Shown in pieces: positions 1 to 64,000 of a stretch of 64,000 bases of DNA. Both the position numbers and the translations under genes were made by a program. A model generated the notes under the pieces. It did not search any database, had not been told where the DNA came from, and saw only the letters and a list, made by a program, of their open reading frames with translations. The stretch is taken from NCBI RefSeq assembly GCF_036588685.1, contig NC_086373.1, forward strand, positions 73,780,001 to 73,844,000, read 5' to 3'. Source of the DNA: Mytilus trossulus (lineage: Eukaryota). How positions within the stretch are numbered: position 1 is the first letter of the stretch; each line of letters starts with the position of its first letter.

Positions 1-958
1 CTGATTACCCAAAAAATGTAATTAACCATCATTCTTGATATATTTTTTTGTAAACAACTTTAAATTTGTGAAATTTGGCTAGTAAAGACGATTGAAAAAC
101 CCCAAAGCCTTTAATGAATATAGTTTATGTCTCCATAAAAGGCGCTTAACTGTCCTTGTCATTTTTTGGTCTTTGGCTCGTTTTGACATCTTGTAAACAT
201 TACTTCAGCGAATTGTTGTTTTGTTCTATCAATTAATGATACTCCCTACTGTTAGTCTTGTCATTGTCATGAAGTAATAATAATACAATAAGTGCAGAGG
301 AAATGCCAGAAATGTCCTCTGATAAGGAACGTCTGGAATAACTATGGTTTCGACTAAGACCCAAATTTAATAAACAAAAAAACATGAACATGTACAAGGC
401 AACAGAACCAGTTTGAATATTGTAAATAATTGTTATCTTAGATATTGTCCGGTTTGAAAAAGTTAAAATAACTTATTGTACATTCATTTAAATTGAAATT
501 ACAAAATCACAGGAACAATATCCATGATATAATTTAAAATCATAAAGGTAAGTACCACCACCTCTTTGCACAAATATACTGATACTTTTTTTTTTTACAG
601 TAGTCAATTTAAATGGCCCACTCATTTGACAACATGGCCCATTATTTTTTAAAATGGCCCATTGAATTTATTTTTGGGGGGCCCTGGGCCCATAGTGAAA
701 ACATCCTTCCAGATCACTGTATCTTATACGTAGAAGATATTTTTCTGTACAGATAATGAAATTTGGTTTTAGCTGATAAAAAAAAATTAATTATAAGGGG
801 AAATATTCTGTTAAAAAAGTTATGAAATTTTAATTTTTCATGTATCAAGAAGGCATGTGCTGTGACTTTTTTTTTTCTTTAACTTTTAATTTTGAATATC
901 CCATTGGTATCTTCCTATCTCATTTTTATGTAAGTAAGTTTTATCTTTTGTGTTTTAG

Positions 959-3900
959 GTATGTCTGAAAAGGAATGTGATGAACTTGAAGCTGAAGAAA
1001 TTAAACAAGAAGAGGAGGAAGAAAAGAAAAAAAGAAGAAATATATTGTTAGATTTGGATAAAAGATGTGAACAGGTACAGTGACAGTGACATTTTTTATA
1101 TCCAATGCTGATTTTTTTTGTGATAAAGTGTAGTCATATTCTGATGTCAATATCAATATCCATTAACATCTGTTTTATAAATAGATCTGCCTAATATATT
1201 GAGCTAGCCGTTTTTGATTGGAAGAGACTGACTGAGAATGGAACAATCTATGCTCAAATACAGCTGTAAAACCAGGTTTAATCCACCATTTTCTACATAA
1301 GGAAATGCCTGAATATGACAGTTGTTTTCCATTTGTTTGATGTTTTTGAGCTTTTGATTTTGCCATTTGATTATGGTCCTTCTGTTTTGATTTTCCTTGG
1401 AGTTCGGTATATTTGTTGTTTTACTTTTTAGTGAAGCATTTGATCTTGCACTTCATTTACCAAAAATTAAGATTGATTTGTTCAATTTGTTTTATTTGTA
1501 ACTATTTTTGGTCTTAAAAATCTTAGTATGGTTTTCAGAAATAACGGGTTAATATATTTCTATTTATACTCAAATAATTGTTTAATATTTGTAATGTTCA
1601 GGAGAAAGAGGAACTCATGAGAAGACTTAGAGAACAAAAAGATAGAGTATCTCTAGAAAGACAGAGACAGTTAGAACTAATGAAATTAAAGCATGATGAG
1701 AAGAAAGCAAGGAGAGAGGAGAAATTTAATTCTGCTGCTCTAGTCATAGGAAGGGCAAAAGATGAACAGAAAAGGTATGTGGTTTTAAATATATTAAGAT
1801 ATGTTTCACAACTGGAGAAGAAACGAAAAACAACTAACACGTTAAAAGATTTTGGTCAAGATAGTTAACACTGAAGTTGTGGTCACTTTAATTTGAACTT
1901 ATTATATGCCACGTTATAGTTTTCATTCCAATTACAAGGTTCCCTGAACATGGAAATTTTGAATGTGATAGTATGAAACCAGAACATTCTCAGGTCAAAG
2001 GTTTTTGATATGGTAGTTTATCTTGAAGTTGTGGTAATTTTAACTTGAATCTTAAAAGGATGTTTATTTTGATATAAACTTTTTAAAGTATATGCCAAAT
2101 TACTGTTTTGGGCCCCCTATTTCATATTTCACTGAACATGGAAATGTTGTTGTAGAAAATGGACACATTTTGTTGTTCCTTCTTACTTTGAACAACAATA
2201 TTGGACATGATAAAATTTCTTAAAGAAGTGTGGGAAAGTCTTTAAACTTAGTTATAATGACATGCTTTCCAATCCTTATATACTTGAAATGCTATTATTT
2301 TCACAAAAAATGTTATTTAAAGGGAAAAATGATGACCTTTATAATCCTCTTTTATTTAAGATTGGAACAAAATCAGGATGATGAAAGGCAAAGACAAGAA
2401 AGGTTAGCAAAAGAAAGATTAGAGGCTGCTAGGAAACGTAGAGGAAAGAAATTGCCCCCTGAACTAGAAACAGTGACTGATATGGAGGATAAGTCTTCAC
2501 TACAGGATTCAGTTGGAGAACTGATTGACAGACGACATAGACAAGAAAGAGATCTCTTAATACAGGTATACAGTTTTAATACATTGTGACGTGTATTGAG
2601 GGTTGTCTCATTGGCACTTATTACGCATCTTCTTTATATAAAATAAGGTTTTATTATAAATTTTATTGATTTTTTCTCTCTTTTTATTATGATAATTATT
2701 TAGAATAATAAAAAAAAATGCATTAACCACTGCATATTTTACATACTTGTACTTATAAATGGGGAATATATACCTTAAAAAACAGTAAATAAGCAGCATG
2801 TACTGATGCAGTCTATAATGAAAAAAAATCAGCTTGGAACACTGTCTGCACTTGGTAAATTTAAGAATATGGATAAGTCCCAAGTAAAATACTTAGGATA
2901 CGTTTAACTGCAGAAACAAGTAAAAAAGCTCTCGACAGCATAACTTGCAAATACTTAACATATGTTTGGATCTATTTGATGGAATAATTAGTATGATAAC
3001 AAGTACAATGGTATTGCTGAAACATAATTTTCATTTTGAAGTTTTAACCATCTTATTTATATTGTACAGTTACTGGATGATGCTACAACAGATCCTAACA
3101 GACAATCAGTAGCTGCCATGACTGAAGGGGAGAGACAAGAAAATCTGGAGAGAATCAGGCTAATGAGATCAAACTGGAGGTCAAAAGACGAAAGAAATAA
3201 ACAAGATCAAGCAGACTTACTAAAAGTATGTAGTCAATTTTGCAATTAAAACTTTTGAAAAAATAAGTTGATGCTCCTTTCACATTTTTTATATCAATAA
3301 AAAGCAGAATTATTATATTATAATTCATTTGCAAAATACACCCATTTTGGTCAAGCAAACACAAATACAAACATAGCTTATACAGATAGTGAAGAACTAC
3401 AATTATAAATATAAAAAAACATATTATACAATCTTTTTTTTTCAAATTATTATCGATCCAAAACATCTCATATATGTTTTATCTTAGTTATCCTCCCTTT
3501 ATGAGACGAAAGATGATGAAATTTATTTTTCTAAATTGTAGGAAGCTGCTGTGTATCTTTTAGAGAGTAAACTTCATCAAATGAGGACAGACGGCCTTGA
3601 TGTCTCAGATGACAAGGTCAAGGTTCAAATTGTTGTAGACTTTGAGGAAAAGCAAAATGAACAGAAGATGGTCCAAGGCAAGGAGGCTACTGATGAAAAT
3701 GTTAAGGTGGACGTTCTTTCAGATTTGCAAGAGATACAAGATGGGGAATCAAAGTTCTTACTGACAGATCTATATGATAAGGTATGATCACTATCATTAA
3801 TTAGTTAATTAAGTGACATATTCTAAGCACCCCATAGTTAAGTTCAATAAAAAAGAAAACTTAAACATATATTGGTTCATGCAAGAAAATATTGTTCTCT

Positions 3901-6900
3901 GATACTTAATTTTGTAAAGGAATGTATGTAGACTGGTATTTATTGAATTTAATTATTATGACACACAGTTCTTGATTGTATAAATGGCAAAAGTAATTCC
4001 ATTAAAAATAATGAAAAATCAAGAGTTGTCTCCCATTTTAAAGTGCAAATTGGTGTGAAATTCAATAGCTATGTCTGCGATTCATTTTTAATTGATATTT
4101 TTTATGACAGGTTTGAGACTGTGGCCAGTTTGTAGTCAATTGTGTGTTTTGATGTTCTTTATGAAGGAACAGATATTTTCCAGTAATTAGCATACATTTA
4201 GTTTTCATTTTACTTGTAACTGCCATGACTAACTTATTTTGTAAATCAGGATCTAAGAACACTTCAGCAGATGGTTAAACTACATAGGAAGACATTAGAT
4301 AATGGTCACCATGATAATGTATCATCTGTTGTCCTTGGTGATGATGATGTCACTATTACATCAGACGACAGTGATGTCACAGAAGAACAGATCAAGAAAG
4401 CAGTAGAACAGAAATATGACATTTTGAAAGGAAAACTTTTAGAAGCTGTAAGATAATAGACTACCTTGTTTATTTCTTCATTATTTTAAACAACTGGGTG
4501 CAATAAGGGTCCTTTTTGTCATAACTTTTTATTGACCTAGAAATTTTAATTGAAGATTTCCATTTATTTCTGTTTAAAAGATGAGGCAAAACAAAGATTA
4601 ACAGTAGGGGATTATGATTGACACAGAAAAGGTCATTCTTTACTTTTTCACAAAACATATTGAGATTTGGGTCATTTTTCAGATAGTTAATGGATTCACA
4701 TTTATGGGCAAGTACCAGTAAAAAATAATTAACCACAACACTAGTCTAGGTGAACAAAATCTATCATGGTAATACTTTTGTTTTACATGTACTTGCATAT
4801 TTTCCACTTTCAAATATGAGTGAAAATGCTAATTTCTCTTTGTACAGACATTAATCATGCAAGTTGGTGAAAATGAATGGTCCAAACTGACTGAGAAAGA
4901 AAGAGAGAAGAGATTGATAGAATTGAAAATGAAAGAGAAGAAATTAAGACAGGAAGGAAAGAATGATGAAGCAACAACTCTATTTGAAAACCTTGTAGAA
5001 AGTGATGAATTTGGTAAAGTTCTATAATTTTGATAATTAAGGTAGAATTGCAAAAAAACTTTCAAAAGTTGAAACAAAATGGTTCCAAAAGCATTAGATG
5101 TCACTTGGTAATTATCGATAAATAAATGAAAAATGCTTGGATTTAAAAAAAAGTTTAGTGTCAGAGTGTCAGACATACTATGTTAATTGTCAGCTGAAAC
5201 TATAAGTAAGAGTTAAAATCAAAGAAAAAGGTTTATATTTTATCTTTATAGATTTCAGAATAAATACTGTTTATATAAGAAATATGTATTTGAGAAGCAA
5301 ATAATCAGTATCATTTAAATGATATAAATATTGGATCATGGTTTTTTTTAATTGAATGATTACATATTTTATTGTTTGATCTGCTAGAACCAGAACCAGG
5401 TATGTATAGAAAGAGTGAATGATAACAACCCCAAGCTATTCCCAAGTCTTGCTTAATCCTGGATATTGTCTTGGTCTGTGAAAAGATTGCTTTCTTTCAT
5501 ATTATGCCGTATTTCAGGATAACTCTCAGCCTCCAACATCAAGCAACTTATTTCTCTTTGAATTCCAAGAAAAAATGCAAATAAAGGAAAAGTCATCCAT
5601 TTGATATTAGAAATTTTTATATGAGCAATTGAAATAATAAGGCTATAAGGTGTTAGTAAAATAGAATCACAAATTTTACTTGAAAACTAAGTGAGGGGGA
5701 CTTTAACAAAAGAACCTAAACATTCTATTGTAGTATGAACCTGGAAGAACTGTGTTGATTGATTTAGGGAAACTATATTAAAAGCATGAAGAATATCAAA
5801 GTGCATGTATATATATATATATGAGTATTTATAATAATATAAAACAAGTTATGCATGAAAGCATTAATCAAAAATAAAAAAAATAAAAATATGACTGAAA
5901 AATATTTGACAAATGTTTGATTTTTAGTACATGTATAAACATCTATACTGGCCATTATTTTTAACAATTTTTAGATGGAGGTTGTTGGTTAATGATTTTG
6001 TTTTTAAGTGGCATGAATATCAAAAGACTTTTATGAATACATTTCGTAGTAGACATCATATTACCTTGGTTACAAAAATTGATTAGGGTGTTGATATGTT
6101 TTTTAGCAAATTAATGTTAACTGGATGACCTGCAGTGACATAATATTGAAAATGAATGCACTAAAATGTATATTGTACCACATCCAAGCATGCATCACTA
6201 AACAATTTGTAAGAATACTGGATTAACAATAAATTACAGTGTGAATTTTTTAATTGTTTTAAAATTTATAACAAAAAAAAAACATATACCGGTAGTTTAC
6301 AAGGCAAAAGGTGAGATGTTTAAGTTGATTTTTGTGCATCATTTATGGACATTTTATTTTTATGCCTCACTTACGATAGTAGAGGGGCATTATGTTTTCT
6401 GGTCTGTGCATCTGTTCGATCGTTCGTGAGTCTGTCTGTTTGTTCGTCCATTCGTCTGTCCGTTCTCCTGGTTCAGGTTAAAGTTTTTGGTCAAGGTAGT
6501 TTTTGATGAAGTTGAAGTCCAATCAACTTGAAACTTAGTATACATGTTCCCTATGATATGATCTTTCTAATTTTAATGCCAAATAAGATTTTTTACCCCA
6601 ATTTCATGGTCCACTAAACATAGAAAACAATAGTGCGAGTGGGGCATCTGTGTACTTGGGACACATTCTTGTTTGGTATGTGTATCTGTTTGTTCATTGT
6701 CCTTTCATCCGTCTGTCCTGCTTAGGTTGATGTTTCAGGTTCAATTTTTGAATGAAGTTGAGGTCTAATCAACTTAAAAACTGAGTAGTTAGTACACATG
6801 TTCCCTTTGATATGATCTTTCTAATATTAATGCCAAATTAAAGTTTTGACCCCAATTTCAGAGTCCACTGAACATAGAAAATGATATTGTGAGAATGGCA

Positions 6901-9900
6901 TGGATATACTATGGAAATATTTTTGTTTAACTTTATAGCATGGAAGCATGCATAAGTTTTTTAATCATTGAACATTTGAATTTGTGGTTCACCTGTACAC
7001 ACGAAACCCATGAAAATTGGTATCCAGCATATGATAAGAACTCAACAGTATTTACAAAATATTTGATGAATTGCAAAGAAATTTCTTCTAAATTTGAAGT
7101 AAATATAATGTTAAAGGACTTATATCTCCCTTAATAGTCTGTTTTAAGCTCACTTGGCCCTTCAGGCCAAGTCTGCTTTTCCCATCACTTTGCGTCTGGC
7201 ATCGTCGTTAAATTTTACAAAAATCTTCTCCTCTGAAACTTCTTGGCCAAATTAAACCAAACTTGGCCACTATCATCATTGGGGTATGTAGTTTAAAAAA
7301 TGTGTCCGGTGACCCGGCCAACCAACCAAGATGGCTGCCATGGCTATAGATAGAACATAGGGGTAAAATGCAGTTTTTGGCTTATAACTCAAAAACCAAA
7401 GCATTTAGAGCAAATCTGACATGAGGTAAATTAGTTTATCATGTGAAGATCTATTTGCCCTGAAATTTTCAGATGAATCGGACAACCCATTGTTGGGTTG
7501 CTGCCTCTGAATTGGTAATTTTAAGGAAATTTTGCTGTTTTTGGTTATTATCTTGAATATTATTATAGAAAGAGATAAACTGTAAACAGCAATAATGTTC
7601 AGCAAAGTAAGATTTACAAATAAGTCAACATGACTGAAATGGTCAATTGACCCCTAAGAAGTTACTGTCCTTTATAGTCAATTTTTAACAATTTTCATAA
7701 AATTTGTAAATTTTTACTAACATTTTCCACTGAAACTACGGGGCCAAGTTCATTATAGATAGGGATAATTGTAAGCAGCAAGAATGTTCAGTAAAGTAAG
7801 ATGTACAAACACATCACCATCACCAAAACACAATTTGTCAAGAATTCATCTGCTTCCTTTGTTTAATATTCACATAGACCAAGGTGAGCGACACAGGCTC
7901 TATAGAGCCTCTAGTTTTCTTTTTTCATTGTTATTTTGGGGGAAGGGGTCTAAAAAATTACTCGTCCCTATGATAGTGCTAGATACTGCAGTTACTTTAT
8001 ATTGATATGTATGTATGTTGCCTTAAGCTCAATTTCTATCACCGATATTTTGTTTGGAAAGATTGGGTATAGAAGCAGAATTTAAAGAAATATATTAGGT
8101 TTCCTTACAGTTTGATCATATTGGTGAACATGTTAAGTTCAACATCAATAATATAAAACATTTATAAAATATAACATAATATTAATAATAAATAAATTGA
8201 AATATACATCAACTGATTTGTACTTCTCCTTGACAATACCTTTACTTTTTTTCTAGTCATCTCAAAGAAAATTATTTTTCTAGTTTTCTAAGGATTAATG
8301 AGGTTTCACTGCTTGATATTTCATGCTAAAACTTTATTTTGTATCTCTTGTCACTGTCTCAACTGAAAAAAAATGGGGCCAAATAATGAGTAATTGAAAA
8401 ATCCCAAATAACTAATAATGTAATTTCTTTGTTCTACAGCTTTGGAAAATTTATTTGGTGAGGAGGAAATAGATGAAGAACAGAAAGCCAGGGAAAGAGA
8501 AGAGAGAAAGAAAGAATTACAAAAAGAGAGAGAAGAACAAGGGCTTCCTACAGATGATGCTGAAATTGACAAACTATTGGATGAGGAAGAATCTGAAGCA
8601 AAGAGACAGAAGAGAAGGGTATGCAGAAAATAAATCTTTTATTTGTATTTATGCTTCATCATTAATAAGTCACTGTATATCGCTTTACTCCTTTCTTTTG
8701 TTCCATCATTCTGTTGTCTCTCCAATTGTAACAGTTATTGAAAATGAATGATGGTTATTAATGAAACTTTACACAGTTGTTCAACCAAATCTGATGATGT
8801 GCATTAAGGAATGTATTATTTTGCATTTGTATAATAATGTCCATGGTGATTATATTGTCCTGCTCTCTCAGTCATTGTTCTGTGACTTAAAATTATTTGC
8901 ATAGTTTATATTTTATAGTTTGTGAATATGTAAGTTTTAGAGGAACTACTTGCAATAAGGCAATGATATTTGGTATGCCTTTACATTAAATTTGACAATG
9001 CCCAATTCCTGGAAATTCCTTGATCTTATGATCTCAGACATGGTTAATTGTCTTTGCATTATAAATTTGCCAAATTACATACTGATGAAAAATATCTCTG
9101 TAAACAGATTATTCTTTTCATCCTATAAAAAAGCTTAATATATGTTTCTCATTATTTAGAATGTCCTTGACGGTTTACAAATGATGTTAGAAGATGAGAA
9201 AGCAGCCTTACTGAGACAACTGAAAGAACAGGTCAGTGGCATTGATCAAGAGCGACAAAGACAACTAGCCCTGGTTAAACTGAAGATGGACAAGAAAAAG
9301 ATGGAAAGAGAAGAGAAATATGATTCTGTAGCTCTTGTACTAAAACTTGCAAAGGAAGCTGATGAAAAAAGAACTCAAAAGTAAGTTTATTAGAAGTAGA
9401 TGTTATATAAGTATTATTAGTATGAGGATGTTTTTTTCACAATTAGAGGCTTTTTTCTTTATAAGATCTTGTTTGTTTTCATTTTATCAATGCTTTCAGT
9501 GTGCAGAGATTTTTATATACTGTGGATTCATTATATTTGTGGAATACCAATTTTCGTGGATTTTGTTGGTACAGGTGAACCCTGAAATCAAATGTTCAAG
9601 GAATGGCAAATTAAAATAGGCTGGTATGCAGACTGTGGCAAAACCACAAAATTAAATATCCACGAATATGCAAGTTTTCCTTTATCCACGAAAATTGGTA
9701 CCCACGAAAATAAATGAATCCACAGTAGTTATACTTAACATAAGAAATGGATCTTAAAAAGGCTAGCAGGAAGAAGGTTTATTAGTCGTGCTTGCAATTT
9801 GTTTTTGCATCTCAAATATAAAAACACAGAAAAAATATGTCTCATCTTTTCCAAACAAAATAAAAACAATTTTGGCAAGATAAGATATTCATAGATATTC

Positions 9901-12900
9901 AGACCAATCAATTACAAATAAAACAGTTACTGTTGTAAATAAAAAAAAAAATCAGATGAGGTATGACAGCCAATGTGAGAACTGTCCAATAAAGGGCAAG
10001 GGACAGGGATGTAAAGAAATACTCATATCTGTATCAAAAGAGGTACCCGACTCTCTTGACCTGTTTATTAGTAATTGACAGCTGTGTATAAAATAATATA
10101 GATTTTGAAACGAATGTACAACAGTTCATTAAACAACACAAAAGAAAAACTTAGAAGACATTGCTATGTGTACCACATCATAATGAAGTAGTAACTTTTT
10201 CTGAATATAAAAAAAGATATGGTATGTTTGACAATGAGACAACTCTCCACAAGAGACCAAATGACACATAAATTAAATTTATAGGTCACTGTAATTCCTT
10301 GACAAATGAGCAAATCCCATACCTCAAAGTCAGCTATAAAAGGCCCGAAATCACAAATGTAAAACAATTCTAGTGAGATTAGTTGGTTTTTCATTGATAC
10401 ATTTGTACTACATGTAGTGGAGATTTAAAGTAAAGGTTTCATGTATCATATCCTTCTTCTATTCCTAATAGTATCACAGCTGACAGAGAAAGACAGAAAG
10501 CTCTGGCTAAAGAAAGATTGGAAGCATTACGTCGTAAGAAACAACAGAAAAATAAACAAGATAACTTAGAACAGAGACTCAAAGAAGAAAATGAAAATAA
10601 CAAGTTGTTAGATGCTGAAATGTCATCTGGTAAGAGAATGATGAACAAAAATTAGATCTTCTTTGTTTTAGAATAGCAAAAAAAACTTTAAAAATGAAAG
10701 AACGAAATGGAAAAAAGAAAAATGCACTTGATTTAAAAAAAAATTAATTGTAATTATAGAATTTTTCAAATATTTTTTTTAATGATTTTAAAAACTGAAA
10801 ATTTGATGAATAGCCATTCTTAGGGCATTGCCAATAATAGACAATATATCTGTGATGGGTTTGCCAATTTAAAAATAACCATTGCCAAATATTTATTTTG
10901 CCTCAGATGTGACCAGAATTCAAGCTGCCATATTAGATACCATAGACAAAACACATACAGAAGAAAGAGAGCTAATGATGGAATTAGTTAATATGGCATT
11001 GCAAAATAAGTCTCTTGGTAAAACTGCCAATGGTATGCAACAAGAGGTAAGAGAAACAACACCATTCACAGCAAAGAGGAGGTCGAAAATTTAATTGTTT
11101 TAAGTTGTGTAGAAAGAAAGATAACTTTATCAACAGCAGAATAAATCATTTTGATTAGTGATAAACTGTTACAGGGTATAACTTTTGTAACCATAAAGTC
11201 ATTGCTCTTTTTTAAATCATATAAAAGAGAGAATGAGTTTTTAGAGATGAATTTAGTTGACCACCATATATCTCTTGGTAAAAATATCTGAAAAAGACAT
11301 GTCATATGCCTGTCTAGCTTTTCTAGATCTCCTCCATGAGATTTATTCCTTTGAGGGAAATCAGAATCTCTTTGACATCATAAAACAAAATATATTTCCA
11401 TAATTTCCCCACATTATCTGAGAGATTAAGCGGCTATTTTGATAAGGAAGATCGAAATACTGTATAATGGATATTTTTCACTATGAAAAAAAGCAAACGT
11501 TTTATACCTACAATATCTGTTATTATTAATAATGGATTTCTTAATTCAGCATGTATATTTGACTCCTAAATGACTATTTTAGGAATTAAAAGCAGAATTA
11601 TCCAAATTAGAACAGGACCATTCTAAATGGAAGAAGAAATCCCAACAGATCGCTATGTCTATGGATGACAGTACTATTACACCAAAGGAAGAAAATAAAC
11701 ACCTCAAAGATGTAGCTAACAACCGAAAAGAACAAACCAAACTTCTGTCTGAAGCATTGGTCTACAGAATGGAATGTAAGTTTGAGATATTTTGTAGAAT
11801 TTAGAACATGGAGATGTATGGTCCTTTGTAGATTTTGATTGATGCATTCACATTGTATTTGTAATTATTGCAGTATAAAGCATGATTCAAAAGTGAAACT
11901 TTCTGAACCAAGGATCAGTTTGATGATATTACCTATTTTATTTCTTGTCCCAGTGATAACACCTTCATTAGTGTCTTCAATCTTCTTAAAATTTAATGAA
12001 CGTTTCCACTCTTCAAATCTTGATTAGTTTTATAATCAGAAAATTGATTTTTTTTTAGGAGTGACTTTAAGAGATATCCCATATAAATTGTTGTTGGGAT
12101 ATGACTTTCACATGCCATTGGCTCCTCTTCAAATTAAGTTGAAGATTTCCACCATATTAAAACCTTGTAGGAGCTCGATATAAACAATTTGACATCTTAG
12201 ACTTTTATATATTTAATATTATTTTGTTACAGTGGAAGAAAGATCACTTAAGACCTTGAAACCAGAATTATCTTCAGATCAAATTAAAGAAGAATTAAGT
12301 GTTATCTTGCTAGCAGACTTACAGGATCAACAAGAGAGAGACAGCACAGCAGTACAAAACATTATACAAAAACAACAGGTCAGTTGGAATAGATTGAATG
12401 GTAACAAGATAGAACAGCACATAATTCAGAAGGATATAATTGTTATTGAAAATTGAAATTAGTCTGTTTGTCCATTCATTGGTTGGTTTGTTCAGCTTAA
12501 AGTTTTTGGTCAAGGAAGTTTTTGATGAAGTTGAAGTTAAATCAACTTGAAACTTGGTGCACATGTTCCTTATGATAATTTTTTTGATCTGTCTAATTTT
12601 AATGCCCAATTAGAGTTTTGACTCCAATTTCATGGTCCACTGAACATAGAAAATGATAATCCTAGTGCGGCATCTTTGTACTATGGATACATACTTGTTA
12701 CCCATTATACAGTTAAGTTGACAGAAGATAAGCATTATATTTGTATTATAAACTTTATAAATGTGTATCCCTCTAAAAGTAAAATCTTGACTTACTTGCT
12801 TACTTTATAAAAAAATAAAATTAAATTCTATTGTTAAACTATTTACATCCCAACCTATGCATATGTTTAAGTCAAGAAAGAGGTCAGTTTTATTATTCAG

Positions 12901-15900
12901 ACAAGAGCATTGATGGTGTAATCACCAAATGTAAAGTTGTCTAAAAAGATTCATTTTAGAATAAGCAACTATTATTTACATTTGATATTTTGAATGTAGT
13001 TGCATTAAAATTTATGCATCTTTATTTCAAGCTGACTTTGTATAGTGAAGATTCAAAAAAAGTAATGATGTATTTTGCTGCAAAGGAAAGAAGACATATC
13101 TCTGTTTTAATGTTTTAATTCCCAGATAGATAAAGCCTGAATGTGAATGAATTAAAAGTTAAAATTATTGTTAATTCAAATTTTGAGAATTTTATTTTCT
13201 AATTTATATCTGATTCAATTAAAATCTCCTTGTGAATAGTAATACAAATCTATGTTATTGATATTTCTCCAGAGCGCTGAAGATCTGAATAATTTGAAGA
13301 AAATGCAGCGATTATCTGAACGTGAGGGATGGTTTAACAACCTGAGTAAGACATTGTTCCAGTTATCAAGCCAGGAGGACGATGATGACTCAGATGAGAG
13401 TACACAGGATGCTATAGAGAAAAGGAGGGAAATTCTGGAGAAAGAAATCGCTGAAGAAAGAAAAGCTAAACTTCAGGAAGGTAAGATATAATTATGTTTT
13501 TTATTTCATTTATCACAGGAACACACAGATCTATTTCCATTATCTCAATTTACCTCACGTATTGTCTCAACTATGAAGCTTTTCATAGGAGGCAATGTAT
13601 AGGTTTACTTCTTTTTATTAAGCAGCAATAACTGCAGATTTAAAAAAAGATAGAAATGAAGAAATGTTATTGATTTGATTGGTAGACCTGTATCCATGAT
13701 TTTTATGCCCCATTTATGGGCATTATGTTTTCTGGTCTGTGCATCCTTTTGTCCATCCGTCCATTGTTCATCCATCTGTCCCTTTTGATGAAGTTGAAGT
13801 TTAATCAACTTGTTACTTAGTACAAATGTTTCTTATGATACGATCTTTCTAATTTTAATGCCAAATTAGAGTTTGTACCTTAATTGTGCAGTCCTCTAAA
13901 CATAGAAAATGATAGTGCAAGTGGGGTATCCATGTACTATGGACACATTCTTGTTTTTATTATTATTTTCAATCATATAATTTATTTATTTGCATTATGA
14001 GAAAAATAGATTCTTATGTTGAATTCAAAGAGACCAATCAAATTGCTTTTCTTATTCAATCATCACAACTGACAAGATTTACTGAGCTTTTACTGAAACT
14101 ATTTAACTTGGAATTGAAAATTTAAAAAAAAAATAGGTCAACTACTGAAAATTCATTTGCTATACAGACTAGATATCTCTGTTTCACCAGTCTAATGTCA
14201 ATTTGTGCACAAAAATCATTTAATCTTTAAAATGTTTAAATATTTAACATACCTTTATGACTTCAACTTTCCCTATACCTATCAGTTAGTTTTGAAATGC
14301 AAAAACCACATGATGGTATAAACAAATGTACTTAAATTTTCCAAGCTTTAACCCATCTCTTCTACAAATGTTGCACATGATAGATGTCAATCAGTCTATA
14401 TTTGTCTTAATCCTTTATTATGTTGTTAAGTACAGCTATTTGTAAGAACCAGGCAGAGTGCGATACATGAAGGTTTCAGATTTTTTCTATAATTGGTCTA
14501 GAAGAAGCAATAAATGAAAAATGCTCAAAAAATAATTTTGAGTGGGAAAATATAAGTGGTTGCCATGGTAACTGACACACAATTTTTTGGTTGTTAAGCG
14601 TTGTAAAATCTTTCAAAAATCAGCTAAATCACCACATTTCAGAGCCTGATTATGAATAGAATAATGCATTTTTCCGTTAATTTTCATATGTAACATTGAT
14701 AGAACCTGGTTTAAGCTTCATTTTAGTGAAGATTGCATGTCAACCAAATTTGTAATTTTTTTGTAAAATTTTGTGAAAAAATGCATATTTTCAACTTTTC
14801 TGAAAATTGGATTTTTGCTGAATTACCACATTTTCTCTGGTGTTTTTCAGAAAAGTGCAAATGTGTACAGAATAGTTAGCACTGTAGTTATGAAGTTTGG
14901 ATACTACTTTACCAAATTTAATAGAAAAATGTGTGGGATTTTTTTTAGTTTTATCACCATAGCAACCGATTTTTTCCTTGGAAACAGAGTTTTCATTTGC
15001 AGAATATTGCAGTATAAGAGCTTAAATGTCCTGATTTTTTCATAACCGATAAGAAAAATACATAAAAGCTAACGCAAACTTTAAATTACAATTGTCAAGT
15101 GTTGTTGACTTCAATTGTTACCACGGAAACACATATTATCCTTAGCAACATCCACTCTGAAATTGCATAAATATAAACTTATGTAAAAAAATACATAAAT
15201 AGAGGGTGTTTATTTTCAAATTGGAATATGACTGCTTTGCTTCACTTACAGGCTATTCTGTTTATTTCATACGGTCCAACAAATGTAATATATAATGTAA
15301 TATTATGGTTTGAAGGTTAGAAAGAAAGGGGGGGGGGTGTTAGGTTTATTTTTCTAAGATATCATACATGTAGATTCTTAAAAAGATTATGTTTGGTCTG
15401 AGAGCCTGATTATAAATCGAATCATTTTTTTTTTCAGAAATTTTATATATTTGAGATCGATAATCTATAACTTGGGTTTAGCTTCAGAGGTTTGTTAAGG
15501 TACATTGCAGTTCTCTTGCCATGTTTTTGATTTTTTGTCAGATTTTCGGAAACCTCAGGTTTTATTCATTTGAATGCCATAAAAAAAGGCATTGCCCCCA
15601 TTTATCTTTTTATAAATCTTTTACATGTATAATGATAAGCAATCTGTAAAAGTTTTATAAAATTCAAATTATTTTTGGATAGTTTTGAGAATGTAAACTT
15701 GTCAATGAAATAGCTAAGAAAAGTCAAGAGAGACTATTTTTCCCGCCAAAATTTCAATGGCTAATATCTCGAAATCAAGCACATTGATCTGTATATTTTT
15801 TTTAACTCTTTTGATTCCATTATTAATCCCCTATCGATATCCACTTATATTTAAATTGAAAGATCCAAAATAATGTCATACAATTGTGAAACTCCAAGTC

Positions 15901-17846
15901 AAATGGACAAATTTATCTTTCTGCTTTAAAATGAATTAATTCTCAGAATATGATCAAGATTCTTTGATAGAAAGTCATTGAATTTTCATTTCGATATAAT
16001 GAATTATTTTTAAGATGCTTGGATAGCAATTTAAAAAGAGAGAACATAATTTTATTAATAAAACATCTTAATTCTATATAGATTTCTTGCCAACCTACTT
16101 TACACAAACGAGATCTTACTTTGGTAGTATATTTATATTCGGTTATAGCTATATTAGCAGGGTTGATTTTTGTTTTTCCGTATAACCGCAATTTACTCAA
16201 TTTTCTTTGTAATATATATATACTAGTAGTAACAAGGATATTGTTTCTGGGGGTCTTTATAGTTTGTTGTTCATGCAGTGTAAGCTAATGCTCCGTGTTG
16301 AAAACCGTACTTTGGCCTATGATGGTTTACTTTTAGGAATAGTGACTTAGATAAAGAGTTTTCTTATTGGCATTCATACCACATTTCATGCTCACTTCAT
16401 AACAATTTGAGGGAGGGACTCTTTCAGCACATTTCTAGCACATCTCGATGTTAACACAAGAAAACTTGACTATTATGGGGGATACTGACGATTGTATTGT
16501 TAAAAAATAGTTCTTTTGAATTATGTAGTACATGTCTTGATACTGACTGTTATTTGAGAAATATAGTTGGGTTTTTTCTATTTTGTTTTGGCTCCGATTG
16601 TGAATGAGGCTTATGGTGCTATAAAGATAATTATATCATATTATTATTGTTATAAAGTCTTTATGTTGTTCCAATCATTATACCGCCGCTTCAAAAAAGT
16701 GGGGTATACTGTTTTGCCTCTGTCTGTCTCTCCGTCCTTCCATCCGTCCAGTTCATCCCTCCGTCCCATGCATATTTTCGTTGAATTTTTTCATGAACTA
16801 CATTACAAGGATTTCTGAAAGGTTTATTGAAGTCGGCTATATTGTGTGATAAGTTTTCAGATTCGTCACTAAACCACTTCCTGTTTACCGAACACTTTTC
16901 ACATGACAGCCAAGTTAAAAAAAAAAGTAGTTTGCACCATCACTGGTTGTTTATATGCTTTTTATAGACCCTTTAATTTGGAAAAATAAAATATTCTGTT
17001 CTGTTTTATACTATATACAGATTTCGAATTGAGTATATAGAAAGTATTCGAACTACCTAAGCCTGATGTTATATATACGGAATTATTTCTTTAAAAACAT
17101 GTTTTTATACTTAAACGTAATAATACAGACGGACAATTTTTTTTATCCTGTCACCCTTATGCTTGACTTGATAAGTGTTGGACTTATGGATTGTCGGAGT
17201 ATTGGGCTGTCGGAGCAATGGATTGTTGGACTATTGGGTTGTTGTACTAATGGGTTGTCAGACTAATTGGCTGTCGGACTAATGTGCTGTCGGACCAATA
17301 GGTTTTCGGACTAATGGGTTGTCCGACCAAAGGGCTGTCGGACTAATGGGCTGTCGGACTAATGGATTGTCGGACCAATGGGCTGTCAGAATAATAGATT
17401 GTAACCTGTATGGCCTGGTTAACTAAAGACATTTCTAAAAGTTACCATTTGATCTTAGGAGAACCTTTCTGCAGCCCTCTTTTCGCCATACATACACTAC
17501 TATATTTTTCGACTTTCATGTAGATTTTTTTTATCTTTTCTGTTAATTTAAAAAAGAAGATGTGGTATAATTGTTAATGAGACGGTCACATGCCATTATT
17601 CCGAAAAGATAAAAAAAAATCTACATGAAAGTCTAAAAATATAATGGTAGCTTTTAGAAATTTCTTACGTTAACCAGGCCATATAAGGCAAATTATACAG
17701 TTAACAGTGACACCAATAACATTCAAACTTGATCTCTGTGTATACATGTTTCATAAGATTTAATTGAGGCAAACCAAAATTATAAAATAGAAACCAACTT
17801 TGTGACAACTAATGCACTGACGAACATGGGTTAAACCTACTACAAC

Positions 17847-17881
<35 letters not shown>

Positions 17882-20800
17882 AGCGGGAAATGCGGCATGA
17901 AAGTGTTTATTTTAGTTTTTGCCCTTGTACCTTCGCATGACCTTGAATCGATCAAATATGTGCACAAAGAGTGGGACATTGGAAATTTACTTTTTTTATT
18001 CCACATGGGACACTGAAGTCTTTTATTCATGAATGTTTACAACTTGTTGAGACTACAAAACATTGATAATTACAAAGAAAAATAAGATTAGTATGTACTG
18101 CGCTGTTTCTAGTGTTGCAGTTAATTGAATGTGTGGAATTTGTATTCAAATTATTACGGTTATTAATCTTGTATTTATGCAGACATTCTAAGCTTAGTGG
18201 TTCCATTCCAAATCTGGGGATTAATGCAGTCTTTTGTAAAGGTTACAGAGACAGATACAGAAAATAAGGGCGTAATTCATGTAAAGGTTAAAAAAAAACG
18301 TTGAGAATAGCAAAACATTTTGTTTTGAAGATTCATCATAAAAAAATGATACCTCTATTTACCGGTTTACTATCTTTAAGGAAAGGGGATTTCAGAAGGA
18401 TAAGAAGTGTGCTTCAGCTGAACCCCCCTCCCCAAAACACACACACACAACAAGATATTATGTTATCGGAATCTAGAACTTGTGAGATATATGTAGAACG
18501 ACGCATAGTAAGGAATGATTCCTTATTGATACAACTATATTGCTTGATAATTCTGATTTGATAGTTTTGCCGGTAATAGCATAATTATTTTTACCGGGAT
18601 TAGCACAATTCCAACTTAGCAGATGTATTATATTTGTCTATCTCGGAGATCCTGAATTTCAATTAAGAATTGAATGCTTCTTTTTGTAAATTTATTGGGT
18701 GGTAAAAGCGTTGACCGAAGTACATTTTGTATGAAGCGCGGAAGCGCTTCATTCTAAAAATGTACGCACGGTCAACGCTTTTACAACCCTATAAAGTTTC
18801 AAAAAGAAGTATTCAATACTTATAATTACATTTTTTTAGCTAAAATCATGAAAACACGATTTTTATCCAGTTTTATTTAATTCACCTGTTCACTTTTTTG
18901 TGGGACCTCGTGTCATCATGCATGATAAATGTTATTGTCTGATGCAATTGTTTACGGAATAACATGTTAGCCAATCAGAATAACGTATTATAATGAAACT
19001 TACATCTAATGTAATTATTTGCGAATAGTAGTACAACAAAGCAGTTATTGATGATATGTTAATAGCTACATGTATATATTAAGAGGATTCCATTATACTG
19101 GACTTCCGATATTAGCTATCACCCATTGCCTATTATTATTTTTAAAATCACCACCAACTTAAAATGTGTTCAATTTGACTGTCCGTCTATATCCGCCCGT
19201 CCATCACACTTCAGTTTCAGTTTAGAAATGCTTTGACCAAATGATTCTATTATTGGTTTGTTACTATTATGTTACGGATCAATTTTGTGATTTATGCTGG
19301 TGGAATAACATCTCAGACGGATGTCTGCCATAAGAAATTAAGAATTTTCTTACATTTGTTAGGGCCATATATATCTTGCCTTTCTGTAAGCCAGGTTGAC
19401 CCGGCTATTGCAATCCCACGAAGTTCATCATCTGTCAACCTTAAACCAAATGCTCCACAGGGCACAGCTTTATACGACCGCAGAGTTCGAAGCCTGAACA
19501 GTTTGGGCAAGTATGGACACAACATTCAAGCTTGATACAGCTCTGAATGTGGATTGCGATTAAATAGTTGACACAGCATAGTTTTCTGACACAGAATAAA
19601 TGTGGTCTAAGAACTTGAACTTAACAACTTAAAAATTGGACATTTACCTATTATGGTCCAATATCCAAAATCTAAATACATGGTTAGATTCAGCATATCA
19701 AAGAACCCCCAAGAATACATTTTTTGTTAAAAATCAAACTAAGTTTAATTTCGGACCCTTTGAACCTTAATGTAGACCAATTTGAAAACGGGAGCAAAAA
19801 CTAAGAATCTACATTCACAGTTAAGATTAGGCATATTGAAGAACCCAATTATTCAATTTTTGATGAAATCAAACAAAGTTTAATTTTGACCCTTTTGGTC
19901 CCTAATTACTATACTGTTGGGACCAAAACTCCAAAAATCAATCCTAAACCTCCTTTATTGTCATAAACCTTGCGTTAAAATTTCATAGATTTCTATTTAC
20001 TTTAAAGTGCGAAAACCAATGTTTTTTCCGGCGTTTTACGTTTCCGCAAATTGACATTACTTTTCCGGAAAAAAAATATGACGTTTCCGGAAAAAAAGTT
20101 TACAATTCCGCAAATAAATATCTTACTTTTCCGGAAAAAAAGTTACTATTCCGGAAAAATCAATTATTACTTATCTGCAAATAATATTAAAAGTAACCTG
20201 TTGATGAAAGCAGAGCCACAATAAAAAATATTTATAAGTTAAAGGTCTTCATTACATGCAAGTAAAATTCATCATTAAAATGTATATATATCAAAGCGTA
20301 TGTTCAATAGTCAGCACTTATCAGATATATCTTGATATGAGTTCATAAGTCAGTTCTGGCAGACTATTTCGGTGTAGCCAACACGTCTTACAAAGTCCAC
20401 AGTAGTACATTCACCGTTTACAAATTTTGTATTGTGTTCGAGAAGGAAATCCATCTTCTGCTTTTTATATTTCCCAACGGATGTGTTTACAGTTAGAGTT
20501 CTCATCTTTATGTACGATGTTGTTTGTAGTTTCAATAACACATCGACAAAGACAAAAATGTTAAGATGGGTAGTGTAAAACTGCTCGTTCGGGTGGGCAT
20601 TAAAGGCTCGCCACCATTCGTTGTTCTCTTATCCTTTGGTCAGGAGGTGATGTCCAAATGGTTGGTGGTAATCTCGTCTTTTCATCTTATACACAATTCC
20701 AATATATAATCGGCAAACTTCATGCATGTATCCAAGATGGAGCATCGGCTATTAATTCAACAAAGCATTCTTCAATCATGTCAGTTTGAAAGTAAGCCAA

Positions 20801-23800
20801 ACCAAAGAAATGTGTTAGCAATTTAACAAAGTCCGAATCTTTGTCTATGTAATCGGCACTCAAATAATATATTTAATATATTCAAATATTTAAAAAATTT
20901 ACCAGCTAAATTTCCGGAAAAGTAATAAATACAAATTAGCGGAAATGCAATACGCCCGTTTTTTTCGGACGACGAAACGCAATTCTCTTTTCAAGTATCT
21001 ACTTGTATGCAACATTTAAAAAAATCAACTTACCCCTTCCCCTTTTTCCAAGCCCCCCCCCCCCCCCAACCCTAATGTTTCATGACATATTACATATATT
21101 GAACAATCTGAAGAAAAATCCCAGACAAGACTGTGAGTGATGCAAAGAATAAAGTCATATTCCAATTTGAACCCTTTATTTATATATTTTTTTTACATAA
21201 ATTTCTATTTATGCAGTTTTCTAGTGGATGTTGCTATGGATAATATGTCTTTCCGTGGTAACAATTGAAGTCAACAACACTTAACGATTGTAGTTTAAAG
21301 TTTGCGTTAGCTTTTATGTATTTTTCTTATCGGTTATGAAAAAACAGGACATTTAAGCTCTTAAACTGCAATATTCTGCAAATGAAAACTCCGTTTCCAA
21401 GGAAAAAATCGGTTGCTATGGTGATAAAACTAAAAAAAATCCCACACATTTTTCTATTAAATTTGGTAAAGTAGTATCCAAACTTCATAACTACAGTGCT
21501 AACTATTCTGTACACATTTGCACTTTTCTGAAAAACACCAGAGAAAATGTGGTAATTCAGCAAAAATCCCAATTTCAGAAAAGTTGAAAATATGCATTTT
21601 TTCACACAATTTTACAAAAAAAATACAAATTTGGTTGACATGCAATCTTCACTAAAATGAAGCTTAAACCAAGTTCTATCAATGTTACATATGAAAATCA
21701 ATGAAAAGTGCATTATTCTATTCATAATCAGGCTCTGAAATATGGTGATTTAGCTGATTTTTGAAAGATTTTACAACGCTTAACAACCAAAAAATTGTGT
21801 GTCCGTTACCATGGCAACCACTTATATTTTCCCACTCAAAATTATTTTTTGAGCATTTTTCATTTATTGCTTCTACTAGGCCAATTATAGATAAAATCTG
21901 AAACCCCCATGTATCACATGTATATGACACACTGCCTGGTTCTTATAAAGAGTTGTACTTAAATCTTTAAAAAAAAAATTTTGAATGATTCCAGTAATTC
22001 AAAAAGGTAAGTTTTGGCTACAGGGTGTTTGATTTCAAAGGTAGTCAAAGTTTTGTGTGTTTTTTTGTATGTGTGTTTTAACTGTTTATTTTTAAAATGG
22101 CAAGGTTACACTTCATTCTATGCATACATATTATTTAAGAATTGTACTGTACGTGTCTGACAAATTTGCCAAGTTTTTGTGAAAGATTTTTTTTAGCCTT
22201 TTAAATAATGTTTCAAATATTTATGCCTCTACTGCACTCTATGAGTATGGGCTATACTGCAATCACCTTATCCATACACCAGTTTGTCCAACAAATATTT
22301 TCTCATCACACTTTACTCAGAAACTGCTTAATCGACTTGGTATTAGGTCAACAGCTTGTTACAGTGGTGATCTGTCAAATATCTACCTGTTTGCCAATAC
22401 TTTTAATTTTCTATATATTGAATGAACTTCATATTTTTATCTCGCATATATGAAAGACTATTGAACAGAATGATTGAATTGTTGGTAAGCAGCCGAAGTA
22501 ATGAGTTTAAACATAAGTAAGAACTCTGCAGATCTGTAAGACACCAACTTCCCGTTTTCCCATACTTTAATTACAAGTGGGGCTAAGCTAAGCATTCGTG
22601 TTTGATTTAATTTATACAGGAACAAGAATGAAGTACACTTTAAAGTTTATTGTTTCATCTGTAAAATACATTATGCTCAGTATTAGTATTGCATGTATCT
22701 TGGTTAACAAATACTGATATGAAATACTTAATGTTTGTTTTTTGTTGTTGTCTCTGCTTTATGATGCGCTTTGCAGTGATTTATTTACTGTTCTTTTTTT
22801 TACATTGTCATCACAAGGAGAATTTTTTTTGTTGATCTTGAGATTTTTGTCTCGCCTTGACAATAGGTATGATGATTTTGGTGCCCAACAGCGGTGTCAA
22901 CAATGTATTAGTTTGTGACAAGTCTAGTTTATGATGATCCACTAGTGTTAGATAAATAATATTTGGTATGCAGTTGTATAAGCATTGGCACATCTCATTT
23001 CCATGGAGATAATTTTGCCCTCCTCTAAGTCATGGTTTATTGACTTTGAAAATTTTGCTTAGTTTTCATGTATTCCTTTGTGATAAGGTCAGCTAAGGGG
23101 GAACTGTTAGTGGTAGGCCAATGTAAGTTAGTATGCAATTGTATAAGCATTAGCACATACATCTCATTTCCATGGTGAATATTTGGTTCCATGGAGATTA
23201 TATTGCCCCACCCCTCATGATCATCATGGTTCATTGATTTTGAAATGTTTACATAGTTTGCAAGTTAATGTTTGTATTTAGGTTTATTTTAAGGGACCAA
23301 CTTATGATAAGTCAATGGTATCTCATTTCCATGGTGATTGTTTAGACATGTACCTTCAGTCATTGTTCATAGACTTTGAATATTTGCATAACTTACTTGT
23401 TAAAGTGTTGTTATTTTATTTCAACATTTGCATTATCAAAATAACAAAAAGGCAAGACATGGCACAATGGCCAAAGGATGCACTGTTGCTAGCACCTGTT
23501 ATCTGTATGTCCATTTATTCAAAATTTTCATTTGTTTCTTCTCCTGTAAGAAAATACTGGTAAGTAGAATTTGAAAAAACAAACTTAACAGAATTAATGT
23601 TTTTAATGTCCTGGAGTGAGTATGATGATTGAAACAGCAATGATGTAACTTACATTGTACCCATTGATCCTTATTTAAAATCTCAGAAACTTCACCTGAC
23701 AAGTGTAAACTGGATTTGACTGTAATAGTGTGCTGTTATCACTTTTCACACAGTGTTCTCCCCAGAAATTGCATTTAGCATCATGGTAAACAGGGAAATT

Positions 23801-26800
23801 TGAAATACCATCTTGCTTCTAAAAATTATAGAATCACATCCATAACATAATCTATAAGAAAACCAATTCAGATAGCATCACAGATATAAATTTACCATCA
23901 CATTACCCTGATGCTAAAAGGCCTTGGGGAGAACACTGTCACATATAAACTCATAGTTACATTGTAATTTTTGGGATTGACAGACTTTACAATTGAACTT
24001 TAGAATCCATTGATTGATCAAGAAAATTTATGTTCTTGTCATCTCAATTAAGCTTATTTTCTGAATATAATTTTTATGCACAAAACTAATGTCAGTACAA
24101 TATATTAAATTTATGCCCAGCAGATTTTATGTAAAGAAAAATCTTAAAATGTTCAAATCACAAATTTAAATAAAAGATTTGTTTGATGGTATAACAGTTT
24201 TTCACATGTTAAACATTATTTATTTTGTTTAGTATGATAAACAAAATGATTACATAACATTGATCAACATTATTCTGAAAAATGTCTCTGTTTATTACCA
24301 GCCATGAGCGCCAAGATGGCAGGTGAAGAAATAGATATCCAGGCAGAGCTTAAACAATTGGAAAAAGAACAGCAAGCCAAAAGAAAAGTATGTACATATA
24401 ATTGTAATTAAATTTTTCATCTTAGATAAATCTTAAAATAGATGATTTTTGGTATTGAGATGTATGTCTTGTTATTGTTTTTTCAATAGTTGCCAAAGTT
24501 TGGTTTTTTTTCACACAAAAGAGAGTTCCTAAATTGTTGAACATAATGTTTAAGCCAATTTAAAATTATAAATGGTGTGACTCAGTTGATTGTTGATATA
24601 CAACTGTTTAACCATGGATATAGTAACTTAAAGAAAACAGAGCAAAAAAAAAAATTTGATATCAGATTATAACTACAATAACTTTCAACTTGGAAGATTT
24701 GAAATGATGACAATTTTGCTTGTGAAAATTTGCCTTGTAAGCACTTTACTTATTGCATGAAATAGCTAGCAGCTATATTTCTTGATTCAGGAGAACATCT
24801 TTGATTTCTTGATTAATTACATGATTTGTTTACTTATTTTCAGTTACTATGTATTCTTTTTTTTTTTATAAGGCCCTTGATGAAGAGCTAGCCAAACAAA
24901 AACAAGCATTGAAAGACAAAATAAACAAAAAGAAGAGAAAAGGACAAGAAAAGGAAGAAGAGGAAATTGAAGCTTATCATATCTTGATGCTGCAGCAGAG
25001 TCAAGCTGAAAAATCAAAACAAGCTGTTGATGGAGAGAAAAGTAGACAAAGCAGCAAAGTGTGTACAAATACTTTGAAAAATTTATGTTATGATTTTTCC
25101 ATTTTTCCAATTTTCTGGAACTGCATTTCAAAATTGTTTGAATTTTCCCACTTAAAGGTTATGGTAACATCACTGTTATGTTTTGAAAACTATAGGGCTG
25201 GTAAATGAGTATGTTCGATAAGGTCCTAAAATGGCCCCCTTTTTTAACGTTAATTTCAAATTCGAATTTATTTACCAAAATCACGACAAATTATAGCTAA
25301 TACATTGACTAGATAGGATATAAGCAATTTTGTTGAAAACTTTACATTTCTGCGTTTCATTATGACGTTACAAGTTGTACTCATATTGATTTTTCACCAA
25401 AAAAATCAATGAAAATGGATAAATTTCCATATATTATTGGACAGGAAACATAGAGCACATACGTGGACAACAAAGATCTTTTAAAATAAAGTTTGTGATG
25501 ACATTTCTCATGTCTCATTTGAATATTAAGCTTGTCAACGCTTGCGCTCTATGTTTCCTGGTCCTTTATTTGGTTGAAATCCAGCTGATTTTGTCAAATT
25601 TTACCAAAATCCCTTATGCTGACCTTTTTGGGATGTAAAAATCAACGTGTTAGAATAAAACTTTGACAAAAACAGTTCTGTTCAACTTTCTGTCATGTCT
25701 TTACGGTAACTTAAAACATGTATTGTCTTGTTACTATGAACTTGATAATCAGGGCCAAATACGGCCTTTAGCGAACTTACTCCTTTGCCTCATAAAATGA
25801 TAATAAGAAGAATCTTATGTTTATTTTGATTCATCATCGCTCTTCATACTATGGGAAGTTGGATGATATGTTCAATATCCTTTATCCATATTTATCTACT
25901 TTTATTTTGTTTTCCTGATAGAATTAAATGGTCTGGGTTCCGAACCTGTTAAAAATCTGCTGATTGACATTTTAATTATAACTGATGTCATTATTAAAAT
26001 TTGTTTCATTGTAAAAGCAGTGCTTTGGTCAGTTGTTTAACATTTGAGTTTTTCCTACCTGTCATTTTTGTTTGCAAAATTGTAATGAATCTTTGCTTTT
26101 CCACCATATCAAGTTGAGATATTTATAAAGATTCTGTTTCTGTTCTTCAAATAACATGATGGATCACAATGGAAATAATAATAATTTCAGCTTCAGGATA
26201 AGATCAGGCTCCGTAAGGAAGAGAGAATTCGTCTCAAACAAGAAGCTGGTATGCATGTATCTGAAGAAGAGAGCAACTCTCGCCCAAGCACAGTTGATTC
26301 AAAGGTAAAATATTCAAATTCATTATTTGAAAAAAAGACATAGTTAGATTTTCCTAGCATGTTGATTTTTGTCTGATCTGCAAGGAAACTTGTGGAAAGC
26401 AAGACATAGGGATATAAATTTATTTAGCATTTTTTCAATTTTAAATTTTGATACGCCCGTTTATGGGATGAATAATAGTAAACTGTTGACTGTCTGTCCA
26501 TCCGTCTGTTGTAAATATGTTGGACATTAACTCAAAAACAATTAAACAGATATGCATGAAACTTGGGGGAATTCTTTATATCTATTGACATGAGCTCCCT
26601 TCTGTTTTTTATAAATTTCAAATATACCATCACAAGTTTTGGGGTTTTATTCATTAAAAAAGGGGGGATTTTACAGTTTTAGGACAATAACTCAAGAATT
26701 CTTTCACCAATAAACAAGAAATTTTGGTGGATTTTTTATATCTATTGACATGAGCTCCCTTTCAATTTTTATAAATTGTAGATTTTATGTTCGGTTTTAT

Positions 26801-29607
26801 TAAAAAAAAAGGTGGTCTCATATTTTCGGACAATAACTAAGAAATTTTTCAGCAGTTGTCATGAAACTTTGGTGAATCGTTCATATCTGTTGATGTTCGG
26901 TCCCTTTAGAATTTTATAAATTTTGGATTTTAGATTTCTGAGTTATGGGGTTTTATTCATTAAAAAAGGGGGATTTTACAGTTTTTGGACAATAACTCAA
27001 AAATGCTTTCAACTTTGGTGAATTGTTTATAGCTATTGATGTAATCTCCCTATTGATTTTCATAAATTTCAAATATGACATTGAGAACAAATTGAACTTC
27101 ATTTGTTCATAGTCTGACAACAGATTTACTATAAAGTATTAGGCAACAGTAAGAAATCTTTAATTGAATATAAATTCAATTCATATAACCAATTTCAAGT
27201 TCTTTAGTTACATTTATTCAGAAACCTATAATATGCCAAATATTTAATTACAATCCAAATTGAGACATGTATCAAGCTTGAATATTGTGTCCATTTTAGC
27301 CTAAACTGTTCATGGTTGGACCTCTGCAGGGGTATTCAGCTGCACTCAGCTAAGCAGTTTTTTCTAGTTATACATTGTTAGGAACTTCTTACAATAAACA
27401 CAGTTTTCTTATATAAGTTTTATAAAAAAATTTCATCTCAGTTTTTTACCCCATTTTCAGGCCCAATCCACTAGTAAAACAAATATACTGCATTGCTCAG
27501 CTAATCAAACTTAATCATTCATTGTAGAAAACCCCTCCACTATTTGCACTTCACAGAGAGAAAACGGTGGTTAATGTGGACATTACAGAAGATCAGAAAC
27601 AAGCTGTATTTAATAAACTTGTACGTGAACAGACAAGTCTTCATGATAAGATCAAACAACAACAGGAGCAACAGCAAGAAATGGTGAGTTATATCCAGAA
27701 CTGAAAGAAATTTTTTTTTTGTCAAGTATCCTGACATGCGCTTGTTCTTATTAATACCGGTACTTTGCATAATGTTCAAGTATTTAAGATTTACAGATTT
27801 TGTTCAGACACAGACACAGATGTTGCTGTACTCATTTGCAGAAACAATGCAGTCTAATAGTATCTGTTATTGTTTAACAGTTACTATAATATGCAAGTCT
27901 TTACTTAGCTTTTGTTTTCCTCCACTAAATACATGTAATGAGTAAAGTTTTGAATGTGTAAGTCATTTACAATTAAATTACAGAAACAAGTAGGTCCAGT
28001 AAGACCCTTTTAGGCTTCAAAATATAGCAGTTTTACAAAATTGTTAAAATTAAAACTTTTACCTATTTATTGGAAAGTAGAATACTTCTGCTACATAAAT
28101 ATGGGCTGTTTTTGACAAAACTAGCATCATTAAGTCATGCTAAATTACTGAAATCTTAACAATTTCAGCATTTGTGTTAAATTTTTTAAACGGTTTCCAT
28201 TGTAAATGGAAGTGGCCACATTTGGGTTCATTTTTAATATTTAAATGTTAGTTGTATTTGATGATAAATAAACATATATAAAATTTGAGAGTGAACACAG
28301 ATGTGGCTTATTTCATTTTTGACAAAAAACATCTGAAGAGTGACGTATTATGACATATTTGATAGATTTTCGTTCGTTAGTTGCATAGATTACCTTAGCC
28401 ATATTTGGCACAACTTTTTAGAATTTTGGATCCTCAATGCTCTTCAACTTTGTACTAGTTTGGCTTTATAAATATTTTATTATGAGCGTCACTGATGAGT
28501 CTTATGTAGTCGAAACGCACGTCTGGCGTACTAAATTATAATCCTGGTACCTTTGATAACTATTGTATATTAAAGCTTGAATTTAAGTGTCTTTAATTAC
28601 TTAATCAGTTCAATTCTTTCACTTTAACTAATTGAATCGACTGAAGTGTTCAAAAAGTGTCCAAAATCTTTTATCAGATTAATCTGAAATTTGAGGCCAA
28701 CTCCTTTATTTAAAAAGAGATTTTGAAATATAATTGTACTGAAAGAGTGTTCATTTGTTTGATTATATTTCTAGTTGAGAAGAAGATTAGACAAATCCAG
28801 AGGAAAAAAGGAAATGCAAGCAAAAGAAATTATGGATATGTCTGAAAGACAGAAGAAAGAATATCACAAAACAAAAACTGTAAGTAGAATAGCTGTTACT
28901 ATTAAAATGTACTAATATTATAAAAGCTTGAAAAAACTTGATCACAAGAGAATGGATAGCACAAGTTATTTAAAATATGTCAGTTTTTTTCATGGACAAA
29001 TGCAGATTGTATAACATGGCTCTCTATGTCTGATTTCCAGTGCTGATAAGGGATATTGTTTAACAGAGGAAATCTAAAAAAAAGAAAAGAAAATCGGAAC
29101 TTAAATAATTTGCGCATAAAAAGACTCAGTATTGTACATTTTGAGCATGTTTATAGTAGATTCCAGTATTTTGAATTGCTATGAATTTTTTCTTGCTTCC
29201 AAATAAAATAGGTAAATTCATTCTGTCATAAAATTAAAATATTTGAGTTATCTCCCCTTATATGAAAATGTTTCTAAAAAATTTAATCGAATAAAAAAAC
29301 ATCAGAAGACTCACAATCTACCTTAATGTAAATTTGAATATTGTCTTTGTTGTCTGTTTATGTTAGTCTTTGTTTAAATTGGTATTGTAATGGAGGAGGT
29401 GGGTATGTGTTGTTCACTAGGTGTTAAACTTTTTAATAATATTTCCTGTTATTATTTCTATGCATTTTAAAACATTAATGATTGAATTTACAGGAAGAAC
29501 GTGACAGACAGTTGCAGCAAATGCAACAGAAGATTGCCAAGTCCAAACATAGAGCAAGATCCAGAAGTCCAAACAACATGGGAGCTAGTCCTATCCCAGA
29601 AGATCAG
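959..29607 (+). CDS. Large uncharacterised E/K/R/Q-rich coiled-coil protein, 5'-truncated by the window, multi-exon, terminal exon unresolved
   Basis: 20 AG/GT-bounded exons join in frame with no stop (3260 nt): 959-1074, 1602-1774, 2361-2565, 3070-3225, 3542-3781, 4250-4447, 4848-5013, 8440-8618, 9160-9380, 10472-10629, 10907-11046, 11583-11775, 12233-12378, 13273-13480, 24302-24387, 24873-25058, 26191-26304, 27528-27683, 28775-28879, 29494-29607. All junction phases match. The family is not recognised. Confidence 0.88.
1268..1430 (+). mobile_element. SINE-like repeat fragment with Nin/Deu-domain-like core
   Basis: aaaaccaggtttaatccaccattttct...aatgcctg-aatatgacagttgt resembles the conserved central SINE core. 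Related cores lie at ~39660-39722 (-) and ~56088-56150 (+). Confidence 0.5.
6358..6930 (+). mobile_element. Helentron-associated (HINE/DINE-like) non-autonomous repeat, two internal units
   Basis: Starts tttatgcctcac..gatagtagaggggcattatg (short hairpin), followed by (gtcc/gttc)n microsatellite. Further copies at ~12460-12700 and ~13700-13955. Confidence 0.6.
7147..7914 (+). mobile_element. HINE-like element, single internal unit
   Basis: 5' agctcacttggccc..ggccaagt hairpin; 3' ggtgagc sub-terminal repeat plus aggctctatagagcct hairpin; inserted in a T-run. Near-identical to 30247-31532. Confidence 0.7.
9520..9725. mobile_element. Tc1/mariner-type MITE
   Basis: TIR ctgtggattcatt / aatgaatccacag flanked by TA at 9518-19 and 9726-27. 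Confidence 0.75.
12460..12700 (+). repeat. Partial copy of the 6358-6930 HINE-like family
   Basis: Shares ttaaagtttttggtcaagg..tttttgatgaagttgaagt..atcaacttgaaactt..catggtccactgaacatagaaaatgata. Confidence 0.6.
13700..13955 (+). repeat. Copy of the 6358-6930 HINE-like family
   Basis: tttatgcccc..gggcattatgttttctggtctgtgc start and tggacacattcttgttt end, as in the 6358 copy. Confidence 0.6.
17176..17399 (+). repeat. 16-bp minisatellite, ~14 degenerate units of tgtcggactaatgggc
   Basis: Directly visible tandem periodicity. Confidence 0.85.
17409..17683. repeat. Small foldback/MITE-like inverted repeat
   Basis: tatggcctggttaac..tttctaaaagttaccatt pairs with aatggtagcttttagaaa..gttaaccaggccata. 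Inner arms gactttcatgtagattttttttatcttttc / gaaaagataaaaaaaaatctacatgaaagtc. Confidence 0.7.
17848..17881. repeat. Poly-C tract (34 nt)
   Basis: Homopolymer run. Confidence 0.9.
18660..19018. mobile_element. Palindromic non-autonomous element (Crypton-like architecture)
   Basis: ~75 bp inverted arms 18664-18822 centred on gaagcgc-ggaa-gcgcttc, followed by a unique tail. The family assignment is inference. Confidence 0.55.
20030..20957 (-). mobile_element. Internally deleted Mutator-like element (MULE)
   Basis: TIR ggcgttttacgtttccgcaaattgacattacttttccggaaa versus the reverse-complemented right end gggcgtattgcatttccgctaatttg..ttacttttccggaaa. ~9 bp TSD gttttttcc (20021-29) / gtttttttc (20958-66). 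Sub-terminal ttccggaaa repeats. Confidence 0.75.
20350..20860 (-). pseudogene. MULE DDE transposase C-terminal fragment, frameshifted
   Basis: Manual translation across ~4 frameshifts: SADYIDKDSDFVKLLTHFFGLAYF..EECFVELIADAPS/CMKFADYILE/LPPTIWTSPPD/KRTTNGGE/AFNAHPNEQFYTTHLNIFVFVDVLLKLQTTSYIKMR. RTTNxxE followed by H-x-N-I-F is typical of metazoan MULE transposases. Confidence 0.8.
22840..23465 (+). repeat. HINE-like repeat with degenerate tandem units; related copy at ~62680-63130
   Basis: ttttgtctcgcctt start, aaggcaagaca end, and repeated catctcatttccatggagat motifs shared by both loci. Confidence 0.5.
23751..23938. mobile_element. 188 bp MITE with CAG termini and a 5-bp TSD (hAT5-like)
   Basis: Perfect 14 bp TIR cagtgttctcccca / tggggagaacactg. 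tcaca at 23746-50 and 23939-43. Confidence 0.7.
25207..25782. mobile_element. MITE with GAG...CTC termini (Sola-like)
   Basis: Imperfect ~30 bp TIR gagtatgttcgataaggtcctaaaatggccc / gggccaaatacggcctttagcgaacttactc. No clear TSD. Confidence 0.6.
26450..27070 (+). repeat. HINE-like repeat with ~4 degenerate ~150-160 bp tandem units
   Basis: Recurrent ggacaataactcaa..gaaactttggtgaat..tctattga..ctccct units after a (gtct/gtcc) microsatellite. Confidence 0.6.
28384..28564 (+). mobile_element. Truncated retrozyme / Penelope-like pLTR repeat, copy 1
   Basis: About 155 bp align with 61608-61762. Both copies end at tttgataactat and contain a hammerhead motif. Confidence 0.75.
28486..28529 (+). ncRNA. 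Type I hammerhead ribozyme motif, core intact, stems II/III weakened
   Basis: Stem I gcgtca(28486-91)/tggcgt(28524-29); CUGAUGA 28492-98; stem II gtct-tatgt-agtc (one U-U mismatch); GAAA 28512-15; minimal stem III c-gcac-g; GUC cleavage triplet ending at C28523. Confidence 0.8.
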
Positions 29608-30246
29608 GTAAAATAGATTTAGCTACTTTCTGTGCAGGGTAACATACCATCAATGTTTGTCAGTTTGACCCCATATATACCCAATACTTTATTTAGTATC
29701 AACTTGAATGTAAAAATTTTGTGTTAGCTTTAGTTTATTTGTTGTCAAGGTAATATTTTTATCATCAAAATGTATTTGCTATAAAGTATTGTACCATTTT
29801 TAAAGTAAAAAATTGGAATCACTAATTTATGTTGGCGCTTAAATTTTCAATTGTTTTTTGTGTGGATTTTTTCACCATATTAATCTTCCTATCCTAAACA
29901 TTGTATATGTATTGTCTTAAATTATCCACTGTGTCACTCATTGCTTGGAAGATGATAATATCTGGCTTCCATCAATTTGTTGGTCTTTTAAGGGCTCTCA
30001 CATGTACAATTCTAACCAAGTATTCATGAAATTTATGGGAACAATTTATATTAGCAATGTCTTGGACAAATACTGAAACAAGTTTGTAAATGAACTTTGT
30101 CCTTGGAAAAATTAACTATATGGAATATAACATTGAAAGCCTTGTCAAAACTACGTTACTTGAAGAATTGTTAAGAAATTTACATTGAATGTTTGATATC
30201 AACAAGGTCTCTGACGAGTTTTAGAAATCAGCTCTGATCAATTATT

Positions 30247-31532
30247 AGCTCACCTGGCCCAAAGGGCCAAGTGAGCTTTTCTCATCACTTGGCATCCGTC
30301 ATCCGTCGTCGTCGTCCGTCGTCATTAACTTTTACAAAAATCTTCTCCGCTGAAACTACCAGGTCAAACTATACCAAACTTGGCCACAATCATCATTGGG
30401 GTATCTAGTTTAAAAAATGTGTGGTGTGACCCGGCCAACCAACCAAGATGGCCACTATGGCTAAAAATAGAACATAGGGGTAAAATGCAGTTTTTGGCTT
30501 ATAACTCAAAAACCAAAGCATTTATAGCAAATCTGACTGGGGTAAAAGTGTTTATCAGGTCAAGATCTACCTGCCCTGAAATTTTCAGATGAATCGGACA
30601 ACCCCGTGTTGGGTTGCTGCCCCTGAACTGGTAATTTTAGGGAAATTTTGCTGTTTTTGGTTATTATCTTGAATATTATTATAGATAGAGATAAACTGTA
30701 AACAGCAATAATGTTCAGCAAAGTAAGATCTACAAATAAGTCAACATAACCAAAATGGTCAGTTGACCCCTTTAGGAGTTATTGCCCTTTTTAGTCAATT
30801 TTTAACCATTTTTTGTAAATCTTAGTTATCTTTTACAAAAATCTTCTCCTCTGAAACTACCAGGCCAAATTAATACAAACTTGGCCACAATCATCATTGG
30901 GATATCTAGTTGAAAAAAAGTGTGACGGGACCCGGCCAACCAACCAAGATGGCCCCCATGGCTAAAAATAGAACATAGGGGTAAAATGCAGTTCTTGGCT
31001 TATAACTCAAAAACCAAAGCATTTAGAGCAAATCTGACAGTGAGTAAAATTGTTTATCAGGTCAAGATCTACCTGCCCTGAAATTTTCAGATGAATCGGA
31101 CAACCCCGTGTTGGGTTGCTGCCCCTGAACTGGTAATTTTAGGGAAATTTTGCTGTTTTTGGTTATTATCTTGAATATTATTATAGATAGAGATAAACTG
31201 TAACAGCAATAATGTTCAGCAAAGTAAGATCTACAAATAAGTCAACATAACCAAAATGGTCAGTTGACCCCTTTAGGAGTTATTGTCCTTTATAGTCCAT
31301 TTTTAACAATTTTCATAAAATTTGTAAATTTTAGCTAACATTTTCGACTGAAACTTTTAGGCCAAGTTCAATATAGATAGAAATAATTGTAAGCAGCAAG
31401 AATGTTCAGTAAAGTAAGATGTACAAACACATCACCATCACCAAAACACAATTTTGTCATGAATTCAAATGCGTCCTTTGTTTAATATTCACATAGACCA
31501 AGGTGAGCGACACAGGCTCTTTGGAGCCTCTA
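30247..31532 (+). mobile_element. HINE-like element with a tandemly duplicated ~500 bp internal unit, nested in an older repeat
   Basis: Same ends as 7147-7914, (gtc)n microsatellite. The unit ttttacaaaaatcttctcc..tagtcaatttttaac occurs at ~30330 and ~30830. Confidence 0.75.
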
Positions 31533-34500
31533 TTTTTTTTAGGAGTTATTTCCCTTAGTAATGTTAATCTGTGGTAAATAGCATTGGTTGTGCTCTTAAG
31601 AGTACAATTCTTGTTCAATATTTATGAAATTTATATCACATGTTTATACCAGCTATATCTCTGATGAGTTGGAAAATCAGCTCTAATCAACCTTTGGAAA
31701 TATCATTCAAGTGATTCTTCTGGAGGGAGTCAAAATCTCTTAATACTGATAATGATATATGTATATGAAAAAGTTGCTTTGTAAGCAGTCTCATGCCTAC
31801 ATTTTTGGACAAATATCTTATAAACAGTATAACAAAGGATGTTATTAACAAGCTCTTGAAGAATGTAAACAAACTGTTTTTACAGGAGCTATTCCTCATG
31901 TATATAGAAATATAAGGAAAGTAATAGTGTTGGCAATCTTAGTATAAAATGTTAGTATCTATAACATGGGGGACATTGTTAGACTGTTTTATATATTCAA
32001 GTTATTATTGATAATATTGTTATATATACAGTTGTCAGACAGTGACTAATAATGCATGGTAAATATGTTGTTATACCTTTTTACCTTCCCTTAAAACCTC
32101 AATCTTTGTTTTATCATTTATAAATATCTTTTGTTGATTATCTTTATATCTCTATGAGTATTTCACTTATTGGGTCTGGTATGATTTTGGTTTTTATTGT
32201 TTTTTATGGTTAACAGCTTTTATTTTAAGTTTTAATTTAGCTTACCTTTTATTTCATATTTTGTTCACTAATCTGAAACAGGGAGTATTCATTCTTTTCT
32301 TGTCATTGGGGTATTTGCCTGTAAATGTTTTTTTTCTTGACCTTTTTTTTTTTAAAGTTACACAACCAGATGAATATGATATGACTGGAGTGTTCCTTTT
32401 GTAATTTTCACTGAGTTTGTGTTTTTGTTCCCCTCTGACTAATCAATTATAGGTTATAACTTGCTGTCGAAACATTATAACTCTTTTTAAAATTGAATTG
32501 TTGGTCCAATACCAAGCAATGGCAAGCATATTCATCTGAAATTTAACATTGTCACTGCTGGAACATTAGTTCTACATAAAATCCTCTATAGAAAGATTAG
32601 CTGTCTGCTTTTTCATACATGATCAACAATATTGTGCCCAATCTTGATGCCCATTAGAATTTTTTTTAAATGGTCACCATTGTGTAGAAATCAAAAATGG
32701 TCACCATTATGGCACATAGTTTGGCACATAGTTCAAATTGTACATCCCATTTGGGTCTTTTGGTTGATATTATGGTCAAATATGACATAAGACTATAAAT
32801 GTCAAAAAAACTCCTGTATAGTAGCAACATCTTATTAAGTCAGTAGATAATAGATGTGTGATTGCATATTTTAAAGTTGATGTTTTACCCTAGGTTTTGT
32901 TGTTAGGTTGCTGTCTTATAGACCTATATTTTTTTTTTATTCATGAATGCTCTTGAATGGTTTAAAGCAAGCCAGAATCAATATTTGGAACACAGATTTT
33001 TTTTTCTGCCTAACTCAGGTTATGGTAAAGATTTATCAAAAGAAAAATCAGTGTTTTACTCATAATTTCAAATAGCACCATGGAAATTAACATAGCACTG
33101 GTTTTCCAAAAGTCCCCTATACATTCTATAATCAAATCACCTCTAATTAAGCATGGTGGAAGAAAAATATAGCACCAGGGTACCAAAGTGTTTTAAGGCC
33201 CTGGGATTTATTGAAAAATTCCATTTTTTAATATTAAAGTCATTACAGCAATTCTTTCATCAGTGCTATTAGGATACTTTCTTCTAAGATTCTTTAAATA
33301 TAAACTTTTATATCATGTTTCTGATTCTTATACAGTTAATCAGATTATTACTAATGTATAATTTGTATGCAAATCTTGCCTTTACTCTATATACCTTCTC
33401 TATGATAATATTTTAAAATATATTTGGATTACTTCCCCTTGCAAAGATGACTGAGAAATTTCAGTGTTGTACCTATTAATTTTATAAAGTTTCAATTAAT
33501 TTTGAATTATTGAAATATGGATTATTTCATGCTTTGAGATAATGTTAGAATTATTGCCCTTTAACTGACACATGATAAAAGGTTTACAATACTATATCAT
33601 CCCTACCTCAGATTTAATGTAAATACTGAAATTTGACACCTGCAAATATAGAAAAAGATCCAATTGTCTCAATGAAGACATGCAAATAAAACAAATAAAA
33701 GAATTAATTGATTTTTAATTTACGAATATTTTGTATCTTTAATGTTAAATAATTCACAGGAATTGTGTGACCTACCCGTTAATAACCAGGAAATATTTAC
33801 ATTGTCAGCTTCAGTCATCAAAATAGTTATTCATAAACACAATCTCATTGAATTATGATTTTAATCATTTACATGTATGCTTTGCGTTGGTCTTCAAATT
33901 ATTTTGCATCACCCATCATTATCTGTGTATGTGTTGTTCACCCGTGCGTTAGTCCAGTAACTTTTTTACATTTAGGGCCTTTTAGGACCAACATAAACTT
34001 ACAAATATGTTTATTATAAAAAAGAAGATGTGATATGATTGCCAATGAGACAACTCTCCACAAGAGACCAAAATGACACAGAAATTTACAGCTATAGGTC
34101 ATTGTATGGCCTGTAGTATTAAATAATAATTTTGTATTGGAAATGCTCTATCTTTCAGATGTTGATGCAAACATGTAGTCAAAACATCCACACAAGAATT
34201 TTCTTTCCTATTAATCAAAAATGTATAAGAAATAGTTTCCAAGTATAGATTGAAATGCTTACGTTGCATGTTAATCTATAGAACATAGTAAATCTCATTT
34301 AGAATGATCAATTATGCCGTTATTTGATCTTGAGACCAATGAGAGGTTTGTGATATGGTGCATGTTATCATGCAATTAATATGCATAATGGGAAAGTTTT
34401 TAGTCCTAATTAGGAAATAGCCATTAAGTAATTACCTGTCTTGTACAGTCAAACATGGGGTAAATTAACTTTATGTAAATTTAAGGTTGCAATGACTTTC

Positions 34501-37262
34501 CTTAGTGATATCAATTGATAATTTTATAAAAACATGATATTTAAGAAATATTTACTTTGAATCCTTATATTTGTTGAGGTCAAAATATTAAGTTAGTTGT
34601 TTTTAAATAAATGACCATGGACCTGACTTTGTAAACTACACACCCTTTATTGTCCAACTCAATTTAGTTAATTGATAATAAGCACTCTCTTTGAAGTTGT
34701 AAACAACATGACAGACTTGTTTTTAGAAAGATGATAAAAATATTACCATATAGATAACCAAATATATTCATTCAGGCAACACATTTAATAAGTTAGGTTA
34801 GTCCATAGGCTCAAGTTTTCTGTCTTTTAATTGGTAAAAACAACATGTCAAATAGGCCAAGATATATCTGTTCTATTATTTTTTTTTAGACTAGATGGAT
34901 ATTCTTGAAAATTTTGTACCATGTTGATAAACTTTCAGAAAATTATATAGTTAAAATAGTATATTGCACTATGCTGACAGATGGTCTCAAACTTTTGCTG
35001 CAGTTCAATAGTTAAAAAATATGTTAAATTTTCATTGAAAATATCAGTTTACAGGTTTTTGTTGATAATAAGTACAACATTGTATAATGAAATTGAGACG
35101 TTACAGAATCTGTTAATTTCGATATGAATTTCGATATGCTGGTGAATAAATACAAGCCTTTCCTGTTTAAAATTGTCATAATACAGATTTATAAATATAA
35201 GTTAATGGTACTCTATAACCTCTTAAAAAGCAACTAAACTATGCAAGAAAATGATATTTAGAAAGGAAATTTTATAATTAAATAAATGATACTTTCAGAC
35301 AATCCTTTAATATTCAGGAAAGAGGGGGCACAACTATTTCTTGGTTACACTGTATATTAGCAATCCATACTTGTTATTTATGGGGTTAATCTAGTTAATG
35401 ATAAGTCTATAGTCATTAATTACTTATAATCAGGAGATTAAATGGCATGACAATATAAAACTATAACAAAAGATTAATTTTATATTATAAACATAAAATC
35501 AATAATCCTTCTTAATAAATATAATGCATGTTCATGTGTCTTGTTTCATGTCCAGTATTTCTTAGGATAAGTCTTTAAAGGTGGCAAACATCAACAGCTA
35601 AATTTATTCATGAATGTGATTGATTTGATTTGTGCTGGTTTACCTTTGTAATACAATGTTCCTAAACTGGGATTTAGTTTCCCTAGCATGTACCCTTTAT
35701 AATAACCAACACATTAAAGTTGAAAAGTATCGTCTTTATTCACCCAAAAAAATGAAAATCATTACAGCTGGTGTGGACCACTAGCAGCTTTTATTGTCCT
35801 GTTACTGTTAGCTGAGAAATGACTGTTTATGCATACAACACCTTATTTAATCATAACTTAAGGCTGAAATCTTTTGGGGGTGGGGTCCACTTCCTATATA
35901 TAAGGTTATAGGACATGTGTGAATGATTGAAGACTAAGTTATGTGATGTTTTTTATGGGTTACCTAAGGATCAAAGTGTAAAAACGTCTCTTTACATGGA
36001 GCTCTTCAAGTATGTTTCAATCCTTGGCTTTCACATTTTGGGTTTTAAGTGTTTTTCTGATAAAATTAAATCCAGAAACCTGCTTGGAACACACATACCA
36101 AATTCATAAAGTATTATTTTTTGTACCATTGTTTAACTGTTACCCTACTGTTATGTAGTTACTCTGATATAATCATGAACATTCAGAGATTTAAACCTAT
36201 TTTTTCATATTGATTAAGATAATAGAACCTAAAACTCACCATGCAGAAACTTGGAGATTAAACCTATTTACAAAAGAATCAATTTTCTGATAGATTGTAA
36301 ACAAATATTTGATAAAGGACTTTTGAAATTCAAATAAGTTCCAGTAAAAACGTTCAATATTTCATTATTTTTACTAGCCACTCATAATTGAAAATCTACT
36401 TATTTATAACTTTTGTGTAAATAATAGTGCTGTAGTTTTCTGGGACAATTCAATATAAAAATATTAGATTTTCATATGGTCCAGGAAGCCAATGTTCTTG
36501 AAATGACATAGTTATACAAAAGCATATGAAAATAGATGAATTTGGAAGTAAAAATTGACAGAAGTTAGTTTGTTCTTAAATGAAAGACTCAATTAATGTG
36601 ATTCAGTTCTGATTTATAGTCCAATTAGTTTGTAATAACAACCAATCAATATTTGTTTGAAATTAACAAAGTCACTTAGGCTGACTAGGATAGACCAGTT
36701 TACTCAGAATCATCAAATTTTCTTTTAGAAATTTTTATGGTATATTTGTGTGTCTTAGAAAGCATTTATTAGTATTCAGTATGCAAAATATGTTGGTCAA
36801 AATTGAGATTTGCTTTTTGGCGATGAAATAAACTAATGAACAAATGAAAAAGTTACGATTATAACCCTCAACTTGTTTTCAGTGTAGTATGTTGATTTAT
36901 ATGATGTTAATTGCGTCACCTTTCAGCATCAGGAAATTGACATAGTTATAACAGCAGGTAGTCAGACAATTAAATAATTATTCTGTCCTTTCTTACCTCC
37001 AATTAAAACATCATGCTTAAGTGGCATTATGCTATAAGTGATAGCACATAAAACATTTTCTATTGAGAATGATAATGGGGGCAATTAGTAGATCCTGTAA
37101 AGGATTGTCATTTTTCTAGAACAATTTAAGAGTTAAATGTTATGATGAATGAACTCTCTGTGAAATTAAATACTAAACCATGTCCAGTTTTTAACTAAAT
37201 CAACAAAATCAGCCTTGTTAGCATGAAAGTGAAAGATTTTTTTTCTTTTTTTTCTTAATATT

Positions 37263-37560
37263 ATAGGGTTATTGCATGAATATTGGGGAATATTGTCCAG
37301 AGTAGAATTTTATATTGCACGAGCTTGCGAGTGCAATATATGTTCTCAAGGGACAATATTCTCCAATATTCATGCAATAACCCTTTTATTATATAGCAAT
37401 ATTGAAATATTTAAAAGTAAAAATTGGTTTAAACTAAGATTTTTAAAATGTTGATGACGTCATGAATTTTGAAGATTTATTGCACTAGTGCAATATTAGA
37501 ATTTATTGCACGCTAACTTTTGGTTATGTTCTGTGGGAAATGTTATATCGCTATACAATA
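37263..37560. mobile_element. Palindromic non-autonomous element (Crypton-like architecture)
   Basis: Arms agggttattgcatgaatattgg..tatattgcac / gtgcaatata..ccaatattcatgcaataaccct around the loop gagcttgcga. Confidence 0.55.
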
Positions 37561-39448
37561 TTATACAATTACTGTCTTTTGATGAGGTAAATGTGTGGTT
37601 TTATTGACTTTTGAAAAACTGATATTCACTGAGGCCGTATTCCGAGAGAAATTAATGTAATAGAAAATATTTACCAAAACCAATTGTAAATCAAACGTTT
37701 TTTTACCAAAATTGTACACGAAAAAGCACGCAATGTTTTGCGCGGTGAATATCCTTTTTCCGCAGGTGAATATGCTTATTTATTCAAAATCCCATTTATG
37801 TAAAAAAAAAACTACTAATAGTTTAAAAATATGGAATAATAACATTTATTAACCTCTTTTCAGGAATGACAGTTCTACAGATCAAAACCAACATAAGAAC
37901 TTTTCTGCTGGCGGTGATACAAGTTTTCCTTGTTATTGTTAACAGATGACTTTTATTACTTTTATTCGTTTTTGCTAATACATTTATACTAATGGTTAGA
38001 AATTGATTTGTTTTGCTAATACATGTACATTTATATACTTATGTTGATTTCTATACATTTTTATCAATTAAAATTATTGTAATATAAGCTGTTTACAATT
38101 CAACTAGAATTTTTCTCCTTTTGAAAAAAAACTGTTTGTAAATGATATTGAATGAGCATGACATTAGATATGATTATTATTCTATATAAATGGTTAGTAT
38201 CACCTTGATCCAATGTCATTAGCTATCTATAATATATTTCAAACACATAAAGAGATCTAAAAGAGATCTTTTATGGTGTGTCTAACATTCCAGCTATTCT
38301 TTATATTTTCTGAATTTCCAATGAGGTATGGTACTTCAGGAATTGTCAATTTTATTTTTTTCTGAAGTTTTTACTCTGTTCCTTTTCATTTTAGTTTAGG
38401 AAGATGAATAGAACATTTGCTAGTTCTAAGCTTTAAATTTAAACTTGCATTAGAAAATTATGATGTAAATTAACATGTTAATGATTATTTATAATTACAA
38501 TTTATTATGTTATTTAATCATATTTAATGATAATGTTTTATATCTGTGATAAATTTTATATGTTACAAATCAAACTTATGTGCAACTATGAATCAACTTG
38601 CAATATATATTGTTAAATTTTTTTATATTTATTCCTGCAGGTCAGGTATCCTGTTATATTAACATAGTTATGTAGCTTTATATTTATCAAAACCGTCCAT
38701 TTTATTATAAAATTAGTCAGATGTTTCTTCAAGACTTATCTTCATTTCAAATTAACCAAAAATTTAAATGACAATATATCCTTTGTTGGAATAAAAATAA
38801 GTCAGTTAAATAATAGTAGTTATGACTATATCAGGATATTTTGATTTTATTTACAGTATACAGTTCAGTTATTTACTCTTAACAATTAAAGCATTGTTAC
38901 ATCAACTTTGATCTTTACTATAATAAAATAAACAACTTGGAAAAAAATTGAACCTTGTTGGTTAAAAAGTTTTTGTTCTTGATTTCGGTAATAAACTTTT
39001 ATTTATGGCTGTTTCTAATATTCCCTTCCTGTAAAATAATAGAGAAAAAGGTTCAGAAACCATAAGGTTTGGTTACTATTGTTATATTGTTACCCATATC
39101 AGTTTCATAGTAATTTTTTGTGTTCCTCTATTTCTACAGGAGGAAAGATAGTTCAGTATTCACAAAATCAAAACCATCAATTGTTTGCTTTTTTGGAGTA
39201 ATGAAATTCTAAAGCATAAAAAAAATAACTTATCAAAATGTAAAGACATGTTAATGTCAGGCTTAGTTTTTTTTCCATTTAAAAGCTTGTTGAGAAAGAA
39301 CATGGTTTGTAAAAGTAAGAAAGAAATGATTGGCTAGCCAGTATTGACCTATTTGTTATACAACGAATCTACTTATTGTCTCATTTATTCTGTTCTTTTC
39401 TATAATAAAAATGAAACATCATACACATTTTGTTGTTTTTTTATGTGA

Positions 39449-40135
39449 ATAAAATTGAGAATGGAAATGGGGAATGTGTCAAAGAGACAACAACCCGACC
39501 AAATAAAAAACAACAGCAGGAGGTCACCAACAGGTCTTCAATGTAGCGAGAAATTCCCGCGTCCTTCAGCTGGCCCCTAAACAAATATATACTAGTTCAG
39601 TGATAATGAACGCCATACTAATTTCCAAATTGCACACAAGAAACTAATATAAAAATAATACAAGACTAACAAAGGCCAGAGGCTCCTGACTTGGGACAGG
39701 CGCAAAAATGCGGCGGGGTTAAATATGTTTGTGAGATCTCAACCCTCCCCCTATACCTCTAACCAATGTAGAAAAATAAACGCATAACAATACGCACATT
39801 AAAATTCAGTTCAAGAGAAGTCCGAGTCTGATGTCAAAAGATGTAACCAAAGAAAATAAACAAAATGACAATAATACATAAATAACAACAGACTACTAGC
39901 AGTTAACTGACATGCCAGCTCCAGACTTCAATTAAACTGACTGAAAGATTATGATTTCATCATATGAACATCGGGCACAATCCTTCCCGTTAGGGGTTTA
40001 GTATCATACCATCATAGCATATATGAGAAGAACATAACCCGTGTCATGCCAACAACTGTTTTTAGAATAAATGTCTTTAGTTCCGACGCAAAGACCTTAT
40101 CAGTGACTCAATATTAACGCCAAAATATGCAATAC
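39449..40135 (-). mobile_element. Long SINE-like repeat with Nin/Deu-like core; a short inverted copy of its end lies at 40178-40224
   Basis: The minus strand reads tttaaccccgccgcatttttgcgcctgtcccaagtcaggagcctctggcc and ends tttgacacattccccatttccattctcaatttt. CpG-rich relative to its flanks. Confidence 0.6.
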
Positions 40136-42821
40136 TACTCAAAATACTCAAAATGAATGTACTCAAAATACCTTTTTGGTTGTGTTGTTGTTTGACAGAT
40201 TCCCAGTTTCCATTCTCAATTCTAAGTATTAGAATTAAAAGGAGTATCTCACTTAAGATAAAAACCTGATGTATGTCTTACTTTCATGAAGAATAAACTA
40301 TGTTCATATGTCTGGTTGTTTGGATTTTGTTATAAAAGAAGTTGATATAAAAATAAGGAAATAAGTCAATTTCTATTTAAATTTAAGCAAGTACTACATT
40401 ACCCATGTTACCAAGCAAAAGAGGAGGCTAATATGGAAAGAAGTGGTTATCTATCAGACAAGCAATAATAATATGACTCGCTTATGTATCATGTGACTCA
40501 TTTCACTAAAAAAACTTCTAAAAAAATACACACAAGTCATGAACATTTCAGTGTAACAAACTCATTTTTTATCGTAAGATTTGTTTTGTGAAAAGGGCCC
40601 TTCACTCTTGTTTGTGATTTGAATTTCAATAGGTAAAGATGTGAAATGGGGCAGAAGTAGGACCAGTAAGACAGTAACACAAGTATTCAAAACAAAAAGA
40701 CATCTACAGGTCATCCTTTGGTCTGCAAACCTATAAATAACCTCAATCTGGACAAGTAGATGTAACAAAAAATATCAAAGATCTGCCATGAACACCAAAT
40801 ATTCCTATAGACTAAACAACATTGAGATAGTCTCTAAACAAATATTGTGAGTTATACATATTTTTTTCCGTATCACATATAACCCTTTTGATATTGATTT
40901 GCAGGGGAAGGGGGGGGTCTGAATAGAAGTTTAAATTATTAAAATAACAAAAAAGTTGTCACTACAGACAGTCAACAAAAACACAGGGATTATGTTTTAG
41001 AACACAATCTCTTAAAAGTTAAACATGTATCACAAATCAATGAATAATATTTTGCACTTTGGGTAAATGGTCAAAAATAAGGGGTCTCCTAAAATTTACT
41101 TTATCTTTATCCTTTAAAAAATATAAGCTTTACTTTCACATGATCCTTTACAAAATTGTGCAAGTGTTTATTGATCATAAAATTCTAAGGTCAAGTGGAA
41201 AACAAAAGAAAAATTGATTTTCTTGCCTTTCTTGATTATAATTAAGATAAAGAAGCAAAAGACTGTTTATATTGGCAACCATAATGATAAAAATTTATTT
41301 TGAAATCACAAATGCATTATTTTCCTGTTATTTGTTTTACTATGTTATTTGATATGTGCATGCATTTATGTATTGTTTAATTCCCGAAATTGCAAAAGTG
41401 GTTTCGTGGTATCTTGCTTGCCTATGTCAAGCTAAAAACAAAATGGCACAGGATGTACAGTGCCCTCTAAATGTAAACTTCTTTGTTATTTGATCTCTGG
41501 TTGAGTAGTGTTATTTGAAATCCTATCATATCTTCTAATTTCTATATTTTAATGTATTGCTTTTCTGACATGCATTCAGGCTTTGTAAGACAGAGCAAAT
41601 AGATATAAAGACTGGAAACATTGAATATGTCTTGAGTAACAGCATGAGCATGTGTATTCTTGTAGACTGATATCTTGAAAGCTCAGTATGTTGGTTAAGT
41701 GCAAACCAGGGCTTATTAATTTATTATTCATGTGTTATACTACTAATAAAGATATATACTAAACATGAATATAATATAATATATATATAGGATGCTAAAC
41801 GGATTTTGGTTTGATAATAAATTAAAAATCTGGAGAGTTCAAGGTATCATATAAATGCAGGTATCATAAGTACTGGGCAATGGCCCACTGCAAGTAGGTC
41901 ATGGTTAGTTAAATCCTGAAAGACAGACAGTCACACCAACATCACATGCACAATCGTTTCACAAACCAAAAGTAAGGGTAAACCTAAAACTATCGAAGAA
42001 ATTTACCTTTTAACAAAAGTTGATCAATAATCTATATAAATAATGTTTTCTGGTATTGCTTACTATAAAGCAACATTCCCTACTTTACAATGATTCAATA
42101 TTTTATAGGCGAATTATTAAAGTAATCATGTACTTAAAGCTAGGAAAAGACATCACTGAAATTTAATCAGTGAACCATAAATATGAGGTCAAGTTACGGG
42201 AAGGTTGTTTTGCAGACATGTTTACAATCTAATAATTTCATAAACAAATATTTTCAACGTATCTGTATTGCTTGTAGAAGCTGAGAAACCAAGAATCATA
42301 CCTAATGACTTCAAATAAGGGTGAAATAAGGCTAAGTGTACCTTTAAATATTTTATAAACCCATGATAAGTGACCTATTACGCAGCCCCCCCCCCCCCCC
42401 CTTTTTACACACACTTTCAAAAGTGGTTTAGCAATATACCCCCTTTTTCGACCTCTACGTCAGTGTAACGCATATAATGTGTTTGAGAAACTGATGACAT
42501 TGGCGGATCCAGAAAGGGGGCGGGGGTTTTGGGTTTGGAACACTCCCCCTTTTTTGGGCCGATCAAAAATTTGAATGGGGACAAATATTTGAACCCCTCC
42601 CTGGATGAAGGATGGAAACAAGATAAGGTTAAACCTTACCAAATTGACTTTTGCCACCTAGATTTATCCTAAAGCAAAATCCAGTTCACTTTCCTCGCAG
42701 TAAGTGAAAATCGTGTAAGTCGCTCATGACTACTAATGTTTGCTGAAGTCGCCGATCCAGTTCGGTTTTTACAGAAGAAATCCCAAATAACTTTTCAATA
42801 TAAGGAAAAAAAGTTTTCACC

Positions 42822-43400
42822 ATGGATGAGATCAAAATAAGCACACGAGGAGTACCCAGACTACTAAAAACCTCAACCCACACAAAGCTACTGCCTACTG
42901 GTCAAGGCTCCATTCCATCATTCATACTAAAAACGGCGACAGAACAACTAGCTCATTTTCTTTCAGAATTGTATCAAACATCACTCAACATCGGGTGGAA
43001 TCCCGCAAGATTGGAGTGTTAATGTGGCACCCCTATTCAAGAAGACAAGAAGACGAAAGACTTCAGACTACAGACGGTGTCACTTATTAGTACCTCCATC
43101 ACATTGCGAGTTCTTAGAACACAAAGTTCATAGCAGCATAATGGACCATTTAAACAGACATACAATCCTTACCAATGCACACTATGCATGCCGCAAAAAA
43201 AAAAAAACGATCATGCGAAACACAAATTATCATTACCATCAACAATTTTGCAAAAAAAAAACTAGGAAAAGGATATCAAGTCGACATCGTCCTTCTTGAC
43301 TGTAGAAATGCATTCGATGGAACCACACCATTGCATATTACACAAACAAGAGTAATATGGAGTTAACACTAAAACTATCAAATGAATTCGTTGCCTTTCC
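42822..43400 (+). pseudogene. Degenerate non-LTR retrotransposon reverse transcriptase fragment (CR1/L2-like)
   Basis: Across frameshifts: ISTRGV..LL..TG..SIPSFILK..LA.FL..LYQTSL..G; NVAPLFKK; SDYR; LEHKVHSSIMDHL..H.IL; KKRSCETQ..I; VDIVLLD..AFD; YGV. This matches the canonical LINE pre-RT/RT1-3 motifs. Confidence 0.85.
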
Positions 43401-46400
43401 TCAAAAAAAGAATGCAGAGCCAGTGGCGGATCAATGACTTATTACTGCCATAAGATGGGGCCCGCTACAGTCATACTTCAGGCTGATCCCCTATATTATC
43501 AACAATATTTTCACTCAAACCCCGACCCTCTAGATCCGCCTATGAACGCGTAACATAATACAAGGTAAAGTTCTTGAACCGCTTTTAATTGTGACATTCA
43601 TGCTCGAAACATCAAAACATCTGAAACCAAACTACATTTGAATTTGCAGATTGGAGCTCAAGTTTCTCTATAGAACGATCTACAACCAGGCCGATAGTGA
43701 CCTTCTGTCTTACATCACTGGAAGATTGGACGAATAAATAGTAAATGAACTTCAACGCCTTAAAATGCATAATAATTAGGATATTTAGGAAGAGCAAAGA
43801 AGTAATAGATAACTCATTCAAACTACTTCACGGACATACATTCGACAATGTTGATGCCAAAATATAACTAGATGCTATGTGACCTTCAGCGACTTGTTAA
43901 CCTGTAATCTTTTGAAAAAAAGTTTGTTTCGAGTTTTTGGAGAAAAAAAAATGTTTTTGATTCTGAGAAAAAAAAATGTTTGTTTCACCCTCAGCTGTCA
44001 CTATATGTAATGCTAAAATTGAAAAAAAAAAATTGTTTTCGAATTGTCCAGAAAAAAACCCATAGCTCCTCCCCCCCCCCCCCGAAAATCAAATGGTTGC
44101 TGCCTTATGTGCATCAAAATAAGATGGTTAAGTAATACCTATAGACTGATGAGTTTTAACTATAACCATATGACGTTTCCCAGTCGTGAAATTTTTATAA
44201 TGATCTTTTCATGTGTTTCTGTGTATTGTTGGGTAACTGTATTTAAGTTTATCCCACGGTTCATTTTAATATGTACAATAAGGCGTTTCTGTTTATGTTT
44301 GAAAAGAATCGTATTTCTCCTCCATTTAACACATTTGCCAAAAATAAATATCCATTGATATGAAACTTCATCACGAATTACATTGAATTGCTTTTTAAAT
44401 GTATGTGTATTGATCAATATTGGGTGCAAACATTATTTGCTGTTTTTATATTCAGTTAGGTCATCTGAGCTTGAAATTTAAATTAGAAATATTTTACCTA
44501 TTATAAACTGAGACCATTTAAAATTTAAAACATTTTCATAAACGTGTCTCGACGGCCACTTCTATAGATCGATTGAAATCCCGTTATACTTAGGTTGGTT
44601 TTCATACTAATATGTACTGAATACGTATATTTAAAAATTTATTGACTTAATTCCATGTTTAAATATTTGTAACCAATAAACACACACAGAGATAGATACA
44701 ATATACGTGTGCTCCTAAGACCATTTTACGTCCTGAACAAGGTTTATATTTATTCTGAATTGTTCAGATGTCAAAAACGATGGAGGTGGTATTAATAAAT
44801 CAATCTATTATTCAGTAAGATGAGAGGATTTGCATATATTAGAAGATGAGGTTTTATATTATGCTTTTTTCAAATACGCTGAATTGTTTTAAGGTTTTTC
44901 TTATTGTATTTTTCTTATTGTTGAGTGACTAGACATTCCGTCTTGAATGTAGTAACTCGTAAGATATAGATCTGTGTAGAAATGAAGCAATGGAATGTGC
45001 TTGGTTGTTACTAGTTCAACATATTATATTGATTTTAGTCCCGTAGAGAGTATACTGTGACCCGAAAATTGTTCGCTCAAAAATTATCCTCTTAGATCTG
45101 GTATAGCATGACATAGGATTGCATGACCTTTTGGAAAAACAATATAGAAACCTTATTTATAACTGCATGTTTTTCATTTAAGATTACAAATAAACAGCAA
45201 TACTGCATCACAATTAGGAAAATATATATGCAAACAGCTTCTGCTAAATTGTCAATGGTTTGAATAGAAATGAGTGTCAAAATTTGCATTTTTTGTACTA
45301 ATCTGAATGAACCAATGAAGAATAAGTTGCTTAGACACCAGTAGTACTTGCATGCGGCATATACATCAGGCCCCTAAAGGCATGGGAAAGGCGAACGGAA
45401 AGATGCAAGATGTATGTTTCAGATGGCAAGAGAAGAACATATTTCCCAGTGCTGTAAATTCACAATAATTCATTTTCAGAATTAGCTAATGTTATGATAT
45501 GGTGAGATTTTCTAAAAAAAAAATCAACAGAAAATGAACAGATAGATGTTTTTCTTTCGTTGTGTTACTTGAATCGGTTTGGAATTTTGTAAGTTGAATA
45601 CACAGTTTGTTAATCTAAATGTCATCACATAAAACATGATGTCGCTTTATCTCTGATACTTGATGGTAAAAGAGGGATATTCCCTCCACGCTAAAGACAA
45701 TAATGGAAACACTTTGTTTTGCTTCAAGTGGATAAACCAAAAGAATTTCGCACGGGTTGTAAGAGTCAAACAATCGTCCATTGAATGTTTGTTGTATTAA
45801 GTATCAGAACAACTTGTTACCCGTATCCGGGACATTAGATATTTTGATGACTCTTCATAGATTAGATATTCGTTGGGGTGACATTTATATAGACTTTATA
45901 GTGTCTTATCAAACAAACAAACAAAAATCTCGAAATTTAATCGATGTCTGAGATTTAATATTATTTCTAAAATTAAAATAAATTTGTGATAAAAATGTCG
46001 AGTGTTAATACGTCTTTAAAAGGGACCGGTTGTTCCCCTATTCCAATGATTGAATAAATTAGTTATTTCTGATAATTTCTGACAAAAATATATACTGTAT
46101 ATAATTCTTGAATAGCATTACAGAAACTCATTTTTTTTTAAAGACACTGTTTCTTAAAATAAATAAATAAGTGGACGGTAAAACCCTTATTTACAGCTCC
46201 ATGGTGAAAGTTTGATAAAGATGAAGTATTCGGTTATTAAAATGTTACTTTAGAGGACCAAAACACGATATGCACAGATAACACAAACATGAAAACAAAA
46301 ATAACTTGAATAGTGCACCAAAAGCAATGTAGTTTCGTTCAAAATTAAGTTCCAACTTTTTGAATGAAGTGCTACTTTGTGTATTTGATAAACCCCTTTA

Positions 46401-48188
46401 CATTTCTGTTTTCTCTCCATCATTCAATGGACCACATCTCTGACTATGTGCTCGTGACGTTTTGCGTTTTGGGTAATTTCCATTTTTTTAATTAGTTTTA
46501 TTAACTTCAATCAATGTGAGAGCTTAGATTTATATTTGCATTCAAATTTGCTGTAAACAAAGTTTAAATGTCGTGTTGATTGATGTCGATATAAAATTAT
46601 TTGTCATAACTGCCGACGAATCAACAGTCTGACACGCGACGAGGGGGGTACAGTAGAATATGAAACTCAGAATTACAAGCCGTCGATCAATGATTAAATA
46701 TTCAACTCTGCGAAATAAAGAGAAAAAAATCATATCCGGAATGACAACAAACGTAGAAATCCTGACCTCAGTTCTCAATACATTTTTTTTAGATTCATCT
46801 ATATACGTATTCTGATGATTATTCATCACCGTTTTTTTTTTATAATTAGAAATGTAGAGTAACCAACAATCATCAAGTTTAAAACCTTTGTGTAAACTGC
46901 AACAAGAAACAAGGATACATATGACAATGATATATTTAAACAGTAACAACTTGAGCTGTCTCGAGCTTTATACTCCCCCCCCCCCTCTTGTAGAAGTTGG
47001 CAGTGATACTAATTTTGTTACAATTTCATGGCTCAGTATTTCTGTATGTTTAGAAATAATGGCTGGTTCATTCATTACACATATTTTATGTCCTGAAAGT
47101 CCGCTCATCCACCTATCAAATCAACTTTTTTATTGTTGGTTAAAATTGTATTTTTACTGTACACAAACTAACGTATTTAATCCACGTATTTTCGTTGTAT
47201 ACATATGAATAAAATTTGACGGTAGATATTTTGCAATTAGTCGGGTAAGTATTGAACGAATAATACGCTGTTTCAGATGAAAAATTCATGAACTATCGCT
47301 TTTTTGCAGGTAACATAGGTACATGAAACAAGTTCAGATCCTTAAATCAATATCGTTCCGAAGAGAGTTTTCCATCTTATAAAAGGAATCGATTTGTTTG
47401 ACAATGTAATCCCATGATTTGCACCTAAGCGACTGATAAGAAAGTTATTTTAATTTATAGCATTATAAAATAAACATCACATACACAATACTGACAATAG
47501 GATAGTAACGTGTATGCAATACGCAGGAATTTATATTTTTACTATTCATTGAATGTGGACACATTGCCAAAGATATTAATTTTTATTTGAAAGCGGGACC
47601 TTTTCTGAATGACAATTCGATTGTTGTATTCTCCAAACTTTATAAACGCAAATTTCTTAAAGAATAATGCAGAGTGTCACAATAACAAAAATTTAATATG
47701 AATATGAGACATTGGAAAATATATTCGAAATGATAAAAATATTGTATAAAATCAAAGTATATATATATACAAAATATTTATGTACAAATTCTGCCAACTG
47801 GACGGACTGGCACTGGTAAGGGCTAGAGTATACAATACTCTCCACAAAAAAATCAAATATTCTTAAACAGTTTATAGAAACCAAGGACTTAAAATATATA
47901 CGTCCCTGTAGAAACATGCAAAGCATAAACAAATAAACATGACACATGAGCACACAAGCTGTGAAGTGTTTGAGCAAATGAAATAATACTACATGTAAAT
48001 CTCCTCGCAACACAATTGATTAAAATCCATAACCATTTAATTATTTCTACATGACAATTGAGTGTAATTACTCTGATTGTTATTATTGTGAAATATGCAC
48101 TAGGCAACAAGAGTTTGACTTTACAAAAGAATCACAGTTATTGAAATGCGGAATGGTTTCTTTTAAAATTTTCGCCTTCAAATCGGGT

Positions 48189-48770
48189 TTATACACTTAC
48201 ACGTGGATTGGCAGGTATTCCTGTTCGGGTATAAAAAGTGTCTGCTACAATTTTTGTACGCCCGTGCTGAGGTTTTTTAATGTCTTCTTTTGGAATGACA
48301 TCCCCAAGTCTCCAACCGTATTCCCAAGAACTAAGAAGTGGGAAAGAAAACTTATCTTCAGGACTGTCCTTGTACCTTGAATGTAGATATTGATATCGTC
48401 CTTTTCCTTCCTTTGTAAATCCGTCGTATAACTTTTCCTTTACTCTCAAATCCACAGGCCGCATTTCTGCAACAAGTTGCGCAAGTCCTTTTTCTGATTT
48501 TTCGTTTTGTAAATCTTCAAAGTTCGACTTCTTTTTGTTGAATTGTTGTGGAGCATAATCACCTGATATTTTGTTGAACATGTCCTCGGCCGGTTTTGGA
48601 GCATTTTGTATTTTTCTTCTTGCAACTTCAGATTGTTTTGAAGCACCAATGTTGGCTCCCGAATTTTCCCTTAATTTGTAATACCACTGAAGTCTGGTGT
48701 CTCTTTCTTTGTTATAAGACTCCTCCAAAAATTTCTGGACTTGTGTATTGGCAGGATAGTTCCGTGCCAT
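48189..48770 (-). CDS. SPMIP1: Sperm microtubule inner protein 1 / ATP6V1FNB family protein, 193 aa, uninterrupted CDS
   Basis: Motifs F-x-E-E-x-Y-x-K-E..R-x-x-W-Y and EMRPV...LYDG...GRYQYL..R....PE.KF.FP..SS..YGW.LG match the recalled vertebrate ATP6V1FNB/SPMIP1 sequence. Confidence 0.85.
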   Translation of the reverse strand: MARNYPANTQVQKFLEESYNKERDTRLQWYYKLRENSGANIGASKQSEVARRKIQNAPKPAEDMFNKISGDYAPQQFNKKKSNFEDLQNEKSEKGLAQLVAEMRPVDLRVKEKLYDGFTKEGKGRYQYLHSRYKDSPEDKFSFPLLSSWEYGWRLGDVIPKEDIKKPQHGRTKIVADTFYTRTGIPANPRVSV

Positions 48771-48847
48771 GTCTGTATTTGGTTATTCACTTTCCCAAAA
48801 CTTCAAAAACTATTTTTTACACTTCGTATCACTGTTTGACAACTTAC

Positions 48848-48951
48848 CGGGACACTGCACGAGCGTTTAAGATTCCTATAGCAACCCGGCGTCACAATCT
48901 CGCATCTCGCGAGAAAACGTGAGAGTTGAAAAAAAAACAAATATGGCGCCG
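48848..48951. promoter_or_regulatory. Compact CpG-rich bidirectional promoter shared by SPMIP1-like and FBXL5
   Basis: Divergent ATGs at 48770 (-) and 48943 (+). X-box-like attcctatagcaac 48872-85; palindrome TCTCGCGAGA 48905-14; YY1-like aatatggcg over the FBXL5 ATG. Confidence 0.7.
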
Positions 48952-51900
48952 AATTGTCCTGAAGAAGTCGATGTTTTCACAATTCCTCATTCTCGAATGA
49001 AGGAATTGGTCAAAAAATATCTTAACATGGTACACACAAAATCCCAAATACTATCATTGTTTTTCTTAAAACCATTACTGCTGTCGTTTCAATAACTAAT
49101 GAACAGATCGAAAAACAACAAAAGTCACTACCACATTTCAGCAAAACTTGCACAGGCACTAAGTCTTGTTTCTATCCATTGGAAGACCCACTATCAACGT
49201 ATATTTACGAGAAGGTACCCAACTACTTTTTTCACCTGTCCGCTTAAAACGGATCTCCTGTAGTTGGTGATCGCAATACTGGTATACCAGTATTGTCCAC
49301 AATACTGGTATACAATTTTTGTACCAGTATTGTATTCCAGTATTGTACCAGTATTGTGCTTTTTTTTAAATAAACAGTATAGGTAATTAATCATTTATTA
49401 AAAGTGTCACATATATGCATAATGAAATTAGCATATATGACAAGACAATTTTATTAGGAACAATTGTCATGATTGTGTTTAACTGATAATGCCATTGATG
49501 GTACACTGTGATTGTCATCAAATAAAGTTTCAAATCATTCTGACTCAGCATTTTAACAAACTCTTTACTTTCTTCTATGTTTTCTTCCATTTCTCTCTTT
49601 CCAAGACTCAATATTATATTTTAGTGAATTTTATATTGACACTAATTCTGTAATAGCTTCTGTATAAAAAAAAACTATTATCATCATTGGTATTGTCTAT
49701 TTTTTCTTCTGATGTGATTTCTGCTATCCCTCCCCCTTCCTATATTGGCATTTAGGTATTCAGTCTCTGTGGACTTTCTCTAAAAGTATGTGACTTGACT
49801 TTAAATCAACACAGAAACATTATAAATATATGATAACGGATTTGTAATATAATTGTGTGTGGGTAGGATCTCACTGTGTAAATAGTCTCAGCACTGCAAC
49901 ATATTTGGTGGAGGCATCACTGTATATAAGAAAGATCACAAGTTATACATACTAGCGTATGGTTCCTCTACAAAGGGGGTTAAACATACAGAGGTAAGGT
50001 ACATGTAAGGTAAGGATTATAACCAGGTTCCCCTATACAGCAACTAATTTTATAATTGATATCTTTTGTTGTGAGAGATTAATAAGAAAATAAAGACAAC
50101 TGAAAGAAATGCACAATATGACCTTAGTACACAAAAAATTGATACATGTATTAAATATCTGTCTGTAATAATTTGCTTGAATTTATTAAATATTTACTCA
50201 GATAATTAATAAGCGTTTCTCCTATTTTATCTATATCATGTATATTGAATTAAATAAAGTAAAGAAATATGATAAATTATTAGCAATTGTTTAAATAATA
50301 ATGATGATATTAATTGAGTTTATTTCAATAATCCTTTGTTTATTTGTGCCAGTATATTAATGACTTTTAACAGGTTGTTAATTGATTTCACAATTATCCT
50401 CTATAATCTTTTTGAGTTCATTTAATCTCCCTTTGATCTTCAATATAGTCTAGTCAACAATACAACTACAATACTGGTATATCAGTAATGTACCAGTATT
50501 GCTGTTTTTTTAATAAAAAGTTACAATACTGGTACAAAATTTTTATACCAGTATTGTGGACAATACTAGTATACCAGTATTGCGATCACCAACTACAGGA
50601 GATCCCTTAAAACCCTTATATCTCTGTCAATTCAGTCTCAAATTTTTTGTTCAATACACCATTCGATTCATGAAAAGTTTATAAATATGGATCACGTTGA
50701 TAGTGGGTCTTCCAATGGATAGAAACAAGTGCATGTGAAAACTTGCTAAAGTCTATATTTAAAAAACTGCATGAACACAAGCTCTAGTGACCTTTCAAAT
50801 CAAAGGAATAACAAATTAATATATGCATACAAACGTCATGTTATGTAAACAATACGATTTTAAACATCCTTTTATAGCTGTCGAAATAAGCTGTATCAGG
50901 TCTGTTCGGGCCCAATATACTTTCACACCCTACACGTTCGCACCTCGCACGTTTGCACCCAAAGTCTGTTCGCACTCCACACGTTCGCGCCCAGTTTTAA
51001 TTCAAATTTCAGTTGAATAATTGAAAAATCAAGATTTTTGTTTTTAATTACTTTGGTGTAAATACTGAATGTAATTATAGCTGGGTATGAGTAAAAGATT
51101 GAAGATTTTAAATGAAAAACACAAAAGATAATTGTTTTAAACAGCTTGGTCCCTTTGATCTGAAACAATGAAACAATAAAATATAGCAATACACTATTAT
51201 AACCAGGGTTTCCCCTGGTTCAATTATTTTTTTCGCCACTTCTTTCGTCAAAACAATATATTTTTCGCCACTTTATTATTTTTTTCGCTAAGTAATACAA
51301 ATATATTTTTCTTTTAAGTTAAAGTATATGCTTGAAACACGTGTATCACTGAAACGACTTTGAAGTACCCACTCAAATCAATAATATATATGAAAGTTAA
51401 ATGATAAAGTTTTAAATCAGAGACCTTTCTTGCTTTTGAACATTTTTCATCATAACAGCAATTTTCTTTTCTGGACTATCATACAAAAGAAGGAGAGGAA
51501 GCGTAAAAAATTTGCTTTAAACACGTGCGTCGCAAAGTGGTTAAGAAACCTTTTTGTGACATATGACAGAAGCCATTTAACTATATCATTTTGTCATATC
51601 ATACAATCAACACCTTTATTAATTAGTCCTTTGATGTCGATAGCTATGAATGCAATCAGCCGCTTATTGATTTTCGGTCAAAATCTGAACGAGTTCAAGG
51701 TGAATTCCGAGTATTGTCTGATCGGTAAAGTCAGAGTTATATATTTCTTTCGCCAAATTCTTTCACCAATGACAAATTTTAATCGCCACAATTGTTATTT
51801 TTTCGCAAATTGCGAAAATGGCGACCGCCAGCGGAAACCCTGATTATAACCCAAATATGATCAAACATGTTAAAATTTATCCAACACACAAAAAAACGTA

Positions 51901-54900
51901 GTCAGAATCTCACTCAATTTGAAACAAGTCAATGAAACAAAGTTATATAGCAATACACTAACCAAAACATGATAAAGAGTTATTCAACACAAAATAAAAC
52001 GTTGACAGAATTCCTCTTTATTTAGAAAGGAATAAAAAAAAATAACAGTACACTATCCAAAACATAAGATTTATTCAACTCAATAAAAAATGCTGTCTCA
52101 CTTTATATTTTGAGACAACGAAAACAATTATAGGCCTACCTATAAAAATACTACTTGCCAAAACTTGATTACAAATTTATTAAACCCAAAACCAATTTTA
52201 ATTGGGTGCGAACAAGTAGGGTGCGAAAGTGAAAGGGGGCGAACATGAATGGGCGCGAACGGACCCGGATTCGAAATAAGCAGTATGGGCTTTGCTCATA
52301 CACACAGCCTTCCCCCAAGTATTGTGATGAGCGCCTCTTTAGAGTCGTTCAAAGTAGCCGTCTTAAACTACACCTACAGCCCGTAAATTCATCATGTGTA
52401 AATGTTTTATCTTAATATTTAAAAATAATAAATTAAAAAAATGCACTACCACTATGTAAAAATTTTTTGTTTTTTTGTTTACTATCACAAATTTGTTATA
52501 TTTCACTGTATACATTTGTATATATCTTCACAAAGCAATGCGCTGTACAAGTGACGTTAAACTTCAAATTGTTGAAGGTGGTCATTATATAGTAGAAGTA
52601 CATCTGACCTAGCTTATCCCTATTTGTCAACCATTACTGGATATCACACAGCCACAGGTTCCCGTAAAATTTTGACATCATAAAACAAAATATCTGACGC
52701 CACAATGGAAAAGTGATTGTTGTATTCATCAAAAGTTCAAGCAGCCGGGTCAGCCGGGATTAGCTGTTTATAAGTTGTATTGTTGAAGGCTGTATTGTGA
52801 TATATATAGTTGTTAATTTCTGTGTCACTTGGTATATTGTGGAGAGTTGTCTCATTGGCAATCATTCCAAATCTTCTTTTTTTACACTGTAGGGGGCATG
52901 AAGTTTTACCCTTGTCCATCTGTTCGTATGTACCAAAGTTGGTTTCCATACTCTAACTATAGTTTGTCTCAACCAAATGCTATGAAACTTATACACACTA
53001 CATATAACTATAAAACATAGATCTAGTTTGAATTTTGGTGGCACCACTTATCATTCTAGAAGTTATGCCCCTTTTAAAAGTGGAAAAATTGCTGAATTTT
53101 TAGTTTCTGTTCTCTAACTTTAGCTTGTCTAAACCAAATGCTATTCACTTACACACAATGCTGACTACCATAAAACTCAAATAAAGTTTTAATTTTGGTG
53201 TCGTCATTTAAACCATCCAAAAATAATGCCCCTTTTCAAATGCTGAATTTTTAGTTACAATGTACTGTTCTCTAATTTAGTCTGTCTAAACCAAATGGTA
53301 TGACGCTTTTAAATTACATTAAACTTATTACCACAAACACTAATCTAGTTTGAAGTTTGGTAGTGTCACTATAATAGGTCTAGAGTAATGCCCCTTAATA
53401 GATGGAAAAATATAGGTCTAGAGTTATGCCCCTTAATGGATGGAAAAATTGCTGAATTTTTAGTTTCTGTTCTAATTCCAACTTTCTTTTGCCTCAACCA
53501 AATGCTTTGAAACTTATACACAAGGCTTATTATCACTAAACATAGATCTAGTTTGATATTTAGTGGCGTCACTTTATTGGTTCTATAGTTTTTTTCGCTT
53601 TATATTAGCGCAGCTGGATATGACAGCAGAGGAACAACCATGAACAGTTGGGGCAAAATTGGTCATAATATTGGGGCTTGATACAGGCCTCAATTTGGAT
53701 TGTAATTTAATATTTGACACATAATAGGTTTCTGAAACAGAATACATGTAACTGTAGTTTTAACGATTAGAACTTTGAATTGGTCATATGATTTTAATTT
53801 ATATTCATTTTTTTGCTTTTTGGGCTGCTGGGTCTTTTGTGCAATACACTATGCTGTTTTGAATTAAACCGACCTCATAATCTCAATTCAAATTACCAAT
53901 GGAGTTTGCAACCAAAATTACCCATTATAATTTTGGTGGTGCCACTTGTTGTCATTCAAGCTAAGAGTGAGTAAAAATTATCCATGCCCTTTTGAAAGTT
54001 GAAGGAAATACTAGCTTATATTGTAAAGTTTCTTCATGTTCTTTCGTACTTTAAGTTGTCAGCAAGATTACATTTATAGAATCATTTAAAGAAGTATGTA
54101 ACCTTAGTCCTACTGACAATGGTCTCCTGACCTTGAGATGATTACTTTCAGACTGGACATTGTGTAAAAGATCAGATATAGTTAGTCAGTATAATGAATG
54201 ATATACATGTTAAGTTAACTTGTCAATCTAATAACTTTGGTTCAGTTATATTCACGGTTTATCATGTTAATGGAAGAATACATGTTGATTATAGTTAATA
54301 TTTTTCAGGTATCAGAGATCAATTTTGCAGACATTTCACATTTGACAAATCTGTTGGAAAACCTGGTGAATACATTTAAGGAATTTAAAGCACATGAACA
54401 AATTGAGAACAAATACATCATGAAGAAACTTAAAGACAAACTGAGAGCATTGTCAGTTAGGAATACTGCTGTTTGCAACTGTCATTCAGACAACCAATTA
54501 ACAGACATTTTAGAACTGGTGCAGGATGGGTACAAATGTACACAAAAGACAGAAACAGATCGTAAAAACTTTGGTACAAAGCTGAGGAAGGCATTGGAAG
54601 ACTTTACAGAGACATTTATTCCTCATATGGAAGAAGAAGAAGCGGTATAATTATTTAGATATTTTTTGTTGTATTCCTTTTCAACAAAACTAAATGAGAT
54701 ATGCCAATTACTTACATCATACCATACAAAGAGACTTTTTATATAAACAGTTAAGTTTACAATGTTACATAAGAACTGTTACTAATGAAAATAAGACCAG
54801 ATCTACCATTGTTTCCCTTCACTTAGAAATAAAAATAAGCCACTAAAGCCTTTTATGATAGTCTTGCTTTAAATAAATAAAACACTTTGTGACAGTACTC

Positions 54901-57900
54901 ATGATTTTGTGTTGTAGGTGTTTCAGCCAATGTTAATCAAGTATTTTACTACTGATGAACTACGCAGAATTAAATTCAAAGTTTTGGAAAAACACTTTTG
55001 TCAGAAGGATGATTGTGGAAAAGAGAAACTTCCAGAGAAAACAGATTTTGTACTAAGTAAGTATATTCATGGAATATGGTTGTTTCTATGAACAGCTTAG
55101 AAACATTAATGCAACACAATAAAAGAAATAACAACCTATTTGAAAAAAAAATTAACAAAATAGTTGCATTGTTTCAGAATCCATGAAAATCTGATTTTGT
55201 GATAAAGATTGCATGCAATCAAAACCTTTATGGGGCTAGCCTGACAGTTTTCAATCCTCTAGATTTTATCACTATATTTGATATATACAATACAGAGCAT
55301 TAAGCATAACATTCTATACATCCTACCTTTTTAAATTTATAGTAATTTATCAATGAAATATATCCTTACAAATTTAAGTTACAAAATAATGTATTTGTTT
55401 ATAACAATACTTGTCAAGAAAAATACATAAATTATGCATTGTGCATTAAGCTAGTATCTATAATGTATTTTGAAAACTTCGATGATGTCATTGTTAAAGT
55501 AACATTAAAAATTGGAGTTATGTCTCTATACATGATTGTAGAAGAAATACTCCCAATTCATAATAGGTATTGCCTCAAGAGATTTATGTATGCATTTTTA
55601 AAAAAATGAGGAAATCTAATTCAGCATGACATACTTTTTCAGTATGATGCCCAGTATTTTATAGGGTATGCTAAATAAGAAAGGTCTTACAATGTCTCCA
55701 AACTATTTCCAGGCGATTCATCAGATGAAGAATGCACAGAAAAACTTGAACCCACTAAGGAGGATGTTGTGCCTAGCGTCAACAGTTGTGTAGTAGATAA
55801 AGTACCTGATGAGGTGGCAATACAGATATTTTCTTACCTTAATCCACAGGACTTAGGCAGGTGTGCTCAAGTCTCACATCGCTGGAATAGACTTGCATTA
55901 GACACTAGTTTATGGAGAAACTTTTTACCTATACAGTGGTCCAAAGGTATAATGGGTTATAAAAAGAAATGTAATCATATGTTTTTTGATTGAGTTAAGT
56001 CTGCCAATTGATATTTTATCGTGTGTTTTTCTATGTTGTGATGTTATGCTATTGTTTCAGAAAAAGGGAGAAGGTTTGGATCCATTAAAACGTTTAATCC
56101 CGCTGCAAATGTTTGCACCTGTCCTAAGTCAGGAATCTAATGTACAGTAGTTGTCGTTTGTTTATGTAATATATACGTGTTTCTCGTTTCTTGTTTTGTT
56201 TATATATATTAGACCATTGGTTTTCCCGTTTGAATGGTTTTACACTAGTAATTTTGGGGCCCTTTATAGCTTGTTGTTCGGTGTGACCCAAGGCTCCGTG
56301 TTGAAGGCCGTACTTTAACCTATAATGGTTTACTTTTTAAATTGTTATTTGGATGGAGAGTTGTCTCATTGGCACTCACACCACATCTTCCTATATCTAT
56401 ATATGCTGAAGATATAATATAATACCAATATGAAATGATTATTATACCCCACACAAAGGGTATAATGTTTTTGACCCGTCCATCCATCAGTCAGTCCTGT
56501 TTCTTGTCATCGCATCTCCTCTCAAACCACACAACAGAATTTCACGAAACCTTTTAAGATAATAAGGACATACTATGTAGATGTGCATATCAACAGAAAA
56601 TTACGATTCAATTTTTTTCTTGGAGTTACACCTCTTTGAACTTATTTGCTCTAAGGTACTTCTTCAACAGTTTGTCAACTCAACTCTCGGAAACCGCAAC
56701 AGAATTTCATGAAATTTTGTAAATAATAAGCACATACTATGTAAATGTGCATATTGACAGGAAATTATTATTCAAATTTTTTTCTTATACAATTTTTTTT
56801 TCTTACACTTATTTAATTTCTCCAATGACAAGGTGGGGACATGGGGTATGTGAGCGTGCTCACCAAGGTTCTTTAATTATAACAGGTTCTAAAATACAAT
56901 TCCAATTCGAAATGTTTATTTATAATTTAATACTGTAAGGAATTCTGCATCTTTGTGATTATTCTTCTAAGTTTCATGAAAATTCCAGTTCTTTATACTA
57001 GGTAACTAATAATATGTTTGGAATTATGTGACATTTGATGAAATATAGGTCAATATGACTTACATGTCATGCTTATTTAACTTAAAGTTATATATATTAG
57101 GTCTTAGATTCTTTAATTCAACCTTCAATCATCAATCAGAAGTGATTTAATTGCTGTCACTTATATGGTTGAAAATTTATATTTGAAAATTCCTGTATGT
57201 GTTAGCAGTTACCATTATGTTTTTTACAAAAAAATATCTGCTACTTTTCATTTCTAAAGCATCTTTTAGCATCTGAAATTTAGTATAAAGTTTTCTATAT
57301 TTGAGATGTTGAATTACAACAAATATCAAATAAGACTAGTAAACTTACCCAGTATGTATTAATAAGATAGTATAATTTTTAGGAGTTTGGAGTTTTACTC
57401 CCATAGTAGATATTGAAGTAGAAGAAAAAAGTTTGTTAGAGAATAAATACGAATCTGTAGCCATATATTATGATGAAGATGCAGACATTGATGAATCTGA
57501 AGAAGATGATGATACTAAGAGGATAAAAAAGGTAAAAAAATATTATATTTCATTTGACCTTTGCTTAATGGTAAAACATTAGGGAATTAAAATGATGTGT
57601 GCTTGCATTGATCAAGTAAATGGCATTTGTAAATGATAAAATCCTAAAGAATTTAGACCTCATTCGAAACTTCACTGCAATTTATTTTTCACACGAGCCA
57701 TGTTACTTGTGCAAACCAATAGATTTAAATTGCTAATTAGTAAAATGGCATACATGAAACAACATTGATCTTTAATGATAAGTAGGTTTTACTATGTTTT
57801 ATGGCATTATAAAACTTGCCAGAATGATTATTTGTAGTTGAAAAAATTACATAATGTAAAAGAAATTGATGTACAATCATTGTTTCACACCAGTTTATAT

Positions 57901-60900
57901 TCATCTTTACTTTTTAATTCATTATATAAATTGTGATAAAACTTTTCATAAAAAGCCAATGTTACACCATTTTATTGTCTGACAGACAAATGCATGATGG
58001 ACATACACTTTTATTCTGTTTTTATTTAAGATAAAGATGGAAACCAGCATGTTGACAAGTTTGACGAAGTATCTGTTACCTAAAGTAGGATATGGTGTAA
58101 AAACAATCAATCTGGCTTTTAGTCAAGGCCTTGTTAATGGTTTGGTACGTATAATGATTAAATATATATAGAGTAACCATAAATTGTCTCGAAATATCAA
58201 TGTTATTTGTACAAGGCTTAGAAACAGGTAGAAAGCCAGGCTGTGCCAAGCATTTCTACCTGTTTCAAGCTGAGTACAAATAACATTAATATTTAATCTA
58301 AGAGTAGCATAGATAAAATAATCGAGACAATGTATGGTTATTCTTATTATGCTGCAACTCTTATAAATGTTCTAAATGAAGTATTTACGGTAAAAACCAT
58401 TATTTCTTAATTTTGAGCGGAAGACATGCAAATTTTTGGGACCCTGTGTTTTATTGACATCATGAATAAAACTCTACGGAAATGCATTGTCAATGTCATA
58501 AACAAGGTGATATACAGTCAGTGAGTGTATTACACATATGAAAATAGGGTCAATGCACTTGAACAGCTCAAATACACAGCTGCAGTATACATTAATATTA
58601 TTAATTGGTATATTTTAACAAATTTGATTCGTTAAGGGATAGTCACATGTTAAACTATATTTTGGAAGGTAGAGAGAAAACGGTGGAAAGCAAAATGCAT
58701 ATTGACCTGCAAAAAGCATATCGCACGGTTAGTTTTAGAATATCTAAAAACCGATATACTTTGTGAGATCATGTAATGAATTTCAGGATATTGTTTAACG
58801 TTCTGAAACACATGATATCTGTGATCGATTATTTGACGAAAAAAATCTTCGAATACATAAGATATAAAAAAAAAAGTAAATGAAATAACAACTAATATGT
58901 TGTTATTGACAAGGAGACAATGTAATATCTATAAAATTCCAACAAACCTAAATGACGATTTTGATACAAATATGGTCGGAAATTAATAATAAAACAAATA
59001 TAGCTTTTGTATGAGGTCAATACAGGATATATCGACCCAAAGAAGTATATCGACCTCGGACTTCGTCCTCAGTCAATATACTTCTTTCAGGTCAATATAT
59101 CCTGGTATCGACCTCATACAAAGGCTAAATTTGTATAGTATCGACCTCATACAAAGGCTATATTTGTATAATGTATAGTATAAGGGAGATAATTCTATTT
59201 TGCAGTTTGAAATTTACACATTTGGATATATTTACATATTACATTGAAGATAAGGATATTTTGAAATGTTGTCAATGCTTCTGAAACAGCAATGGTTGAA
59301 TAATCAGTGAATCACACAAAGTGTATCTACTTAAAGAAAAATGTCCCTTTGATTAAAATTAATTGTTGAAACCTCTCATATTCTGCATTATATTATGAGT
59401 CAATCATCTTATTTTAACATTATTATTTTTTCTAGTTGTATAAGATGCTGTCATTATGCCCATTAGTAGAGAACCTAGATTTAACTCATACTATGGTGTC
59501 AGATCTTGGATTTAAAAGGTTAGTGAAACATTAAATTCAAGCACTATTTGAATGAATTATAATATGTTGTACTGACTGAAAACATGTGAAAAATTTACAA
59601 AGATAACTTTGTACAAAAGCAATTTAAACCACTTGATGCTGATTTAGGATTTACTCTTTATCTTGATACTTGAAAAAGGACAAACCAACTTGGTGGATTT
59701 GTGTTAATATATGTCAATAAAGTGGTAATTCAATAGTTATGTTACCCACTAGGTCAAACCAAAGACTTAAAAATGATATATGTAGCTACACAGTCAAGAA
59801 TGCACATTTAGGAATAAAGAAACACTGTCTGCTTCAGACCAAAAACATTATATTGGTATCTAATCAGACCAAAAACAATATATATGTTGTTCCAGTTACC
59901 CAACAGACCCTGGTTTAACTTAGTTATAATAAATAAATACATGAACTATGCAAAAAGAATTATTACTCATTTTTATGAAATAAATAGCTGATGCAGATTC
60001 CAGTTATAAATTTGTGGACTATGGTTTTTGTTTTTCAGCCTTGGTCGAAATGGGTGTGGAAGTAATCTAAAAAGAATAGATTTAGCTGGCTGTAAGAATA
60101 TTACTGATGTGACTTTAGAAAGATTGTCCCAAGCATTACGTTCGAAACCTGAAATCAGACATGAAGACTGTGATGATAACAATCATGAAGAAAAAAATGA
60201 AATTGAACTGAATGAAAAGGGAGATAAATCTTCAAAAGATTCAGACTGTCATGTGACTTGTAGACAGAATATCAATGAACAAATAGTCGATGAAGACTGC
60301 AATATATCTTTCATGAATGACATTGAAGATCATTCTCCAAGGACTTCTGAAAGTTTGGGAAACCAGAAAGGCAGATCTGTTGACCTAACAGTGGCAGCAA
60401 CCCCAAAATTAAAGGTTGGCTATATAACAAAGGAATCTCCTAGATTGACTTTAAACACTGGGAATATTTCCTTGGTTAGACAAAGAACTAGTTTATGTTG
60501 TCCTAAGAATTGTTGTTTGGAATCTGCATCAGTAAAACATTTTGATCAGCTTTCTAAAAATGTGAACTTCAAACATCTGAACAACACAGATGAATGGACT
60601 AAAATCTGTGCTGTAAAACATGGACATGAATCTGAAATCATCTGTGATAAATTAGAATGTGGACTTGAATATCTCAGTTTATCTGGCTGTTCTCATATTA
60701 CAGATAAAGGGATAAGGTAGGTTTAGGAGACTGGTAGATGATCTATGTAAACTGCAGGAATTTAAATTTTGTTTTAGAAGTGTGGTGCAGAAAAGAAGAA
60801 AATTTAATGAGTACAGTGTAATTATTCATGACACGTTACCAATTCACACAGAAAAAAAACCTCAAAGCAAACAAACTATAATTCACTGAGTTTGTAACCA

Positions 60901-63579
60901 TTTTTAAAAGTGTGTATGAGGATCTCTAGATTTGAATTACATAATAAGTGGCCTTCTCAGTTATCTTTCTTGAAGTTGTTGTCTGCAATTTCTTTTTTAT
61001 CAGAAATTTAGATGTTGTCTGATATAGCAGTTGCTTTGTAATCAAAAATTGAAATTACCTCTTGAACTGCTTGCACTATTTTGCTACCTAAACAAATTCA
61101 GTTGGCTATATATTAAAACAAATGATGTTTTTTTCCTCATTAGAATAAACAAATCTAGCTGATGCATATTTTGGAATTATACTTCCCTTTTGGCTAAAGT
61201 TCTTGTTGAATTTTACCGAAAAAGGTCATCTTTTAAAACTAAAACACAAACTAAACAAGGAGCCAGCCAATCTTTTGGATGATCTTAGAACAAACTTTAA
61301 TCATTTGTTAGTTGTTATGATAAATTGAATATGCAACTAAACTTGTAGAGCAAATAGTTTCTTGGTAAACTTTTGAGTTTAAAGTGTATTGTCAGATAAG
61401 GCAAGTGCATCATTTTATAAAAAGTAGATACAAATGTATAAGGGAAATGGCAATTACATGAAAAACCAAAAAATATCAAGTGGTCAACTTACAGTTTTCA
61501 ACAAAATTCAGGCTGGTCATGTTCTAAATTGCTGGAAGTTGTGACTAGATATCATTAACAGAGATTTGACAGTCACCACAAACTTACCATTTGACAAAAA
61601 TATTAAGACAACTTTTTTAAATTTTGGATCCTCCATTCTCTTCAACTTTGTACTTGTTTGGTTTTATAAATATTTTTATTATGAGTGTCACTGATGAGTC
61701 TTGTGTAGATTAAACGCGCGTCTGGCGTACTAAATTATAATCCTGGTATCTTTGATAACTATAAAGAGGTAATGACAAAAAACAACCACTGATAAGGATC
61801 CTGACATGTAACAGACACATACACACTATTCTTATAAACAACTAAAAGGAATGAAGTCATATTTGGTCAGCACGCAGCAGCTTAAAAAGATATCAGTTGT
61901 AAAATGTGAGCAAAGTTCTGTTCTGTTAGACACTTTTATCTTATTATTTTTCAATATTTTGACTGAACTTTGTAAAATGTTTTGTTTCAAATTAGGCTGT
62001 TTCTCAATTGAATTGTTTTGTATTTTTCATGTGTGGATGTATTATAGCCGACTATACTGTATGTGTTTTTCTTATTGAGTCATTGTTGGAGGCTGTACAT
62101 GTACAGTTGCCTATAAAAGCTTACATCCACTACATTGGAACCAAATCTCCTTATTTTATATTTAAAAAAATTTTGTGACACATTTCTTAAGTACATGTAC
62201 TACTGAACACATTGACTTAGTCAGATGCTTTAATAGCATTGATAAGTTTAATGTATGAGAACTTTTCAAATCAGTCAAAACTGTTTTCTATTTTCAGAAA
62301 CTTTTCTTAGATCAATCATACATGTCCTTCCTATTTTCAGATATTTTGATTTAGGAGTGGGGGTCTTGTTTTGTATGGCAATTAAATTAGCTTGTATGAC
62401 TAGTAACAGGGTTTAGATATTTCATTAGTAATGTCAATAATTTGCATGATAAGTAACAGTTAATGATAGAAAATGAAAAAAAATAATATATCATTTTTAA
62501 ATCATCTATATTTAGTATGATAAATACTTTTCATTAATAAAGCTTTGAAAAAGGGAAGTTCGCAGGTATTTACTTTAGTTACTTGCTCTGGTTATGCTGA
62601 AAATAGAAAACTTTAATGTAGAGAAAACTGAGTCATAATTGATATTAAGTTTTGGCTTTGATTAACAAAAGGCTAATTTTTGTCTTACCTTGACTCAGTC
62701 AAAATGTGAGACTAATGTGTGCTATTTCTGGTGCTAGCAGATTTGTTTGTGATTAGGTCAGTTTATGGGGAACCACTTATGATATTACAGTCAATGATAA
62801 TTAATATGCAGTTGTATTAATACCAGTATTGATACATCTCATTTCCATGGAAATCATTTGCCCCCTCAGTCAAAGTTTACTGAATTAAAAACTTTAGTCT
62901 AGAGTAAACATGGTAAAGTTTGTGATTATGTCAATTTAAGGGTATGCAGTTTCATAAGCATTTGTTATATCAGTAGATATTTTCACAGAAATTATTTGGC
63001 CCTGTACCCATAGTCATGGTTCATTGGCTTTGAATATTTTGCATATTTTACATTTCAAAGTACATGTATTGCAATTCCAATTTCAACAATTGTGTTTTAC
63101 TATCAAAAATATATGCAGGCTAGACAAATCTCTGTCAACAGTTTATTTTAAGTTTTACAATTATATTAAACAACTCTAGATCTATTACCATGTTTCTGAG
63201 GAAAACATTTACTAATGAAATAATTACCCCGGTATTTGAAATAAACCCAAATTTGAAAGTGGCAAAGGTACAAACTATTAAGAATGAATAAAAAAATGAA
63301 GACATCTTCTTATGTCTTTGACAATAATATTAATTTCCAATTTTTAGGGCATTAGTGATAGACCAGCAGACATTTCCAGCATTGCAATTCCTTGACCTAT
63401 CTGGTTGTGATAAAGTGACTTCTCTAGCTCTGACTGACCTGGTCAGTGTGTGTACCTCACTTGACCATCAGTTCTTATATTATTGTGACAATGTAACAGC
63501 AGATCCATATTCTGATTCTGCCAGTGGATGTCAGAACTTAGAATGTCCGACGAGAGCTTGTTGTCGTACAGGATGCTAG
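48943..63579 (+). CDS. FBXL5: F-box/LRR-repeat protein 5 (iron/oxygen-sensing SCF substrate receptor), 9 exons, 683 aa
   Basis: Exons 48943-49029, 54309-54644, 54918-55056, 55713-55946, 57383-57531, 58031-58144, 59436-59518, 60039-60716, 63348-63579 (2052 nt, phases consistent). N-terminus MAPNCPEEVDVFTIPHSRMK; hemerythrin EFKAHEQIEN, HSDN, PHMEEEE; F-box PDEVAIQIFSYLNPQDLGRCAQV; DEDADIDESE; LRRs; C-terminus YYCDN..SGCQNLEC..RACCR. Confidence 0.96.
49165..50729. mobile_element. Inverted-repeat element in FBXL5 intron 1 (outer shell)
   Basis: Perfect 36 bp inverted repeat cttgtttctatccattggaagacccactatcaacgt (49165-200 / 50694-729), with degenerate extension outward. No clear TSD. Confidence 0.65.
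49251..50605. mobile_element. 1355 bp non-autonomous DNA transposon, GG..CC termini, 8-bp TSD
   Basis: TIR ggatctcctgtagttggtgatcgcaatactggtata.. (~80 bp). Perfect TSD cttaaaac at 49243-50 and 50606-13. Arrays of caatactggta. Confidence 0.85.
50892..52272. mobile_element. MULE-type MITE with 9-11 bp TSD
   Basis: Imperfect TIR ..ggtctgttcgggccca / tgggcgcgaacggacc with gttcgcac sub-terminal repeats. Direct repeat (tc)gaaataagc at 50881-91 and 52271-81. Confidence 0.75.
51204..51842. mobile_element. hAT-type MITE nested in the MULE-MITE
   Basis: TIR cagggtttcccctgg / ccagcggaaaccctg. Perfect 8-bp TSD attataac at 51196-203 and 51843-50. ttcgcca sub-terminal motifs. Confidence 0.88.
52885..53600 (+). 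repeat. HINE-like repeat with ~4 degenerate ~150 bp tandem units
   Basis: Recurrent ctctaact..aaccaaatg..gaaacttatacac..tttgaattttggtgg..ttatgcccctt. Confidence 0.6.
55982..56400 (+). mobile_element. SINE-like repeat (longest copy of a family whose 3' end recurs at ~2603, 10210, 16250, 34020, 52800)
   Basis: Core tttaatcccgctgc..gcacctgtcctaagtcaggaat; tail ggagagttgtctcattggcactcacaccacatcttc. Confidence 0.65.
56440..56875 (+). mobile_element. HINE-like element with two internal units
   Basis: ttatacccc..aagggtataa 5' hairpin, gtcc/gtca microsatellite, ggggtat sub-terminal repeat and gtgagcgtgctcac 3' hairpin. Confidence 0.6.
58171..58610. mobile_element. Palindromic non-autonomous element (Crypton-like architecture)
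   Basis: Inverted arms 58171-58343: taaccataaattgtctcg..aatgttatttgtac..gaaacaggtagaa / ttctacctgtttc..gtacaaataacatt..cgagacaatgtatggtta. Confidence 0.55.
58995..59170. repeat. Palindromic repeat with a terminal 33 bp tandem duplication
   Basis: tttgtatgaggtcaatacaggatatatcgacc..aagaagtatat / atatacttctt..ggtcaatatatcctggtatcgacctcatacaaa. The last 33 bp are repeated at 59138-70. Confidence 0.65.
61608..61762 (+). mobile_element. Truncated retrozyme / Penelope-like pLTR repeat, copy 2
   Basis: Aligns with 28410-28563; lies in FBXL5 intron 8. Confidence 0.75.
61685..61728 (+). ncRNA. Type I hammerhead ribozyme motif, predicted inactive
   Basis: gtgtca CUGAUGA gtct-tgtgt-agat TAAA c-gcgc-g UC tggcgt. 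The conserved GAAA is TAAA (G12 lost at 61711). Confidence 0.7.
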
Positions 63580-64000
63580 GTAGGTGTAAATGTGTATATG
63601 TTCAAATTTTGTGTTTTTGTTTTTAACTCACTGTCCAAATTATAGTCATTTCAGAATTTGTTGTTGAATGTTCAAGTTTTTTTTTTTTTATTATTTTATA
63701 CCATACTCACTGTTTAGAATAAAGTCCAAACTTATTGTCATTTCAGAATTTGTGGTATGTTTTATAAGTAAGAAAGCATTAAGTTTATTGTTATTCTAGA
63801 TGTAAAGTATATATTTATAAATATGAAGCCATGACTATGAAGGTGTTGGAATACTATGTACCATGGAATTGATGTAGGGAATAATGATGACGGTTCAGTT
63901 ATTTGGATTATTAAATACATTAGAACTTGTTGGTCATACTCAAAGCAAAAGTTTTTAACCAGATTTTTGACGAAAATGTCGGTTATTGATTTGGGGATGT

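Follow-up and report, generated by a model that had tools for sequence, protein, structure and literature searches.

The question raised by this locus is whether a hammerhead ribozyme found in an intron of the mussel Mytilus trossulus, within a 64,000-nucleotide stretch of DNA (referred to here as the window), has any bearing on the gene in which it lies. Our preferred reading, to which we give a probability of about 0.88, is that the ribozyme belongs to a 5'-truncated half-monomer from a mussel non-LTR retrozyme of high abundance, which a Penelope-like element (PLE) likely wrote into a MITE and which is likely to be decaying neutrally and to have no role for the host. The single locus matters little and its value is as the footprint of a copying process.

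Spliced contigs place the hammerhead in the transcribed strand of the intron at 27684-28774, as a sequence-only reading of the window had proposed. In 4/4 runs from four studies (the RNA status of the runs is guessed) contigs join 27683 to 28775 as well as the neighbouring exons, and the host gene is therefore on the + strand with the hammerhead in sense. It should be noted that these contigs come from animals other than the genome source, possibly of other species, and may be without the insertion. The features of this part of the host gene are:

27528..27683, + strand: upstream coding exon of the host gene (from contig joints)
27684..28774, + strand: host intron, GT..AG, 1091 nt (joined out in 4/4 runs)
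28775..28879, + strand: downstream coding exon of the host gene (from contig joints)

The product is a large, K/E/Q-rich, coiled-coil-like and unnamed protein, with no match to Pfam in any of the seven exons tried and none in an atlas search made with one exon. At 98% likeness no insertion junction was bridged among the contigs listed for the four runs, a result which is uninformative about the carrier status of the animals. The retrozyme had a contig depth well in excess of that of the exons, but depth was also high over the MITE and we discounted the observation for that reason.

All of the elements of a type I hammerhead can be read directly within the intron (individual residues are assigned their established roles in the hammerhead):

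28486..28529, + strand: type I hammerhead
28486-28491 and 28524-28529: stem I, GCGTCA with TGGCGT, 6 bp including two G-U
28492-28498, + strand: hammerhead core, CTGATGA
28499-28511: stem II, a 4-bp stem with a U-U mismatch (T28500/T28510)
28512-28515, + strand: GAAA
28515-28522: stem III and its loop, two pairs (including C28516-G28521) and the loop GCAC
28521-28523: GTC, with the predicted cut 3' of C28523

The stretch from 28486 to 28529 has the CUGANGA, GAAA and NUH core with an open helix I, and the core pattern was found twice in the window with 0.00 matches expected. The Rfam Hammerhead_1 model (RF00163) aligned to the same positions over its full length with a score of 22.3 bits and E 0.0074, which together with the sequence bears out the earlier description of a full type I topology with intact CUGAUGA, GAAA and GUC. 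The score is nonetheless below the RF00163 gathering score of 34, and at this threshold Rfam gave no matches across the whole window, so that the covariance search proposed earlier succeeded as a full-model alignment but not at the gathering level. We note that a natural family-majority copy, compared as a stretch of equal length, scored 33 bits (E 2.2e-6) and is also just under gathering. The mismatch in stem II and the GCAC loop had both been singled out as departures from the family, and they are: the majority has A at 28510 (146/150 copies) and G at 28519 (136/150 copies), where the window copy has T and A. The label of a minimal hammerhead had to be given up, as helices of 6/4/1–2 bp with a palindromic loop are described as the canonical form in PMC4209133. 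The minimal hammerhead of PLEs (min-HHR), which is defined in the same account as lacking helix III, having a helix II of 7–8 bp and a helix I of 4–5 bp, and lying in the pseudo-LTR (pLTR), was considered and rejected for the window copy with its helices of 6/4/2 bp and 4-nt loop.

The hammerhead is carried by one of two truncated retrozyme copies in the window:

28383..28564, + strand: 5'-truncated retrozyme copy, monomer positions 1-182 of 355, with 8 differences from the family majority
61608..61762, + strand: second truncated copy with the same 3' end and the G of GAAA lost, among the exons of an F-box gene on the + strand (which we take to be FBXL5)

The first had been delimited earlier as 28384..28564; its sense retrozyme hammerhead stands, with the start corrected to 28383 and the extent to half a monomer (182 of 355 nt). 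The second had served as the reference for a GCGC loop, and while the loop is indeed GCGC, the missing G of GAAA means that it is not an intact reference. Fetched loci show a 355-bp periodicity in head-to-tail tandem, and there are at least 11,977 exact core matches in the genome compared with none for a reversed control. At the level of the family we therefore find what defines a non-LTR retrozyme, a type I hammerhead in a high-copy tandem repeat of 150–450 bp which is non-coding and without LTRs (the 355-nt unit is repeated and there is no common ORF flank). The window copy, with one hammerhead and 182 of 355 nt, is not itself an active retrozyme. A half-monomer is typical, since among the fixed-end arrays of 97 fetched 10-kb loci, which were chosen by a 3'-end pattern, 83/114 were shorter than one monomer and the median length was 217 nt. 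In its workings the family resembles the metazoan non-LTR retrozymes, among which the features tested place it, and the retrozyme identity first suggested for the window copy agrees with published mussel non-LTR retrozymes in unit length, topology and abundance. This kind of element is already known, and the window copy is one of some 12,000.

The retrozyme copy is itself inserted into another element:

27984..28371, unstranded: left part of the MITE, the older element (compared with relatives; about 560 bp when empty, 80–84% identical)
28372..28382, unstranded: 11-nt filler at the 5' junction (from comparison with empty MITE copies)
28567..28707, unstranded: remainder of the MITE on the right, where the inverted repeat has a deletion (compared with empty copies)

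Other fetched copies of the MITE, 11/11, align to 27989-28370 and resume at 28552-28567, and have terminal inverted repeats. As none of these relatives is interrupted at the insertion point and their ends are inverted, the retrozyme is nested within the MITE, and this part of the sequence-only reading is upheld. The outer element is short (about 560 bp), high-copy (4,026 first-look candidates) and bounded by terminal inverted repeats, as expected of a MITE. The junctions of the retrozyme consist of the 11-nt filler on the 5' side and two extra bases on the 3' side, and comparison with the empty MITE copies showed no target-site duplication around the insert.

We then considered whether the changes in the hammerhead reflect selection. 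Compared with the majority sequence of 140 copies, the window copy is changed at 8/182 positions, two of which are within the 44-nt hammerhead where 1.9 would be expected (P 0.61). In a set of 128 dispersed copies, some belonging to older subfamilies, 35 have no hammerhead change and 59 have at least two, with stem II changed in 24 and loop 3 in 34. The hammerhead changes in the window copy are likely to represent neutral decay, judging from these comparisons of sequence. CpG decay was considered as the origin of the loop change and dropped, with 5.9% of CpG sites changed compared with 7.5% of other C/G positions.

It is unlikely, in our view, that purifying selection filters sense-intronic copies so that those which persist are enriched for damage, the window copy then being a tolerated survivor without function. 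Both window copies are in sense and damaged, and 3/5 full-span sense-intronic arrays hold only damaged hammerheads, but so do 2/3 of the full-span antisense arrays; similarly, fast intronic ribozymes lower mRNA, but slow ribozymes were without effect on it (Fong 2009 as cited in PMC10274809). We predicted exons in the 97 loci and scanned 95 exons, hand-picked from the 246 candidates listed, against Pfam, and this placed the same Pfam family on both sides of the insertion in three sense (L113, L172 and L176) and three antisense loci (L151, L157 and L168). Relaxed calling gave 8 sense and 6 antisense intronic arrays (p 0.79, CI of the sense fraction 0.29–0.82; eight were added by eye), in a sample of 14/97 loci with 83 uncalled, including L177 (tandem sulfatase genes, ambiguous) and L179 (within an LTR retrotransposon). 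There is no sense deficit in this sample (8:6), which argues against a filter, although the sample is small and moderate selection may still be compatible with it. An unchanged hammerhead was found in 2/5 sense and 1/3 antisense intronic arrays spanning the whole hammerhead. The clearest case is the three-hammerhead array of L113, in which one hammerhead is identical to the majority and which lies in sense within an aromatic-amino-acid-lyase gene (presumably histidine ammonia-lyase) having many collinear exons; a family-identical hammerhead is also in sense at L193, where the gene call is weaker. Both count against the filter and, with the 8:6 orientation, L113 also counters the suggestion that attenuation is a condition of residence in sense. 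This small test gives no sign that sense-intronic copies need silencing. Retrozymes of Xenopus are reported to be depleted from introns (10.64898/2026.07.22.740005).

Weaker activity in cis is predicted for the window copy. Nearest-neighbour estimates put the hammerhead fold at -1.7 kcal/mol with the U-U mismatch and at -5.7 kcal/mol without it, a loss of about 4, and stem II no longer folds alone. Unconstrained folding produced no hammerhead for the window copy (z 0.83, -0.63 and 0.59), and since it misses that of a family-type copy as well it cannot decide activity. Monomers of the mussel element are reported to self-cleave at about 0.1/min, and the requirement for a dimer was shown for axolotl (both PMC7229834), so the statement that these elements cleave best as dimers does not carry over to the mussel. 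HHR_Amex2 of the axolotl, whose helix II also has a U-U mismatch, still reached 22% cleavage in 1 h (PMC7229834), and for this reason we call the window copy weakened and not dead, a mismatch of this kind being compatible with weak activity. At 2–4 kb/min (the upper elongation figure is a mammalian rate; PMC10274809), transcription would cover the 251 nt to the 3' splice site in 4–8 s, by which time 0.6–1.2% of transcripts would have been cut at the family rate, compared with 10% in 1 min and, should splicing be delayed by 5–10 min, 39–63%. Cis cleavage by the window copy is predicted to be below the family rate of 0.1/min, and to be negligible before the 3' splice site is made. The earlier reading was right that the copy is predicted to be weaker in cis (by about 4 kcal/mol), but the idea that the pre-mRNA survives through this attenuation is not supported, given the neutral rate of change and the 59/128 copies with two or more changes.

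A further suggestion was that the host pre-mRNA is cleaved in trans by plentiful retrozyme RNA, which would tune the gene, the copy being kept because it is attenuated, and this we consider the less probable of the two selective accounts and very unlikely to be correct. Trans cleavage of a schistosome host transcript is said to have been proposed by Ferbeyre in 1998, and our literature search found no support for this. In the family, the 8 nt of stem III and its loop are perfectly palindromic, and if the partner lends its intact stem II a domain-swapped complex can be drawn with 13 pairs and -17.7 kcal/mol, so that cutting by retrozyme RNAs is sterically possible. Mussel tissues are also rich in retrozyme circles (PMC7229834), and schistosome hammerheads are reported to cleave in cis or in trans in vitro (PMC6765202). 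However, the loop change breaks the palindrome and the window copy is therefore predicted to be a poorer trans substrate: net of self-structure, the complex is worth -3.2 kcal/mol at 37 C and +0.1 kcal/mol at 15 C, compared with -7.5 and -4.2 kcal/mol for a family-type substrate. The enzyme half of the trans pair is predicted to be paired away in the circle, linear retrozyme forms make up from under 5% to 25% of the RNA (PMC7229834), and the hammerhead has changed at the neutral rate. Any trans effect would also strike thousands of loci, mostly better substrates, and does not single out this host gene. Trans cleavage of a host pre-mRNA would be a surprising regulatory layer if true, for which the window copy is a poorer candidate than most.

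As to how such copies are made, the informative feature is the 3' end of the insert:

28524..28564, + strand: stretch from the cut site to the fixed 3' end of the family, 41 nt (array-end comparison)

The 3' ends of arrays are concentrated at monomer positions 178-192, some 41 nt beyond the cut site (position 141), and this was found with the window copy as query (25/31, some duplicates included), with the other half of the monomer (14/18, or 13/17 without one flank duplicate) and in bystander arrays, where 18/30 end at 178-187 (p 1e-17). Older subfamilies seem by eye to end at the homologous place. The 5' ends, in contrast, are scattered. Target-site duplications of at least 6 nt flank 14/114 arrays compared with about 5 in shuffles and are mostly TAT-type overlaps, and we found no clear rule among these arrays. 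Cleavage by the ribozyme would give a monomer whose end is the cut site. As the observed ends lie beyond it, we infer that priming took place within a circle or multimer that was still uncut; the position of the fixed 3' end speaks for such a template and against the cut monomer. A Penelope-like enzyme has been shown to initiate internally in vitro (PMC11167929).

The same genome contains a young Naiad element of high copy number whose 3' end is likewise fixed, and whose protein is encoded with an in-frame TGA read as selenocysteine. In both the retrozyme and Naiad a GTGGA-stem-loop-TCCCC hairpin starts at +29 from the fixed end, the motif having been defined after the fact and the end position being uncertain by a few bases. 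The hairpin is kept in 354/371 retrozyme matches, which come from overlapping loci and are not independent. A background of 1.86 million strand-bases has 13 occurrences, at least 10 of these being evidently in older retrozyme copies. The two elements otherwise have no alignable sequence in common, with an alignment no better than shuffles. The window copy ends 29 nt before the place of the hairpin, which is absent from the host intron.

We propose that an uncut circle or multimer would have served as template for a reverse transcriptase, likely Penelope-like, that was primed internally and not at a ribozyme-cut end, with the hairpin 29 nt downstream probably guiding the enzyme, and that by stopping early it would have left a 5'-truncated half-monomer in the older intronic MITE. 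We slightly favour a more specific version in which the reverse transcriptase of Naiad, a PLE without hammerheads, recognises the hairpin common to both RNAs and begins copying inside an uncut retrozyme circle, at a point 29 nt 5' of the hairpin, the intronic copy being an abortive product; initiation at this point would explain both the fixed 3' end and the partial tandems. Neither a monomer nor a circle should be released by a lone hammerhead, and the window copy, which does not have the hairpin, would not be re-copied and was likely dead on arrival. If true, this version gives an animal retrozyme both a named helper enzyme and a cis signal, and the common hairpin allows a direct test of which enzyme it is that mobilises retrozymes in animals. 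We found no report of the fixed 3' end or of a link to Naiad in the accessible text of the literature on retrozymes and PLEs, supplements aside.

A fixed 3' end with variable 5' truncation is also the pattern of Penelope, and Xenopus retrozymes resemble pLTRs (10.64898/2026.07.22.740005), which might suggest that the fragment is the pLTR end of an autonomous, hammerhead-bearing PLE and not a non-coding retrozyme. This is largely refuted and we give it next to no weight: longer copies run upstream into the 355-bp non-coding tandem, 5' flanks are common among the 129 arrays only alongside common 3' flanks, as in duplicated loci, and the one PLE family examined, a Naiad, shows no homology to the monomer that can be aligned. 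No autonomous element carrying the same pLTR turned up in the 129 array flanks or in the Naiad family.

Hammerheads in RECK and C10orf118 (PMC3088659) and the HDV-like ribozyme of CPEB3 (PMC10274809) are likewise self-cleaving motifs in the sense strand of an intron, but these are single-copy, conserved across species and active, whereas the window copy is one of some 12,000, nested in a MITE and with neutral-looking changes, and nothing in its sequence suggests domestication of the kind seen in RECK or CPEB3. The non-LTR retrozyme of Mytilus galloprovincialis (Cervera and de la Pena 2020, PMC7229834) is similar to the family described here in having a type I hammerhead, thousands of copies, low GC, no ORF and two or more subfamilies, with a repeat of 350–390 bp (construct Mg353) compared with 353–355 bp here, this likeness being by unit length, topology and abundance as described; the window copy differs from it in being a lone half-monomer with two hammerhead changes and no circle possible. 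No mention of a fixed 3' end or a Naiad-like hairpin was found in the accessible part of that account. PLEs differ in that the retrozyme has no ORF and a canonical hammerhead, whereas PLE minimal hammerheads are without helix III (PMC4209133) and Naiads are described as without canonical hammerheads (PMC8557442). What the retrozyme has in common with PLEs such as Poseidon_Ac (PMC11167929) and the Naiads (PMC8557442) is that the 3' end is fixed at a point beyond the hammerhead cut, that copies are truncated at the 5' end and form partial tandems, and that the junctions are AT-rich and for the most part without a clear target-site duplication.

The host gene of the intronic retrozyme copy lies at one end of the window and an F-box gene, which we take to be FBXL5-like, at the other, with several further repeats in the same stretch:

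961-29607, multi-exon host gene, its long product coiled-coil-like and K/E/Q-rich
14426-15448 and 21188-21962, long inverted arms
17164-17450, 16-bp tandem array within a repeat with short inverted ends
49165-49374 and 50506-50729, further pair of long inverted arms
55715-63484, + strand, F-box gene with leucine-rich-repeat-like exons

The host gene exons that we tried matched neither Pfam nor the atlas. The second truncated retrozyme (61608-61762) sits between exons of the F-box gene. The first pair of arms, up to 97% complementary and spaced ~6–7 kb apart, is probably a DNA transposon of the foldback or composite type.

Compared with the copy in the window, a better test of cleavage within an intron or of the release of circles is offered by an array at a second locus, where one of the three hammerheads equals the family majority exactly:

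L113:4654-5532, sense, intronic retrozyme array of 2.5 units in the gene for an aromatic-amino-acid lyase

A separate repeat family (L109:9134-9200, L150:5262-5328 and L164:3207-3273) carries a hammerhead-derived segment with an altered core, followed by a shared downstream sequence that differs from that of the retrozyme.

The proposed source of the retrozyme-copying enzyme is very abundant in G000, the genome in which copies were counted (24,923 first-look candidates):

L231:693-7407, also L230, L232, L233 and L237 (G000 C4:17517500-17527499 and others), young Naiad Penelope-like element

The end of its ORF (L231:3345-3385) holds a hammerhead-core-like string, CTGATAA then GGAAC, in a 5' context similar to that of the retrozyme, which may be a relic or chance. 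Naiad has a tandem unit of ~4.0 kb, and its coding region has an in-frame TGA separating open stretches of 424 and 480 aa. Together with the N-terminal GIY-YIG of the protein, this TGA would, judged by sequence, fit the selenoprotein Naiads known from clams and spiders, as described in PMC8557442.
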